A stretch of 64,000 nt of DNA, taken from NCBI GenBank assembly GCA_965200315.1, contig OZ241362.1, positions 4,448,001-4,512,000 of the forward strand. Reading direction: 5' to 3'. The DNA is from Candidatus Latescibacterota bacterium (GTDB taxonomy: Bacteria; Latescibacterota; UBA2968; UBA8231). How positions within the stretch are numbered: position 1 is the first letter of the stretch; each line of letters begins with the position of its first letter. Of this stretch, positions 1 through 64,000 are shown piece after piece. Made by a program: the position numbers and the translations under genes. Under the pieces are notes generated by a model that was not told where the DNA came from, ran no database searches, and worked only from the letters and a program-made list of their open reading frames with translations.

Positions 1-1
1 C

Positions 2-85
2 CAAGCGCACTCCGTGGAAATCGATTTCGACCTAGAGCGCGGGCAGTCCATCGTGCCGGATATGGACAATTTCAAGGGGATTTGA
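2..85 (+). CDS. 3' end of a gene entering from the left edge (partial)
   Basis: Open frame QAHSVEIDFDLERGQSIVPDMDNFKGI ending at TGA 83-85. Confidence 0.45.
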   Translation, partial: QAHSVEIDFDLERGQSIVPDMDNFKGI

Positions 86-158
86 GCAAATGCGACGGGT
101 TGGTAAAGCCCCTATTTAGCGTACATTATGGCATGAATGCGCAAAAAGGAGCGCGACG

Positions 159-737
159 ATGGAAATGGTACTACGCATGGAAGACGTCGTCGATATGGAT
201 GACGAGCATTTCTATGCCCTCTGCCAGAACAATCCAGACATGCGCCTAGAGCGCAACGCCGACGGAGATGTAGTTATCATGCCGCCCACCGGAGGAGATA
301 CCAGTCGGCGCAACGCCGAGATTATTGTGCAATTGGGGGTATGGGCGAGGCGAGATGGGAGCGGGGTTTTATTCGACTCTTCCGGCGGCTTCCGCCTGCC
401 CAACGGCACGGTGCGCTCGCTCGATGCGGCTTGGGTGGAGATGGGACGCTTGGAAGGCTTGAGTGCTGAGGAGCGCCGACATTTTTTGCCGCTATGTCCC
501 GACTTTGTCGTCGAGCTGCGCTCGGAGAGCGACTCCCTCTATGCAGTGCAGGATAAGATGCGCGAGTACGCGGCGTGTGGAGCGCGATTGGGCTGGTTGA
601 TTGACCCGTCGGAACAGCGGGTGGAAGTGTATCGCCACGGACAGCCTGTGGAAGCGTTGATCGGCATGAGCGCTGTTTCTGGCGAGCCGGTGCTGCCGAA
701 GTTTGCGTTGGAACTGGACCATATATGGGCCGAATGA
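159..737 (+). CDS. Uma2 (DUF820) family PD-(D/E)xK endonuclease-like protein
   Basis: Motifs LERNADG..IMPP, FDSSGGFRLPNG..RS.DAAWV, CPDFVVELRS, LGWLIDP; RBS AAGGAG. Confidence 0.9.
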   Translation: MEMVLRMEDVVDMDDEHFYALCQNNPDMRLERNADGDVVIMPPTGGDTSRRNAEIIVQLGVWARRDGSGVLFDSSGGFRLPNGTVRSLDAAWVEMGRLEGLSAEERRHFLPLCPDFVVELRSESDSLYAVQDKMREYAACGARLGWLIDPSEQRVEVYRHGQPVEALIGMSAVSGEPVLPKFALELDHIWAE

Positions 738-750
738 GGAGCTTAAGCAA

Positions 751-1083
751 ATGCGACGAGTTGGTTTTCAGATGCAGGTCAAAAAGGATCGAATCGCCGA
801 GTACAAGGAAGAGCATCGCCAAGTGTGGCCCGAAGTCTGCGCGGCCCTCACGCGCCACGGCTGGCATCGCTACTCGCTCTTTATGAACGCAGACGGCCTC
901 GTCTTCGGCTATTTTGAGACCGAGACGGATTTTGCCACGGCCCGCGACGGCTTTCTCGCCGAAGAGGCCACGCAGCGCTGGGGGGAAGCCAACGAGGGAT
1001 TAGTCGAAATACCGGAGGGCGGCCCCAAAGACGCGCTAATCGAACCGCAGCCGATCTCGTGGGAGCAGCCGGCGGTGGCATAG
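751..1083 (+). CDS. L-rhamnose mutarotase family protein (C-terminus atypical, possibly truncated)
   Basis: RVGFQMQVK...EYKEEH..VWPE...G..YSLF; ATG 751 with GAGGAG upstream. Confidence 0.75.
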   Translation: MRRVGFQMQVKKDRIAEYKEEHRQVWPEVCAALTRHGWHRYSLFMNADGLVFGYFETETDFATARDGFLAEEATQRWGEANEGLVEIPEGGPKDALIEPQPISWEQPAVA

Positions 1084-1107
1084 CCGCAATCGCCGCGATG
1101 AACGCTT

Positions 1108-1515
1108 TTGGAGTCCCGGCCGCAGCCGGCCGCGTTTGACCTGATTATCTCGCGCAGTTCCAATACGTTCGCCGCGCTCTCGTCTGGGGCATTTGCCCTC
1201 GCCGAAAATTACCTATTCACCACCGAGGCCCTCGCCGATTTCTATCGCGCCCTGAGCACAGACGGCATCTTGCTAGTTGAGCACCAAGTGTACATACCGC
1301 GTCTGACCAGTGCCGCTTTAGAGTCGCTGCAAGAACTGGGGCTAGCCGCGGAAAGCCACCTCGCGGTGTACGACCTGCCCACGCAGCGACGGCAGGTCTT
1401 GGTTTTGGGACGGCATCCGCTGACGCGCACCTTAGTCGATACGACCTTGCCGGCCCTGTTTACCGCAGCCGACCCGGCGAGCCGCACCCTCCACCCAAAC
1501 CCCGCAGCCGAGTAG
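1108..1515 (+). pseudogene. Internal fragment of a spermidine-synthase-like SAM methyltransferase
   Basis: FDLIIS.SSN...AENYLFTTEAL.DFY.AL..DGIL motif; no N-terminal SAM-binding or membrane part. Confidence 0.55.
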
Positions 1516-1580
1516 TATGGAGCGATCGCAAACGCTGCCGCCGTAGGCAAGTCCTCAACCAACGAATAGGAAAATTGCAA

Positions 1581-2966
1581 ATGGCAGATTGTGTTCTCCA
1601 AACCTTGGTGCCAGACATCGAACGCTTGGCAGCAACCAAGGTCGCCAAGTATAGACTGCCTGGCTTGGCACTCGGCATTGTCCGCGATCGAGAACTCGCT
1701 TGGTTCGGCGGGTTCGGTGCAGCGGACCTCGATTCGGGCAAAAAACCTACTGAAAGCACAATTGCCCGCATCGCCTCCGTGACCAAGACGTTCACGACAA
1801 CTGCGATTATGCAGCTACGGGATGCAGGATAACTCAAGTTGGAAGCTCTACTGGTCCAGCACATTCCCGAATTTGCTTCAGCTCGCGCTATCCGCGGCGA
1901 TGTTGAAGGCGTGACGCTCCGACGATTGTTGACACACCGCTCTGGATTGGTCACCGAGTCGCCGACGCACGGTTGGAATGATCTCCACTTCCCAAGCCGC
2001 GAGAAGATGCTTGGCAAACTGCCGGAGACGGGGATTGTCATCCCGCCGGACTCCGCTTTCAAATACTCAAACCTTGCATTTGGATTGCTCGGCGAGGTGG
2101 TGTACCGGGTCACCGGCGCTCCATACATTGAATACGTCTACGCCAATATCATTGAGCCGCTCGGCCTAACATCCACGGTCTTCGACCTCACGGACGCATT
2201 GCGTCCTCACTTCTTTGTCGGTTATAACCCAGCGCCCTACCAAGACCGCCCTGAACGCGCTCCTTACGCCCATCTGAACGGGATTTCAGCGGCGGGTCAA
2301 CTGCATTCCACCGTTGGCGACTTGGCAAAGTGGGTATCGTTCCAATTCCAAACCGACGGCGGAGACCGCCGCGGGGCACAGGTACTCAAGGGATCAACAC
2401 TGGTGGAAATTCAACAACCGCAATACGCCGAGCCGGACTGGTCGGCCGGGCAATGTCTAGGCTGGCGAGCAACCCGCATCGGCGACCATATCTATCACAA
2501 TCACGGTGGCGGAATTCACGGCTTTGGAACGCAGGTATGGTTCAACGTTCCGCGAAAAACCGGCGTGGTTGTTCTCAGCAACATGTGGCCCCCGCCCGGG
2601 GGTCTTGAAATTGCACAGGAAGTACTTGAAATGATACTGAATGCCGACGAAGCGGTGCCGCTTGTACCAGAGCAACGAGTGCTTGAACCAACGCCAGAGG
2701 CATTGCGGCGTTTTGTCGGTTATTATCGCGCCGAGCCGGGCATTGAGGTGGACATTGAGGTGCGCGACGGCAGTCTGCGGCTTGCGGCTCACGGTGGGTC
2801 TGCGTATTCCCTACATGCCCCGGCAGTCCTCGAACCGACAGACAAGGAGGAGGAATGGCTTGTTCGCGAAGGTCGTGCCGCCGGAGAAATCGCCCGCTTT
2901 ACGTTTGACGACGATCGCGTACTTAGCTACGAGTTGGGAGCTTTTGTGTTCAAAAAGTTGGTGTGA
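1581..2966 (+). pseudogene. Serine hydrolase (class C beta-lactamase family) interrupted by in-frame TAA at 1830-1832
   Basis: SVTK (SxxK) before the stop; LLTHRSGL, YSN and HGG after it; both ORFs in the same frame (DAG*LKLE). Confidence 0.85.
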
Positions 2967-3016
2967 CGAGGCGGCCCCTGCACCTGATTTACCCCTCCCA
3001 CAGTCCGCGCAGTTCC

Positions 3017-3799
3017 TCAGACGTCTCGTCCAGCCCGATGTCCCGGAACTGGCGCAGGCCAACCGGGCGGGGGGAAGCCAATTTCTGTGAGGATCGCCTT
3101 CAGTCTTTCCGGATAGTTTGTCAAAATTCCATTGACGCCGATCTCGATGTAAGCTCGCATATCTTCAGGGGTATCCGCATAGAAGACATGCACAACTCGT
3201 CCTGCCGCATGGGCCTTTTGGACAAACTCCCGAGTCGTGATGTCCCGTCCCGGCTGCATCGTCCGCAGCCCCATCTCTACCGATTTTCGGATATATTCCT
3301 CTGGTGTGCGATTTGCGCGAAAGATCCGGCACTCAATCCGCGAGTCAATTTCGGCAAAAATTCCAACACTTTCATCGCGGCATGCCAAAATAGAAGCCTC
3401 TACCATCTGAAACTCGCGCAATGCCTGTGCAACCTTGCGCTCATAGTGACCGTCGGGATTGCCCCCCTCTTTGAGGTGGACATTGAGTCTAACCTGCCCT
3501 TGTACGAGGTCTAATGCTTCCTCCCATGTTGGCACGCGCTCACCCCGAAACTGTTCACCAGACACGCTTCCGGCGTCGAGGGCTTTGATTTCAGCTAGTG
3601 TGAGTTCGGCAATCGCGCCCGTGCCATCTGTCGTTCGGTCTACGGTTGAGTCGTGCATGACAATTAGATGGTCATCCTTTGTCATGTGGAGATCTAGCTC
3701 AATCTCATCAACGCCAATTTTCAACGCCTTCTGAAAGGCGATCAACGTATTTTCGGGATAGTTTCCCGACGCACCCCGATGAGCAACATTAGCAACCAT
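3017..3799 (-). CDS. Glycerophosphodiester phosphodiesterase family protein
   Basis: AHRGASG.YPENT, IELDLH.TKD..LIVMHD..VDRTT, GV.GILTNYP. Confidence 0.92.
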   Translation of the reverse strand: MVANVAHRGASGNYPENTLIAFQKALKIGVDEIELDLHMTKDDHLIVMHDSTVDRTTDGTGAIAELTLAEIKALDAGSVSGEQFRGERVPTWEEALDLVQGQVRLNVHLKEGGNPDGHYERKVAQALREFQMVEASILACRDESVGIFAEIDSRIECRIFRANRTPEEYIRKSVEMGLRTMQPGRDITTREFVQKAHAAGRVVHVFYADTPEDMRAYIEIGVNGILTNYPERLKAILTEIGFPPPGWPAPVPGHRAGRDV

Positions 3800-3843
3800 T
3801 TTTTATCCCTCCTTGATGAGCAACATTAGCAACCATTTTTTAT
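3778..3843. repeat. Two identical 29-bp direct repeats (period 37) covering the GDPD start codon
   Basis: gatgagcaacattagcaaccattttttat at 3778-3806 and 3815-3843. Confidence 0.95.
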
Positions 3844-3867
3844 TCCTCTTTGAATGGCCTCTCTCCC

Positions 3868-6534
3868 TTACGGCGTACCGCGGTACGGCACCATCACAAA
3901 CGCCCCACCCGTAGGCGAGTGCCGAGAGTTTTCGTACACAGTCACCAACACGCCAGCTTCCACATCAGTTGCTCTCTGCGTGCGTCCCGAAGGCCAGCGT
4001 ACGCGTACGACATCCGCTCGTTGATGCGCACCTAAGCCGACAATTAAGGTCGCGCTGTTTTGGGCCGAAAAGCCCTCGCCGGCCCGGTGCTCGCGCAACA
4101 GCGTCCTCCCGCCGACATCCACTTGCACTTGTACGCCATAGCCATCGCGCACGCTCCATTCGTGCGAAATCTCGGCGCGGTCGTTGCCCCCCACAAACCG
4201 CAACGCGAGGATGTGCCCCGCCTTGCTGCGGTTGGCAAACAGCTCGCAAAGCGGCTCATTGGCATTGACGACGGCCAAATCGATGCGCCCATCGCGGTCG
4301 AAGTCCAAGGTAGCAAAGGCGCGGCCATCCGCAGGCGAATCCGCCGCCGACAGGCCCGACACGTCGAGGAAGGCTCGGCCCGCTAGGTTGAGGAAGAGGC
4401 GGTTGCGCTGGTAGCCGCTGAGCGAGGCCCCGGCGTCGAGCCGCGCCCCCACGTTGTAGGCCCCATCGGTTCGGCCATGGCGCACGACCGTGCGCCAAAA
4501 CAGGCTTCAGGTATCCTCGAAGAGAGCGACTGCGGACGGCGGGGTGTAGTAGCCACTCAGGGCGTAGATATCGAGGTCGCCGTCGTTGTCAAAGTCCAGA
4601 AATTGACCGCCCCAACCCCAGCCGCCGTCCTCCACCGGCGAATCTGCAACAAGAGTGAAACCCTCACTGTCGTTCCGCAGGAGGGAGTTGCCCCGGGCCA
4701 AAGAAGCAAACGTCTTACCCGCCTGCCCGGCGGCTTCTGTGATGCGGCGACCAGCGTTGCTGTGCATGTTGGTCACGTACAGGTCTTGGCGGCCATCCCC
4801 GTCGTAATCAGCCCAGCTCGCGCCCATGCCAAAGCCCGGATCCGCAGCTCCGCTCGCAGCGGTGACATCGACGAGGGCACCGCCGTCATTGCGGAGCAAG
4901 TTGTTGGCGGCAAAGTCATTGGCGAGGTAGAGATCCGGGTCGCCATCGCGGTCGTAGTCAGCCCAAGTCGCCTGTAAGGTATTGCGCCACATGGCGGCGG
5001 TGGGCGCGAAGCGATTGTTGCCGAGATTGCACAGCAGGAAGTTGGGCGGCCCGGGCGCGTCGTGGATGAGGTGGCCGATGCGGTCGCGACTCAGGTCGTA
5101 GAGTGCGCGGGCGTGGTCCGCAGGCAGGAAGTCGGCCAACAGTGCGCCGCCCCAAGGCGCGTCGCGGTGCGCGGAGGGAGCCGCTTCGAGCAACATCCGC
5201 GCGGCATACGTGGAGAAGTACGTATCGAGCAGACCGTCGCCGTTGTAATCGGCCGCTGAGATCGAGGCCACGAGAAACGGCAAGACGCCATCGCCTAAGT
5301 CGCGAGGGACGAAGCGACCATTCTCGTTGACCATGTAGAGGCTGGGCGCAAGCGTGCGACCGAGGAAGACATCTGGATCGCCATCGTTGTCAAAGTCGGC
5401 GAAAAGCGCGGCGGCCGTGTGGTGCTCCACGTCGAAGCCGTATTGGGCTGCGCGCTCGGTGAACGTGCCGTCGCCGCCATTGTGCAACAGCATGTTCCGA
5501 CCTTGGCGCACGGCAATGTACAGGTCGTCGTACCCATCGTCGTCGATATCCACGACGCTGATGCCGGGATGGCGGTCAAAGGCTTGGCGGGTGAAATAGC
5601 GATGCGGCGCGACGAACGCGGAGTCGAGGAACGACTGGCTCACTAGTTCGGCGTGGCGCGAAAACCGAGTCCGAGCGCGGTCCTCGTCGCGTGGGATCGC
5701 CTCGTCGAGGACTTCGGCAAATAGCGAGTGCGCCCGCGTGAGCATCTCCAGCGACTCGGTTTCCCAGCGTCGAATCCGCCAAGTGGCATCTTCCTGCCGC
5801 TGCCAGTCGAGCACCAGCCGAGCCAGTATTTGTGCGCGCTTCCCGTCTTTTGTCTGCGCCGAGGCGTCAAAGCGCAAGTGGGCTTGGTAGATCGTCTCCG
5901 CGTCGAGAAAATGCCCGGTCTCAATGTGGAAGGCCGCATAGTCGCCGGAATCAACAGCCGCCCACAGCGGTCCCCAGAGCTGGAGATCGGCGCGGCGGGC
6001 CTGCTTGGTGGGTGCGACGTTCCAGCGCTGACGCTTAATACCCAGCGCCGGGACGACTTCGGTCGCCTCCCCGGTCTGCTCCACATCCGCAACATCAACC
6101 GCAGCGGCAAAAAGCGCACGAGCCGGTGCGGGGGGCAGTTGACCTTGGTACATCCCCAAGGCAAGAAGCGGCAGCGCCTCGCCGCTCAGGTGCTGCTGCA
6201 CCGCTTCGCTGCGGTCAATAGTCGCCAAGAGCCGGTTGCGTTCCTGCACCTTTTGCAGCGAGCAGACCGTGCCGTACCCCCCGAGGGCGGCAAGCGTGCC
6301 AAAGGCGAAAGCGACGAGTACAATGGGAGCTAGCGGCAGCCGAGGACAGCGCCAAACGAGCCAACCACCGCCAAAGAGCAAAGCTATCTGGAGGACGATG
6401 ATACCCTCGAGGCCAAGCGGATGCGCCGGAAAAAAATGGGCGAGCCCCAGCGGATTGAAGGCCAAGCCACTGAGCAGCAGGGCCGCACCGGCGAGGCGCC
6501 CGGCCGCGTGTTCAGCTCGTTCTTTGTCGCGCAT
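3868..6534 (-). CDS. Membrane-anchored FG-GAP/VCBS (CRTAC1 family) protein with C-terminal ASPIC/UnbV domain and one in-frame TGA (putative selenocysteine) at 4507-4509
   Basis: ORFs 4507..6561 and 3868..4485 share a frame (...ALFEDT-TGA-SLFWRTVVRH...); many DxDxDGxxD repeats; ASPIC/UnbV motifs GEGFSAQNS..LIVGLG and VRWPSG; hairpin after the TGA. Confidence 0.75.
4478..4497 (-). promoter_or_regulatory. Bacterial SECIS-like hairpin
   Basis: mRNA UGA-AGCCUGUUU-UGGCGCAC-GGUC-GUGCGCCA: perfect 8-bp stem with a G-led GGUC loop starting 17 nt after the UGA. Confidence 0.65.
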
Positions 6535-6541
6535 GGTATAT

Positions 6542-7759
6542 CTACGCGGCCATAGTCCCAAAGCGCACCATGGCCTCAGCCAACGGCAGGGCCGACACCC
6601 CGTTGGGCAAGGTCATAGTCTCAGCACCGGGATAAATGACCCACTTTTCGCTTGGGGTGAGGTCTTTACATCCTTCGTAAAACCCTCTGCCGGGGCGGGG
6701 GTCGGTGGTATTCATCTTCACTTCCACCGCGATGCTCGGGCGTCCACCACGCAGGAGAAGCAGGTCGATTTCCGCGCCAGCCGCCGTGCGCCAAAAGGCG
6801 AGGTCCCACCCAAGCGGCAGCACCGCAGAGAACTGCTCCACGACAAAGCCCTCCCAGCTATACCCAGCTACGGGATGCCCGAGAATCTGTTCGCGGCTGT
6901 GCAGGGCGAGCAGAGCGTGCAGGATGCCGGTGTCGCGGATGTACACTTTAGGCGATTTAACAAGGCGTTTCCCGATGTTCCGCAAGTAGGGTAGGAGACA
7001 CCGCACGAGGTACGTCTGCTGGATGGCATCGAGATAGCGCCCAGCCGTGGTGGCGCCGATGTCGAGACTGCGCGCCAGTTGACTGGCATTCCAGCACTGG
7101 CCGTGGTTGTGGCCCAGCATTTGCAGGAAGCGGTACATTCTCGCCGGCGGCAGTTCAAAGCCGATCAGCCGCAAATCGCGTTCGGTTATGTCGCGCACAT
7201 ATTGCTGACGCCAGAGGGCACTTTGCCCGCTCGTAGCGGCGAGCAGAGACATGGGAAAGCCCCCGCGTTCCCACAATACTTCCAACGAGCAAAGATCCGG
7301 GACGATCTCCTCAGCACTGAACGGCGTAAGTTCTATGGTCAGCAGCCGACCAGCTAGGCTTTCGGCGCTCTGGCGGCGCAGATCGGGCGTGGCCGAACCA
7401 AGCAGGAGAAACTGCCCGGGGCGGCGGTTCTGGTCGATGAGTACCCGCAAAATGGGAAACAACTCCGGCATGCGCTGTGCTTCGTCTATGACGACGAGTT
7501 CGCTCTGGTCAACCTGCAACGCCCGCAGGGGATCTTCTAAGATCAGCCGGTGCCGCGGATCCTCTAGGTCGAAAAAGCGGGGCGCGGGCAATATATCTAG
7601 CATGTTGACCAGCGTCGTTTTTCCGCACTGTCGCGGGCCGACCAAAGCGACGGCCGGGAACTGCGCCAGTGCCTCCAGTACTCTGTTTTTGGCCAAGCGA
7701 GGGACTATCACGAGGAACTTTCCAAGAGGGATAAAATTACCTTGTATATTAACCATCAA
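6542..7759 (-). CDS. AAA+ ATPase with DUF4143 domain (AAA_14 family); start may be GTG near 7711
   Basis: Walker A GPRQCGKTT, Walker B VVIDEAQ, LLGSA, ESLAGR, KSPKVYIRDTG, EIDLLL. Confidence 0.9.
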   Translation of the reverse strand: MMVNIQGNFIPLGKFLVIVPRLAKNRVLEALAQFPAVALVGPRQCGKTTLVNMLDILPAPRFFDLEDPRHRLILEDPLRALQVDQSELVVIDEAQRMPELFPILRVLIDQNRRPGQFLLLGSATPDLRRQSAESLAGRLLTIELTPFSAEEIVPDLCSLEVLWERGGFPMSLLAATSGQSALWRQQYVRDITERDLRLIGFELPPARMYRFLQMLGHNHGQCWNASQLARSLDIGATTAGRYLDAIQQTYLVRCLLPYLRNIGKRLVKSPKVYIRDTGILHALLALHSREQILGHPVAGYSWEGFVVEQFSAVLPLGWDLAFWRTAAGAEIDLLLLRGGRPSIAVEVKMNTTDPRPGRGFYEGCKDLTPSEKWVIYPGAETMTLPNGVSALPLAEAMVRFGTMAA

Positions 7760-7792
7760 ACGGTGAATTTACAAGGATAGATAGCGACTTCT

Positions 7793-9091
7793 TTGTCGCG
7801 GCGCGTGTGCGCAGTATATTTAGAATCCCTCCAAAAGAGGAGAACGCTTCTGTTCGCTGAAATCGCCCGGCATGCCCTCGATCGGGTGCCTTTGTCCATC
7901 ATCTTCGACGATTCCACAGTGCTGGTCAACCTCAACTATTTCTTCCTCCGCGATCGCACCATCGCCGAGGGCCGTCCCCAGCGCTGGGAGGACCTGCCGG
8001 TGGTCCATCCGGCGTCCTTTACCCGCGAATTTGCCGAGTGGTGCCTAGCAAGCGGCGTCCGCGGCAAGTTCTCGGTGGTGCCCTGCCCGGCGGCCCTAGG
8101 GCGCATCGACGAGGGGTTGCCCCTTTTCAGCAGAGCACAGCAAGACGAATGGCTGGCTATGTGCCGCGAGCTCATCGTCCCCGCCTTCGACATCACGCCC
8201 GAGATGCTCACCCACACGTTCGTATTAGATCCCAAAACCTTGCAGCCACTCCCCTCTAGAATATGGGAGCAATACGATTGGGCCGCGCTGCCCGAAGACC
8301 AAGAGGAGTTGGTCACCGAGTACATCGCCCAAGCGTGCCGCATTCTAGTCGCCGTGGGCCTGACGCCGCAAGGGGTAACCTCACCGGGCGGTTTTGGCGG
8401 CCGCACCCTGCCCTTTTACGCCCACTGTGCTGGCGAGGCCATACGCCAAGTCACGGGCAACCGAGTGCCTTACTTTTTTCAGCGGATCTCAAGGGACGAC
8501 ACGGTAGATACGCCCGTATGGTACCCCGATCGCCAAACCGGCCAAGCCACCGGAGAAATCATCGCCTCCACCGGCGACTGGACCGGCAGTTGGACCGGCT
8601 ACGGCGAGGTCAATGCCGACAAGTACATCACTCCCGACTTAGAGGGCGGCCGCCTACCGGCCCTCATCGACGCGGGCGAACCGGCTGTGCTCATCAGCCA
8701 TTGGCAGGGATTTTATGGGCTACACGATGAGGACCGACGCGGCTTTAACGCATTCAAGAAGGTGGTTAGCCGTCTCGCCGAGCGCGATCCGAGGGGAGAG
8801 CGCACTCAATGGCGCACCTGTAGCCAGATTACCACTTATGCCTGCGCCCGCGCCATGGCCGAGATTTCAGTAGAGGGCAACACCATTCGCCTCGATCTGC
8901 CGGTGCAGACCCCTGACCTGACTCTGCATCTGACGGATGGACAGGTGCGCTCAGTCCGAGTGGATGGCCGCCCATTGACGCGCGCTGCGAACCGTGCCGC
9001 CTTCAAAAGCGATACTTTCCTGTTAGAGGACGAAGCTACTTTAGTCGCCTTTGACCCGGCCCAACGCCGGGTGCTCGTAGAAGTGGAGTGA
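7793..9091 (+). CDS. Conserved hypothetical protein, possible deacetylase-like barrel; start uncertain (CTG 7850 follows the RBS)
   Basis: 432-aa ORF; PLSIIFDD, GKFSVVP, PEMLTH, G.TSPGGFG, SHWQG. Confidence 0.65.
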   Translation: MSRRVCAVYLESLQKRRTLLFAEIARHALDRVPLSIIFDDSTVLVNLNYFFLRDRTIAEGRPQRWEDLPVVHPASFTREFAEWCLASGVRGKFSVVPCPAALGRIDEGLPLFSRAQQDEWLAMCRELIVPAFDITPEMLTHTFVLDPKTLQPLPSRIWEQYDWAALPEDQEELVTEYIAQACRILVAVGLTPQGVTSPGGFGGRTLPFYAHCAGEAIRQVTGNRVPYFFQRISRDDTVDTPVWYPDRQTGQATGEIIASTGDWTGSWTGYGEVNADKYITPDLEGGRLPALIDAGEPAVLISHWQGFYGLHDEDRRGFNAFKKVVSRLAERDPRGERTQWRTCSQITTYACARAMAEISVEGNTIRLDLPVQTPDLTLHLTDGQVRSVRVDGRPLTRAANRAAFKSDTFLLEDEATLVAFDPAQRRVLVEVE

Positions 9092-9116
9092 CCCACTTAA
9101 CACGGAGACTGTACCC

Positions 9117-10190
9117 ATGAACTCACGCCCGCAAATACTCATCGCCTGCAACAAGCACGTGCGCGAGCAGTACCTCGCCGCAGCCGATTTCAAACGCCTC
9201 GAAGCCTTCGCCGACTGGGACTGGTTCGAATGCGAAGGCGGCGGCATTTACGACACCAACGCAGACCCTGAGATCGCCTGTGTGCTAGGCGAGCGGCTAG
9301 GTAGCTACGACGGCTTGGTCGTCTGCCACGGCTGCCCGACGATAGATGCCGCGATCTTGGATCAAGCCCCCGACCTGAAGATCATCGGAGAGTTGGAAGG
9401 GGACCGCTTTGCCAGCCGCGTCGACGTCGAAGCCGCTTGGGCGCGCGGCGTCTGCACGGTCGATACGACCAACGGCTCGTCGTATCCAGTGTCCGAGTGG
9501 GCCTTGGCGCTCATCATTATTGCTCTGCGCAACGCCGGAGCCCAATTCCGCCGCCTCATCGCCGGCGACGTGCGCCCTCGTCCGCACAGCGACTTTGGCT
9601 TTATTCACGGCGACCTGACCGGCAAGCGGGTCGGCCTTATTGGCTGCGGGCACATTGGCCGGCGGCTGATTCAGTTTTTGCGGCCCTTTGACGCGGAAAT
9701 TTGGGTGTACGACCCGTACTTGGCGCGGGAGATGGCCGACGCGGTCGGCTTCCTCAAAACCTCACTGGACAACGTGATGTCCCAGTGCGACGCCATCGTC
9801 TGCTTAGCCCCGCACACCCCGCGCACCGAGCGCATGATTGGTCAGCGGGAATTGGATCTGATCCGGCCGGGCGCGGTGTTCGTCAATGTGTCACGCGGCA
9901 AAGTGGTAGATTCAGACGCGCTAGTGAGGCGGCTCAAGCGGGGCGACATCGTCGCTGGTTTAGACGTGTTCGACCCGGATGTGGGCGAGGACAACGCCTA
10001 TGGCGACAAGGAGATTCTCCACTTGGAAAACGTCTTCGTCACCCCCCACATCGCCGGCGTAACCGTACAGAGCTACCCGCGCTTTTTCACGCTCATGGTC
10101 GATGAACTCGACCGCTTCTTCCACGGGCACGAGACCCTCTTCGACCTGACGCCGCGCTCCATCGCCAACCGCCGAGGCAGTGCGAGCTGA
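9117..10190 (+). CDS. D-isomer-specific 2-hydroxyacid dehydrogenase
   Basis: GLIGCGHIGR, FVNVSRG.VVD, AGLDVFD, VTPHIAG. Confidence 0.92.
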   Translation: MNSRPQILIACNKHVREQYLAAADFKRLEAFADWDWFECEGGGIYDTNADPEIACVLGERLGSYDGLVVCHGCPTIDAAILDQAPDLKIIGELEGDRFASRVDVEAAWARGVCTVDTTNGSSYPVSEWALALIIIALRNAGAQFRRLIAGDVRPRPHSDFGFIHGDLTGKRVGLIGCGHIGRRLIQFLRPFDAEIWVYDPYLAREMADAVGFLKTSLDNVMSQCDAIVCLAPHTPRTERMIGQRELDLIRPGAVFVNVSRGKVVDSDALVRRLKRGDIVAGLDVFDPDVGEDNAYGDKEILHLENVFVTPHIAGVTVQSYPRFFTLMVDELDRFFHGHETLFDLTPRSIANRRGSAS

Positions 10191-10192
10191 CC

Positions 10193-10636
10193 ATGCTGAC
10201 CCCACTCCAAGTTGGCCAATTCCACGCCATGGGGTTTGTCAAGCTAAGGGCGTGCTTGACGTCGGACGAGGTAGCCCAGTTCGAGGCTGCGTACAACAGG
10301 CTGATCGCCGGGGCCTCGGCTTACGACTACTTTGAGGACAACCTCGGGCGGCCGAGCCGGGGTACGCGCCAGCAGGGGCGCTGTGCCGAGTTGGACGACG
10401 ATTTCGCCAGCTTTGTCGAGCACCCGCGCATCGCCGCGGCGCAGCAGGACATTTTCGGGCGACCGTGTCTGTTCCACGGCGGCGGGGAAGTCTGGCTGAA
10501 CAGGAGTGATACGCCGTGGCACAGCGACGTGCTGGGCGACCGAGGCCGAGATCCAGATTTCTACACCATTAAGGCGGCGATCTACCTCGACGAGTTGGAG
10601 GCGGATTCTGGATCGCTGAACGTGATTCCCACTTGA
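10193..10636 (+). pseudogene. Phytanoyl-CoA dioxygenase (PhyH) family, C-terminally truncated
   Basis: F..MGFV.LR, PWHSD (HxD), IYLD....SGSL.VIP then stop; usual GSH and distal His are missing. Confidence 0.7.
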
Positions 10637-11340
10637 TCGGGCGGCGCGATGAGAGCCTGCACTGGGGAGGCTTCCCCTTTGAAATCGGCAACCGCTGGCG
10701 CGAGCAGCGCACGGGTCTCGAAGAGCGGGACGCAGTTCCCGGCATCCCCACATGGGCCACTTGGACGGGTGATCCCTTCTACGACTGCTACGCCCATGCC
10801 GAACCGGGCACCGAGGGGCTGTACAGCAGCGCCGGCTTCTGGCGGTTGGGCCAAGCGCTGACCCACGTTTGGGGCCGCGACCTCAAGGCCGTGGTCCAAG
10901 AGCGCCTATTCGACATCATTGGCATCCCGTACGAGCGCTGGGACTGGCTCACCGGCGGCGCAGTGAAAGAGCGGAAATACCTCTATCCCACCATTCCAGA
11001 CGCGTACACCTACCTCGACCCTCCCTACGAAATTGGCGGACAAGTCGTGCGCAGCGGTCCGGGTTGGGTGGTCATCAGCGCCGCGGATCTAGCGCGCTTC
11101 GGCCACCTCAATGCCACCCGAGGTATATGGAAGGGAGTGCGCGTCATCGACGCCGCTTGGCTGCGCGGCCACGGCGGGGGCAATAAGAGCGGGGCCAGCG
11201 GCGAGTGCGAGCACTTCACGGCCATGGGGGTGGTGACGACAATCGGGCTACCCGAGTACAGGCACGGAGTCGAGACCAAGAGCATCCTCCCCGACGACTT
11301 CTTCGTCTCAGAAGTCCAGCCGAGTTCCGAGAGGAGCTAG
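10633..11340 (+). pseudogene. C-terminal part of a beta-lactamase-like serine hydrolase
   Basis: PGT...YSS, ERLFDIIGI, ISAADLARFG.L...G.WKG..VI...W; no SxxK N-terminus. Confidence 0.6.
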
Positions 11341-11534
11341 CGGAAAAGCTCAGCGGGTCGGGCAATTGCTCAATGGGAGGGCGGAAAAGTCTCCGGCCAG
11401 CGCGGGTCGTAGTCGCTTGCAAAGAGCCTGCCAAAGGGACTTGATTGCGCTGCCCGGCTGGGGTTAATTGCACCTGTTGTAGCGCTGTGAGATCGGGACA
11501 CCGCAGTGCCAAGCAGGAGACGAGGAGGACGATC

Positions 11535-13115
11535 ATGAGTAAGACCCACGAGGTAATGTTCTACACCGACGGCCGCCATTCAAGCGCGTACTTGTACGAG
11601 CCGCCCATGGGGGCCAAGCAGTATCTAGAGCCCATTGACGAGCTAGTCGACCTCGGCATTGACACCATCACCTATGCCGTAGGCGACTGTAGCGTTTTGC
11701 TCTACGCCACCAAGGTGGGCGAGCGTTGGGGGCACAACGTCGATCTGACCGACCACGATATTTGGTGGCGGGCGGCGCACAACGCTAGGCTGATGATCGA
11801 ACAGGGCATTGACCCGCTCATGCTTGTGTGCCAGCGGGCGCAGCAGCGCGGTTTCCAGTTTCTGCCCAGCCTGCTGTTGAACATGATTCACACGCCGCAC
11901 GACCGCGTCACCAATTGCCGAGTGGCCGACTTCACCACTGAGCATCCCGAATGGCAGGTCGGCGACGAGCCCGAGTACCCCGAGGCCCGCTTCGACAACC
12001 CCAACCGGCTGTCCTTTGCCGTCCCCGAAGTTCGGGCGGACCGGCTGGCAGTAATCGCCGAACTGGTCGGGGATTACCCCGGCGACGGCATTGAGCTGAA
12101 CATGCACGACTACGCGCCGTTTATCGGCCGCGGGGAGGTCGCCGAGCACACCGAGACCCTGACCGAGTGGCTGCGAGAAATACGCCGGCTCTGCGATCAG
12201 GCGGCCGCAGAGCAGGGTCGTCCCAAGCGGTTGGTGGTCCGCATAGGCGCGACCCTCGACGGCAATAAGCGCATGGGGATGGACGTGGAGACTTGGATCG
12301 AGGAGGAGATCGTCGACGCGCTGATCTGCATGCAGGTCGTCGGTGGTTTTGCAAACGACACCACCGGATTGCGGGCCGTTGTTGCGGCCGCCGAAGGCGG
12401 GGGGGTGCGGGTGTTGGCGGGTATGGAATCGACCAACAACCCCGAGCTTTCCCGGCCGACAGTGCGGGCCGCTGCAGCCAATGCCTATGCCGCTGGGGTC
12501 CACGGCGTGTTCTTTCACACTTATTACCCGATGCCCAAGCGCTATCCGTATGATGACGAAGCGGCTGGAAGGCTGAGGTTTATGGGGCATCCAGACTTGC
12601 TGGACAATCTCGACAAGAGGTACCGGCTCGGCATCCCCAGCAATCCTAAGTCAGCCCCCATCCATGGCCTAGCCGAACAGCTACCGGCCGAACTGCCGTG
12701 CGGAGCTCCAGCGCGGTCGTTCACATTGGAAGTGAGCGACGACATGGCCAGCCGAGACCGAGCCGGTGAGTTGTGGCGCTGCGAGTTACGCCTGATGTTG
12801 CAGCACCTGACGTACGAGGACCGGATCAAGCTGAAGTGGAATGGCAGTGAAATACCCGAGACCGCGTGGCGCAAGGCCGACTGGACCTACCAGTTGCGCC
12901 CTAGGCCGGATTACGCGGTCAACGGGTACCGGCTACACATTGATCTCAAGCCGATCCAGTGCCTGCCCCAGAGGGGGATAAATACGGTGGAGGTAGAGGT
13001 CGTGGAGAAGGACGCCCAGCTCATTCACCCGGTGACCCTAGTGGATGTGGAGTTGGTGGTCGAATATCTGCCGCACCGCAATGCGCTGCGGGACGACGAG
13101 GAGTACTTTGCCTGA
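11535..13115 (+). CDS. Glycoside-hydrolase-like TIM-barrel protein (GHL10-like)
   Basis: GIDPL..., HPEW, LSFAVPEVR..RL.VI.EL...Y..DGIEL, GMDVETWI; RBS GAGGAGG before ATG 11535. Confidence 0.6.
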   Translation: MSKTHEVMFYTDGRHSSAYLYEPPMGAKQYLEPIDELVDLGIDTITYAVGDCSVLLYATKVGERWGHNVDLTDHDIWWRAAHNARLMIEQGIDPLMLVCQRAQQRGFQFLPSLLLNMIHTPHDRVTNCRVADFTTEHPEWQVGDEPEYPEARFDNPNRLSFAVPEVRADRLAVIAELVGDYPGDGIELNMHDYAPFIGRGEVAEHTETLTEWLREIRRLCDQAAAEQGRPKRLVVRIGATLDGNKRMGMDVETWIEEEIVDALICMQVVGGFANDTTGLRAVVAAAEGGGVRVLAGMESTNNPELSRPTVRAAAANAYAAGVHGVFFHTYYPMPKRYPYDDEAAGRLRFMGHPDLLDNLDKRYRLGIPSNPKSAPIHGLAEQLPAELPCGAPARSFTLEVSDDMASRDRAGELWRCELRLMLQHLTYEDRIKLKWNGSEIPETAWRKADWTYQLRPRPDYAVNGYRLHIDLKPIQCLPQRGINTVEVEVVEKDAQLIHPVTLVDVELVVEYLPHRNALRDDEEYFA

Positions 13116-13116
13116 T

Positions 13117-14685
13117 TTAGACGTGAGATTCAAATGGCGAAAAAAACGCCAGATCAGCGCCAAAGTTATCCATCGCCACCACCTCGTCGCCGCGCAGGCG
13201 GGCGCGGATCGAACGGGTCCGATGCCTCAGAATCAACTCTTCTTCGGCCAAGGCAAAGCGGATCTCAATCGGCGTGTGCAACGGCGGCTGGGCGAAGAAA
13301 AGGAACCCGCTGTCTATGCGCGGCGGCGCGGCCCCTGTTACCACTAGATCGGACGGCGTTGCCCAGCCGGGCAGGCGCACCCACAACGGCCCCGGCTGCT
13401 TGGCCTCAACGCGCAGGGCATCATGCGTATAAGGAGATTCGACGCGCACGGCCTCGGTCTCGTGGTCAAAGAGCAAATTGACCCGGTGACCCGCCGGGTC
13501 GCTGCACACCATCTCCCGGTACACCTCGCACAAAGACGCCACCGCTCCACCGACAATATCCATGTTGAAGCCAACGGTCTCGGCTTCCGCCGGCTCGTGG
13601 CCGTACGGCGCAGGAAAGCCGAAGGCCCCTTGGTGCCGTTGTGCCACGTCGCGCAGGCCGTCCGCGCCTTCGGGGTTGAGCGGTTCGTCAATAAAGGAAA
13701 TATCGCGCAGTTGCGACGGCAGTATATGGCCGCGCACAATGCGCTCGGCATCCTGAAAGTACTCGCTCCAGCCCCAGTGCCCCAAGATCAGGGCAGTCTC
13801 GACGATGTCGCCGGTATTGTTGACTTCGCCGCGGTCGGGCGGCGCATCGGGATGTGTGCTTTCGACGACCCAACCCAATGGGTCGCGCATAGCCCACAGG
13901 CCATTATCGTAAAAAGCCTTGACGCGCAGCAGGAGCGCCGCATCGCCCGTCAGATCGGCCAATTGCGCCAACGACGACATGACGCAGGTGACCGAGTGCG
14001 TGTGGTCGCCGAGCAGTTTTCGGTCGTGGCCGCCTTTTGCAGTGAAAAACTCACCCGTGATCTTCTCTGCCAATTCCAACGCCAACGCCAACGCCGGCCC
14101 ATAGCCCGTCGCCCGATAGTACTTGACCAAAGGCCCCAAGGCCCGAGCTTCTCCCGGAATGAACAAGCTCTCCCAAGCCTCCAGTCCCAACCTCTGTAGC
14201 GCCGGTCGATCCCAGCCTTCGTCCGCGCTCCAATAGCGGCGAAATGCCTCGATACTGGCTTCAGCTAGCTGGCGCGCCCGGTCCGAGTCGCGGTACTGCA
14301 CCAGCGGATAGAGCGCGTGGAAGCCCTCGCGGATATTGTGAGGGATGAAGTTGACCAGCGGACCGCCCAACTCGGCCCGATTGAGCGGCATGGCAATAGG
14401 GCCGCTGTACGAATAGAACGCTGCGGCCGCGTGTTTTTCAATGGCCGCTTCATCTACTGCAACGCCCGCGGCGTCCTCGGCGTTGAGCAAGGCGTTGAGG
14501 TGGCGGCCGGGCACGTGCGCTTCCGAATGCGCGGCACTGAAGCGCAGCTCGGCTTGGGGGCGCACACGCGAGCCGAAAAAGGGTATATCGTTGTCGTCGG
14601 CATTGAAGACACTCGACATGGTGCGGCAACCCAATTCAATGGCGCTGCGCACATCCGTGGTATTGACATCTTGCAAACGAGCCAT
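13117..14685 (-). CDS. (alpha/alpha)6 glycoside-hydrolase-like protein (GH127/146-like)
   Basis: HTHS, E....DIVETAL.L..G..EYFQDAER.VR, VNLLFD, LWVRLPGWA; RBS GAGGAG. Confidence 0.5.
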   Translation of the reverse strand: MARLQDVNTTDVRSAIELGCRTMSSVFNADDNDIPFFGSRVRPQAELRFSAAHSEAHVPGRHLNALLNAEDAAGVAVDEAAIEKHAAAAFYSYSGPIAMPLNRAELGGPLVNFIPHNIREGFHALYPLVQYRDSDRARQLAEASIEAFRRYWSADEGWDRPALQRLGLEAWESLFIPGEARALGPLVKYYRATGYGPALALALELAEKITGEFFTAKGGHDRKLLGDHTHSVTCVMSSLAQLADLTGDAALLLRVKAFYDNGLWAMRDPLGWVVESTHPDAPPDRGEVNNTGDIVETALILGHWGWSEYFQDAERIVRGHILPSQLRDISFIDEPLNPEGADGLRDVAQRHQGAFGFPAPYGHEPAEAETVGFNMDIVGGAVASLCEVYREMVCSDPAGHRVNLLFDHETEAVRVESPYTHDALRVEAKQPGPLWVRLPGWATPSDLVVTGAAPPRIDSGFLFFAQPPLHTPIEIRFALAEEELILRHRTRSIRARLRGDEVVAMDNFGADLAFFSPFESHV

Positions 14686-14705
14686 GGTCGTCTCCTCGGT
14701 TGAAA

Positions 14706-15201
14706 TTATCGGCCAGTGAGGGACGTCGATTGACCGTCCCCGCGCAATCTAATCTCGTTCTCCCAGCGCCGATACATCTCGGGCCGGCGATAATGGCGGA
14801 AGAACATCAGCGTCTCCTTGCGACTCTCCGCAAGTGCCGATCTCGGAATCGGGAACGTGCGTCTTGCGATAGCAGCCGACGTACCCCTCGGGACCGCAGA
14901 CGACCTGCGTGTTATAGACGATGCCGCTGACGTCCCGTTCAAGAATACCGGCCAGCAGGGTAATCTGGCCGTTGTGTGCAATCTCTTCGAGTCTGCGGAG
15001 CGATTCTCCTGCGAGCGGCTCGGGCTCCGGCGTTGAGGTGTCGCCGGCATTGTACCCGCACACGCACAGCTCGGGAAAGCAGACGATATCGACATCTTGC
15101 GCCGCCGCGGCCTCAGCAAAGCGCTCGATAGTATCCAGATTGCGTTCGCGTTCCGCGACTCGGCAGTTCATCTGCACCGCGGCGATGCGTAGGTCTTGCA
15201 T
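14706..15201 (-). pseudogene. Carbon-nitrogen hydrolase (nitrilase superfamily) with an internal deletion and frameshift
   Basis: IAAVQM, CFPEL, YRKTH in one frame; family C-terminus FFRHYRRPEMY in another; catalytic Cys region absent. Confidence 0.75.
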
Positions 15202-15252
15202 CGGATCGATTCCTCCTCTTCTATTAGTCATCCCTCGGATTGGCTCATCCTC

Positions 15253-15712
15253 ATGCGCCGGCTCAACCTCCACCAATTTAAGACAGTTCTCGCGTTTGCC
15301 CTACGGCCGGCGATATGTGCTGGCGTGGCCGCGTCGGCCCAAGAAGAAAGCGAGGATTGGTCCATGACGCTTAAGACGATCCGCGCCAAGTTTCCGATGG
15401 TCGCCCAAGTCTCGACTGATACGCTTCAATCCTATCTCGAAGAATCTCCGCAGCGGTAAAACCTCCTCCTGCTTGATGTCCGAGAACCCGAAGAATACGC
15501 CGTCAGCCATCTGCAAGGTGCCCTGCCAGCCCCCTCAAAAGACGAAGCTCTCAAAGTGCTGCAAGACGTATCATCGGACCAACGTATCGTTTTGTACTGT
15601 TCCGTGGGATACCGCTCGTCGGAACTTGCCCAGTTTCTGATGAAAAGAGGATATACGGATGTCTACAATCTAGAAGGATCGATCTTCGCTTGGGCAAACG
15701 AGGGGCGACCTC
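15253..15712 (+). pseudogene. Rhodanese-like protein with in-frame TAA at 15457-15459 and a lost C-terminus
   Basis: Signal-like N-terminus; after the TAA, LLLDVREPEEYAVSHL.GA, IVLYCSVGYRS, VYNLEGSIF.WANEGRP in the same frame. Confidence 0.75.
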
Positions 15713-15732
15713 CCCTCAATCAGATGGCCAAG

Positions 15733-15761
15733 TTGGAGATCAGCCCCACGTTAGCTATAAT
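15733..15761 (+). promoter_or_regulatory. Putative sigma70 promoter for the gene at 15802
   Basis: TTGGAG-17 nt-TATAAT. Confidence 0.45.
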
Positions 15762-15801
15762 ACGCCCGCCGACGCTCCAACTACTCATCCGAGAGGCCAC
15801 C

Positions 15802-17178
15802 ATGTCCGACACCCCCATCTCCATCGGCACCAACCGCCAACTATTGCTCGACCGCCGCCTCATCGACGAGCTACAAGACGCCCGCCAAGTCCTCCACCAA
15901 CCCATGCGCCGCAACGCGGCCGTGCGCATCGACCATCCCTGGGAAGAAGGCGGCCTCGCCTACGCCGTGCTCTTCAAAGACGGCGACCGCTTCCGCGCCT
16001 GGTACCGCTGCATCCCCCACGCCGATAACAACAAAACCGACCGGGCCTGCACTGCCTACGCCGAAAGCAGCGACGGCATCACTTGGCACAAACCAGAGCT
16101 GGGTCTAATCGACTTCCAAGGATCGACGGCCAACAACTTAGTCATCGACGATCCCGACTTAGTCAACTTCTCCCCGTTCCTCGACCCACAAGCCCCAGCG
16201 CAAGAGCGCTACAAAGGGATCGGTCGGCGCGGTGCCATTTACACGGCAACCTCGCCTTGCGGTTTCCACTGGCGCAAAAATCCCGAACCCGTGCAGACCG
16301 AAGGTCCGTTCGACTCGCACAACATCGCCTTCCGCGACCCGTGGACCGGCCAGTACGTCATGTACACCCGAGGCACTCGCCGCGACGGCGAACTAGGCCA
16401 CGGTGCCACTCGCGCCTTTAAAGAAGGCGTGCGCTGGATCCGCCGCGCCACCTCCGACGACTTTGTCCACTGGAGTCCGCTAGAAGCCATCGACACCGGC
16501 GATGCGCCGTTGGAGCACATGTACACCAATTCCTGCGTGCCCTACAAGCGTTCCCCTCGCCTCTACCTGATGTTCCCCTCGCGCTTTGTCAACAGCCGCA
16601 GTCCCACGCCCGGCTGGCCGTATTCTGGGGTCAACGACGCCGTGATGATGAGCAGCCACGACGGCCTCCGCTTCGACCGCCTCTTCCCCGAAGCCTTCGT
16701 GCGCCCGGGGCCCGACCCCGGCAATTGGCACGACCGCAGCGTGTACATCATGCGCGGCCTGCTGCGCACTGGCCCCGCCGAACTGTCGCTCTACATGACC
16801 GAGCATTGGCGCATGCCCACCTCCTGCATCCGCCGCCTGACCATGCGCCTCGACGGCTTCGCCTCGGTGCAAGTGCCCTATCGCGGCGGCCAGTTCACCA
16901 CCAAACCCCTGATCTTCAGCGGCGATCAGTTGCGGCTCAACATGTCCACCTCCGCGGCCGGCAGCATCCGCGTCGAAGTCCAAGACGAAAACGGCAAGCC
17001 CTTCCCCGGCCTATCGCTGGCCGACTCAACCGAGCTTTTTCAGGATCAAACGGACTTAGCTGTGCAGTGGGAATCGGGCGCGGAGGTAGGCCCGTTGGCC
17101 GGGCGGCCAGTGCGTTTGCGCTTTGTCATGTACGATGCCGACCTGTACGCGCTGCGCTTTTGCCGCAAAGAAGAATAG
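15802..17178 (+). CDS. Beta-propeller glycoside-hydrolase-like hypothetical protein
   Basis: RQLLLD, AYAESSDGITW.KP.LG, FDSHN..F.DP, S.DG..F, RLDGFAS; ATG 15802 with GAGAGG. Confidence 0.65.
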   Translation: MSDTPISIGTNRQLLLDRRLIDELQDARQVLHQPMRRNAAVRIDHPWEEGGLAYAVLFKDGDRFRAWYRCIPHADNNKTDRACTAYAESSDGITWHKPELGLIDFQGSTANNLVIDDPDLVNFSPFLDPQAPAQERYKGIGRRGAIYTATSPCGFHWRKNPEPVQTEGPFDSHNIAFRDPWTGQYVMYTRGTRRDGELGHGATRAFKEGVRWIRRATSDDFVHWSPLEAIDTGDAPLEHMYTNSCVPYKRSPRLYLMFPSRFVNSRSPTPGWPYSGVNDAVMMSSHDGLRFDRLFPEAFVRPGPDPGNWHDRSVYIMRGLLRTGPAELSLYMTEHWRMPTSCIRRLTMRLDGFASVQVPYRGGQFTTKPLIFSGDQLRLNMSTSAAGSIRVEVQDENGKPFPGLSLADSTELFQDQTDLAVQWESGAEVGPLAGRPVRLRFVMYDADLYALRFCRKEE

Positions 17179-17190
17179 GAGACAAAACCT

Positions 17191-18075
17191 ATGTACCAAT
17201 CCGTAGATGTCGCCGCCATTTCCTTTCGGCCTAAAAAATTCGCCCTAGCCGACAATGCCGACCGCTTGGAAGCCATGTTCCGCGCCGCGGCCAAAGGTGG
17301 TGTCCAACTGGCCTTGGCACCCGAAGGAGTGCTAGAAGGCTACGTGGTCATGGAACTGATCACCGGAGAGGAGCCGGAAGAACGGATGCGGGACGTGGCC
17401 GTCACCACGCGCGGCCCGGTCATGGGCCGCTTCCGCGAGCTGGCCCGCGAACTGGGAATATGCCTCGCCTTTGGGCTGGCCGAGCGCATCGGCAAGGACG
17501 TGTACAACTGCGCCGTCTTTATCGACCACCGGGGTCGCCTGTGTGGCAAGTACCACAAAATGCAGCTAGCCGAGGGCTACCATCCCTCTTGGTGGTACAA
17601 CCGTCTCGGTGCTCATGCCCGCGCCTTTGATACCCCGTTTGGCCGCGGCGGCTTCCTCATCTGCAACGACCGCTGGAATCCCGACATCGCCCGCATCCCA
17701 GTACTCGACGGGGCACAGTACCTGCTCATTCCCTCCTTCGGCTCCCGCTCCAAGGAGCAAGACCGCGCCGTATTGGCCCGGGCGCGAGAAAACGGCGTCG
17801 CCATTGTCGAGGCCAACGTCGGCGTCACCTTAGTCATTAGCAAAGGAGAAATCGTCGCTCTGTCGCGTCGGGTAAACGAAATCACCTACGCCACCATCGA
17901 AGTCCCGGCTCCAGCTTCGATGCACAACCGCGACGCGCAGGAACGCGAGTTTTTGCGCTGGCGGCAGACGGAAATGCGCCACCGCTACCAACAAGGGGAA
18001 GCCAAGCGCGCCCGCTGTGGGCCGCACGACCCCGACAAGGTCAGCCACGACCAAAGGGGCCGCTTGATTGGTTGA
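17191..18075 (+). CDS. Carbon-nitrogen hydrolase family protein
   Basis: Glu-Lys-Cys triad: APEG.LEGY, KYHK, LICND. Confidence 0.88.
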   Translation: MYQSVDVAAISFRPKKFALADNADRLEAMFRAAAKGGVQLALAPEGVLEGYVVMELITGEEPEERMRDVAVTTRGPVMGRFRELARELGICLAFGLAERIGKDVYNCAVFIDHRGRLCGKYHKMQLAEGYHPSWWYNRLGAHARAFDTPFGRGGFLICNDRWNPDIARIPVLDGAQYLLIPSFGSRSKEQDRAVLARARENGVAIVEANVGVTLVISKGEIVALSRRVNEITYATIEVPAPASMHNRDAQEREFLRWRQTEMRHRYQQGEAKRARCGPHDPDKVSHDQRGRLIG

Positions 18076-18216
18076 CCGGCTAAAAGGTAGTTAGTGGAAA
18101 GAGAAAAAGGCCAAACGGGCGGACGAGGCATAGCACGGTGCAAAGCTACACCTTGCGATGGACCTGTCGTCGTTCCGTGCTGCTAATCGGTGCCAACGGC
18201 AGTGCGATACATTTCC

Positions 18217-18996
18217 TTACTCCGCCCGCAGTCGTTCGAGCTGTTCGCGCAGGAGTTGTGCTTCCGCTTCGGCAGCGTCGCGGGCACGCTCGGCTAAGAG
18301 GCGGGCATTGCGTTCGGTGTCGTGCGCCTGCTCGGCTAAGAGGCGGGCATTGCGTTCGGCGTCGTGCGCCTGCTCGGCTAAGAGGCGGCTTTCGGCTTCC
18401 TCGTCAAGCGTCAGCAGGTAGCCGCCTTTGGCTGGATCGTACCAACGCAACTGACCCTGTTCCCAGCACAAGTCCAGCCCAAGTACACTGCTGTGCCCGC
18501 GATACCCGCCATCGGGATGCCTCGCAATGGCGATGGAACGATACCCGTCGCCGAGCAAGTGATCGCCCGCCAACGCCGCTTGATGATACGCGCCGCCCGT
18601 CGGATCAAACCGCCAATACTCAGGCACCCCATAGGCGGCATATCCATCGCGTTTGCTCGTGTCGTCGCGCCGCGCCGTTGAGTGCGACGCAACTTCCAAG
18701 ACAAAGTCCGGCGGTTTGCCCTGATCGTTGATGGCATAGCCGTTTTGAGCGATGAGGGTCGCCCGGTCCACCGCGAAGGCGATCAGCAGATCGGGAATCA
18801 AGATGCCGCTGCGCTGGCCGGTATCCCAGCCTACGGGGGCCTCGCTTATGACGATGGTCGTCTCGGACGCACCGAAGTGGCGGCTCAGCACCGGCAGGCA
18901 GCCGGGGCTGTGGAGATAGAGCGCATTCTGCATATCGTCCCTCAGCGGATAGTCCGGGAAGAGAGCCGGTAGAGATACAAGCGGTTTGGTAGGCAT
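18217..18996 (-). CDS. Uma2 family endonuclease-like protein with C-terminal coiled coil
   Basis: PDLLIAF, GKPPDFVLEVAS, KR..YA..GVPEYWRFDP. Confidence 0.88.
   Translation of the reverse strand: MPTKPLVSLPALFPDYPLRDDMQNALYLHSPGCLPVLSRHFGASETTIVISEAPVGWDTGQRSGILIPDLLIAFAVDRATLIAQNGYAINDQGKPPDFVLEVASHSTARRDDTSKRDGYAAYGVPEYWRFDPTGGAYHQAALAGDHLLGDGYRSIAIARHPDGGYRGHSSVLGLDLCWEQGQLRWYDPAKGGYLLTLDEEAESRLLAEQAHDAERNARLLAEQAHDTERNARLLAERARDAAEAEAQLLREQLERLRAE
18288..18388. repeat. 42-bp coding tandem repeat (~2.4 copies)
   Basis: gctcggctaagaggcgg at 18288, 18330 and 18372; encodes RLLAEQAHD(A/T)ERNA. Confidence 0.93.
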
Positions 18997-19189
18997 CGCG
19001 GGCCTCAAGGCAAGGAATTAGAAGCTGGTAGGTGTATGAGGAGGATTGAGCAATGTACTATGCGGATGTACAACAGGCAATCGCTTTGGGAATGGCGTCG
19101 ACAGGGTCTCTGTTTGGCGCGTCAATCCTCGCTAGAGCTTACGGCGAACGCCGCAGGGTCAAGTTTCATTGCATACTTGAAGACTCTAT

Positions 19190-20971
19190 CTACCGAGCAA
19201 ACGCTACCTTCTCAGCCACGCCCTCCCCCTGCACAATCCGGTAGCGAGCACCCGCCGCGAGGTTTTCTAACGCCTCTTCGCTCCCATCCGGCCAGCGAAT
19301 TTCTAGGCGGTCAACCTGCCCGGCTGCGCCCAAGCCAACGGTCAGAGTCGTCGAGCTGTGGCTCAAATAGGAAGACCCGGTGCGCACCATGAACACCTGC
19401 TCCTGTTCGCCCACCTGTGCGGTCACCTTCGCGCCGATGGCGTCGCGGTTGGGAGCCTTGCCCGTCAGGTCGAGTGCCACCGCACGGCCCGTCGGGCCGT
19501 CGTTGTGCAACAGGTGCGCCGGGCCGCCATTGGTCGTCAGCAGCACGTCCAAATCGCCGTCTGCATCGACATCGCCGACAGCTAGCCCGCGCGCCACCAG
19601 CAGCTTGTGAAACAGCCCGCCGGTCTGCTCCGATACCTCGACCATCCGCCCGTCGCCGTCATTCCAAAACAACTGCGGCACCTGCTGGTACTCGATCTCC
19701 TTCTGAGTCGAGTTGATCTCTGGCTCAATGTGCCCATTGGCCAAAATCAGGTCTTGGTAGCCGTCGAGATCGTAGTCGAAAAAGCGCAGCCCAAAGGTCA
19801 GCGGCCGCAGCGTCGCCTGCATCAGCCGAGCCTTGCCCGCGGCATCGACGAAGACCTCGCCACCGGCTTGGCGATAGAGCGAGAGCGCCTCGCGGCTAAA
19901 GTTGCCAATGGCGATGGAAAGCACGCCGTCGTTGGCGACCGAGGCAATATCTACGCCCATTCCCGCCCGCGCCCGGCCGGTCTCGTCGTAGCCAATGCCC
20001 GCAGCGAGACCCCGCTCCGCAAAGCGGCCCCCACCTAAGTTTTGCAACAGGAAATTGGGTTGGGTGTCGTTGGTGACGACCAAGTCGATGCGACCGTCGT
20101 CTTCAAAGTCGGTCATGGCTACGCCCATGGACTTGCCCTCGGGCAGGAGCAGGCCCGCTTCTTCGGTTATCTCCCGGAAGCGGCCCTCGCCCAGATTGCG
20201 GTAGAGCCTCGGCGGCGAGCCGGGGTACTGCTGAGGCGTGGCGTAGGATTTTCCCTTGCCGTCGAGCGTGGTGTATATGTCGGTGCTAGGCGACCAGCGC
20301 ACGTAGTTGGTGACCAACAGATCCAGCCAGCCATCGCCATCCACATCAACCCAAGCCGCGCCCGTGGACCACTCGGGATTCTCATTGCCCGCATCATCTC
20401 GCCAAACCGCGCCCGCCACGCCCGCTTCTTGGGCCACATCGACAAAGCGACCCGCGTCGTTGCGCAAGAGCAGGTTCGGCCCCAAGGTCGTCAAGTAAAT
20501 ATCTGGATCGCCATCGGCGTCGTAGTCGGCGATCGTCGGGCCCATGCCATAGACCGAAAAGTCTAGACCCGCGCGTTTTGTTGCATCGGCAAAGGTGTCG
20601 TTGCCGAGGTTGCGGTAGAGCTTGCCGGGGGCCTTTTCGCCACCCCATCCTTCGCTGTTGACCAATAGCACGTCCAGCCAGCCGTCGCCATCGTAATCAA
20701 AGAGCGCACAGCCGCTGCCCATGGTTTCCGGCATCCACTTGTCGCCGCGCGCACCGGTCTCGTGTCTGAATTCGAGACCAGCCTCTTGAGTCACATCGAC
20801 AAATCGCACCGCAGGGGCCTCTTTCCGCCCGCGCCCCACTGCATAGTCGGCGGTCGGTGCTTTGGTGTACTCGGGCGTCGGAGCGGGTTCCGAAGGCTCT
20901 TCTGGGCCGCAGGCGCCCCACAGCAGGGCACCGACCAAGAATCGCCAGCTCGCGCTATGAAATGTTGGCAT
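19190..20971 (-). CDS. CRTAC1 family (FG-GAP plus ASPIC/UnbV) predicted lipoprotein
   Basis: Lipobox-like LLWGAC; PETMGSG, repeated D.D.DG..D, AGMGVD, GSSYLS, IRWPDG. Confidence 0.9.
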   Translation of the reverse strand: MPTFHSASWRFLVGALLWGACGPEEPSEPAPTPEYTKAPTADYAVGRGRKEAPAVRFVDVTQEAGLEFRHETGARGDKWMPETMGSGCALFDYDGDGWLDVLLVNSEGWGGEKAPGKLYRNLGNDTFADATKRAGLDFSVYGMGPTIADYDADGDPDIYLTTLGPNLLLRNDAGRFVDVAQEAGVAGAVWRDDAGNENPEWSTGAAWVDVDGDGWLDLLVTNYVRWSPSTDIYTTLDGKGKSYATPQQYPGSPPRLYRNLGEGRFREITEEAGLLLPEGKSMGVAMTDFEDDGRIDLVVTNDTQPNFLLQNLGGGRFAERGLAAGIGYDETGRARAGMGVDIASVANDGVLSIAIGNFSREALSLYRQAGGEVFVDAAGKARLMQATLRPLTFGLRFFDYDLDGYQDLILANGHIEPEINSTQKEIEYQQVPQLFWNDGDGRMVEVSEQTGGLFHKLLVARGLAVGDVDADGDLDVLLTTNGGPAHLLHNDGPTGRAVALDLTGKAPNRDAIGAKVTAQVGEQEQVFMVRTGSSYLSHSSTTLTVGLGAAGQVDRLEIRWPDGSEEALENLAAGARYRIVQGEGVAEKVAFAR

Positions 20972-21262
20972 AAAATTTGCGTCCTATTGAGTATTTTCTC
21001 GTCATATAGCAGTCCTACATCATTCCTGAGATAGGGAGCGCGGGCTGCTCGTCCGCGCTGACGGTGTGCCATCCTGCAAGCCGCGCAACTCAGGTAGGAT
21101 GGCTAGGGAGGACATCAGAAGCGCTCTTAAAACTCCCGGCGGACTGCTTGGCAGGGCGGCCGGGTAGCCTCCGCGGCCGGCGTTTTTCGCGGCCAGCGGT
21201 GTTCAGCCGCGGGAAAGACCGCGCTGCGTTTTGCAATGGCCGTTCCACAAAGGAGTTAGTCC

Positions 21263-21487
21263 ATGAATACCCTAGCCGAACACCGACGGGCTGTCTTGAC
21301 AGCCGATCAACCCGAAGCCGAACTGATCGCCGGCGATGTCGGAGTCGTGGTCTTCATTCACAACGAAGGGGTCGCGTCCGAGGTGGAGTTTCCCAACCAC
21401 GCCGTCCTCACCTTAGAGGCCGACCAAGTACGGGCGCTAGGCATGGAGGAAATTCTTCACGTTCGCCCTCAACGGACAAACTCCTAA
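21263..21487 (+). CDS. DUF4926-like small protein
   Basis: VLT.D.PE..L.AGDVG.VV..H..G...EVEF; RBS AAGGAG. Confidence 0.65.
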   Translation: MNTLAEHRRAVLTADQPEAELIAGDVGVVVFIHNEGVASEVEFPNHAVLTLEADQVRALGMEEILHVRPQRTNS

Positions 21488-24348
21488 CCACCCTCCCCCA
21501 GGGGATGAACGTGTATCTTAAGCGCCTCGCGGTTGGCGTGCGGGTGCGCTAGCCGGTAGCGGCGCGTCAACTCTTGAGCCGACTCGTCTATCTGGTAATA
21601 CTGGTAGGCACGCTCGGCGACGAGGGCCTCATCCTCGCGGCCGAGGGCACGCAGCGACAGCATCCGGTGGTAGTGGGCGACGCGGTCTTCCGAATCAATG
21701 GCCAGCACACCGTCGAGGGCCTCCAAAGCCTCGGCAAAGCGGCCATCGAGGTACAGCACCCGGCCCAAGTTGCGCCACGTAGCTCGATCCTCGGGAAAGT
21801 CGCGCAACACCCGGCGATACGCCTGCGCTGCGGCCTCGTAGCGTCCATCCTCTTGCAATACCACGCCCCAGACCCAAGCCGTCTGCCCGTCGCCACTAAC
21901 TAACGCCTCGCAGTCCTGCAAATGCGCGTAGGCTCGCTCCAAATGGCCGTCGCGCACGGCAACCTTGGCCAAGTTGCGGCAACCGTCTAGGCGCTCGGGT
22001 GCTAGCTGTTCCACCGTCGCAAAGGCCCGTGCGGCCCCTTGGGTATCGTCTTGGAGCAGCAAGCCGATGCCATAGTCGTTGAAGCGCATCCAGTCGCCGG
22101 CCTCCGGCGTACCCATAGCGGACGGCCCGCCCACCGCCAACGCCACCTCGCTGCGGGCGATCTCAGTCACCGGCAAATCCGGCACTTGGTCGAAGCGGCC
22201 GAAGCCCTCGCGGTTGTTGTTAAAGGCAAATTCCGTATAGGCGCGGTCGAACTTGCGCCACAAAAGCCGCGCCCGCAGCGTCAGCTTGCGCCCCGCGTAG
22301 TCTTCGGGCACCCGGAAGCTGTAGTGAGCCACATCCGCTGTACCCGGACCAATGGTGCGCACGTACACGGCCGTGACAATGTCTTGGGCGTTGCGCCGAT
22401 GAATGGCTTGGCCTTTTGCATCGACCATCAGGGCCTTGTAAAAGTGCGCCCCCGGATCGACGTGCCCGTCCTCTTGCACCGCCCCGTTCAACGCTAGCAC
22501 CGCGTCGTCGTCGCCGACCACCGCAACCTCTAGCCAGCCCTCGTTGGAGTCGTTGGTCCCGCCCGGGAAGGTGTGCCCAACGCCCTTGTTGCGCACCACC
22601 ACGTCGAATGTGTACTCGCCGCCGGGCACCAGCGCTGGCTGGCTCTTGTCTAGCGCGTAGTGCGCTCCTTGTTGGTGGTGCAGCGCGAACACATCGACGC
22701 TGAGTTTTTCGTCTTGCAGAAATTCCTCGATCCGCGCTATGGTCTCCTCGTCGCCGCGGATATAGGGCAAAGCCGTGTTGACCGCCAAAAAGCGGTGCGA
22801 CTTGACGTACCCATCCCGCGCCGACACGTCGCCGGCGACTGCTTCCTCCAGCGGCATGTGGCAGTCTTGGCAGACCTGCTTGACAGCAGGCAGATAGAAG
22901 GTCCGCGAGGCGTTGAGCGCCACGCCGCTGTCGTGCCAGTTGTCGTATTCGTCTTGGCCGCGCAGCCAGCGGTAGCCATTGACGCGCGAGTCGAGGCTGA
23001 CTTTGTGGCAGGTGGCGCAAAACTCAGAGGTGCGGAAGAAGGGCTTGAGCATCTGCTTCTTGTGGACGATGGGCCGCGCCTTCAGCGCCGTGTCGTGCAA
23101 GAAGCGGCCAGCGCCTTCTTTGGCCTCGGCGAACAGATAGGGGTCCTCCTGCTCGTCGGCGATGTTGTAGTTGCCGTTGCCGGTCTGGTCGTGAATTTCG
23201 TCGATCGCGTGGCAGCTCAGGCAGGTCAGCCCGGCTTGGGCCTGCGGCGAGGCGCGGTCGATCTCTTCGGTCATCTTGCCCGCCAGCATCAGCGCCGGAT
23301 CGTGGCAACCCGAGCACCACTTGGACTTGACTTTGCCCTCCTCGCCGGCCAAGCCCTTGTAATGGGCGATATGCGCGGCGACCTCGGCATTGCTCGCGGT
23401 CGAGTTGCTGCGCATGTGGTTGATCGTCGCCTCGTAGAAGGGGTTGTTGAACGAGGCAAAGCGGTGCGCTGACGTGGCCCACTGTTCGACGATGGCTGCG
23501 TGGCAGCGGGCGCAAGTCTCCGAGCCAATCGGCTCGTTGACCACAAAGCCATACTCAGCGAGGTCGCCGGCGAGTTTTTGCGGCTGCGACAGATCGCCGC
23601 GCGTGATGATCCGCGAGGGCAGAATGTCGCCGGTAGTAGTCGTAGTAGCCGCCGGGAAAAAGGGACTTTCAGCCGGGACGAAATTGGCCGGGACAAAGGC
23701 GTCGGGCGCATAGTCGGCGACCTGCCGCGCCTTGGAACCCGGCCCGGTGTGCTTGCCAGCGGCAAAGGCCTGCTCGGCCGCCGGCGTGTACTGCTCGCCG
23801 CTATAGGTCAACCCGTGTAGCACCACGGCCAGCGCCAACAGCCCGACCACCGCTACGGGCACGACTCGATAGGTCCGTGCGGCAGGCTTCCACAGCGAGA
23901 GGCGGCGGTGCGCCAAGTAAAAGAGGGGGACTAAAACCGCCGCGGCCACATGGCTCCAGTAGGCGACTGGGTTGCCGCGATTACTCGCCGCGCTGAGGAT
24001 GAATAGCCCGCTGATGGCCAGTAAGACGCCCAGCGCCAGTGTGGCAATGCCGGTGTAGATGGCCCGCTTGCGGCTTTTGCGCCACACGGCCGGTAGGTGC
24101 CAAGCCACAAAGCCCAGCGCCAGTACCACCAGCACCAGACCGACGCCCGTATGCGACAGCACCATACCTTGGTAAAACTTGGGCAGGGAAATGTCAGTAA
24201 CTGCGAAGTAGTCGAAATCGAGGGCGTCGGCCAACCGATTGATCAGCAAGTAGAGCGTATCGGCGACCATGAAGACGCCCAAGGCCACCACCACCAGCAA
24301 GGTCCGCTGCTGGCGAGCACTCAGGCGACTCGGGGTTTTCTTCTGCAT
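21484..24348 (-). CDS. Membrane-anchored multiheme c-type cytochrome with C-terminal TPR repeats
   Basis: Five CxxCH motifs (CARCH, CSGCH, CLSCH, CATCH, CQDCH); ~5 N-terminal TM helices; GHTFPGGT; TPR-like C-terminus. Confidence 0.88.
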   Translation of the reverse strand: MQKKTPSRLSARQQRTLLVVVALGVFMVADTLYLLINRLADALDFDYFAVTDISLPKFYQGMVLSHTGVGLVLVVLALGFVAWHLPAVWRKSRKRAIYTGIATLALGVLLAISGLFILSAASNRGNPVAYWSHVAAAVLVPLFYLAHRRLSLWKPAARTYRVVPVAVVGLLALAVVLHGLTYSGEQYTPAAEQAFAAGKHTGPGSKARQVADYAPDAFVPANFVPAESPFFPAATTTTTGDILPSRIITRGDLSQPQKLAGDLAEYGFVVNEPIGSETCARCHAAIVEQWATSAHRFASFNNPFYEATINHMRSNSTASNAEVAAHIAHYKGLAGEEGKVKSKWCSGCHDPALMLAGKMTEEIDRASPQAQAGLTCLSCHAIDEIHDQTGNGNYNIADEQEDPYLFAEAKEGAGRFLHDTALKARPIVHKKQMLKPFFRTSEFCATCHKVSLDSRVNGYRWLRGQDEYDNWHDSGVALNASRTFYLPAVKQVCQDCHMPLEEAVAGDVSARDGYVKSHRFLAVNTALPYIRGDEETIARIEEFLQDEKLSVDVFALHHQQGAHYALDKSQPALVPGGEYTFDVVVRNKGVGHTFPGGTNDSNEGWLEVAVVGDDDAVLALNGAVQEDGHVDPGAHFYKALMVDAKGQAIHRRNAQDIVTAVYVRTIGPGTADVAHYSFRVPEDYAGRKLTLRARLLWRKFDRAYTEFAFNNNREGFGRFDQVPDLPVTEIARSEVALAVGGPSAMGTPEAGDWMRFNDYGIGLLLQDDTQGAARAFATVEQLAPERLDGCRNLAKVAVRDGHLERAYAHLQDCEALVSGDGQTAWVWGVVLQEDGRYEAAAQAYRRVLRDFPEDRATWRNLGRVLYLDGRFAEALEALDGVLAIDSEDRVAHYHRMLSLRALGREDEALVAERAYQYYQIDESAQELTRRYRLAHPHANREALKIHVHPLGEGG

Positions 24349-24450
24349 GGCTTAACTAGGCAGAGCGCAGATGGCCGGCGGGATTGCCGGGTTTCCTCCA
24401 AAGATAGGCGGTACGTGCGATCTCTGGTAGGTGGCCACTCGCGGGTATGC

Positions 24451-25173
24451 TTATGTCCACGGCCCTTGTAGCCAGCCAACGACTTTTTCGACCGTGACCT
24501 GCACGTGCTCGCTAAAGACGTGGTCGGCCCCGTCGATGACGACGAGTTCGGCGTTGTTGCTGGCTTGGGCGAGGATGTCGTGCGAGTCGGCAATCGGCAC
24601 CACATCGTCCTCGCTGCCGTGTACCAGCAACCAAGGCACTGCAATCGCGGCTCCGCGTCGCACCACAGTGTCGATTTGGGCCATGTCGTCCATATAGGCT
24701 TGCGAGAGCGGACAGTCTGGTTCGTCCCACATGTAGCTCGCGTCGGGCACCTCCGCGCCGAACTCGCGCTCGGCAAAGGCGCGGGTATGCACCATGCCCG
24801 CTAAGGAGACGAGCCGGCGGATGCGCTCGTCGCGGCTGGTGCGCAAGACGCCGACCGCCCCGCCCATGCTGTGGCCGGCATAGCAGACCGAGTAGCCGTC
24901 CAAGGCACTGAGCACCGCGCCGAGATCTTCAACCTCTTTGGAAATCGTCGCGTCGGCAAAGCGGCCCTCGGACGCGCCGTTACCGGCAAAGGAAAAGCGC
25001 AGCGCGTGGATGCCAGCGGCCGCTAGCCCCTCGGCGAGTGCTACGACAAACGGGCGGTCCTTGTTGCCGGTCACGCCGTGCCCCAAGACAGCGATGTGCT
25101 GCGATCCCGCCGCGCCGGTGTGGAACGTGTAGTCCAGCACTTCGCCGGACGGGTTGCGAATGGTTCCGAACAT
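24451..25173 (-). CDS. Alpha/beta-fold hydrolase
   Basis: GHG.TG, GHSMGG nucleophile, HG..DDVV, GADH.F; ATG 25173 with GAGGAGG. Confidence 0.88.
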   Translation of the reverse strand: MFGTIRNPSGEVLDYTFHTGAAGSQHIAVLGHGVTGNKDRPFVVALAEGLAAAGIHALRFSFAGNGASEGRFADATISKEVEDLGAVLSALDGYSVCYAGHSMGGAVGVLRTSRDERIRRLVSLAGMVHTRAFAEREFGAEVPDASYMWDEPDCPLSQAYMDDMAQIDTVVRRGAAIAVPWLLVHGSEDDVVPIADSHDILAQASNNAELVVIDGADHVFSEHVQVTVEKVVGWLQGPWT

Positions 25174-25229
25174 GTTTGTATCCTCCTCAATAAGGGTCTT
25201 TTTTGTACATAACGAGCCGAAGAAGTTTT

Positions 25230-25598
25230 GGGACAGACACATAGGTCTGTCCCTACGGTTTCGTATGCGGTCGTTTCCGTGTGAATGATTTATGTCTTCG
25301 TAGGGGCGAACCGATGTGTTCGCCCTTTTATCCGTTTTTCCAATCGGGTCCTTCATAAAGGGTCCGGCGATGACTGGGGCCAAATCCGCCGCCAAATCGG
25401 CTTCGGCGATCACCCCTTGGAGCCCGAATATCGCTGCCCACGGCTGACAGGTCTCGAATATCGTTGGGGTGTTCATAAAGGTTTTGGGACAGACACATAG
25501 GTCTGTCCCTACGGTCTCGTATTTTGCCGGTCTCGTATGCGGTCGTTTCCGTGTGAATGATTTATGTCTTCGTAGGGGCGAACCGATGTGTTCGCCCT
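25230..25598. repeat. Four GTAG-type REP-like palindromes in oppositely oriented pairs (25230-25256, 25300-25326, 25486-25512, 25572-25598)
   Basis: GTAGGGACAGACCTATGTGTCTGTCCC on the minus strand and GTAGGGGCGAACCGATGTGTTCGCCC on the plus strand. Confidence 0.8.
25363..25476 (-). pseudogene. N-terminal remnant resembling DUF499 ATPases (second degraded copy near 25647-25765)
   Basis: MNTPTIFETCQP....LQGVIAEADLAADLAPVIAG resembles the TIFxTCxPR...EADFAADL N-terminus. Confidence 0.5.
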
Positions 25599-25761
25599 TT
25601 TATCCGTTTTTCCAATCGGGTCCTTCATGAAGGTCCGCCGCCAAATCCGGCGATGACTGGGGCCAAATCCACCGCCAAATCGGCTTCGGCGATCACCCCT
25701 TGGAGCCCGCCCGCGTCGCGGCTGACAGGTCTCGAATATCGTTGCAACACCCTCCGGGTGT

Positions 25762-26940
25762 TCATAGCCGCAAAAACTCCCACGTCTGCCGCGCCACCAC
25801 TAGCTCCTCATCGGTACGCAGCACGTAAATGGGCACTCGGCTCGACGCAGCGTGTAGGCGGCCCTCGCCTTGTACGCGCTCATTTTTAGTCGCATCCATC
25901 ACCACCCCCAGAAATTCCAACTCGCGTAGGATTTCACCGCGCACGACAGCCGAGTACTCGCCAATGCCGCCGGTAAAGCTAACCGCGTCCAGCCCGCCCA
26001 TCTCCACCGCAAACGCCCCCAGCCAATCGCGTGCGGCCGTCGCCAGCACGGCTATAGCCAAAGCACAACGCTCGTCGCCGCTTTCCGCGCCCGCTTCAAC
26101 GTCGCGCATGTCGCTGTGCCCGCATATCCCCACAAGGCCGCCCTCGCTGGCGCACTGCGCCAATACCTCGTCCCACGCTCGGCCTTCATTGCGCATCACC
26201 AAGTCGAGGGCATACGGGTCCAAGTCGCCGATGCGGTTGTTCTGCGGCAACCCCCCTTGCGGGCTTAGCCCGTGCGACGCCCCCTGCGAGACTCCGTCCT
26301 TTATCGCGCACAGCGACGAAGACCCGCCCAAGTGCATGTTGACGTGTTTGAGATCGGCGCGGCCTGCCAGTTCCACGACCTTCTCGGCGGCGTAGCGGTG
26401 GCTGGCCCCGTGGAAGCCGTAGCGCTGGATGCCGTACTGTGCGTACCAAGCGTAGGGTACTGCGTACATTTTGCGCCGCTGCGGCATCGCGCCGTGGAAC
26501 GCGGTCTCAAAGCACCCGACCCGCCGCGCTTGGGGGGCCACCCGCGCAAATTGCCGGATCGCCGCCACGTAAGCGGGATTGTGCGCCGGGGCCAGCGGAT
26601 AAAAGTCCTCCATGCGCCCGACGACGTCCTCGTCGAGCTCGACCACCCCGGAAATAGCGCGCGCGTGGACGGCCTTAAACCCCACGGCGTCCAACTCCTC
26701 CACCGAAGCCAACACCCCGCCCGCGGCCAAGCACCCGAGGGCCTCGTCAATCGCGCTGGCGTAGTTGGGCAGCTCTACGGCCTCCTCAACCTCGTCGGCT
26801 GCGCCGAACTGGAAGGTGTGGACCGCGCCTTGGCCGCCGATTCGATCCATGCCGCCCCGCGCCAAAACCACTTCCTCGGGCATGGCAAAGACCTTGTACT
26901 TAAACGAGGTACTGCCGAGATTGGAAACTAGGATTTTCAT
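25762..26940 (-). CDS. ackA: Acetate/propionate kinase
   Basis: ILVSNLGSTSFKY, LAPAHNP, FETAFH, RYGFHGASH, HLGGSSS, FTGGIGE, TDEE. Confidence 0.92.
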   Translation of the reverse strand: MKILVSNLGSTSFKYKVFAMPEEVVLARGGMDRIGGQGAVHTFQFGAADEVEEAVELPNYASAIDEALGCLAAGGVLASVEELDAVGFKAVHARAISGVVELDEDVVGRMEDFYPLAPAHNPAYVAAIRQFARVAPQARRVGCFETAFHGAMPQRRKMYAVPYAWYAQYGIQRYGFHGASHRYAAEKVVELAGRADLKHVNMHLGGSSSLCAIKDGVSQGASHGLSPQGGLPQNNRIGDLDPYALDLVMRNEGRAWDEVLAQCASEGGLVGICGHSDMRDVEAGAESGDERCALAIAVLATAARDWLGAFAVEMGGLDAVSFTGGIGEYSAVVRGEILRELEFLGVVMDATKNERVQGEGRLHAASSRVPIYVLRTDEELVVARQTWEFLRL

Positions 26941-26993
26941 CTTAGACGCGATGGGTTAGTAGCTAGGGGGACCTGATCCCGAACCACTGCTTC

Positions 26994-28193
26994 TCATGGC
27001 CGCGCCGGGCTGCCGTCGGGCAAGCGCGTCTGTGTCCACCCGATGACCTCGTCTGCACAAGGATACTTGGCAGCCAAGTCCTCGTCGATGTCGATCCCCA
27101 ACCCCGGTCCATCGCTCGGATACATGTACCCGTTGCGCACCTCGGGCAGCCCCGGAAACATTTCGTACACGTGCTCGGCGAACCGGCACCACTCCTGTAT
27201 CCCGAAATTGGGTGCCCACAAGTCCAAGTGCAGGTTGGCCGCGTGTCCCACCGGCGAGGTGTCGCCCGGGCCGTGCCAAGCCGTGCGCACCCCGTACATC
27301 TGCCCGAAGGCCGCCACATTGCGCGCCGGGGTGATCCCGCCCATCTGGCTGACGTGCATGCGCATGAAGTCGATGAGCCGCCCCTCGATGAGCGGCGTCC
27401 ACTCAAGCGGATGATTGAACAGCTCGCCCATGGCCTGCGGCGTCGCGCACTGCTGGCGGATGTGGCGAAACCACTCAATGTCTTCGGGGGCTAGCGCGTC
27501 CTCCAAGAAGAACAGCTTGAACTCCTCCACGTCCTTGGCAAAGCCCACCGCCTCAACAGGGTGCAGCCGCTCGTGGATGTCGTGCAGCAGCTCCACTTCA
27601 AAGCCCAGCTCGGCGCGGATGTGCTCAAACATCCGCAAGTGGTTCAGCATGTACTCTTTGCGGTTGTAATACGCGCCTTCGGGCGCACCCTCGGGTTTGA
27701 CCAAGATCGATGCCTTGCCGCCGTAGCCGCCCATCTGGCAGCGGATGTAGCGATAGCCTTGCTCTTGGAACTGGCGGATGCTATCGACGACAGCCTCGGG
27801 CGTCTCGCCACCCGCGTGGCCGTACACCGCCGCGCCTTCGCGGCACTTGCCGCCCAAAAGCTGATAAACCGGCATCCCCGCCCGCTTGCCCTTGATGTCC
27901 CACAGTGCCTGATCGACGCCAGAAATGGCGTTGTTGAGCACCGGGCCGTTGCGCCAATAGCCGTTGACCATCAACATCTGCCAAGTCTCCTCAATGCGGT
28001 CCACGTCGCGGCCAATGAGGAAGGGCTTGAGGTGCTGTTCGATGGCCGTATGCACGGCGTGGAAGCGCTGGGTAAAGGTCGCGCAACCAAGTCCGTACAG
28101 ACCGTCGTCCGACGTGACGATCTTGACGATGACCAAGCGGGAGCCGGCCGGTTGGGTGAGAATGGTTTGGACGTCCTTAATCTGAACGGGCAT
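26994..28193 (-). CDS. Enolase superfamily mannonate-dehydratase-like (RspA/ManD) protein
   Basis: YWRNGPVLNNAISGVD.ALWDIKGK, LLHDIHERL, FFLED, MGELF, WHGPGD.SPVG. Confidence 0.9.
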   Translation of the reverse strand: MPVQIKDVQTILTQPAGSRLVIVKIVTSDDGLYGLGCATFTQRFHAVHTAIEQHLKPFLIGRDVDRIEETWQMLMVNGYWRNGPVLNNAISGVDQALWDIKGKRAGMPVYQLLGGKCREGAAVYGHAGGETPEAVVDSIRQFQEQGYRYIRCQMGGYGGKASILVKPEGAPEGAYYNRKEYMLNHLRMFEHIRAELGFEVELLHDIHERLHPVEAVGFAKDVEEFKLFFLEDALAPEDIEWFRHIRQQCATPQAMGELFNHPLEWTPLIEGRLIDFMRMHVSQMGGITPARNVAAFGQMYGVRTAWHGPGDTSPVGHAANLHLDLWAPNFGIQEWCRFAEHVYEMFPGLPEVRNGYMYPSDGPGLGIDIDEDLAAKYPCADEVIGWTQTRLPDGSPARP

Positions 28194-28227
28194 GATGTCT
28201 CCTTGTTAGCGGTGAAAATCAAGGGGT

Positions 28228-28257
28228 ATTCTGCACACCGGCCCGCGTTTTTGTCAA
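28228..28257 (-). promoter_or_regulatory. Putative sigma70 promoter for the enolase-family gene
   Basis: TTGACA-18 nt-CAGAAT on the minus strand. Confidence 0.45.
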
Positions 28258-28308
28258 GGGTGCGCCGTCCTTGTCGGGGCGGGCGGCGACGGTTAGCTTA
28301 GTCCCTTC

Positions 28309-29118
28309 ATGTACTGGCTACAAGCACTCATCTTAGGCCTAGTCCAAGGTCTGACTGAATTCCTGCCCATCAGCAGTACGGCGCACCTGCGAGTAGTGCC
28401 TCATTTTCTCGGCTGGGACGATCCAGGTGCGGCGTTTTCCGCGGTGATCCAACTGGGAACGCTTGCGGCCGTATTCGCGTATTTCACGGCCGATGTCAAA
28501 AGGCTGGTCGTCGCCGCGCTGCAAGGGGCACTACACCGCAACCTCAATCACAGCCCAGACTGCCGCATGGCGTGGTCCATTGCCGTGGGCACCATCCCCA
28601 TTGCCGTGCTCGGCCTCGGGGGGCGCGACTTTATCGAGACCGAGGCGCGTCAGCTTCCCCTCATCGGAGCGAGCTTGATCGTCCTCGCGCTGTTTTTGAT
28701 ACTGGCCGAGCGCGTGGGGCGGCGCGAGCGCACCATGCAGGCTCTGGGCTTCTGGTCGATCCAGTTCATTGGCCTGTGTCAAGCTCTCGCCCTGATTCCC
28801 GGGTGTTCGCGGTCTGGCTCAACCATCATGGGCGGGCTTTTCGTGGGGCTCCAGCGTGCCGATGCCGCCCGCTTCTCCTTCTTACTCGGCCTGCCAGCCA
28901 TTGGTGCCAGCGGTCTCCTGCAACTATTCGCCCTGCTTGAAGGAGGCCTAGGGGGTGCCGGGCTGCTGAATTTGGGGTTGGGGATCCTCGCGGCCGCGAT
29001 TAGCGGCTACCTGTCCATCGGTTTCTTACTCCGCTTCCTCCAGCGCCACGGCACGTACTCATTTGCCGCTTATCGCATCCTGCTCGGCGGTCTCATTTTC
29101 TACTCACTGTACGGCTAA
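28309..29118 (+). CDS. uppP: Undecaprenyl-diphosphate phosphatase (BacA)
   Basis: QGLTEFLPISSTAH, IQLGT, PG.SRSGSTI, AARFSFLL. Confidence 0.95.
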   Translation: MYWLQALILGLVQGLTEFLPISSTAHLRVVPHFLGWDDPGAAFSAVIQLGTLAAVFAYFTADVKRLVVAALQGALHRNLNHSPDCRMAWSIAVGTIPIAVLGLGGRDFIETEARQLPLIGASLIVLALFLILAERVGRRERTMQALGFWSIQFIGLCQALALIPGCSRSGSTIMGGLFVGLQRADAARFSFLLGLPAIGASGLLQLFALLEGGLGGAGLLNLGLGILAAAISGYLSIGFLLRFLQRHGTYSFAAYRILLGGLIFYSLYG

Positions 29119-29135
29119 TTCCAACGGAGCTATTC

Positions 29136-29912
29136 ATGTATCCCAACAACCTGAAAGCGCGTTTGCGCAGCGGTGAAATCATCCTCGGTACCAGCCTGTC
29201 GGCTCCCACCCCACACGTAGCCGGGTTGATCATCTCCACCGGCCCCGATTTTATCTGGGCCGACACCGAGCACATGCCCCACGCCACCGAAGCGCTCGAC
29301 TCAATTTTGGTGCTGGCGCGGATGCGCGGCGTCGCGCCCATGGTGCGCGTGGCGTGGAACGACCCGGCGCTAATTAAGAAGGCGTATGACGCGGGCGCTG
29401 TAGCCGTGATGGTGCCCCAAGTCGATACAGCCGCAGAGGCGGCCGCCGCAGTAGAGGCCGCCCGCTACGCGCCCGCAGGCCGGCGCGGTCTCTCGCCCAT
29501 GTGGACCCACATCGCCGGCGCGGACTGGAACGAAGTCATCAAAACCGCCAACGAGGAAACGCTCGTCGTCCTCCAGCTCGAAAGCCAACGGGCCTACGAC
29601 AACTTGGACGAAATCAGGCGCGTGCCCGGCATTGACGTGATTTTCGTCGGGCCGTTGGATCTGTCGGCGACCGTAGGGACGATCACCGACACCGGGTCGC
29701 GGCAAGTGCAGCAAATCATGCGCGACGTGCCGCAACAGCTAGCGGACACGGGAATCGCCGTGGGCACTACGCTGACGGACGTGTCCGATATCCAAGAGAA
29801 AATTCGCTGGGGCTATCGCTTCCTCAATGTCGGCAATGCCCTCCGCTACGGAGTACAAGTCCTCGCCGATCACCTAGCGACTTTGCGCACCGATCCACGC
29901 GGAGACGAATAG
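29136..29912 (+). CDS. HpcH/HpaI aldolase family protein
   Basis: DFIW.DTEH, PMVRV, D.GA..VMVP.V, QLES, FVGP.DLS. Confidence 0.9.
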   Translation: MYPNNLKARLRSGEIILGTSLSAPTPHVAGLIISTGPDFIWADTEHMPHATEALDSILVLARMRGVAPMVRVAWNDPALIKKAYDAGAVAVMVPQVDTAAEAAAAVEAARYAPAGRRGLSPMWTHIAGADWNEVIKTANEETLVVLQLESQRAYDNLDEIRRVPGIDVIFVGPLDLSATVGTITDTGSRQVQQIMRDVPQQLADTGIAVGTTLTDVSDIQEKIRWGYRFLNVGNALRYGVQVLADHLATLRTDPRGDE

Positions 29913-30016
29913 AGGTGGGTTGTGGTCGCCGCCGTGGAGATAAAAAATTTGGAATCGGCCGGGAATAATGGTACTTTAACGAGCAGTATCCACTCTTTTT
30001 TTAAGGAGGTGCCCTT

Positions 30017-30422
30017 ATGAAACAGCGGATGCTAATGGCCGGCGTTGCTCTCGCGTTCGCCAGCGCGGCTTGGGCGCAATGTCCTCACGGTGCCCCGCTT
30101 CTGGCACCGGACAACGTAAGGGTCAGCCTTGCCAGCCCCCAGTCCCAGTTCGTGCTAGTCGAGTGGGAGGAGGTCGAAGACGCGACCCGCTACGCGATCT
30201 ATTTGCAGGTTTTCGACCCCGATGAGATCGAAGTCGAAGCCGGTGGAGAGATCGTTGAGCCTGCCGAAACACAGCCCGACTTTGTGCCGTGGGGCCACGT
30301 GGAAGCCTTGCCCGATCGGGATCGGTACAGTATGGAATTCCGCCCGCTGGGTTGCCCCTCAGATAAGCACGGCTGTTGAGGCCGTGCCTTGGGGTCAAGT
30401 CAAAGCGACAGCCGCCGAGTAG
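30017..30422 (+). pseudogene. Secreted FN3-like protein whose C-terminal TAVExxxWGxxK tail is out of frame
   Basis: Signal peptide (AWA-Q), AP.NV....V.VEWEEVEDATRY; tail ISTAVEAVPWGQVKATAAE in another frame ending at TAG 30420-30422; RBS AAGGAGG. Confidence 0.6.
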
Positions 30423-30447
30423 GACGCTTGCCTCATTAGCTGTTCTG

Positions 30448-30482
30448 ACCTCGCCGAGCGCACTGTTCGGCGGGGTTTTTTT
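30448..30482 (+). terminator. Rho-independent terminator
   Basis: acctcgccgagc-gcact-gttcggcggggt followed by a T-run. Confidence 0.75.
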
Positions 30483-30531
30483 GTGGCGCGAGTTCATCGA
30501 ATCCCATCCACCTCTAATACCGGAGCATACT

Positions 30532-31392
30532 GTGGAATCATTGCTAGCCAATCCTCGGTTGAGCCGCTTTGACCCGCTCGAGCGCATTCTGTGCTACGAC
30601 GATTTCGACGCCGGACTAAACGGCTGGACCGGACTGATCGGCAATTACGAAGACTCGCTCGACACCATGCTGCCCGATTACCAAGACCTGCGCCCCCCCA
30701 TGTTGAGCAACCTGACGATGTGGGACACGGGCACGGCTGGCTCGCTGGAAGGCACCTATGCCCTCAAGCTGGCCACCCGTCCGCAGACCGGCGGTCTGTC
30801 CGTAGGCATCAAGCGGCACACCTTTCGGGCGCTGGGCCAAGTGCAGTTGGAGTGCTATTTCGCGTTCAAGCCCGAAGCGTCCGAACTCAAGCTCGGCGAA
30901 ATGGATGTCCGCGCTTGGGGTGTGCTCTTCGACGTGCAGGACGGCAATCCCCAAGGGCGGCGCTGGATGCCTCACTTGCGCTACCTCAACGCCGAGAGCG
31001 GCCAGCGGCAAGGGCGCTGGCAGACTAAGCCCACCACTCGGTCGGTACAGCCCATTGGCCAAAGCGGCAACACGGTGTCGCATTTCCACTTGGGGCCAGA
31101 GGGCTGGGAGGATGTGCCAGCCGAGCCGCAGCTTTTGTGCTACAACGAAATCGCCACCAAAATGAACTGGCACTATCTGCGCGTCGGCTTGGACCTCAAA
31201 AGGCGGGCCTTCACCGGGTTTCAGTGCAACGACCAGACCTTTGGGCCGGAGGGAATGCACTGCATTGAGCTGCCGGCCATGGCCAATCTGTGGTGTATGC
31301 TCAACGCGGCCTTTTGGGTCGAAGCCGACATGGATAAACGGGCCTTTCTCTACATCGACTCTGTGTTGTTATCCGGGGAGTTTGTACAATGA
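30532..31392 (+). CDS. Conserved hypothetical protein (DUF6772-like)
   Basis: LSRFDPL.RIL.YDDFD.G.NGW..LIGNYE, WDTGT.GS..GTYALK; GTG 30532 after GGAG. Confidence 0.6.
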   Translation: MESLLANPRLSRFDPLERILCYDDFDAGLNGWTGLIGNYEDSLDTMLPDYQDLRPPMLSNLTMWDTGTAGSLEGTYALKLATRPQTGGLSVGIKRHTFRALGQVQLECYFAFKPEASELKLGEMDVRAWGVLFDVQDGNPQGRRWMPHLRYLNAESGQRQGRWQTKPTTRSVQPIGQSGNTVSHFHLGPEGWEDVPAEPQLLCYNEIATKMNWHYLRVGLDLKRRAFTGFQCNDQTFGPEGMHCIELPAMANLWCMLNAAFWVEADMDKRAFLYIDSVLLSGEFVQ

Positions 31393-31730
31393 ATATGCGC
31401 CAGAGCCACACCGCCGTCGTAGAGCGCAATCAGCGCTGGGAGGGCGACTTTATCACCGAGCCGTACGAGGTGGGTTGGAGCCACGAGGCGATTTTCTTCG
31501 TGCGCCTACTCAAGATCGAAGGCTCCCCTAGGGTTTCCGTTTCCGCACGGGTGCAGATATCGCCCGACGGCATCCACTGGTGCGACGAAGGAGCGCGTAT
31601 CCTCTTCCCCGCACAGCAGGATACGCTGTCCTTTGTGCGGGTGTCGCACTACGGAGGTTGGTTGCGCTTGATCGGGGCGGTGGATGGCGGTCGCGCTTGG
31701 GCACTCGTCCATCTGGCACTCAAAGCGTAA
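31389..31730 (+). CDS. Conserved hypothetical protein (DUF6385-like), coupled to the upstream gene
   Basis: TAVVERN....DF.TEPYE.GW..EAIFFVR, VQISPDGIHW.DEG; ATGA overlap. Confidence 0.6.
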   Translation: MNMRQSHTAVVERNQRWEGDFITEPYEVGWSHEAIFFVRLLKIEGSPRVSVSARVQISPDGIHWCDEGARILFPAQQDTLSFVRVSHYGGWLRLIGAVDGGRAWALVHLALKA

Positions 31731-31775
31731 GGCAGGGCCGGCGGTATTGATTGAGAAGCCTTCTGAAACCCCCCC

Positions 31776-31996
31776 TTAGCCAACGAATTCCGCGAGCATG
31801 CCAAAACCCGCGGCGGCTCGCAGATTTTTGGCACGACGCACCAACCTTATTTCGTCGATGCTTTAGAGCCGCAAGAAGTCTGGATTCTGGAAAAAGGCGA
31901 AGACGGCTTTTCGACGATCCTATCGTCAACAACATGGTCGAAGCGGAGTTGCCGTTGGGCGGCCTCTGGTATAGCGACTATCTCGACGCGAGGTAA
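31776..31996 (+). pseudogene. C-terminal remnant of an ABC/AAA_21-type ATPase
   Basis: LANEFREHA...SQIF.TTHQPYFVDAL.P.EVWILEK..DGFSTI, then frameshift to DDPIV..MV...LPLGGLWYSDYLD. Confidence 0.65.
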
Positions 31997-32000
31997 TTGG

Positions 32001-32475
32001 ATGCACCTTGAGGTACCCGTCGAAGACCAGTCTGGCGAAAAGGCGCTTGGCATTCTAATCCCAAAAATCATCGGCTAACATACATTCAGGGTCATTAGCT
32101 ACCGAGGAATCGGTCGCATTCCCAAAAATCTCAAGAGTAGCACCGATGCGAGCAAGCGCATTTTGCTCGACCAACTTCCCAAGCTGCTCAGTGGATATGG
32201 AAAGGCATTTGCCGGACACTCTGCCTATCCGGCAGCCGTAATCGTGGGATGTGATTTAGATACCAAGTGCCTGAAAGGATTTCGCCAAGAACTCTTCACA
32301 GTTCTGAATTCTGAATGCGTGCAATCCCCAACCCAAGATCCGGTTTTGCATTGCCATAGAAGAAGGCGAGGCCTGGCTACTCGGCGACGTTCCCGCGATC
32401 AAAGCAGCTTATCCAAAGGCCAAGGACCTTATCTTGAGTCGTTACAAAAACGACGCCATTTGCGGCACCTCGGAA
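32001..32475 (+). pseudogene. DUF4276-like (TOPRIM-type) gene with TAA at 32076, a frameshift near 32303-32316 and 3' truncation
   Basis: MHLEV.VEDQSG, ILLDQLPKLL.GYG, CDLD, then FCIAIEEGEAWLLGD after the duplicated tctgaat. Confidence 0.7.
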
Positions 32476-33930
32476 TCAGCGCGTGCTCTTGCCCGTCAGC
32501 ACGAACCACACCGTTTGCAGCATGATCTTGAAATCCAGCTTGAGCGACATGTTCTCGATGTAGTATAAATCGTACTCCAGCCGCTCGCGGGCAATGCCCA
32601 CGAGGTCCTTGGAATCGAGGTCGAACTCGTGCTTGGACTGCGCCCAGCCCAACAGGCCGGGCTTGACGTTGAAACGCCGCATGTACAAGGGAATCTGCTT
32701 TTTGAACTGCTCGACGAAAAACGGGCGTTCGGGCCGCGGGCCGACCAAGCTCATGTCGCCGCGCAGGAAGTTGATGCACTGGGGAATCTCGTCTAAGTGC
32801 AGGGCGCGCAGCACCCGGCCAACCGGCGTGACGCGCGGGTCGGCACCCTTGGCCCACACCGGGCCGGTTTTCTCCTCGGCATCCACGTACATCGAGCGAA
32901 ACTTGAGCATCGCAAAAGTTCGGCCTCCCTCGCCGACGCGCTCTTGGCGAAAGAAAATAGGCCCCTTGGAGGTCAGCTTGATCGCCGCGGCCACCAACAG
33001 CCACAATGGGGCCAAGCCCGCGAGCACGACGACGGCCCCCACCACGTCGATGAGCCGCTTGACCGTCCGCTGCCAAGCCGGCATCAACTCGGGCGTGAGT
33101 TCCATCAGCGGCACGCCGTAAATCTGCGTCGTGCGCACATGCCCCGTAACAATGTCGTACAGGTCGGGCGTGATGCCGAAGGAGACCGGCAGTCCCTCGG
33201 CCTCCTCGACGATTTGCATGATTTCTGTGTGCGAATTGGATTGCAGGGCGATGAGCACGGCCTCAATGCCCTCGGCCGCTAGGATGGTGCGCAGGTCGCT
33301 TACTGCGCCAAGCACGGGTAGGCCGTCAATGGCCGCGTGATCGTTCTCGCCGCGCGCCCGCACAAGGCCCACAATTTCATATCCCTGTGCCGGTGCCGCA
33401 CGCAACGCACGCAGCAACCGGGTGCCGCGTGCATTCACGCCCACGATGGCCGTGCGCCGCAGGCCAATGCCGCGCAGCAAAAGCTGCCGCTCAAAGCTGC
33501 GCACTAGCACTCGCCCACCCGCTACTAGCGCGACCATGCCCAGCCAGTAGAACAAGACCAGCAGCCGAGTGAGGCGGATGTCGCGGTCAAAGGTGGCGAC
33601 CATGGCCAGCAAGATGCCCAAGGTAACGACCTTGAGAACCTCGTACATTTCGTCGAAGCGCGAGCTAGAGGGCGAGGATTGATAGAAGCCAAAAAACAGG
33701 AACAGCAGCAGCCAGCAGCCGCTAATCAGCGGCAGCACGTCTGAGTAATAGCCCAGTGCATACCAGAAGCTCGGTCCGGCCACCGCGTCTGGATAGAGCC
33801 GCTCGTAGTTGTGGCGGACGATCTCCAGCCCGCCGCCGGCTAACTTCATCCATACAAAGAAAATCGACGCCAAACTGACGGCGGCCATGTCGCTCAATAG
33901 CAGCAGAACAACGCGTTTCAGGCGCGACAT
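32476..33930 (-). CDS. Exopolysaccharide polyprenyl glycosylphosphotransferase (WcaJ-like sugar transferase)
   Basis: KRLIDV, GPIFFRQERVG, KFRSM, LDEIPQ..N.L.GDMSLVGPRPERP, DLYYIEN. Confidence 0.93.
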   Translation of the reverse strand: MSRLKRVVLLLLSDMAAVSLASIFFVWMKLAGGGLEIVRHNYERLYPDAVAGPSFWYALGYYSDVLPLISGCWLLLFLFFGFYQSSPSSSRFDEMYEVLKVVTLGILLAMVATFDRDIRLTRLLVLFYWLGMVALVAGGRVLVRSFERQLLLRGIGLRRTAIVGVNARGTRLLRALRAAPAQGYEIVGLVRARGENDHAAIDGLPVLGAVSDLRTILAAEGIEAVLIALQSNSHTEIMQIVEEAEGLPVSFGITPDLYDIVTGHVRTTQIYGVPLMELTPELMPAWQRTVKRLIDVVGAVVVLAGLAPLWLLVAAAIKLTSKGPIFFRQERVGEGGRTFAMLKFRSMYVDAEEKTGPVWAKGADPRVTPVGRVLRALHLDEIPQCINFLRGDMSLVGPRPERPFFVEQFKKQIPLYMRRFNVKPGLLGWAQSKHEFDLDSKDLVGIARERLEYDLYYIENMSLKLDFKIMLQTVWFVLTGKSTR

Positions 33931-33937
33931 AAACGCT

Positions 33938-35077
33938 CTACCTCGCGGGCTGCCAGACGCGGTGGCGGCGGCCCATTAGAAAGCTCAAAAGCCCCAGCAA
34001 GGTGCCCCAATTGGTGGCGGTGAAATAGGCCGGCACGTAGAAAAGCCAATAGCGCCCGAGCCGCTCCGGCAGCAAGAGGCCCAACGCAGCCAAGCCGTAG
34101 AAAGCGGCTTGCAGCGCGAGCAAGATACCGTAGTACTCGCTTGCGGCCAACGGGATATTGACTGCGAGCACCACCAACAGCCACATTGGCACGAGCCAGC
34201 GGAGCAGCTTGTGGGAAAACATCTGAAACGCAAAAAAAAAGTGCGCGAACGGGTTGAGCACGCCGGCTTCGGTCCACAGCCCGTAGAGCGAGCGCGAGAC
34301 AATGCGGCGGCGGCGGCGGAACTCGTCGCCAAAGCGACCGCTGCTGTACTCGGTGGCAACGGCTGTTGGCTCGTACGCGATGCGAAAGCCGCGCCGCCAA
34401 GCGTGCAGGGGCGCGACAAAGTCGCTGATAATATCGCCGTGCAGCTCGACGAACAACTCGCGCCGGAGCGCGTAGATCGCCCCATTGGCGCCCAACGCAG
34501 AGCTGAGCAAGCTCTCCCGGCGCTTGAGAAACTGCTCGTAGCGCCAGTACAGGCCTTCGCCCTTGCCAGCACCTTGATCATCCGGGTTGGCGTATTGCAG
34601 TTCGCCACAGACGCAGCCGATTCGCTCGTCGGCAAAGGGTGCCAACAGCCGCTTGAGCGCACTGGGCGCGTACATGCTGTTGGCGTCGGAGAACGCGACA
34701 AACTGCCCCCGCGCCAAGCGCACCCCGGCGTTTTGCGCCTCGGTCTTGCCGCCGCGGACCTCCTGCCGGTGCAGCCGCACCCCGCGTGCGGCAAATTCGG
34801 CGGCAATGCGGTCGGTGCCATCGGTTGAGGCGTCTGAGACGACGATGATGTCGAGCCGCTCGGCCGGGTAGTCCATGGCCAGCGCGTTTTCTAGCTTGGC
34901 GCGCAATACGGCTTCTTCGTTGTGCGCGCCAATGATCAGCGACACTGTGGGCCATTCGCCGAGCGGCGCGTACTCGGGCATCTTGCGGCCGGCCGCTAAG
35001 AGCCAGAGCAAAACCGGGTAGATCAGATAGGTATAGACGACGAGGAATAAAGCGGCCCAAAAAATGGCGATGAGCAT
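33938..35077 (-). CDS. Glycosyltransferase family 2
   Basis: AHNEE, SDASTDGT, GGK..A.N, FSDAN, EGLYWRYE, RRRRI, SHKLLRW. Confidence 0.92.
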   Translation of the reverse strand: MLIAIFWAALFLVVYTYLIYPVLLWLLAAGRKMPEYAPLGEWPTVSLIIGAHNEEAVLRAKLENALAMDYPAERLDIIVVSDASTDGTDRIAAEFAARGVRLHRQEVRGGKTEAQNAGVRLARGQFVAFSDANSMYAPSALKRLLAPFADERIGCVCGELQYANPDDQGAGKGEGLYWRYEQFLKRRESLLSSALGANGAIYALRRELFVELHGDIISDFVAPLHAWRRGFRIAYEPTAVATEYSSGRFGDEFRRRRRIVSRSLYGLWTEAGVLNPFAHFFFAFQMFSHKLLRWLVPMWLLVVLAVNIPLAASEYYGILLALQAAFYGLAALGLLLPERLGRYWLFYVPAYFTATNWGTLLGLLSFLMGRRHRVWQPAR

Positions 35078-35283
35078 GGGATTCTGGCGGTAGAAGGTGT
35101 ATCTTATCTCGTTATATTTTCGTCATTTGTATTCATTTATGCAACCGTGCATTGCTCGTGCTTTGGCCGGTCAGACCTGCGCCCATCACCACCGTTTATA
35201 GCCCCTTTGACAACCGCATCTTTTACCGCGATTTCGTCTTGGCCGAGTGCATCCTTTGCGCTGCCGGACAATCCCAAGCGGCC

Positions 35284-36441
35284 CTAACGCAGCACATCCT
35301 CGTAGACCGCTTGGATCTGCGCCGCCACCCGGCGATAGTCGTAGCGTGCCTCGGTCTGCTGGCGGATCGCCTCGCGGTCGTAGCGGTGGTAGTTATCTAG
35401 CACCGCGAGGATGCCCGCCGCTAAGTCCTCCGCATCGCCGACTGCCACTAGCCGTCCGACCTCCTCATTGACGACCTCCTCCGGCCCGCCACAGCGCGTG
35501 GCGACCACGGGCAGGCCACAGGCCATAGCCTCGACCAGCGAAGTGGTCAGGCCCTCGCTGAAACTGGGCAGCACGAACAGATCGGCGGCCGCCATATAGG
35601 GGGGTAGATCCTCCCAAGGTAGCGCGTCCTCAAACGACACCTGCGCGGACAGGTTCAAGGCCCTGACTTGAGGTAGGAAAGGATCGGCGGTCCCGGTCGC
35701 CGGGTGGCCGCCGACCAAGGTCAACGAGACTTGGCGGCCCTGACTGCGCACTTTAGCCAGCGCCGCCAGCAAGACGCGCAATCCCTTTGCCTCGACAAAC
35801 CGGCCCACATAAAGTAGGCGCCACCCTTCTTTGTCGGGCTGGTGCGACCCGGTCGCCGAAAAGAGCCGGCAATCGACGCCGTTGGGAATGCAGCGAACCT
35901 TATCGGGCGGAACTCCCAAGTGCAGGACCTCGCGGCGCAGCTCTTGGCTGACGGCAATAACGGCCGCCGCTTGCGTTAGGGCCTCAACTATTCGTTGCCG
36001 CCATTGGGACTTGAGCTTGGGCAGAATCTTGACGTCGGAACCGTGGACTGTGATGACTACGGGCCGGCCGGTTTGTGCGCCGTACTCAATAGCGGCCCGG
36101 CCGTCGGGATAGGCGCAGTGCGCGTGGATGATGTCCGGCCTACTCTCAACAGCGTTGAGCAAAGCCTTGAGGTGAAAACGCCACTGCTCGGTAAAGAAAA
36201 TCCGCCGCGGCAGGGCAAAGCGGCGGGGATGCCGCACCTCGATACCGTCCAGCACTTCGCGGCGCGGGACCTGGCGGTAGGCACTCCACAACCCAAATCC
36301 CGGCAGGGGAAACCAAGGCACGGGTGCCACTACCTCTAGCTGACAATGCTCTTTGAGGAAGCGCACCTGATTGTGGACAAAACTGCCGTAGATCTTGGAT
36401 ATGACGTTGGGATAGAGGTGCGATAGCACCAAGACCTTCAC
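35284..36441 (-). CDS. Glycosyltransferase family 4
   Basis: DIIHAH..YPDG, TVHGSD, IPNGVD, VGR....KG, LPSFSEG....LVEAMACG.PVV. Confidence 0.92.
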   Translation of the reverse strand: MKVLVLSHLYPNVISKIYGSFVHNQVRFLKEHCQLEVVAPVPWFPLPGFGLWSAYRQVPRREVLDGIEVRHPRRFALPRRIFFTEQWRFHLKALLNAVESRPDIIHAHCAYPDGRAAIEYGAQTGRPVVITVHGSDVKILPKLKSQWRQRIVEALTQAAAVIAVSQELRREVLHLGVPPDKVRCIPNGVDCRLFSATGSHQPDKEGWRLLYVGRFVEAKGLRVLLAALAKVRSQGRQVSLTLVGGHPATGTADPFLPQVRALNLSAQVSFEDALPWEDLPPYMAAADLFVLPSFSEGLTTSLVEAMACGLPVVATRCGGPEEVVNEEVGRLVAVGDAEDLAAGILAVLDNYHRYDREAIRQQTEARYDYRRVAAQIQAVYEDVLR

Positions 36442-37889
36442 GGTTGCTCCTCGCGCTTTTCAAGCGCCGGCACGGCAAACATGACTCCCGTGAACATCCA
36501 CAAGAAATTGTTGGCAAACTCGCCGGTGAAGGTGAGGCTGACTTGGAAGGTGACGAAAATCGCGGCGAGCGCGATCATCACACTGCGCAAGTACTCGTCC
36601 TGCATGCGCTTTATATGGTTGAGCGCAAAAGCCAAGATGCGCCAGACGATCCAGATAGCAGCGAGCATCCCCACGATCCCGAGTTCCGCGATGATGGTTG
36701 CAAACAGGGTGTGAGACTCGCGGGTCGGCAGCCAGTGGGGAAACCCTTCGGGCTTGTAGTCTTCAAAGACGACCGGAAAAGCACGCCAACCGACCCCGAG
36801 CAAGGGATGCGTTAAGAACATTTTGAATCCGGCGATGGCGAAGTAAACCCGCGCAGTACTCGAAGCCCGGCTGTCGGCTCCAAACTCCATAAATAGCGAG
36901 AAGATAGAATAGAACCGCTCGAAAATGTAATCGGCAAAAGAGACGTAGTTCTTGATAATCAAGATGGCGGCGCAAAACGCTATTGTGACGTAAAAGAGGT
37001 AGCGCAACTTGCCTGCCAAAAGCAGCAGCACGACCGTCCCCACGAACAGTGCCATCCAATTGCTGCGGCTGAAGGTGATGACCAAAGCCACAGTCCCCAG
37101 CCCAATTGCCACCAGCAACAGCAGCCGCTTCCACCAGCGCAGCTTGGGCACCAGGAAAATTCCGGCCATGAAGAGAATGCTCACGGCGAGAAAGGTGCCG
37201 AAGATGTTGGGATTGTGATAGGTTCCAGAAGCGCGCGGCGTATTGGCGCCCACGCTAGAAACCACGCTCGCCGGCAGGTAGAATTGTTCCGAGATGATCT
37301 GGAACACGGCTAGAATAGACGCGCCGGTCAATACTACTCCCAGCGACACAATCGTCAGGTTGAGCACGCGACGCGAGTCGATGAGCACTTGGGTCATATA
37401 GAGAAACAAGGCCAAAAAGACGATGCGAAAGAAACTAACCGTGGCTTCTGGTTGGTTGGGCGAATAGGTGAGGGAGACCGCCATACAACCGAGAAACAGC
37501 ACGAGCGGTGCTTGTATTTCGAGCGGTGGAAAGGTGCGGCGCTTTTGCAGAAAAATGTGGCTGGCTAATGCAATGAAGAGCAGGACAAACGACAAATGAA
37601 AGCCGGTAACCGACACCCCGAGGGCGGTTGTTTGGATGACGCGGCCGGCCGAATCCAAGGCCGTGGTGACAATGATTGCTGGAATCGCGAGCCAAGGATA
37701 GAGGGTCAGGAGGAATAGCGCGAGACACAACACAATGACGAGTGCCGCTCCCCCCAAGCCCCACAATGCCTGTTCGCGCGGCAAGAAGAGAATAGAGACC
37801 AAAACCGCTACTTGGACCAGCAGGAAAACAGCAAACCCTTTGTAGCCTATTTGGGTTAGATACGCACGCTGTTGGACCAATTGTGTCAT
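36438..37889 (-). CDS. O-antigen ligase/polymerase family membrane protein
   Basis: Polytopic; RASGT..NPN.FG, TFSRS.W, HPLLGVG, SH......AELGIVG. Confidence 0.88.
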   Translation of the reverse strand: MTQLVQQRAYLTQIGYKGFAVFLLVQVAVLVSILFLPREQALWGLGGAALVIVLCLALFLLTLYPWLAIPAIIVTTALDSAGRVIQTTALGVSVTGFHLSFVLLFIALASHIFLQKRRTFPPLEIQAPLVLFLGCMAVSLTYSPNQPEATVSFFRIVFLALFLYMTQVLIDSRRVLNLTIVSLGVVLTGASILAVFQIISEQFYLPASVVSSVGANTPRASGTYHNPNIFGTFLAVSILFMAGIFLVPKLRWWKRLLLLVAIGLGTVALVITFSRSNWMALFVGTVVLLLLAGKLRYLFYVTIAFCAAILIIKNYVSFADYIFERFYSIFSLFMEFGADSRASSTARVYFAIAGFKMFLTHPLLGVGWRAFPVVFEDYKPEGFPHWLPTRESHTLFATIIAELGIVGMLAAIWIVWRILAFALNHIKRMQDEYLRSVMIALAAIFVTFQVSLTFTGEFANNFLWMFTGVMFAVPALEKREEQP

Positions 37890-37895
37890 GGCACA

Positions 37896-39236
37896 TCACG
37901 CACGAATAAAGGCCAGCACCTCGTCCCGCTTCTCGGCCATGCGCTCCGCGGAAAGGGCCTCTAGGTTGAGGCGCAACAGCGGCTCGGTATTGGAGGGCCG
38001 CACGTTGAAGTGCCAGTCGTCGTAGCGGACCGAAATCCCGTCGAGGTGCTGGAGGCGACCGTCTTGGTAGCGGTCGGCTAGGGCCGCAATTTTGGCGGCC
38101 GGATCCGCGACCTCGGAGTTGATCTCCGAGGTCGTGAAGTAGTGGCGCTCTAACGGAGCGAGCAGCTCGGAGAGCTTAACCGCGCGCTGCGACAACAGCT
38201 CCAGCATCACCAGCGACGGCACGATGCCGGAATCTGCGCCAAAGAAGTCGCGAAAGTAGTAATGGCCACTCAGCTCGCCTGCGAAAACGGCTCCTTCCTC
38301 AAACATCCTCGGCTTGAGAAACGAATGGCCCACGCGCTCGATCAGTGGGATGCCGCCGGCTGCTTTTACGAGGTCGGACACGGCCCACGAGCAGCGCACG
38401 TCGTACACGATTTTGGCACCGGGATCGCGCTCTATCATGTAGCAAGCCATCAGCGCGGTCGCAAAGTCGCCGGGCACGAAGCGGCCCCGGTCATCGATGA
38501 TGAAGAAGCGGTCGCCATCGCCGTCAAAGGCAAAGCCGACGTCCGCGCCTTCGGCTAAGACGCGCTGCTCCAAGTCGGCGCGGTTTTCCGGCTGCATTGG
38601 GTCGAGGCCGTGGTGGGGCAGGTGGCCATCCGGCTCTAAATACATGCCGATAAACTCAATGGGCAATCGCTCGTACACCTCTTGCAGAACCGGCCCGACC
38701 ATGCCGTTGCCCGTATCGGCCACTACCTTGAGCGGCTTGATGCGGGCCGGATCCACGAGGCTCAACACCTTGTCGATAAAGCCCGGCGTCACGTCCTCGG
38801 CTCGAACCGCGCCCTGCCTCTGACCCGCGCCCCAGCTTTCTGCTGCCACGAGGCGGCGCAGGTCTTGGAGCCCGGATTCGCCGCTGAGTAGATAGGGCAT
38901 TTGGCGCACCATCTTGAAGCCGCAGTATTCGGGTGGGTTGTGCGAAGCCGTTACCATTGCGCCCGGGCGCTCCAAGGTGGCGCAGGCATAGTAGTATTGA
39001 TCGGTGCCGACCATGCCGATGTCGATGACGTCTGCGCCTTGATCGACGAGGCCGCGCGAGAGGTGCTCTTTTATGGCCGGACTCGAAAGGCGCATGTCGC
39101 GCCCCACGACGACCTCCTCGCACTTCAGCAGGGCCACAAAGGCGCGGCCTATGGAGTAGGCCACTTTTTCGCTCAGGGGGGCGGGATAGATGCCGCGGAT
39201 ATCGTACGCTTTGAAGATGGAAGGATCGACCTGCAT
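37896..39236 (-). CDS. Phosphomannomutase/phosphoglucomutase
   Basis: FKAYDIRG, GRDMR.SS, TASHNP, DGDGDR, GELSGH, RPSNTEP. Confidence 0.95.
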   Translation of the reverse strand: MQVDPSIFKAYDIRGIYPAPLSEKVAYSIGRAFVALLKCEEVVVGRDMRLSSPAIKEHLSRGLVDQGADVIDIGMVGTDQYYYACATLERPGAMVTASHNPPEYCGFKMVRQMPYLLSGESGLQDLRRLVAAESWGAGQRQGAVRAEDVTPGFIDKVLSLVDPARIKPLKVVADTGNGMVGPVLQEVYERLPIEFIGMYLEPDGHLPHHGLDPMQPENRADLEQRVLAEGADVGFAFDGDGDRFFIIDDRGRFVPGDFATALMACYMIERDPGAKIVYDVRCSWAVSDLVKAAGGIPLIERVGHSFLKPRMFEEGAVFAGELSGHYYFRDFFGADSGIVPSLVMLELLSQRAVKLSELLAPLERHYFTTSEINSEVADPAAKIAALADRYQDGRLQHLDGISVRYDDWHFNVRPSNTEPLLRLNLEALSAERMAEKRDEVLAFIRA

Positions 39237-39238
39237 GC

Positions 39239-40309
39239 TCAGATGAAGCGGCGCAGGGTGACGTCGAGCGTGCGCACGCCGCCCGCAGCCGGTTGGTGCT
39301 GCACTAGGATCGGGCTTTGGTACGTGCCCTGTAGGATGCGATTCGCGCCGGCTCCCGCGCTGTCTGAGACCAGCAGTCGGATGTGGCGCTTTAGGCGCAA
39401 GATGCGCTGGGCCGGCGTCGATAGCACCGAAAAGATGCGGTCGATGACCGACCTTCCCACCGGAACTTGGTCGAGCAATTCGTTGTAGAAGCGGAGGGAA
39501 TCGTAGGCCGCATACGCATGCATCTTGCCGGGGATGGAAGCCGGGTGCCGCAGGAGCCGCTTGCCGTGTTGGAACACGTAGCGCAGCGGATCGCTGAGGG
39601 CCAAGGGCAAGTCGTTGCGCATCAACAGAGTCTCGTACTCGTTGACGGTCATGCCGACGTGCTTTTCCTCCGGGGCGAGGCGGATGTCGATGCAGCCTTT
39701 GTCTATGCCGGATTGTCGCAACCGCTCGGCGAGCGTTGCAAAGAGGCCGTAGCGTGGGTCCTTGAGGTTGAAGGCGTCGATCGCATGGCTGCCGCCCACC
39801 GGGAGCTCCACCCGACCGCGATGCACGATCTCGGTGCGATTGTAGGCTATAACTGCGGTGTGTCGGCTGCGCACGTAGTGCTTGTAGATGCCGTCTAGCT
39901 CAATGAAGTACACCGGCTCCTCGGGGCGGTGGATGTAGGTCACGCAGTTTTTGAGACCCGCGGCGATAAAGGTCAGGTGTGAGTCGGCGTTGACCGGCTC
40001 CCTTTCCTTTTCGCCCTCGCTGAGCTCGTCGCGCAGCTGCATGCGGTCGTGGAAATAGCCGGCGTTGTAGGGAAATATCTTTTGGATGGCGCGGATAAAT
40101 GGGTCGATCTGCTTGCGGCTATGGCCCAAGCGCCTACTCGTGCCCTGCTCTATATAGCCGGCCGTGGTGTGTAACGAACAGTACGCGGCTTTGCGAAAAG
40201 GGCGCAACTCGTCGCCGACTTGCTGGCGGATTAGCTCGGCGATGTCGATGATCGCAAAGCGCCGCTGGGGGCGGATGGTTAAACTGAGCTCTGCGGGTTG
40301 TGGAGCCAC
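39239..40309 (-). CDS. Hypothetical protein with YjbQ-like (UPF0047) motifs; start uncertain
   Basis: SLHTTAG, YFHD, NADSHL, FIELDG; second half ends GTYQSPILV. Confidence 0.55.
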   Translation of the reverse strand: MAPQPAELSLTIRPQRRFAIIDIAELIRQQVGDELRPFRKAAYCSLHTTAGYIEQGTSRRLGHSRKQIDPFIRAIQKIFPYNAGYFHDRMQLRDELSEGEKEREPVNADSHLTFIAAGLKNCVTYIHRPEEPVYFIELDGIYKHYVRSRHTAVIAYNRTEIVHRGRVELPVGGSHAIDAFNLKDPRYGLFATLAERLRQSGIDKGCIDIRLAPEEKHVGMTVNEYETLLMRNDLPLALSDPLRYVFQHGKRLLRHPASIPGKMHAYAAYDSLRFYNELLDQVPVGRSVIDRIFSVLSTPAQRILRLKRHIRLLVSDSAGAGANRILQGTYQSPILVQHQPAAGGVRTLDVTLRRFI

Positions 40310-40427
40310 ATTAAATATCCTGAGTCGCGTTTGTATCGAGCGCCGACACACACTATCTTGCTGTTGATTAAAAATACCCTCCAGTAAATGCCCACGCAAC
40401 CAAAGACGTTCCTAATTCTTAATTCCC

Positions 40428-40931
40428 ATGAAGACCTTGCTAATCATGCGCCATGCCAAGTCGGCTTATCCTCCCGGGATAAGCGACGATTTCGACCGCC
40501 CGCTCAACAAGCGCGGCCGTGCGGATTTGCCGCGTATCGCCCACCTGCTCGCAGCGTACGGCCCGCGCCCCGATCTCGTGCTGGCCTCGGCGGCACGCCG
40601 GGCGCAGCAGACGGCCACTGGCCTAGCCGCATCTCTCGGCCTGCCGCCGAGTGCCCTGCACTTGGACGACGCGCTCTACCTCGCATCCCCCAGCACTTTG
40701 GCCCGAGCGGCGGCCGACTTGCCAGACAGCACCCAGACCAGCCTCATCATCGCCCACAACCCCGGGCTGGAGGAGTGGATCGGCGAGCTAACGGGCGCAC
40801 ACATCGCCCTGCCGACTGCGGGTTTAGCCGCCGTCGAATTGGGCATCCACACTTGGGCAGAAATCCGCCGCGGCTGCTTGCTCTACTTCGTGGTGCCGCG
40901 GCTGGTAAAAGCCATAACTCAACGACAATGA
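40428..40931 (+). CDS. sixA: SixA-like histidine phosphatase
   Basis: LLIMRHAKS, DFDRPLNKRG, S.A.RA.QT, AHNPGL. Confidence 0.85.
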   Translation: MKTLLIMRHAKSAYPPGISDDFDRPLNKRGRADLPRIAHLLAAYGPRPDLVLASAARRAQQTATGLAASLGLPPSALHLDDALYLASPSTLARAAADLPDSTQTSLIIAHNPGLEEWIGELTGAHIALPTAGLAAVELGIHTWAEIRRGCLLYFVVPRLVKAITQRQ

Positions 40932-40992
40932 GCGGTTGACGAATGTCGCGGGGATGGCTTATTTTTCAACAAATTACCCGGAGATAACGCGC

Positions 40993-41466
40993 ATGAACCT
41001 GTCGGACATTCTGTCGCTCGAATCCATCATAGTTGACCTCAAAGGAGAATCCAAAGAGGAGATCATCACCGAACTGGTCAACTCGCTCGTAGTCGGCGAT
41101 GCGATCACCGACCGCGACCAAGTATTGCAAGCTGTACTCGACCGCGAAAAAATCATGAGCACGGGCATTGGCGACGGCATCGCCATCCCCCACGGCAAGT
41201 CGGCCGCGGCGACCGAACTAGTCGCTGCTATGGGCACTCAGCGGTGGGGCATGGATTTCGACGCCCTCGATGGCGAGCCAGCCTATGTGTTCTTCCTGCT
41301 GGTCTCCCCGGCCAACGTCTCCGGCCCCCACATCAAGGCATTGGCGCGGATTTCGCGCTTGCTCAAAAACGAAGAGTTCAAAAAGAAGCTCATCGACGCG
41401 AATTCAGCCGAGGAAATCATCGCCACCATCGAAGCGGCCGAGCGCGATATTCCTGCTGCGAACTAG
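40993..41466 (+). CDS. PTS IIA component (fructose/Ntr type)
   Basis: RE..MSTGIG.GIAIPH, FDALDG.P, H...LA.ISR. Confidence 0.92.
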   Translation: MNLSDILSLESIIVDLKGESKEEIITELVNSLVVGDAITDRDQVLQAVLDREKIMSTGIGDGIAIPHGKSAAATELVAAMGTQRWGMDFDALDGEPAYVFFLLVSPANVSGPHIKALARISRLLKNEEFKKKLIDANSAEEIIATIEAAERDIPAAN

Positions 41467-41484
41467 CGCGGCCCCTTCCCCGTC

Positions 41485-43554
41485 TTGCAGTTTCTCAATC
41501 CCGCGGTCCTCTTAGGACTAGTCGCGGCCGCCCTTCCCCTAGCCATCCACCTGCTGCATCGAGGGCGCGCCCAGCCCCATCCTTTCAGCGACTTTACCTT
41601 TCTGCGCCAGCTACAGCAAAACCGCATGCGGCGGCTCCAACTGCGCCAGTGGCTGGTCCTGTTGCTGCGCACGCTCATCATTGTGCTCATCGTCTGTGCC
41701 TTTGCCCATCCTACGTATCAGGCTGGAGGCGGATGGGGAGGCGTCGATCGTCCGGTGGCCGTTCACGCGCTCTTGGACCTGTCGTACAGCACCCGCTACC
41801 AACGGCCCGCTGGCTCCTTCTTCAACCAACTCCAGCGCCAGCTCGGCGACCTGTTGGCCGTTTTGCCCCCGCGCGATCAAGTGGCAGTGCAGCCCTTTGC
41901 CCAACGGCCCTACGCCCCTTTTGCGGGCGACCGCTCCTACTTAGCCGAGCGCATGGCCGAACTGACGCCGACTCAAGAGGCAACCGACTTCCGCACGGCC
42001 TTGCGCGCGGCGGCCCAACGCTTCGACCAAGAAGCCGCACTCGCAGCACACGAGCTTTTTCTCTTTACCGACTTGGCCCAATACAATTGGGATCAACTTG
42101 ACGATTCAATCCCGTCCTTTGCCGACGTACGCGTCTATGTCGCTAGCCCGTGTACCCAGACCCGACCGAATGCTTACGTCGAGCGGGTTGCAGCCCCGAG
42201 TTGGATGCTCGCTGCCGACGCCAAAGTCACTTTGCAAGCCGCCATCGCGCACAGCGGTGCGGGCACGGCGCTCGACCTGTTTGTCGATGGCCAGCGCGTG
42301 AGCCGCCATAGCGTAGAGCCGGGAGCACCGGGCACGGCCCAAGTAGCACTTAGCTTTTCGCCGCGACGGTCCGGGCGGTTGAGTGGGCACGTCGCGCTCG
42401 CAGACGATGCGCTCGCGCTCGACAATCGACGCTACTTCACGCTCGACCTGCCCACCGCCATCACCGTGCTGCTGGTGGGCGAGCGGCCCGAGGATGCGTA
42501 CTATGCACGCCGGGCACTCGGGGCGGCGGCCCTTTCCGATCCGGTCGTGAAAATTCGCACCGATCTTTTTGCCAACCTCGACGCCAGCACCCTCGCCGGA
42601 GTAGATGTGCTCGTGCTCTGCAACCTCGCGCGGCTGAGCGCAACGCAAAAGGCAGCCTTAGACGAGTTCGTCGCCAGCGGTGGGGGCGTGATCCTCTTTC
42701 CCGCGCCGCAGAGCGATCTCGGCTACTACAACCGCGACCTCTTGCCCGGCCTAACTCCGGGGCGCTTCAAAGACCGGATTGGCGCACCCGGCAACACAGC
42801 CAACTATCAAGTCTTAGACGCAGACGAGCCGCACCACCCGCTTTTCAACGACCTCCTCGCCAGCGACGGCGATCAGTCGCGTTTCTACGCCTATTTCTCT
42901 ATAGTCTCCGCGCCCGACCTTTTGCCTTTGGTCCGCTTCAGCGATGGACAGCTCGCGATGGCACTAGCTTGGAAGGGGCAGGGGCGCGTCGCGCTCGCGG
43001 CCTTCCCTATGGACCCGGAGTGGAACGACTTGCACCAACGCGGGCTGTTCGCCCCCCTCCTGCACCGCTTGGTGCGCGAGTTGAGCCTGCCGCCCGATCG
43101 CCATGCCGCTTACTTGGTGGGAGAAACGGTTTATCGCCGCTTGGCCGATGTGCCAATGGAAGCAGTCGTAGAGGCCGAGACGCCATCGGGCGAGCGACTG
43201 CGCTTGGAGCCGGAGTCCGTCGGTGGCCAATACTTGTGGAAAATTCCCCACGTTGGCGAGGCTGGCATCTGGCGTCTACGCGCTGCGGGCGCAGCAGTCG
43301 ATGCGTTCGCCGTCAACTTCGACGGCCGCGAATCCGCGCTAGTGCCCATAGCACCCGAGCGCGTACGGAGCATTTTCGCGGACGCAGAAGTCCATTTCCT
43401 CAGCCCGGGCGACGACCTACGCCTCGCGGTTTTGGGCAATCGACACGGCCGCGAGTTGTGGCGCACATTCCTGATTTTAGTGCTCGCTCTCCTCCTCGCC
43501 GAACAGTGGATCGCCCGCGCCCCCCGCGACGTTGCAGCGCGTCGGGCTGCATAA
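41485..43554 (+). CDS. BatA / N-terminal double-transmembrane domain protein
   Basis: FLNP..L.GL....LP.AIHL, LL.LR, LLDLS.S, D.L..DN.RY, C-terminal ELW......L.LLL.E. Confidence 0.85.
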   Translation: MQFLNPAVLLGLVAAALPLAIHLLHRGRAQPHPFSDFTFLRQLQQNRMRRLQLRQWLVLLLRTLIIVLIVCAFAHPTYQAGGGWGGVDRPVAVHALLDLSYSTRYQRPAGSFFNQLQRQLGDLLAVLPPRDQVAVQPFAQRPYAPFAGDRSYLAERMAELTPTQEATDFRTALRAAAQRFDQEAALAAHELFLFTDLAQYNWDQLDDSIPSFADVRVYVASPCTQTRPNAYVERVAAPSWMLAADAKVTLQAAIAHSGAGTALDLFVDGQRVSRHSVEPGAPGTAQVALSFSPRRSGRLSGHVALADDALALDNRRYFTLDLPTAITVLLVGERPEDAYYARRALGAAALSDPVVKIRTDLFANLDASTLAGVDVLVLCNLARLSATQKAALDEFVASGGGVILFPAPQSDLGYYNRDLLPGLTPGRFKDRIGAPGNTANYQVLDADEPHHPLFNDLLASDGDQSRFYAYFSIVSAPDLLPLVRFSDGQLAMALAWKGQGRVALAAFPMDPEWNDLHQRGLFAPLLHRLVRELSLPPDRHAAYLVGETVYRRLADVPMEAVVEAETPSGERLRLEPESVGGQYLWKIPHVGEAGIWRLRAAGAAVDAFAVNFDGRESALVPIAPERVRSIFADAEVHFLSPGDDLRLAVLGNRHGRELWRTFLILVLALLLAEQWIARAPRDVAARRAA

Positions 43555-43656
43555 AGAGAAAATTATATACGTGAGTGTTGGATTCAACGAGAAGTTTTAT
43601 GACCCTACGCCGAGAAAGTGCGCCGTGGGCAACCTGCAAGGAGACATAAAGAAAAA

Positions 43657-44076
43657 ATGAAAAACTATTTTGATCAAGAACTAGTAGATACCATAGGAGT
43701 ATTTCTGTCTTTTTCGTGTGTGATCCACTGTGTGGCAATGCCGCTTTTAGTAACAATTCTGCCGTTACTAGGGCTCGGATTCCTCGCAAGTGAACGCACG
43801 GAATTAATCATTATTGGAGCCGTTGCGCTCGCATTAGGTAGCGTCGTTTGGGGGATTAGGCATCACAGAAGTTGGAGAGCATTTCTCATTCTCGTAGCGG
43901 CAGTAGCGTTTATCGCCACCGCCCACATTGCTACTGAAGGAATCTTTGAAGTAGCCCTCCATGCAGCAGGAGGCATCCTACTGGCAGTAGCGCATCTCCT
44001 AAATCGGCACCTATGTAAGATATGTCCTGCATGTGAATGCGAACATACGGGTGATTCTCACTCGCTGCGGCATTGA
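43657..44076 (+). CDS. MerC-domain membrane protein
   Basis: D.IG..LS..C.IHC...P, G.RHH, GG.LL..AH.LN; locally AT-richer. Confidence 0.8.
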   Translation: MKNYFDQELVDTIGVFLSFSCVIHCVAMPLLVTILPLLGLGFLASERTELIIIGAVALALGSVVWGIRHHRSWRAFLILVAAVAFIATAHIATEGIFEVALHAAGGILLAVAHLLNRHLCKICPACECEHTGDSHSLRH

Positions 44077-44096
44077 CAGAGTATACGACCTTTACC

Positions 44097-44414
44097 TCAT
44101 CTGCCCGCGTCTAGTTCGCGAAAAAACGCGAACGTATAAATGCCGTGGTCGTGCCCGTCGGCCCATTCGATGCGAATGCCGTAGTGCCCGACGTAGCTAA
44201 TCCCCCGCACCTCGGCCGTAGCCGACACAGCCTCGGGCTGCAAGAGCGTCAACCCACCCTCGCTCGTGTCGCGCAATTCCCGGCAGTGGGCGCAGGGGCA
44301 CTCGCGCCGCAACCCCTCCAAACTGTAGCGGCTCTCGCGGCCATCGCTCCACGCGATGACCAACTCGCCGGCCCGGCCATCCACGGCAATGTCGCGTGGC
44401 TTCGCCTTGTTCAA
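44097..44414 (-). CDS. DUF971 (gamma-butyrobetaine hydroxylase N-terminal-like) protein
   Basis: L.I.WSDG.ES.Y....LR..CPCA.C, VG.YGI.I.W.DGH..GIY; TTG 44414 overlaps the rimO stop. Confidence 0.85.
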   Translation of the reverse strand: MNKAKPRDIAVDGRAGELVIAWSDGRESRYSLEGLRRECPCAHCRELRDTSEGGLTLLQPEAVSATAEVRGISYVGHYGIRIEWADGHDHGIYTFAFFRELDAGR

Positions 44415-45730
44415 CGCGGCTCTCCCACCACCTCGGCACTCAGCTCGTAGGGCGCGGCTGCGGTGATTTCCACTTCGACGAAAGAACCCACCGGCGGCGT
44501 ACCCTCGGTGATGACGACTTGGCCGTCGATTTCCGGGGCGTCGCGCTCCATCCGCCCATAGCACATCTCCCCCACGCACGCATCGACCAAGACCTGATGC
44601 CGCGTGCCGACGAGCTCGTCGTTTTTCTCCGTGCCCACGCGCTCCTGCAGTTGCGTCAGGCGGCTGTAGCGCTCCTGCTTGACCTCCTCGCTGACCGGAT
44701 CGCCGAGCGCATACGCGGAAGTCCCCTCTTCCGGCGAGTAGAGAAAGCCGGTCGCATAGTCGAAGCGCGTCTCGGCCACGAACTCCAGCAAGGCGGCAAA
44801 ATCGGCTTCGGTCTCGCCGGGGAAACCCACGATGAACGTCGAGCGCAGCCCAGCCCCCGGCAGCCGTTCCTGCAGACGCGCCAACAAATCGAGCGTCTTT
44901 TGGCGCGTCGTCGCTCGCTTCATGCGCTTGAGCACCGGGTCGGAGATGTGTTGCAGCGGCATGTCGATGTACAGGCACATTTTGTCGCACGTGGCGTAGA
45001 AGTCGATCAGTTCCTCGGTCCAGAACGCCGGATAGGTGTACAGCAAGCGCATCCACTCAATGCCCTCCACCTCGGCGAGCGCTTGTAGGAGGCGCACGAG
45101 CTGGGGGCGGCCGTAGAGGTCGGCCCCGTAGCGAACCGAATCCTGAGAGACCAAAACCAACTCCCGCACCCCCTCTGCGGCCAGCCGTGCGGCCTCGGCC
45201 ACGAGCTGTTCAATCGGCTCGCTCACGTGCCGCCCGCGAATGGCGGGGATGGCGCAAAAGGCGCATTGGTGATCGCAGCCGTCCGATATGCGCAGGTATG
45301 CCCAGTGCTTGGGCGTCAGCGAGGTCCGCGGCAAGCTGGCCAAGTACTGGGGCCGCTGGACGCCCAACACGTCGTCAACGTGGTGGACGATGTCGGCCTC
45401 GTCGGAGATCGTCAGCAGCTTGTCGGCCTCCACCAACTCCTGAGCTAGCTCCTCGTAGTAGCGAGTCGATAGACACCCGGTGACGATCACCCCTTCGCAC
45501 TGACCCTCTTGCTTGAGCCGATGCGCGTCCATAATCGCGGCGATGGATTCTTCTTTGGCCGGCTCGATAAAGCCGCACGTATTGACCACCACGACCTCGG
45601 CCTCCTCGGGCGCGTCCGTTAGCTGATAGGCATGGCCCTGCAAAAGCCCCAGCATCCGCTCGGAATCAACCGTGTTTTTCGGGCACCCTAAGCTGATTAG
45701 GTGAACTTTATGGGGCTGGTTTTTGCTCAA
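44411..45730 (-). CDS. rimO: Ribosomal protein S12 methylthiotransferase
   Basis: SLGCPKN.VDSE, NTCGFI, YL.ISDGCD..C.FC.IP, YIDMPLQH, DAPEIDG. Confidence 0.95.
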   Translation of the reverse strand: MSKNQPHKVHLISLGCPKNTVDSERMLGLLQGHAYQLTDAPEEAEVVVVNTCGFIEPAKEESIAAIMDAHRLKQEGQCEGVIVTGCLSTRYYEELAQELVEADKLLTISDEADIVHHVDDVLGVQRPQYLASLPRTSLTPKHWAYLRISDGCDHQCAFCAIPAIRGRHVSEPIEQLVAEAARLAAEGVRELVLVSQDSVRYGADLYGRPQLVRLLQALAEVEGIEWMRLLYTYPAFWTEELIDFYATCDKMCLYIDMPLQHISDPVLKRMKRATTRQKTLDLLARLQERLPGAGLRSTFIVGFPGETEADFAALLEFVAETRFDYATGFLYSPEEGTSAYALGDPVSEEVKQERYSRLTQLQERVGTEKNDELVGTRHQVLVDACVGEMCYGRMERDAPEIDGQVVITEGTPPVGSFVEVEITAAAPYELSAEVVGEPR

Positions 45731-45752
45731 AATAGTGATTGGTGGTTAGTGG

Positions 45753-46871
45753 TTAATGGGTGGCCGGCCAACTCGCGCTGCACTGCTGAGCGTATTCAAT
45801 GGCCGCTCGTACCGTCTCCTCGGTTATTCCTGCGGCGATCTCCACTTCCCCAATCCGCCGCCCCAGCACGAACCGCAACCGCCCATCCACTCGCTTCTTG
45901 TCGGCCTTGGCACAGGCCAAAATTCGTTCCGCCTCCATATCGGCCAACCCTTTGGGCACCCCCAACCGCTCCAGCAACGCATCCTGCCGCTGCCTTTCCG
46001 CTTCGGGCCAAAACCCCTCGCGGCAGGCGATTTCGCCCGCGGCGATCAGGCCCAAAATCACCGCCTCCCCGTGCCGGTAGCGGCCGTAGTCCGTGGCGGC
46101 CTCAATCGCGTGCCCAATGGTGTGCCCGTAATTGAGGATGGCCCGCAAACCCTGCTCCTTTTCGTCGGCAGCCACCACCTCGGCCTTGATCTCGACATTG
46201 CGACCAATCAGCCAGTCCAAGGTCTCCGGTGCCAACGCCATATCCACGACTTCCTCCAAGTACTCCTCCAAAAAGGCGAAGAGCGCAGCGTCGCGGATCA
46301 GCCCGTGTTTGACCACCTCGGCCATGCCCGCGACCCGTTCCCGCCGCGGCAGCGAGTGCAGCGCATTGGTGTCGGCCAAGACCAAACGCGGCTGGTGAAA
46401 GGTGCCGATCAGGTTTTTGCCCAGCGCGTGATTGACCCCTGTCTTGCCGCCGATGCTCGAATCCACCTGCGCGACAATGGTCGTCGGCACCTGCACATAG
46501 GGCACACCGCGCAAATAGGTGGAGGCCACAAAGCCCGCCATGTCGCCGACTACGCCGCCGCCGAGGGCCACGACCCAAGCGCCGCGGTCGAACTCGGCCG
46601 CGATCATCTGCGCGAAAAGGCCCTCGGCCCCGCTCAAGTTCTTGGCCTCTTCCCCCCCGGCATAGACAATCTCCAACACCTCAAACCCAGCAGCGCGCAA
46701 GCTGGCGGCCGCAGGTTGCAGGTAGCGCGCCGCCACGACCTCGTCGGACACTAGCGCGACCTGCCGGCCCAAGGCCAAGTCGCGGCAGCGCGGCCCCAGT
46801 TCCCCTAAGATATCGTGGCCGACGAAAATAGGATATGCAGCCCCCGGGATGTCTAAGTCAATTCTTAGCAT
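45753..46871 (-). CDS. aroB: 3-dehydroquinate synthase
   Basis: ALGGGVVGD.AGF, PTT..AQVDSSIGGKTG, LNYGHTIGHAIE, HGEAV. Confidence 0.96.
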   Translation of the reverse strand: MLRIDLDIPGAAYPIFVGHDILGELGPRCRDLALGRQVALVSDEVVAARYLQPAAASLRAAGFEVLEIVYAGGEEAKNLSGAEGLFAQMIAAEFDRGAWVVALGGGVVGDMAGFVASTYLRGVPYVQVPTTIVAQVDSSIGGKTGVNHALGKNLIGTFHQPRLVLADTNALHSLPRRERVAGMAEVVKHGLIRDAALFAFLEEYLEEVVDMALAPETLDWLIGRNVEIKAEVVAADEKEQGLRAILNYGHTIGHAIEAATDYGRYRHGEAVILGLIAAGEIACREGFWPEAERQRQDALLERLGVPKGLADMEAERILACAKADKKRVDGRLRFVLGRRIGEVEIAAGITEETVRAAIEYAQQCSASWPATH

Positions 46872-47391
46872 AGCTCTCCAACAAGGCGAGGAGTTGCCCG
46901 GCTGTGTCTTCAGGCGTCTGCGCCTGCGTGGTGTACAGCTCGATGTGGGCTTGGTCGTAGTACGGAGTGCGCTCGCGGAGCAGGGACTCTATTTTGGCGC
47001 GTTGCGCCTGCGGAGCCAACCCGACGAGCAGGGGCCGGTGCGAGCGGCACCGGACGCGGGCAAAAATCGTATCCACGTCGGCCTTGAGGCACACTAAGAT
47101 GCCAGCACAACGCACGGCCGCGACGTTGTCGGCGCGAGTAACTGCCCCACCACCCAAGGCCACTACGGCATCCGGGCGCTGGCAGGTTTCGAGGACGCAG
47201 TCGCGCTCTAGCTGGCGGAAGTGCGCCTCGCCTTCGCCAGCAAAAATCTCCGCAATGGACTTGCTGGCGCGCTGTTCGATCATCCGGTCGGTATCCAAAA
47301 AGCAACGCCCTAGCTGCTGCGCCAGAATGCGCCCGACTCGGGTCTTGCCCACGCCCATAAAACCAGTCAAAAATATCGGCCCTTCCGTCAT
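46858..47391 (-). CDS. aroK: Shikimate kinase
   Basis: GFMGVGKT, DTD, GEA.FR.LE, ALGGG, RPLL. Confidence 0.95.
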   Translation of the reverse strand: MTEGPIFLTGFMGVGKTRVGRILAQQLGRCFLDTDRMIEQRASKSIAEIFAGEGEAHFRQLERDCVLETCQRPDAVVALGGGAVTRADNVAAVRCAGILVCLKADVDTIFARVRCRSHRPLLVGLAPQAQRAKIESLLRERTPYYDQAHIELYTTQAQTPEDTAGQLLALLESYAKN

Positions 47392-47401
47392 GGCCCACGC
47401 C

Positions 47402-49117
47402 TCACATTCGCTCGAGAGTCTCGATGCCGAGCAGGTCGAGGCCTTGGCGCAGGATGCGCGCGGTCAGCAGCGCGAGTAGTAGCCGACTCGTGCGTACCGG
47501 CTCGTCTGCGCGGAGGACCGGGCACTGCTCGTAGAACTTCATAAAGGCGTCCGCCAGCTCGTAGAGATAGTTGCATAGTACATGCGGATAGCACTGGCGG
47601 GCCACGGCCGCGACGGGCTCGGGAAACTGCAACAGCTTGATGGCCAGCGCATGCTCGGCTCTTTCGCCAATGGCGATCGCCCCGCCGAGCGCACCTTCAT
47701 CCACGCCAGCGCGGCGGAACATGCTCTTGATGCGGGCATACGAGTAGAGCATGTACGGAGCGGTGTTGCCGTCGAGGGATAGCATCTTGTCCCAGTCGAA
47801 CACGTAGTCCGAGGTGCGGTTGAACGACAGCTCCATGTATTTGATGCTGCCAATGCCGATCACGCGGGCTATCTGCTGCCGCTCGGCCTCGTCCATGTCG
47901 GGATTCTTGTCGCTCACTTGGGCAAAGGCCCGCGCCACACCCTCCTCCAATACGTCCATCAGCTTGACCGCGCCGCCGGCCCGCGTCCTGAACGGCCGGT
48001 TATCCGCGCCTAAAATCGCGCCAAACGCGTGGTGCTCCAAAGCAGTCGGCACCGGCGCGTACCCAGCCGCCCGCGCCACCGCGAAGACCTGCTGTAAGTG
48101 GAACGACTGGCGCGCATCGACTATGTAGAGGATGCGGTCGGCAGCAAGCGCACCGGCCCGATAGCGCACGGCCGCGAGGTCACTCGTCGCATAGAGGTAG
48201 CCACCGTCCGACTTCTGCACGATCACCGGCGTGATCTGGCCGTCCTTGTTTTTGAATTCCTTCAAGAAGACGCACTGTGCGCCGTTGGATTCCACGAGCA
48301 AGCCTTGGGCCCGCAAATCTTCGATCACGCGGGGCAAGTCATCGTTGTACGCGCTCTCTCCCTGCACGTCTTCGGGCTTGAGGCCGACCCCTAGCGAGGC
48401 GTACACGCGCTGGCCGTGGGCGAGCGACTCGTCGATGAACTGCTGCCACATCCGCTGCACGTGCGGGTCGCCGCTTTGCAGCTTGACCACGTATTCCCGC
48501 GACAAATCGGCGAAGGCTTCATCTTGGTCAAAGCGTTGACGCGCCGATTGGTAGAATACTTCTAGATCGGCCAATTCCGTGGCCGGGTCCGCGATCTCGT
48601 CCAAGTGAGCGATGAGCATCCCAAACTGCGTTCCCCAGTCGCCCACGTGATTGTGGCGCACCACCTCGTGGCCCAAAAATTCGAGGACGCGGGCGATGGC
48701 ATCACCGATGACCGTGCTGCGCAGATGGCCGATGTGCATTTCCTTGGCCAAGTTGGGATGCGAGTAGTCAATTACGGCCTTTTGCGGCGCATCCTCGGGC
48801 ACACCAAGCCGCGGATCGGCCAGCGCGTTCCCCAACTGCGCGGCCAGCCACTCGCCCTTGAGCTGGATATTGATAAAGCCCGGGCCGGCGATATCTACAG
48901 ACGCGGCCATGTCCTCCAAGTCCAGTTCCTCCACGACTTGGGCGGCGAGTGCGCGGGGGTTGGTCTTCAGCTTCTTGGCCGCGGCCATCACGCCATTGGC
49001 TTGGTAGTCGCCGAACTCCGGGCGGGTGGCCGGGCCGACGAGGGCCGGGGAATCCACCGGCGCGCCCGCTCGGGCCAGTGCCGCGCTGATGCGCGTTTCT
49101 AATGATTCGGTTATCAT
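47402..49117 (-). CDS. argS: Arginine--tRNA ligase
   Basis: FGDYQAN, DYS.PN.AKEMHIGHLRST.IGD, KSDGGYLY.T.DLA, GNTAPY. Confidence 0.97.
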   Translation of the reverse strand: MITESLETRISAALARAGAPVDSPALVGPATRPEFGDYQANGVMAAAKKLKTNPRALAAQVVEELDLEDMAASVDIAGPGFINIQLKGEWLAAQLGNALADPRLGVPEDAPQKAVIDYSHPNLAKEMHIGHLRSTVIGDAIARVLEFLGHEVVRHNHVGDWGTQFGMLIAHLDEIADPATELADLEVFYQSARQRFDQDEAFADLSREYVVKLQSGDPHVQRMWQQFIDESLAHGQRVYASLGVGLKPEDVQGESAYNDDLPRVIEDLRAQGLLVESNGAQCVFLKEFKNKDGQITPVIVQKSDGGYLYATSDLAAVRYRAGALAADRILYIVDARQSFHLQQVFAVARAAGYAPVPTALEHHAFGAILGADNRPFRTRAGGAVKLMDVLEEGVARAFAQVSDKNPDMDEAERQQIARVIGIGSIKYMELSFNRTSDYVFDWDKMLSLDGNTAPYMLYSYARIKSMFRRAGVDEGALGGAIAIGERAEHALAIKLLQFPEPVAAVARQCYPHVLCNYLYELADAFMKFYEQCPVLRADEPVRTSRLLLALLTARILRQGLDLLGIETLERM

Positions 49118-49170
49118 GTGCTATAACAGTTCTGAATGACTTGAACGATGCAATCTGCGGATCGTCTTGC

Positions 49171-49185
49171 GTAGGGGCCCCCTAC
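49171..49185. repeat. Short GTAG...CTAC palindrome, possible collapsed REP
   Basis: gtaggggccccctac in the argS-aroE gap. Confidence 0.35.
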
Positions 49186-49235
49186 TATTCTGAGTCCATT
49201 GGCGGATTATCTCGTGAATCCACTCACCCAACGGC

Positions 49236-50084
49236 CTAAGCGGGGAAATGCTCTAGTGCGGCCGCAGTCATCGCCTCGACCGGCGGCTCGACACCCGTCC
49301 ATATCTCAAACGAGCGCGCGCCCTGCCAAGCGAGCATACCCAAGCCGTTGATCGCCCGCGCACCAGCGGCTGCGGCCTGCCGCATGAGCATAGTCTCTAA
49401 CGGATTGTACACAATGTCGGCGACCAGCATGCGCTCGTGCAGGCACGACGGGTCCGCCAGCGGCGAAGCACCTGCGCGGGGGTGCATCCCCAGCGCCGTG
49501 GCGTTGATGAGCAAACCAGCCTCCCCCATCGGCCCGGTCTCTGTCAGCGAGCCGACCCGCACCTTGCCCTCGCTGTCGAGGTCGCCAGCGAGAGCGGCGG
49601 CCTTTTCCACCGTGCGGTTGAGTAGCAGCACTTCCTCCACCTCGTCCCGCGCCAGCAGCGCATAGAGCACGGCCCGCGCCGCACCGCCCGCGCCGAGGAG
49701 TGCGACCTTGGGCGGCAGCGGGTCCAAGCCACCATCGGCCTTGAGGCTTTGGACGATTCCGAAGGCGTCGGTATTGTACCCCACGAGCCGGCCATCGCGG
49801 TTGGCAATGGTATTGACCGCGCCAATGCTCTGGGCTTCGGCGGAAACCTCGTCGAGATGCGCCATGACCGCCTGCTTGTGAGGCACCGTTACATTCAACC
49901 CAACCATGCCGAAGGCACGCATTCCGGCGAGCGCTTGAGACAAGGCTGCGGGAGCAACGCGTAACGCCGCGTACACATAGTTGAGATTCAGTGCCTTGAG
50001 CGCGGCATTGTGCATAGCCGGCGATGCCGTGTGTGCGACCGGGTCGCCGATGACGCCGAGCACCCGCGTCGTCCCGGAAATCAC
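49236..50084 (-). CDS. aroE: Shikimate dehydrogenase
   Basis: IGDPV.H..SP.MHN, NVTVPHK, GAVNT, NTD, GAGGAA, DIVYNP, GLGML. Confidence 0.95.
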   Translation of the reverse strand: MISGTTRVLGVIGDPVAHTASPAMHNAALKALNLNYVYAALRVAPAALSQALAGMRAFGMVGLNVTVPHKQAVMAHLDEVSAEAQSIGAVNTIANRDGRLVGYNTDAFGIVQSLKADGGLDPLPPKVALLGAGGAARAVLYALLARDEVEEVLLLNRTVEKAAALAGDLDSEGKVRVGSLTETGPMGEAGLLINATALGMHPRAGASPLADPSCLHERMLVADIVYNPLETMLMRQAAAAGARAINGLGMLAWQGARSFEIWTGVEPPVEAMTAAALEHFPA

Positions 50085-50221
50085 CCCAACAAATCCTCAA
50101 TGAAGCAGTTGGCAATCTCAAAGGATTCGCGCCACGATACTCCGTAGAGCAAGCGAATGGCGAGTAGGCCACCGCCTAACATCACGGCCGCGCACACAAA
50201 GAGCCGAAAAATTCCTCTCAT
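50081..50221 (-). CDS. 46-aa small membrane protein (below the ORF track cutoff)
   Basis: MRGIFRLFVCAAVMLGGGLLAIRLLYGVSWRESFEIANCFIEDLLG; RBS GGAGGAGG; GTGA overlap with aroE. Confidence 0.7.
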   Translation of the reverse strand: MRGIFRLFVCAAVMLGGGLLAIRLLYGVSWRESFEIANCFIEDLLG

Positions 50222-50223
50222 AT

Positions 50224-51468
50224 TCAACCTCCTCCAATAGATTGGACGGTCTTAAAAAAATCGGGCCAGATGGGCGTCAAGCAATCGCTGCCTTCGATGG
50301 TCAACTCTCCTTCGGCCAACAGCCCAGCCACGGCAAAGGCCATAGTTAAACCGGGATCGCCCTTGCCGTCGAGCCGGCCGCCTTGGAGCGGGAAGCCGCC
50401 TTTGATGACGAGCCCCTCGGGGAACTGGCCGATTCGCGCATCGAGCGAGCGCAGCGCAGCGCACAAATGCTCTACGTGCGGCAGGTCTTCGATATCGCGG
50501 ATGACCGTTGTCCCCGTCGCTTGGGTTGTCAAGACCGCTAGCAATGCGATCTGATCGGCGACCTTGGCCGCCCGCGGCCCGGCCACGCGGGTGGCTTTTA
50601 ACGGGCTGGTGCGCACGTGCAAGTCGCACTCAAAGCGCGTCGCTTCCTCGCGCTTTTTCCCGAGGGCTACCGCAGCGATCGGCGCCCCAATCTGCCGCAA
50701 CAAGTCCAAGAAGGCCCGCTGCCGAGGGCGAATGGCCACGCGCTTGATGGTTAGCTGCGACTCCTTGCGGCATAGCGCAGCCCCTATGAGCGGATAAGCC
50801 AACGCGAGTTGCCCGGGCACCTCTACGTCAGTTGCCTTTAACGCCTGTCCCCCCTCCACCGACAGCAGTCTGCGCCGCTCGACAGCAACCCCACGCTCGC
50901 GCAACAAGCGTTCCATGCGGCTGCCGACTTTCAGCACAGTCGTCCCCTCGGCAAAGAGCGCGGCCACCATTGCGCCCAGCGCGAGGGCGTTGGTCGGTGG
51001 TGCCTCGGAGAGGACGAACCCTTTGGCCTGCTGACCACCGATTACAAAGGTGTCCGTGCGCTCCTGTGCCACGGCGAACCCAAGTTGGGCCAGCAGGTTG
51101 AGCAAGGGCCGACACCGCTCGGCGTCCGCCCCCAACTTCACCGGCGAGCGAAACGTTTGCCCGGCGAGCAAGGGAAGCAACAACAGCGCGGTGTCGCCCA
51201 ACCCCGCTAGGTCAAGTGGGGCCGCTGCCTCCCGAAACCCCCGCAGCCCAACGCCGCGTACCCTATATGTGCCTGTGCGCTCGGCAATGTCAACTCCCAA
51301 CTCGCGCAACAGCGCGACCACGCGGCCAGCAGCAACGGGCACGTGGTGGACAGTACTATCTCCTTCGCTCAGCGCGGCCAACACGAGCGTACGCTCGGCT
51401 GGCTCCCGCTCTCCGGGCACTGAGACTTGCCCGGCGATTTTCTTGGCTGGACTTACGATTGCTGCCAT
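50224..51468 (-). CDS. EPSP synthase (AroA)-like protein with degenerate catalytic motifs
   Basis: AroA scaffold (VPG, LAAL.EG.S, V.G.GL, VPG, G.T.IRD, MAFAVAGL...WPDFF) in an aro operon, but KS, SxQ, KExDR and DHR are absent. Confidence 0.8.
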   Translation of the reverse strand: MAAIVSPAKKIAGQVSVPGEREPAERTLVLAALSEGDSTVHHVPVAAGRVVALLRELGVDIAERTGTYRVRGVGLRGFREAAAPLDLAGLGDTALLLLPLLAGQTFRSPVKLGADAERCRPLLNLLAQLGFAVAQERTDTFVIGGQQAKGFVLSEAPPTNALALGAMVAALFAEGTTVLKVGSRMERLLRERGVAVERRRLLSVEGGQALKATDVEVPGQLALAYPLIGAALCRKESQLTIKRVAIRPRQRAFLDLLRQIGAPIAAVALGKKREEATRFECDLHVRTSPLKATRVAGPRAAKVADQIALLAVLTTQATGTTVIRDIEDLPHVEHLCAALRSLDARIGQFPEGLVIKGGFPLQGGRLDGKGDPGLTMAFAVAGLLAEGELTIEGSDCLTPIWPDFFKTVQSIGGG

Positions 51469-51471
51469 CGA

Positions 51472-52572
51472 CTAGGGCCTCCGCACCACATACCCGAGCC
51501 GAGCCAAAATTCCCAGCGCATTTTCCGCGCTCTCCGCGCTGTCAAACCCCAACCGCAGCGTCCCTCCCTCGCCCTCGCGCACCTTCATCACCTCAATATC
51601 GTTGATGTTCACCCCTTGCGTCCCCAGTGCCTGCCCAATCTCGGCGATGACGCCTGGTCGGTCCTCGGCTAGCACCAAGATCTCGTGCAGTGCGTGAATA
51701 AACCCTTTTGAATCCCGCGGGATGGACCCCCGAATTTCATTGGCAAAATCGAAATCCGCCTTTAGCTCCTCGGCCTCCAGCCGCTCCCTCACTTCCGCGA
51801 GCGCGGTGCTGTAGCGGTCGATCATCGCACGAATCTCGTCGGCATTGGTCGCGCAGATATCCTCCCACACCGGCGCGAACGGGCTGGAAGCAATCCGCGT
51901 CAAATCGCGGAAACCGCCAGCAGCGAGCGGCAGGAAGTGGTCCCGCTCGGCATTCAGCCGCCCGACCATACTCACCAGCGAGGTCGCCAGCATCTGCGGC
52001 AGGTGGCTGATAGCGGCGACCGCCCGGTCGTGTGCCCCAGCGTCCAGTTCCATAACCCGTGCCCCAACCTGACTCAAGAGCGCAGTCAATGCTTGGTAGC
52101 ACTCGGCCGGCACCTTCTGGTCGGGGACCAAAATGTAGATCGCATTCTGGAAGAGGAACGGATCGGCCGCGGCCACGCCCGCCTTTTCAGAGCCAGCCAT
52201 TGGGTGGCCGCCGACAAAGTACATCTCGTCGCTGAAATGAGCTTGGGCCGCCGCGACAATGCGCCGCTTGGTGCTCCCCACATCGGTAACCAGCGTCCCC
52301 GGCTCGGCGAGCCGCCCCACCTCTGCAATCAGCGTGAGAATCCGCTTGATCGGGGTGCAGATAAAGACCAAGTCGGCGCCTTTGAGTGCGCACTCCAGCT
52401 CGTCGTAGCCCCAACCCTCGTCGATCACGCCCAACTCCAGCGCGCGGGCGATGGTTGCGGGGCGGCTTACGCCCACAAGCCGCCCGCCAAAGCCGGTGCG
52501 CTGGAGTGCCAAGCCTATTGAGCCGCCAATCAGGCCCACGCCGACGATGACGGCCCGCCGGAAGAAGGCTAG
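51472..52572 (-). CDS. tyrA: Prephenate dehydrogenase with C-terminal ACT domain; no canonical start upstream of the Rossmann strand
   Basis: AVIVGVGLIGGS, TDVGSTK, GGHPMAGSE, HD...A.ISHLP, GFRD.TRIASS, DRPG. Confidence 0.88.
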   Translation of the reverse strand, partial: LAFFRRAVIVGVGLIGGSIGLALQRTGFGGRLVGVSRPATIARALELGVIDEGWGYDELECALKGADLVFICTPIKRILTLIAEVGRLAEPGTLVTDVGSTKRRIVAAAQAHFSDEMYFVGGHPMAGSEKAGVAAADPFLFQNAIYILVPDQKVPAECYQALTALLSQVGARVMELDAGAHDRAVAAISHLPQMLATSLVSMVGRLNAERDHFLPLAAGGFRDLTRIASSPFAPVWEDICATNADEIRAMIDRYSTALAEVRERLEAEELKADFDFANEIRGSIPRDSKGFIHALHEILVLAEDRPGVIAEIGQALGTQGVNINDIEVMKVREGEGGTLRLGFDSAESAENALGILARLGYVVRRP

Positions 52573-52832
52573 GTCTCCTCGCGTTCAAAGTTGGTGGTGA
52601 GTTCGATGAGCAGCCGGTAGAGCATCTCTAGGGCCTCGTCCTTCATCGGCCCTTGGTTGTAGGCCTTGATCTTGGCGAGCACGATGCGCTCGCGTTCGGC
52701 ATCGCGTATTGGTTTTCCCGCGGCCTTTTTGATTCGCCCGATCTCTTGCGCGCACTGTATGCGCTCGTTGAGCAGATCGATCAGTTGCTGGTCGATGCCA
52801 TCTATGCGTTCGCGCCAGTCACTCAGGTCCAT
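52569..52832 (-). CDS. Chorismate mutase (AroQ type)
   Basis: L...RERID.ID.QL..LLNER...A.EIG..K, D.ERE. Confidence 0.92.
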   Translation of the reverse strand: MDLSDWRERIDGIDQQLIDLLNERIQCAQEIGRIKKAAGKPIRDAERERIVLAKIKAYNQGPMKDEALEMLYRLLIELTTNFEREET

Positions 52833-52841
52833 AGTTGCCCC

Positions 52842-53825
52842 TTACCGATGTCCCATGGCTCGGCGGACCGCATCCATTGTCGCGTCGACGATCGGGCGCA
52901 GCTCCTCGACGCTCTCGGCGAGCACCCCGTCAATGTACGCGGGATCCGCGGTCAACTTCCGATAGCGAGCTTGAATCGGTTCGATCTCGGCGAGGACCAC
53001 TGCGGCCAGTTCCTTTTTTAAGTCGCCGTACCCTTTGCCGGCAAAATGCGCCTCAATCTCGTCGTTCTCTAGGCCGGTCAACGCCTGATAGATGGTCAGG
53101 AGGTTGTACAGCCCGGGGCGCTGCGGGTCGAGGACAATGTCGCGCTGCGAATCCGTCACCGCCCGCATGATCGTCTTGCGGACAGTGGCTGGGTCATCGA
53201 GCAAACCGATGCTGTGGTACTGGCCCTCGGCGGATTTAGACATTTTCGCGGTCGGATCGTCGAGCCCCATGATCCGCGCCCCAACTTGCGGAATGACTGG
53301 CTCGGGCACGGTGAACACCTCGCCGAACTGGCGATTGAACCGCTCGGCGATGTCGCGGGTCAGTTCCACGTGCTGTTTTTGGTCGTCGCCGACCGGCACC
53401 TCGTGCGCCTGATAGAGCAAAATATCGGCCGCCATCAACGCTGGATAGACGAACAGTCCGGTGCCGACGCGCTCGCGCCGCGCCCCCACCCGATCCTTGA
53501 ACTGGGTCATCCGCTCTAGCCAGCCCATCGGCGTGATGCAGGTCAACAGCCAAGCCAACTCAGTGTGCTCCGGGATGTGCGACTGCACGAAGAGGCGACA
53601 CTTTTGCGGATCGAGGCCGCAGGCGATGTACAGGGCCACGGCCTCGCGCGTACCGCAGCGCAAAGCCTGCGGGTCGTAGGGCCCGGTGATCGCGTGCTGA
53701 TCGACCACGCAGAAGATGTTGTCGCGGTCCGCTAGGTTGGCCAGCCAGTTGCGGACGGCCCCGATGTAGTTGCCGATGTGGATGTGGCCCGAAGGCTGAA
53801 TGCCCGAAAACACTCGTTTTTTCAC
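52842..53825 (-). CDS. trpS: Tryptophan--tRNA ligase
   Basis: SGIQPSG..HIGNY.GA, YP.LMAADIL, VPVG.DQ.QH.E, KMSKS. Confidence 0.97.
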   Translation of the reverse strand: MKKRVFSGIQPSGHIHIGNYIGAVRNWLANLADRDNIFCVVDQHAITGPYDPQALRCGTREAVALYIACGLDPQKCRLFVQSHIPEHTELAWLLTCITPMGWLERMTQFKDRVGARRERVGTGLFVYPALMAADILLYQAHEVPVGDDQKQHVELTRDIAERFNRQFGEVFTVPEPVIPQVGARIMGLDDPTAKMSKSAEGQYHSIGLLDDPATVRKTIMRAVTDSQRDIVLDPQRPGLYNLLTIYQALTGLENDEIEAHFAGKGYGDLKKELAAVVLAEIEPIQARYRKLTADPAYIDGVLAESVEELRPIVDATMDAVRRAMGHR

Positions 53826-54601
53826 GTGCCCAATAGCTCCCTCACTTTAGCCCCGATATCGGCTTCGCGCATCAGGGATTCGCCGACCAAGATCGCATCG
53901 ACGCCGGCGCCGGCGAGCCGCTCGACATCGCGGCGATGTTCAATTCCGCTCTCGCTGACCACGACAGCCCCCTCCGGCATCTGCTCCAGAAGCGCGAAAG
54001 TCGTCTCCAAGGTCGTCTCGAAGGTCCGCAGATCGCGGTTGTTGACGCCGATGAGCCGGGCACCGGCCGCTTTGGCCCGCGTCAGTTCCGCTCCATCGTG
54101 GACTTCAACGAGCGCGTCTAATTCCAACTCGCTGGCGAGGCCAAGATAGTCGTCGAGCTGGCTGGAGTCCATTAGCGCCACGATCAGCAAAACGGCGTCA
54201 GCACCGATGACGCGGGCTTCGTAGAGCTGGTACTCGTCGATAGTGAAGTCCTTGCGCAACACTGGCAAGCCCGCAACCTCTTTGGCCATCTGCACATACG
54301 CATCGCATCCCTGAAAATACGCCTCGTCCGTCAATACCGAAAGACAGCGCGCACCATGAGCGGCATACGCATCGGCGATCCACTCGGGGTCGAAGTCGGC
54401 ACGGATGACACCTTTGGACGGCGAGGCTTTTTTTACCTCGGCGATCAACGCAATCTCGTCCGCAGTTAGCGCCCCTATAAAATCGGCCGGCGAGGACGTA
54501 TCGCGCGCCTGTGACCGCACATCGGCCAAACTGCGCTGACGCTGGCGGTCGGCGACGAACTCGCGCTTGTACGCGGCTATTTGGCTTAGGATATCCGCCA
54601 T
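53822..54601 (-). CDS. trpC: Indole-3-glycerol phosphate synthase
   Basis: IAEVKKASPSKG, SVLTD, LRKDF, GVNNRDL, SESGI, LVGESLM. Confidence 0.96.
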   Translation of the reverse strand: MADILSQIAAYKREFVADRQRQRSLADVRSQARDTSSPADFIGALTADEIALIAEVKKASPSKGVIRADFDPEWIADAYAAHGARCLSVLTDEAYFQGCDAYVQMAKEVAGLPVLRKDFTIDEYQLYEARVIGADAVLLIVALMDSSQLDDYLGLASELELDALVEVHDGAELTRAKAAGARLIGVNNRDLRTFETTLETTFALLEQMPEGAVVVSESGIEHRRDVERLAGAGVDAILVGESLMREADIGAKVRELLGT

Positions 54602-54603
54602 CG

Positions 54604-55614
54604 TCAGGAGTTGCTTACCTCGACCAGCCGCTCTAGGGCTTGGCGCGCCTGGCCCGAGTCTATGGATTCTTGGGCTACTTCGAGACCAGCGGTTATATCC
54701 TCGGCCAGCCCGCCAACGACTATGGCCGCGGCCGCGTTGAGCAACACTACATCGCGCTGTGGCCCCTCCTCGCCGTCGAGTACCTCGCGCAGGATGCGCG
54801 CATTGTAGGCCGCGTCGCCGCCTTTGAGGGCCCAGGCTGAGACTGTCTGCAAACCAAAATCCTCTGGGTGGAGCTGGCGCGTATTGATTTGTCCGTCTCT
54901 AAGCTCGCTGACCTGCGTCGGCCCGGTCAGGGTGATCTCGTCTAGCCCGTCCGCGCCGTGTACCACCAAGGCCCGCGCCGATCCCAACTCGCGCAGCACC
55001 CCGGCGAGCACCTCGGTCAACGCGCCATCGTACACCCCGAGCAATTGCCTTTGGGCTCCGGCCGGATTGGTCAGCGGCCCCAAGGCGTTAAAAACCGTGC
55101 GAGTGGCCAACTCCCGGCGCGGGCCAATGGCGTGTTTCATCGCCCCGTGCAAGGCCACCGCAAAGAGGAAGCCGATGCCGACTTCGTCGATGCACTCGCC
55201 GACCTTTTCCGGCGTGGCTGCGACGTTGACGCCGAGCTCGCCGAGCACGTCCGCCGAGCCGCACTGGCTCGATATGGATCGGTTGCCGTGCTTGGCCACC
55301 GCTAGGCCCGCGCCGCAGGCGACAAAGGCTACCGCAGTAGAAATGTTGAAGGTGCCCGAGGCATCGCCGCCGGTGCCACAGGTATCGATGAGATCGGGGC
55401 GCACCGTCGCTATGGGCGTGGCTTTCTCGCGCATGACTTCGGCGCAGCCGGCGATCTCGTCGATGGTCTCGCCCTTGATCCGCAGGGCGACGAGAAACGC
55501 GCCGATCTGCGCGTCGGTGGCTTGGCCGCTCATGATCTGCTCCATGGCCGCCCGCGCCGCGGCGCGACTCAAATCCGCTCCGGCGATCAGGTCTTTTATA
55601 GCTTCTTGTATCAT
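54604..55614 (-). CDS. trpD: Anthranilate phosphoribosyltransferase
   Basis: DTCGTGGD...TFNIST, KHGNR, GSAD.L, LGPLTNP, GLDE. Confidence 0.96.
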   Translation of the reverse strand: MIQEAIKDLIAGADLSRAAARAAMEQIMSGQATDAQIGAFLVALRIKGETIDEIAGCAEVMREKATPIATVRPDLIDTCGTGGDASGTFNISTAVAFVACGAGLAVAKHGNRSISSQCGSADVLGELGVNVAATPEKVGECIDEVGIGFLFAVALHGAMKHAIGPRRELATRTVFNALGPLTNPAGAQRQLLGVYDGALTEVLAGVLRELGSARALVVHGADGLDEITLTGPTQVSELRDGQINTRQLHPEDFGLQTVSAWALKGGDAAYNARILREVLDGEEGPQRDVVLLNAAAAIVVGGLAEDITAGLEVAQESIDSGQARQALERLVEVSNS

Positions 55615-55624
55615 GCTCGCTCCC

Positions 55625-56188
55625 CTATATGCGAAGAAAATTGGCCAGCAGTTGTTTGCCTTCTATCGTCAGAATCGATTCCGGGTGGAACTGCACCCCT
55701 TCGAGGGGCCAGCGCCGGTGCCGAAGCCCCATAATGGTCCCATCGTCGCTTTCCGCCGATACTTCGAGGCATTCGGGTAAACTCGCTCGCTCGACAGCCA
55801 GCGAGTGATAGCGAGTGGCCGCGAAGGGGTTTTGCAGGCCGGCGAACAGGGTGCGGCCGTCGTGTTGCACGGCCGTCGCACGGCCGTGGACAATCTCGCT
55901 GGCCCGCAGGACGCGCCCGCCGCAAACTTGGGCGATGACTTGGTGCCCTAAGCACACGCCTAAAATGGGAACCACACCGGCCAACTGCTCGACGAGTGCG
56001 CACGAAATTCCAGCTTGCGCTGGGCCACCGGGACCAGGCGATATAACGACGCGCTCGGGCGCGAGTGCCACCGCTGCGGCGACCGTCAATTCGTCGTTGT
56101 GCAAGACCTTGGTCGCCGCCCCTAATTCCTCTAAATAATGCACCAAATTGTAGGTAAAGGAGTCGTAGTTATCAAGTATCAGCAGCAT
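55625..56188 (-). CDS. Glutamine amidotransferase (TrpG/PabA)
   Basis: DNYDSFTYNL, SPGPG, GVCLGHQ, RYHSL, QFHPES. Confidence 0.94.
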   Translation of the reverse strand: MLLILDNYDSFTYNLVHYLEELGAATKVLHNDELTVAAAVALAPERVVISPGPGGPAQAGISCALVEQLAGVVPILGVCLGHQVIAQVCGGRVLRASEIVHGRATAVQHDGRTLFAGLQNPFAATRYHSLAVERASLPECLEVSAESDDGTIMGLRHRRWPLEGVQFHPESILTIEGKQLLANFLRI

Positions 56189-56192
56189 GGCT

Positions 56193-58367
56193 TCAGCGCG
56201 CTAGTTTCCCTATTACTTGGGCAATCAGCCGCAAGCCTAAATCGTCCTTGAGCGTCAAGATCGACTCCGGGTGAAACTGCACGGCCGCCACTGGTAATTC
56301 GCGGTGTTCCACAGCCATGATGACCTCGTCGGTCTGCGCTAACACCCGCAAGCACTCGGGCAACTTCTCCGGCACGGCATAGAGCGAGTGATAGCGCCCG
56401 GCGACAAACTCCGTGGGAAACCCAGCGAAAATCCCTTCCGGCGTGCAGTGGATCGTCGATTTCTTGCCGTGCATCGGGTAGGAAAGCACCCCTAACTCGC
56501 CACCGAGCGCCTCGACGATGCCCTGCAAGCCGAGGCACACGCCGAAAACCGGCAGCGTACGTCGGACGCACTCGTCGACCAACTCCGGTACGCCGAATTC
56601 CTCGGGCATACCGGGCCCCGGCGAGATAAAGACCAGATCGGGATCAAACTCGGCGAAGACGCGCTGGGGGTCGCGCAGGCCCCGCACACCACTGCCGTCG
56701 CGCGCTCTCGCAGCGCGCACGGTCACCACTTCGGCTCCCGTCTGCCGCACGTAATCGCCGAGCATGTGGACGAAAGAGTCGCGGTTATCGACAAAGAGCA
56801 CCCGCTTGCCCTGCCCGGAAGCCGCGATTTGCACACTCTTCTTCGCGGCATCGTTCGCGCCGATCACCGCGTTGATAAAGGTCTCGGCCTTGGCCCGCGT
56901 TTCGCGCTCCTCGGCGTCCGGGTCCGAGTCGCAGAGGAGGGTCGCCCCGGCCCGCACTTGGGCCATGCCGTCCTCCAAGTGTACGGTGCGAATGGTGATT
57001 CCGGTGTTTATCTCGCCGCTAAAGAGCAGCATGCCAATGCAGCCGCCGTACCAGCGCCGCGCCGAGTTTTCCAGTTCCTCAATTTTCTGCATGGCCGCTG
57101 GCTTGGGTGCGCCGGTAAGTGTTACCGCCCATAGATGCGAAAGCAGGGCGTCGAATCCATCGCAGTCGTCCTTCAGCTCGCCGACGACTTGGTCTACGGT
57201 GTGAAAGACCTTGGAGTACTTTTCGATCATCCGCCGCCCGACCACTCGCACCGATCCTTCCTTGCAAACCCGCGCTTTGTCGTTGCGGTCGACGTCCGTA
57301 CACATGTTCAACTCGGCTTCGTCCTTTTTTGAGTTGAGCAAGTCGCGGATTTGCTCGGCGTCCTCCATCACGGTTTTGCCGCGGCCAATGGTCCCGGCAA
57401 TCGGACTGGTCTCGACGAATGACCCGTTGACCCGCACGAACATCTCGGGCGAAGCACCGATCAGATACTCGTCGCCGAGGTTGATGAAAAACTCATAGGG
57501 GCTGGGACTAGTGCGGCGAATATTCTCAAAGAGGGTGTGCGGGCTGCCGACATAGCCCGCGCTGAGCACTTGGCTCGGGGTCACTTCAAAGAAGTCGCCG
57601 CGCTCGGTCCCGGCGATGACCTCGCGCACTTTGTCGGCGTATTCCCCAGGGGCGTGGTCGCACGTGATCTCGGTCGCTGCGCCGCGCACATAAGGCACGG
57701 CGTCCGTGCAGCGCGCCAAGCCCTCGGTTGAAGCCCCGTTAGCGGCAAATTCATAGTGGTAGCGCCGCGCCTGCTCCTTGCGGTGATCGACGACGACCAA
57801 TTCGTCTGGCAAAAAGAGGTGCAGATCGGGCCGGTCTTCGCGGCGCGGGTGGCACAGTTGGAGCGGCTCAAACTGGAGTACCAAGTCGTAGCCCAGTGCC
57901 CCGTAAAACCCCAAGTGGTTTTCGCCCTCAGCTCGCATCTGCGCCATTAGGGCGCGCAGGACGCTGAAGATCGTCGGCTGCTTGGAACGCTCCTCTTCGG
58001 GGAAGTACTCGGGCATGGGTGCCACCGCGCCTTTGAGCTGCCCCTCGGTTCGCTTCAACTCAATCACATGTTCGTGCTGGGCAAGGCTCCCGCGAAAGAT
58101 ATCCAGCAGCATCTCGCCGCGGGCGTTGAGTGCCCGCAAGGCAAAGGCGCGCTGACGCGCCACCAGTTCCAGCGGCGGATCGACGAAGCCGATGTCCCAG
58201 CGACTGTACCGCCCTGGATACTCGTAGCCGCTGGCAAAGACCGCACCTCGGTGAGTATTGAGCCGTTCGAGCAGAGACGTTAGCGGCCTTTCTATGGGTA
58301 ATTCCTCGGTTTGGCGCTTGACTTCGACGCCGCCAGCCGTGCGAAAAGTTTCCGTGTGAATGGTCAT
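56193..58367 (-). CDS. trpE: Fused anthranilate synthase components I and II (TrpE-G)
   Basis: S.YEYPGRYSRWDIGF, GASPEMFVR, PIAGT, DVDRND, TGAPK; C-terminal DSFVH, GVCLG.Q, QFHPES. Confidence 0.94.
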   Translation of the reverse strand: MTIHTETFRTAGGVEVKRQTEELPIERPLTSLLERLNTHRGAVFASGYEYPGRYSRWDIGFVDPPLELVARQRAFALRALNARGEMLLDIFRGSLAQHEHVIELKRTEGQLKGAVAPMPEYFPEEERSKQPTIFSVLRALMAQMRAEGENHLGFYGALGYDLVLQFEPLQLCHPRREDRPDLHLFLPDELVVVDHRKEQARRYHYEFAANGASTEGLARCTDAVPYVRGAATEITCDHAPGEYADKVREVIAGTERGDFFEVTPSQVLSAGYVGSPHTLFENIRRTSPSPYEFFINLGDEYLIGASPEMFVRVNGSFVETSPIAGTIGRGKTVMEDAEQIRDLLNSKKDEAELNMCTDVDRNDKARVCKEGSVRVVGRRMIEKYSKVFHTVDQVVGELKDDCDGFDALLSHLWAVTLTGAPKPAAMQKIEELENSARRWYGGCIGMLLFSGEINTGITIRTVHLEDGMAQVRAGATLLCDSDPDAEERETRAKAETFINAVIGANDAAKKSVQIAASGQGKRVLFVDNRDSFVHMLGDYVRQTGAEVVTVRAARARDGSGVRGLRDPQRVFAEFDPDLVFISPGPGMPEEFGVPELVDECVRRTLPVFGVCLGLQGIVEALGGELGVLSYPMHGKKSTIHCTPEGIFAGFPTEFVAGRYHSLYAVPEKLPECLRVLAQTDEVIMAVEHRELPVAAVQFHPESILTLKDDLGLRLIAQVIGKLAR

Positions 58368-58383
58368 GGCGTTCTCCAAGAAC

Positions 58384-58416
58384 AAAAAAACGCGGACACC
58401 CGAGGGCATCCGCGTT
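58384..58416 (-). terminator. Attenuator terminator upstream of trpE
   Basis: mRNA ACGCGGAUGCC-CUCG-GGUGUCCGCGU followed by a U-run. Confidence 0.85.
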
Positions 58417-58439
58417 GGATTGAAAAATCTCGTCGCAGT

Positions 58440-58520
58440 CTAGCGGATGGACGCACCTCTCTCCCGGCTCGGGGGATACCAAGCGCGCCACCAGCGACGA
58501 ATGTGAGGCGAAAATTTCAT
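58440..58520 (-). CDS. trpL: Trp leader peptide (26 aa)
   Basis: MKFSPHIRRWWRAWYPPSRERGASIR; three Trp codons directly upstream of the terminator and trpE. Confidence 0.85.
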   Translation of the reverse strand: MKFSPHIRRWWRAWYPPSRERGASIR

Positions 58521-58529
58521 AACGGGCAA

Positions 58530-58558
58530 AAAGTAAAGGGGCCGCTAGTACCTGTCAA
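58530..58558 (-). promoter_or_regulatory. Putative sigma70 promoter of the trp leader/operon
   Basis: TTGACA-17 nt-TACTTT on the minus strand. Confidence 0.65.
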
Positions 58559-58579
58559 GCTGTTGGCGAATCAATGCCG

Positions 58580-58951
58580 CTACGGCAGAGGGCATATAAC
58601 CACCCGGCCTCCGTCTACGACTTGAACGATCAACTCACAGCCGTAAAGCAGAGACATGCCAACAAGAGGAGCACAGTCTGCCTCGTCCACAGCAATCCGT
58701 CTCGGCCTGCTATTCCATGTGACAGTGGCCTCGTAGATATCGAAAAGGCTGTCTCGGCCATCGGCTAGCATAGCCCGCCCCCGCCGGCACCAGACAAGAC
58801 CCAACTCCTGAATGAGGGATGCCGGAAGCGTCAGGAAACCGTTGAAACCTGTATCGACAACCGCATCGATTGAGCACCTCCGGTTTTGGGGTCCCCTCAC
58901 ATTCAGAGAGATGATGGCTTCGCGGTATGCAGTAACATGGCCGGTTATCAT
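58580..58951 (-). CDS. Clan AA (retropepsin-like) aspartic protease
   Basis: DAVVDTGFNGFLTLP, LADG, PLVGMSLL; ATG 58951 overlaps the upstream stop. Confidence 0.88.
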   Translation of the reverse strand: MITGHVTAYREAIISLNVRGPQNRRCSIDAVVDTGFNGFLTLPASLIQELGLVWCRRGRAMLADGRDSLFDIYEATVTWNSRPRRIAVDEADCAPLVGMSLLYGCELIVQVVDGGRVVICPLP

Positions 58952-59223
58952 GCGCCTCCCCCCCGTTCGCACGGTCCAAAGCGGCGGGCATACCGGGATC
59001 CGACGCGTCTTGTCCACATTTGTGCATCGAGTCTGCGGGCAAGAAGCCGGTCGGATGCAGCTAGTTCGTCCTGATCAATTTCATAATCCCCCGTCTCGAT
59101 GTCGATGATCACGAACTTACCTTCGTCGTCAGGTTCAACATGGGGGCTTATATCTCGGTCATAAATCTCATCGCCGCGGCGGGCGAACTCCTCTTTGCTG
59201 TACCGAGGTTTTGATACGGACAT
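58948..59223 (-). CDS. Small conserved protein coupled to the aspartic protease
   Basis: EEFARRGDEIY...I.......GKFV.IDIETGDYEID.DE..AS.RL. Confidence 0.75.
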   Translation of the reverse strand: MSVSKPRYSKEEFARRGDEIYDRDISPHVEPDDEGKFVIIDIETGDYEIDQDELAASDRLLARRLDAQMWTRRVGSRYARRFGPCERGGGA

Positions 59224-59288
59224 ATCGTTTCGCCTTGCGATTACAGGGGCCGCTCTTCTGAAGTTACTGACGGATGGTACGTCCGCCC

Positions 59289-62267
59289 TCAGCGAATCAA
59301 CGCCAACTTAGCCGTTTGAACCGCAGCGCCAGCTTGCAGCACGGCCCAATAGACCCCAGAAGCCACCTCCACACCCGCCTCCGTGCGGCCATCCCAACGC
59401 ACCCGATGCACCCCCGCATCCACCCAGCCATCGGCCAACACGCGAACCTGCTGGCCCATCAAGTTATAGACGGCAAGCCGCACCGGACCAGCCTCGGCCA
59501 AGGCAAAGGGAATGGTCACTTCTGCGTTGAAGGGCGTGGGAAAGGGATTGCCTAGGCCATCCGGTAACTCGGACAGGAGCCGTGGCCCGGCCGCCAGCTT
59601 GGCATTAAAAGGCTTCCACAACTTCACGTCCTTCAACTGCCAGCGGACAAAAGAGGCCGCACGGTCTTGGTTGATGATATTGCGAAACTCGATGACGTTT
59701 TGACCGGAGTGCTGCTGGGCGGCGTAGAGGACGAGATGCCACGTCGTCCAATCCTCGCTGGCTGGCAGCGCGGCGTATGGCTGTTCGTTGAGCAAAGGGA
59801 CGACTTCGCCATCGCTTGTTTCCCTGATCGAATACAGCAGCACGACATTGTGGCCGCCTCCGTCGAAAACGAACTTGACGCTGCGTGGATGCTCGGTGAC
59901 CGCCGGCGGACTATAGCCAAAAATTCCAGTGCTCGGCAGCGGCTCTAGCCATTCGCTGCCAATCTCGACTGGTATAGACCCGGTGGCCCCATCGGCCGTA
60001 AAAATCTGCACCGCGCCGCTGCGAGCCTCCGGCGGAACTCGGACGACGATGATGCCACTAGACCAAACCGCATAATCGTCGGCCTCGGCTTGTACACTGG
60101 GATTAAACAACACGTACCCCGTGCCGCGCTCGGGGCCAAAGTTGCCGCCGATCAGCGTTAGGTTCTCGCCAGCCTGTACTTGCGGTGGCGAAAGTTGCGC
60201 CAGATACGGACTGGCGATTTCCAAGTGGACGGCATTGCTGGTGGCTTCAGCCGTCGTAACGGTTACGTTGCCCGAAGGCGCGTTGAGCGGTACGCGAAAT
60301 CGTATCGCCTTGTCCGACCAAGTCGCAAACGAAGACACCGCGACCGAATCAATCCACGCGGAACTGTTGGCCCGCGAGAGGCCGAAATTGTCTCCGTCAA
60401 TTTGGATGAGATCGTCGGTCTTGGCCCCCGCATCTGTGCGCGTGTGATTGGTAATCACCTCAATGTAAGGCGACGAGACGACCACCTGCGCGCTGTCGCG
60501 GCCGACGCCAGTTATCACCTGCACCTTGCCGGTGCGAGCACCGGTCGGTACGAGCACTTGGATTTGCGCGTCGCTCCAAGCGAGATAGGCGGAATCGCTC
60601 GGCTCCTTGTCCGCGAAAAAGACCACTTTGCTCGTCCCTCTATCTGCGCCGAAACCTTGGCCGACGATAGTAGCTGTTTGGCCGTATTGAATGCGACGCG
60701 GCGAGACATCCGCAATTTGCGGCACTGAGACTGACAGCACGAGCTTGCCGTATCCCGTGCTGTTGTCTTTGCCCGGGGGGCCCAAGTCAACAGCGGCCTC
60801 GACGAGCGCCTGCCACAGACCGTCGCGCGAGAGCGACGGGTTGGCCGATTTGAGCAGGGCGGCGGCACCAGCCACGTGGGGAGTTGCAGCCGAGGTTCCC
60901 CCAAACAACCTCCATGCACCGTAAGAAGCCGTTGTCACGCCCGAAGGCGCGACGAGGTCGGGCTTGATGCGGCCATCCGCGGTGGGGCCGCGCGAGCTGT
61001 AGCTTGCCACTGTTCCCAAGTCCCACTGGTCGCGGTGAATCGCCCCAACGCTCAGCGCACCACGCGCGTCCGATGGAATCCCCAAGCTGCTAGTCGGAAC
61101 CGGATATTCGATGTCGTGGTGCCAAGACCACACTCGCAGCTTCTTGGGCGCGGCCTCGCCGACGCGGACCACGGAAATGCCATAAGTGCCCGCTCGCCCG
61201 GCAAAGTATTCGATAAACTCCACTGGGGCGCCGTTCCCCTGCACATCCGTGCTTTTATCAACTTCTTTGATGTTGCCAAACGCGTCTTGATGGTAGAGAT
61301 ATAGATCGTAATCCTGAGTGGTGGTGGGCCAATCGTCCCAAGTTAGCGTCACCCTTATGGCGTCGCCGATTTTGGCGGCAAAATTCACCGCGTCGTCGCC
61401 AGCGGCAAAATTGTGCCGATTGTCGTCATCGCTATCATGCCAAAAACCCGCGTAGTGCTTTTGGGCGTAGTTGCCGGCGGCGTTGACCCAGAGAATGCCA
61501 TTGTCAGCCGCGTCATTTACAATGTCGCAGATGATCCCGCGCCCGTCCCCAAAGCCCTCGCCCACCCAAGTCGCCGAGTAGTTTACGATGGCCACTCCGT
61601 TTTGTATGCAGCGGTCTTTGGCATTCTCCATATCCACTATATCCGCAACCTTATACAGATAGAGTTCGGCTTCTGGGGCCACGTCGTGGATGATCTCGGC
61701 ACACGCCGTGCCGTGGGCGTCCGTACCAGCGTATATCCCCGTGCCCGTATAGTCGCGCTGCCACCAACCCACCGGCATGTCTTCGTTCAATTTGTCAGCC
61801 CCCTTAAATCCACCGTCGATAATCGCGACCTTGACCCCTTGGCCCTTCGCGCCAGCAGCGTGATTTTCAAGAGCGTGGATGAGCGCTAAGCCTTCGCTAA
61901 GGGTCTGTTGCGCGTGCGGACGGCGTGGCCTGCGGACAAAGGCCACGCTTGGCAACTCAGACACCGCTCGCAGCGCTGCGGCCGGGACCGACACGCGCAT
62001 CAGGCTCTTGGACTGGGCCAAAATTTCAACGCCAAGGGCGACTAACGTCGTAGTGTCAATGGTGGCCGCCACGCCCGCCGCGGGCACCAAAATGACGACC
62101 ACATCTGAGCTGTCTGCCTCAGGAGTTGTCTTGGCCGCTGAGGGTCTGGCTAGTTCCCACAGTGCGCTTTCTATATTGGGAGGGCCGACGGGTTTGACTG
62201 GCGCAACGTCGAGGTCTTGCCCCCACAGGGGCACCACAAAGAGAAAAAAAAGAAAGATATAGCGCAC
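59289..62267 (-). CDS. Secreted S8 (subtilisin-like) peptidase with IPT/TIG repeats and C-terminal FlgD-like Ig domain
   Basis: Signal peptide; triad IIDGG, HGTAC, GTSAATP; three I.G..FG repeats; P.PFN....I.F.L...VYN..GQ.V..WDG. Confidence 0.92.
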   Translation of the reverse strand: MRYIFLFFLFVVPLWGQDLDVAPVKPVGPPNIESALWELARPSAAKTTPEADSSDVVVILVPAAGVAATIDTTTLVALGVEILAQSKSLMRVSVPAAALRAVSELPSVAFVRRPRRPHAQQTLSEGLALIHALENHAAGAKGQGVKVAIIDGGFKGADKLNEDMPVGWWQRDYTGTGIYAGTDAHGTACAEIIHDVAPEAELYLYKVADIVDMENAKDRCIQNGVAIVNYSATWVGEGFGDGRGIICDIVNDAADNGILWVNAAGNYAQKHYAGFWHDSDDDNRHNFAAGDDAVNFAAKIGDAIRVTLTWDDWPTTTQDYDLYLYHQDAFGNIKEVDKSTDVQGNGAPVEFIEYFAGRAGTYGISVVRVGEAAPKKLRVWSWHHDIEYPVPTSSLGIPSDARGALSVGAIHRDQWDLGTVASYSSRGPTADGRIKPDLVAPSGVTTASYGAWRLFGGTSAATPHVAGAAALLKSANPSLSRDGLWQALVEAAVDLGPPGKDNSTGYGKLVLSVSVPQIADVSPRRIQYGQTATIVGQGFGADRGTSKVVFFADKEPSDSAYLAWSDAQIQVLVPTGARTGKVQVITGVGRDSAQVVVSSPYIEVITNHTRTDAGAKTDDLIQIDGDNFGLSRANSSAWIDSVAVSSFATWSDKAIRFRVPLNAPSGNVTVTTAEATSNAVHLEIASPYLAQLSPPQVQAGENLTLIGGNFGPERGTGYVLFNPSVQAEADDYAVWSSGIIVVRVPPEARSGAVQIFTADGATGSIPVEIGSEWLEPLPSTGIFGYSPPAVTEHPRSVKFVFDGGGHNVVLLYSIRETSDGEVVPLLNEQPYAALPASEDWTTWHLVLYAAQQHSGQNVIEFRNIINQDRAASFVRWQLKDVKLWKPFNAKLAAGPRLLSELPDGLGNPFPTPFNAEVTIPFALAEAGPVRLAVYNLMGQQVRVLADGWVDAGVHRVRWDGRTEAGVEVASGVYWAVLQAGAAVQTAKLALIR

Positions 62268-62272
62268 GGCGA

Positions 62273-63226
62273 TCAGGGCTGGCGAGCTTTGTACGACTCG
62301 TGTGTGCCCTGCATCCCCAGCGCTTGCGTCCGCTCCAACAGCGCGAGCCGCTCGTCGTCAGCCAAGGGCGCCAACTGCCGGGCAAGGTCCGCATTCTGCC
62401 GCAGCTTTTCCAGCGAATCCATCCCGGAACACACAGTAGCCACCGGCAGGCTCATGGCGTAGCGCAAGCACTCTGCCGCCGTCGCCACACCCGTTGCGAG
62501 GATCGCTTCGGGCGACCCTCCCAAGGTCTTCATGGCGATGACCCCGATATTTTTTTCCACTGCGAGCGGCAGCACCTGCTTGACAAAGCTGAGGTAGTGC
62601 GGGTCGAACACGTTGATCGGCATTTGCGTGGCATCCCAAGCAAAGCCGCGCTCGATCATCTCCAAGTGCAGGGAGGGCAAGGTATGGCCGGTAAAGCCAA
62701 TGTAGCGAATTTTGCCCTCCTCTTTGGCTTTGAGCGCGGCCTCTAGCAGGCCCTGTTCGTAGATCCGCTCTGGATCGTCGGGCTGTCTGATGCTGTGAAA
62801 CTGCCATAGATCGATCACGTCGGTTTGCAGTCGGCGCAAGCTCTCTTCGAGGTGGGCAATCGCCCGCTTAGGGTGGCGGCTCGCGTCCTTAGTCATTAGA
62901 AATACGCGGTCGCGATAACCGCCGCGCAGCGCCTTGCCCATGCGTATCTCGCTCGCACCATTGGAATAACCCCAAGCATTGTCGAAGAAATTAATCCCCT
63001 CGTCGATGGCCGCGTGCATCAAGGCGATGGCCGCCTTCTCCTCCATGTTGCCGTGATCGGCCAGATGCGCGCCGCCCAAGCCGAGCAGAGAAACGGATTC
63101 GCCGGTGCGGCCCAAAATTCGGTGGGGCATGTCGCGATGGTTCGGAGCGGCATTTATGGAAAGGCCGGCGGCGGCCGCGGTCGAGAGCTTGAGGAAAGTG
63201 CGGCGGGAATAAGGTCTATCGTTCAT
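62273..63226 (-). CDS. Aldo/keto reductase with Tat-like signal
   Basis: SRRTFLK, LGRTG..VS.LGLG, FFDNA..Y, SL.RLQTD.IDL.Q.H, G.IAMK. Confidence 0.92.
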   Translation of the reverse strand: MNDRPYSRRTFLKLSTAAAAGLSINAAPNHRDMPHRILGRTGESVSLLGLGGAHLADHGNMEEKAAIALMHAAIDEGINFFDNAWGYSNGASEIRMGKALRGGYRDRVFLMTKDASRHPKRAIAHLEESLRRLQTDVIDLWQFHSIRQPDDPERIYEQGLLEAALKAKEEGKIRYIGFTGHTLPSLHLEMIERGFAWDATQMPINVFDPHYLSFVKQVLPLAVEKNIGVIAMKTLGGSPEAILATGVATAAECLRYAMSLPVATVCSGMDSLEKLRQNADLARQLAPLADDERLALLERTQALGMQGTHESYKARQP

Positions 63227-63469
63227 TAAGCGTACCTATCCTTGCGAGGTTGCGACCTAGCTTTCTTGACACTGGCAACCGCCTTTTTAATTGTGGATAT
63301 CTTTATCTTTCCCTTTTTGGGTGCTTTCTGTACGACGCGCTTTGTCTTTGTCATTTTTTGTTTCCCTTAGTAAGCCCAATAGACAATTCCTCAATTTCGC
63401 TGGGATCGAGGGCGTCTCGCCCTCGAAAACTGCTGGTAATGCAGCAGTCAATTCGGCCAAAAACAGCCC

Positions 63470-64000
63470 CTAGCCCCCACGGACCATCCCCCCCAGTAGA
63501 TTATCTCCGGTAATCAACTGTAGCGCCGTTGCCAGCAACATCCCATACACGACCCTATTAAACCACACGTCGCTAAATCGCTGAAGCAAAAACACGCCCA
63601 ACCGCACCCCAGCGTACGCCAGCGGAGCCAACAGCAACGTCGTCTTAAAAATGTCGGCGTGAAAAAGACCCAAGCCCCAATAGGGCGGCAGTTTGAGCAA
63701 GTTGAGCATGGCAAAGAAGATGACCGTGGTGCCGACGAACACGTGGCGCGGTAGCTGCTGTGGCAGCAGGTAGATGACCACCGGCGGTGCCCCGGCGTGA
63801 GCAATTGTCGAGGTAAAACCCGAGGCTGCCCCCATCAGCACGCCGGTGAGCGGCCCCGGGCGCTGCTTGCGCACGGCCCCGACAATCGCCGCCCGCCCAA
63901 ACTGGAAAGCGACAAACAGCAAGGCCAAGCAGCCCAGGCCCACCTCTAGAACGCGCTCGTGTTGACTGAAGTACCTAAAAAAAAAGGCCCCTGCGCCGAT
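63470..64000 (-). CDS. TauE/SafE (sulfite exporter) family membrane protein, partial at the window edge
   Basis: G..SGFTS.IAHAG.PP...YL, FVGT...FF...N..K.PPY; frame open to 64000. Confidence 0.85.
   Translation of the reverse strand: MGAGAFFFRYFSQHERVLEVGLGCLALLFVAFQFGRAAIVGAVRKQRPGPLTGVLMGAASGFTSTIAHAGAPPVVIYLLPQQLPRHVFVGTTVIFFAMLNLLKLPPYWGLGLFHADIFKTTLLLAPLAYAGVRLGVFLLQRFSDVWFNRVVYGMLLATALQLITGDNLLGGMVRGG

Follow-up and report, generated by a model that had tools for sequence, protein, structure and literature searches.

A candidate selenoprotein gene of the FG-GAP/ASPIC-UnbV type, with a conserved in-frame UGA and a SECIS-like hairpin, in a Latescibacterota genome

The locus and its interrupted frame

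The window, by which we mean the whole stretch of 64,000 nucleotides analysed here (Candidatus Latescibacterota bacterium, contig OZ241362.1, positions 4,448,001 to 4,512,000), carries on its minus strand a long frame (6561..3868) whose sole internal stop in our ORF check is a TGA at 4509..4507. With translation table 11 the frame is reported as two minus-strand ORFs, 6561..4507 and 4485..3868, and the protein context around the codon reads ...ALFEDT-TGA-SLFWRTVV.... An earlier note on this DNA had described the two called ORFs as one frame broken by a single TGA, and exactly one internal stop was indeed found. The likely start was placed at the ATG at 6534 on the strength of P0002, a public gene call of 675 aa; the product would therefore be of 888 aa, with the TGA as codon 676. 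The features of the locus are as follows:

3868..6534, minus strand: complete candidate selenoprotein gene (ATG at 6534, putative selenocysteine (Sec) UGA at codon 676, TAA at 3870..3868; 888 aa), with orthologues collinear end to end
6262..6495, minus strand: N-terminal membrane anchor with three hydrophobic segments (residues ~14-35, 39-63 and 63-91; Kyte-Doolittle)
4285..5550, minus strand: FG-GAP/VCBS beta-propeller repeats, with approximate boundaries (Pfam)
4507..4509, minus strand: in-frame UGA (TGA) in the motif D-T-U-S-L-F-W-R, at an identical column in 71/71 loci
4478..4497, minus strand: SECIS-like hairpin with a perfect 8-bp stem and a GGUC loop (4489..4486), from folding, conservation and compensatory changes
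4495..4480, minus strand: conserved core of the hairpin (inner 6 bp), beginning 11 nt after the UGA
3952..4143, minus strand: ASPIC/UnbV domain, wholly 3' of the UGA (PF07593, 54.3-57.3 bits, cut-off 23.4)

Hydrophobic segments were accepted at Kyte-Doolittle values of at least 1.6 in 19-aa windows, and the three N-terminal ones fit the membrane-anchored protein of ~888 aa proposed earlier; judging from the flanking positive charges, the large domain is probably located outside the cytoplasm. In the Pfam scan the protein showed FG-GAP_3 (PF13517, 125.9 bits, 5 stretches) and FG-GAP (PF01839, 74 bits) repeats followed by UnbV_ASPIC, which is the domain order of FG-GAP/ASPIC-UnbV (CRTAC1-like) proteins. 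The earlier note had held that the part downstream of the TGA supplies both the ASPIC/UnbV domain and the last FG-GAP repeat. This was upheld for the former, as the 212 aa after the TGA matched UnbV_ASPIC with 57.3 bits (cut-off 23.4), and only partially for the latter, as the one FG-GAP_3 repeat reached 23.1 bits, just below its cut-off of 26.9. The paralogue at 20971..19190 (minus strand) does carry FG-GAP_3 and UnbV_ASPIC in a single chain of 593 aa, as had been noted; its identity to the window protein is only 24%, and its alignment at the D-x-U-S-x-F-W-R loop is doubtful. Elsewhere in the window six in-frame TGA junctions were examined, and these were ordinary gene ends or non-coding frames.

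Conservation of the UGA and of the coding region beyond it

We tabulated the codon at this column in homologues, a check suggested in the earlier note. The 71 loci with the TGA (29 + 19 + 4 + 19) come from four phyla, comprising Gemmatimonadota-like relatives, Verrucomicrobiota, Planctomycetota, and Acidobacteriota; many of them are close kin, and hence the counts overstate independence. In the search of the same family (76 genomes), 49 of the 51 matches gave a frame interrupted by one TGA alone, and two stopped short of the column. Among the matches listed, 72 of 120 were gene calls ending exactly at the TGA column, which would amount to a systematic annotation error whereby genes are truncated at this codon and entered as “VCBS repeat-containing protein”. 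The frame after the TGA remained open for 137 to more than 590 codons; the lowest counts are from contigs that end (the shortest, with 137 codons, is a locus running off its contig), and the complete cases have at least 201. Two relatives carried extra damage, namely a frameshift in G059 and a split copy in G029.

The divergence of the two parts of the gene was compared in 8 pairs, in which dN/dS was 0.06-0.28 downstream of the TGA and 0.14-0.35 upstream, indicating purifying selection on the region past the codon in the pairs tested. At the TGA itself (4509..4507), contigs of 4 public runs from 2 studies list no differing letter, and contigs from two RNA libraries, a kind of library that can hold DNA, bridge the codon. 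These observations bear on the possibility of a pseudogene or a sequencing error, that is, a chance nonsense mutation in a single genome, which would be in keeping with the other disrupted genes that the earlier note reported in the window and with the G059 and G029 copies among the relatives. A mutation of this kind is contradicted by the recurrence of the same TGA in 71 loci of four phyla, by the selection on the downstream part, and by the identical letters in contigs of the 4 runs; on the conservation data this possibility is already refuted, and the gene at 6534..3868 is not a pseudogene.

A conserved split gene, with a second polypeptide starting from the GTG nine codons past the TGA, is extremely unlikely. 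Many loci do have an in-frame GTG 8-9 codons past the TGA, and same-frame adjacent genes are common in the window, but the S-x-F-W-R stretch between the TGA and the GTG is conserved as protein, including in sense-codon homologues that are undoubtedly single-chain. By reading of the sequence, GAGGA is the sole purine-rich run, 28 nt 5' of the GTG, and the GTG itself sits inside the hairpin. Further, a spacer or a changed frame between the two parts was seen in no homologue.

The SECIS-like hairpin and the selenocysteine machinery

At 4497..4478, beginning 9 nt 3' of the TGA, lies the hairpin UGGCGCAC-GGUC-GUGCGCCA, which confirms the 8-bp stem and GGUC loop of the earlier note. Folded alone it has -14.3 kcal/mol (z = -4.0), and none of 200 shuffles folded as well; in a 58-nt context it remains the structure of minimum free energy, while the context as a whole is ordinary (z = -0.85). 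The spacing from UGA to loop is 17 nt, the stem has 6-8 bp, and the loop 4-5 nt, with loop G22 and U23 invariant throughout two alignments, A1 (48 sequences) and A6. Bacterial SECIS elements have been described as hairpins whose small loop, at a distance of 16-37 nt from the UGA, contains G and then G or U, and the window's hairpin (GGUC, 8 bp, 17 nt, -14.3 kcal/mol) agrees with all four criteria of that description (PMC13188914, section 5). Searches of Rfam gave chance-level matches only (TarB, E = 1.2; sR44, E = 2.3).

The observation goes beyond chance in view of the conservation across the 71 loci. All six core pairs were formed in 62 of the 71 TGA loci as against 0 of 10 non-TGA homologues, and 5 of the 71 fall outside the common register, with shifted hairpins. 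In the 5-nt-loop register (36 sequences), 91% of the cells were paired compared with 21-66% in slid controls, the covariation score was reached by 0 of 500 shuffles, and one stem pair occurred as CG 16, GU 9, GC 3, UA 3, and AU 1 times. Covariation, which the earlier note had put forward as a test, is thus present in relatives, where this one pair shows five standard pair types; in the clade of the window (type A) the inner 6 pairs show 100% pairing over 19 distinct sequences with only GC-to-GU and AU-to-GU wobble changes, and double compensatory changes are absent from the type A stem. Constraint on the hairpin was also visible at the level of codons. Of 343 degenerate codon columns with an invariant amino acid in a set of 27 loci from the genus, 316 vary synonymously; codons R+5, V+7, and V+8 never do, and the stretch +3..+9 has the lowest synonymous entropy in the gene (rank 1 of 339), which makes the hairpin the place where synonymous change is most restricted.

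The genome of the window encodes the complete set of selA (562 bits), selB (345 bits), selD (371 bits), and a tRNA-Sec (selC; 71.9 bits, called SeC with anticodon tca by ARAGORN), the four genes whose presence the earlier note had wished to see checked, and its selD has an in-frame TGA of its own and is Sec-containing. Within the same family selA was present in 44/44 genomes with a match, and in other phyla in 15/15 tested genomes with a TGA form, giving 59/59 TGA-carrying genomes overall; the TGA form is absent from the five genomes that lack selA. The absence of selA is nevertheless not a discriminating marker of non-TGA forms, as selA is present in four of five genomes whose form has Gly, Ala, Ser, or Glu. 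A scan of the genome for a TGA followed by the same hairpin type in an open frame returned 49 hits, including the window gene. Four of the other 48 hits, chosen by eye, were examined. FdhA (TIGR01591, 716 bits, CSRA-U-HAPT) and two UxxC AhpC/TSA proteins are among the hits and serve as a positive control; the hit in L229, where the TGA lies past the end of the PALP domain, is a false positive. The codon in homologues, the conservation of the hairpin, and the Sec machinery, on which the earlier note had staked its reading, all turned out in its favour.

In the wider family the residue at the Sec column is variable. Cys occupies it in TGA-less paralogues of the same genus (L107, L108, L116), in P0113, P0136, P0149, and P0154, and in other clades; the 74 representative rows have Ser 18, Cys 13, Glu 9, Ala 6, Asp 5, Asn 5, Gln 4, and others, Glu is found in 42 of the 44 full-length matches of the first search, and orthologues sharing the flanking motif have Gly, Ala, or Ser. 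In view of this variability, Sec is a clade-specific feature rather than a universal catalytic residue, and it cannot be essential to the core function of the family.

The tolerance of many residues at this column, such that the inserted residue might not matter, would also suit a UGA that acts as a programmed stop or is leaky without Sec, yielding the 675-aa form and, by near-cognate decoding, a minor full-length form, with the hairpin being merely stimulatory. Gene callers, moreover, take the UGA as a stop. We consider this very unlikely, because the hairpin matches the bacterial SECIS model with an invariant loop G-U, FdhA and the two UxxC AhpC/TSA genes in the same genome have a like hairpin after their UGA, and selA accompanies the TGA in every genome tested (44/44 and 15/15). 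The enrichment of Cys at the column argues in the same direction, and a 675-aa product would be devoid of the last repeat and the ASPIC/UnbV domain. The two ORFs are most likely a single intact gene in which the UGA encodes Sec. With a probability of about 0.9 we propose one gene of 888 aa, consisting of an anchor, an FG-GAP/VCBS propeller, and ASPIC/UnbV, in which UGA codon 676 would be decoded as Sec by way of the hairpin. The hairpin would act as a bacterial SECIS element recruiting SelB with Sec-tRNA(Sec), both of which are genome-encoded, and the ribosome would insert Sec at the UGA with no termination. Insertion at codon 676 is what we infer from these signals.

Possible function and comparison with known systems

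The putative Sec lies in a loop that is inserted within the region of the last repeat. Most Sec forms carry a fused C-terminal thioredoxin-like CxxC domain, which in Pfam corresponds to AhpC-TSA (e.g., 53.3 bits in L056 and 90.7 bits in L062; cut-off 26). The CxxC is intact in all Sec forms with the extension (19/19 and 15/15) and in 3/3 Cys representatives, compared with 6/38 forms with other residues, and some non-Cys forms also have a redoxin domain. In the window protein the Pfam scan and motif count found no thioredoxin-like domain, nor was a conserved second Cys found. The gene neighbourhood was too inconsistent to serve as a clue to function, with GDPD following the gene in 17/28 type-A loci and ctaA adjacent in only 4/23 type-B loci and in 0/19 loci of other phyla.

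The fused thioredoxin-like CxxC domain in most Sec forms suggests a redox-active selenol outside the cytoplasm. Tentatively, and at somewhat short of even odds, the Sec in the family-specific loop D-x-U-S-x-F-W-R may be such a selenol, in line with the “redox or metal chemistry” that the earlier note had conjectured. The fused C-terminal CxxC domain of TlpA/AhpC-TSA type would recycle this selenol in most relatives with Sec; the window protein, being without a thioredoxin-like domain, would need a partner acting in trans. The relay is least supported for the window protein because both the fused domain and a conserved second Cys are missing. More broadly, and again at less than even odds, the protein could be the founding member of a widespread new family, present in at least four phyla, of Sec-dependent oxidoreductases that combine a Sec on a surface loop of an extracytoplasmic propeller with a TlpA-like CxxC relay (in trans in the genus of the window), the Ser, Glu, and Ala forms being non-redox relatives with a decayed CxxC. 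This would be an oxidoreductase scaffold unrelated to any known selenoenzyme. The close linkage of Sec or Cys at the loop with an intact CxxC in the fused domain is itself a hypothesis open to direct testing.

Known bacterial selenoproteins are, to our knowledge, nearly all either metal enzymes or small redox proteins with a thioredoxin fold. A membrane-anchored beta-propeller selenoprotein of ~900 aa would be a structurally new family for the prokaryotic selenoproteome and, through a reactive residue linked to a CxxC domain, would offer the first lead to the function of the large uncharacterised bacterial FG-GAP/ASPIC-UnbV family. NCBIfam gave no family for the window protein at E <= 0.01, and the 119 prokaryotic selenoprotein families catalogued in 2026 (PMC13188914, Table 1) include nothing under FG-GAP, VCBS, UnbV, or CRTAC, which agrees with the earlier view that this is not a classical selenoprotein family. 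Literature searches linking selenoproteins with FG-GAP, UnbV, VCBS, ASPIC, CRTAC1, Gemmatimonadota, or beta-propeller gave nothing relevant among the matches listed, and supplements of large screens could list the family. It appears to be a widespread selenoprotein family unlisted in the literature and catalogues searched.

Among known systems, the closest in decoding is the canonical Sec insertion of FdhA/FdhF, which likewise has an in-frame UGA with a hairpin just downstream within the coding region, SelB, and tRNA-Sec. In E. coli fdhF a short stem with a GGUC loop likewise follows the UGA, at 11 nt, and in the genome of the window FdhA has a like hairpin with the loop GGUCU. The window's element differs in having no matching Rfam model, and its protein is unrelated to the molybdopterin enzymes, with no evident metal cofactor site. 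In architecture the protein resembles the CRTAC1/ASPIC-UnbV family, sharing the FG-GAP repeats and the ASPIC/UnbV module; in the PDB sequence search, human cartilage acidic protein 1 (9etn) was the sole match (E = 3.4e-13). CRTAC1, however, is not known to contain Sec, and the similarity is weak and mainly in the repeats. The TonB-dependent receptor of FCYXU type and the GSU2204/MtrB-PioB beta-barrel protein (PMC13188914, Table 1) are also large envelope proteins with Sec outside a classical redox fold, but they have other folds and motifs, and no sequence relation to them was found in the NCBIfam search. Lastly, the thioredoxin-fold (TlpA/AhpC-TSA) selenoproteins are comparable in a probably extracytoplasmic location, in the tie of our relatives to a TlpA/AhpC-TSA-type domain, and in a likely redox role. 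Their Sec lies within the UxxC of the thioredoxin fold, whereas Sec was not found within a UxxC or CxxU of such a fold here; the thioredoxin-like domain of the relatives keeps an ordinary CxxC, and the predicted Sec is located ~250-280 residues upstream, in a beta-propeller loop.

One conserved reading frame across a TGA

The earlier note had described the two table 11 ORFs of the putative selenoprotein gene as one frame broken by a single TGA, and reading from 6561 to 3868 confirmed it; the sole internal stop lies in the context ...GYYTPPSAVALFEDT-TGA-SLFWRTVVRHGR... The features concerned are as follows.

6561..4507, minus strand: upstream ORF (684 aa)
6534, minus strand: ATG start in public gene call P0002 (675 aa, this genome)
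4509..4507, minus strand: in-frame TGA
4497..4478, minus strand: hairpin UGGCGCAC-GGUC-GUGCGCCA, 9 nt past the TGA
4485..3868, minus strand: downstream ORF (205 aa)
3017-3799, minus strand: GDPD phosphodiesterase, downstream neighbour (17 of 28 loci of the genus)
6542-7759, minus strand: AAA_14/DUF4143 ATPase, upstream neighbour (3 of 28 loci of the genus)
20971..19190, minus strand: intact paralogue (593 aa)

With the start of P0002, the read-through product is 888 aa long and the TGA is its codon 676. Pfam matches in this protein are FG-GAP_3, FG-GAP, and UnbV_ASPIC. The 212 residues past the TGA carry the ASPIC/UnbV domain as previously proposed (57.3 bits), whereas the last FG-GAP repeat placed there is found only as an FG-GAP_3 match below the Pfam cut-off (23.1 vs 26.9 bits). 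The paralogue holds the FG-GAP_3 and UnbV_ASPIC types together in a single chain and is only 24% identical to the read-through protein. Its alignment is doubtful over the D-x-U-S-x-F-W-R segment and, as it appears to be without the Sec loop, the loop is probably an insertion particular to the Sec/Cys/Glu subfamily. Three hydrophobic stretches near the N-terminus (residues ~14-35, 39-63, and 63-91) and the positive charges beside them suggest that the protein is anchored in the membrane and that its large domain faces outward, in line with the membrane-anchored protein of ~888 aa envisaged before. The sole solved relative found by sequence was human CRTAC1 (9etn, E = 3.4e-13).

We then estimated the conservation of the TGA at its alignment column. 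From a search of 5.8 billion proteins, 72 of the 120 listed matches (67-91% identity) stop exactly at the column, after EDT (65), EDS (6), or EDA (1); 4 are truncated at other places, and 44 are more distant full-length proteins crossing the column with Glu (42), Cys (1), or Ser (1). The public records of three close homologues (P0006, P0033, and P0070) are labelled Gemmatimonadota. Searching 76 same-family genomes while reading through stops gave 51 matches in 44 genomes, 49 with exactly one TGA and 2 ending short of the column. All 29 loci extracted, from 27 species of the genus (window's genome included) and 2 from another genus (51-52% identity), share a single internal TGA at this column, and their frames stay open for another 210-389 codons before the true stop, which is TAA in 23, TGA in 5, and TAG in 1, so that TGA also serves as an ordinary stop in these organisms. 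The TGA was also found in 19 loci of a subfamily with 38-44% identity (motif KDT-U-SLFWRHVLAS), in 4 loci from elsewhere in the phylum (other families and a further class), and in 19 of the 80 loci returned by a prokaryote-wide scan (one genome per species). These last belong to Verrucomicrobiota (including Akkermansiaceae and Roseibacillus), Acidobacteriota (Vicinamibacteria, Pyrinomonadaceae, and Bryobacterales), and Planctomycetota (Pirellulaceae and Phycisphaerae). A chance nonsense mutation is ruled out as the explanation, because the TGA stands at the same column in a total of 71 loci.

The stretch is covered by contigs of four public runs (two studies), with no differing letter listed at the TGA; two of the runs are RNA libraries, which may contain DNA, and their contigs bridge the TGA (X4 record 9, covering 3700-5847, and X7 record 27, covering 4363-4682). 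Window positions 3700-6700 are nearly complete in runs X1, X4, X5, and X7, labelled sponge metagenome or metagenome. One locus has a frameshift right behind the retained TGA (L111, G059:C9) and another genome has a split copy with an extra TAG (G029:C284), which is either real decay or assembly error in metagenome-assembled genomes. Six other in-frame single-TGA junctions of the window (minus strand, 37896-37898, 62358-62360, 47402-47404, 23024-23026, 34578-34580, and 52187-52189) were rejected as not Sec-like, being an ordinary gene end followed by the next start or an Arg-rich non-coding frame.

Nei-Gojobori dN/dS against the window gene in 8 pairs was 0.14-0.35 before the TGA and 0.06-0.28 after it, and the part past the TGA is accordingly constrained at the protein level and appears to be translated in frame. 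A second gene initiating at a GTG nine codons past the TGA could also account for translation there; however, the S-x-F-W-R motif between the TGA and this GTG is kept as protein, even in single-chain homologues where a sense codon stands at this column, which argues against a separate gene, and the candidate GTG sits within the hairpin.

A SECIS-like hairpin linked to the TGA

The hairpin was found as described in the earlier note. Its GGUC loop, 8-bp stem, spacing of 17 nt, and energy of -14.3 kcal/mol all agree with the bSECIS model (PMC13188914, section 5). Folded alone it has z = -4.0 (0/200 shuffles fold as well), and it is still the minimum-free-energy structure in a 58-nt context, which as a whole is unremarkable (z = -0.85). 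Among the 30 sequences (19 distinct) of the window's clade, none loses any of the inner six pairs, the outer two are missing in distant members, and the covariation check gave only GC to GU or AU to GU changes, with no double compensatory change in the stem. The second subfamily has a hairpin at the same place with another 3' arm, a 5-nt loop, and a different encoded peptide; pairing holds in 99.2% of cells, with U-A in place of C-G at one pair. Compensatory changes appear in a pooled set of 36 sequences of the 5-nt-loop register, which includes all 18 loci of other phyla outside the window's clade, fitting or not: 91% of cells are paired, one pair occurs as CG 16, GU 9, GC 3, UA 3, and AU 1, 0/500 shuffles match the covariation score or the percentage paired, and sliding the 3' arm as a control leaves 21-66% paired. 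At this covarying pair, the third base of the Arg codon changes together with the second base in a codon four positions further on, so that RNA pairing determines whether Ser, Pro, Thr, or Ala is used. Loop positions G22 and U23 are invariant in alignments A1 (48 sequences) and A6.

All six core pairs are present in 62 of the 71 TGA loci and five pairs in 4 more, the other 5 having shifted-register hairpins, against six pairs in none and five pairs in 2 of 10 sense-codon homologues. The difference persists despite near-equal peptides (SFFWRQVVA vs SFFWRQVVS), and the hairpin is tied to the TGA. A Glu-form orthologue (L135, GDL-E-GFFWRQVV) retains five of six hairpin pairs and a GGUCG loop, which would fit a recent UGA to GAG change. 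Of the 343 degenerate codon columns whose amino acid is invariant across 27 loci of the genus, 316 show synonymous variation; the codons of R+5, V+7, and V+8 never do, that of R+9 alternates only between CGC and CGT, and synonymous entropy is at its minimum for the gene in the five-column window +3..+9 (rank 1 of 339). By these comparisons, the hairpin behaves as a predicted SECIS element.

Residues at the column and a putative redox function

In TGA-less paralogues within the genus (L107, L108, and L116; QDY-C-TTFWTHDIY, 31-32% identity), the residue at the column is Cys, as it is in the proteins P0113, P0136, P0149, and P0154. When 1.84 billion representative proteins were searched with a profile, the 74 aligned rows that retain the Trp four residues on had Ser 18, Cys 13, Glu 9, Ala 6, Asp 5, Asn 5, Gln 4, Thr 3, Leu 3, Arg 3, and five singletons. 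Thus the Sec/Cys pair typical of a selenoprotein exists, with Cys far over its usual frequency. Same-motif orthologues carry Gly (Tunturiibacter gelidiferens), Ala, Ser, Ser, Glu, Cys, or Asp. The refutation named in the earlier note, ordinary sense codons in close homologues with neither a conserved TGA nor a conserved hairpin, was not borne out. The column is not universally conserved, and Sec and Cys are marks of particular clades.

Most Sec forms outside the window's clade have a C-terminal extension of ~150 residues with a WATxCxPC-type motif, which Pfam assigns to AhpC-TSA/Redoxin/Thioredoxin-like domains (53.3 bits in L056 and 90.7 bits in L062; 25.8 bits in L053, just below the cut-off of 26). 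Among extension-bearing forms, an intact CxxC is found in 19/19 Sec forms of alignment A4, 15/15 Sec forms of other phyla, and 3/3 Cys representatives, and in only 6/38 representatives with other residues; these raw counts, which ignore kinship, suggest that the loop Sec/Cys and the CxxC cooperate, in the simplest version as a selenenylsulfide/dithiol relay. The window protein ends 212 residues past the Sec without the thioredoxin-like domain, and no conserved second Cys was found in it, so it would have to rely on a partner in trans; the mechanism is weakest here. A redox-active extracytoplasmic selenoprotein is the likeliest, though still tentative, reading of the protein, to which we give somewhat less than even odds.

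Distant full-length homologues carry a fused di-haem cytochrome c peroxidase domain (PF03150, in P0153) or a fused AhpC-TSA or Redoxin (P0085, P0113, and P0116), irrespective of the residue at the column. Gene neighbours gave no consistent functional clue in the loci compared. A COX15/CtaA (heme A synthase) gene adjoins the Sec-propeller-thioredoxin fusion in 4 of 23 type-B loci (L056, where it is immediately upstream on the same strand, L059, L063, and L066), which could hint at a link to oxidase biogenesis, though not a general one.

Sec machinery and comparison with known selenoproteins

The window's genome (one contig, 5.36 Mb) holds all four genes sought.

tRNA-Sec (selC): 71.9 bits; ARAGORN: SeC, anticodon tca
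selA: 562 bits
selB: 345 bits, full length
selD: 371 bits; own in-frame TGA at the classical ...CGG-U-xxK site

We found selA in 71 of 76 family genomes (the five lacking it show weak partial matches and no TGA form), in 44/44 family genomes with a match, and in all 15 tested of the 19 TGA-form genomes of other phyla; it was above the cut-off in 1 of 14 control genomes. The conserved TGA, the hairpin, and this machinery support the earlier interpretation, and the gene is very probably a genuine selenoprotein gene (roughly 90%).

We scanned the genome for open frames in which a TGA precedes a 6-bp hairpin whose loop is of the G-[G/U] kind. This gave 49 matches, the studied gene among them, and four further matches resembling real proteins were examined. 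One, outside the window, is FdhA (L226, G000:C1:88324-88326; TIGR01591 716 bits, cut-off 666), with Sec at CSRA-U-HAPT and a GGUCU loop. Two, also outside the window, are UxxC AhpC/TSA proteins (L227, 4584160-4584162, and L228, 1453791-1453793). Their Pfam scores are 46.1 and 95.7 bits and their loops CGUGC and AGGUG, and one of the two has a T9SS sorting domain together with a long repeat of acidic residues. The fourth is a false positive, its TGA lying beyond the end of a PALP domain. Known kinds of selenoprotein gene thus use the same type of element here.

The view that this is not a classical selenoprotein family stands: NCBIfam, with its many curated selenoprotein models, gave no match, and Table 1 of a 2026 review (119 families and subfamilies; PMC13188914) has no entry for FG-GAP, VCBS, ASPIC/UnbV, or CRTAC and does not contain any of the protein's three Pfam accessions. 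Among the matches listed by full-text searches of openly readable papers, nothing relevant was found; the supplementary tables of large screens may already include the family. In selD of the genus (L022, G000:C1:2481770-2482693; L198-L225), a hairpin of strong conservation, CUGGCA-GGUC-UGCCAG, shares the GGUC loop with the studied one but begins 36 nt past the Sec-UGA, farther than the model's 16-37 nt; a second, weaker hairpin lies nearer the UGA. In essence, the insertion mechanism is canonical, and the novelty is the protein family.
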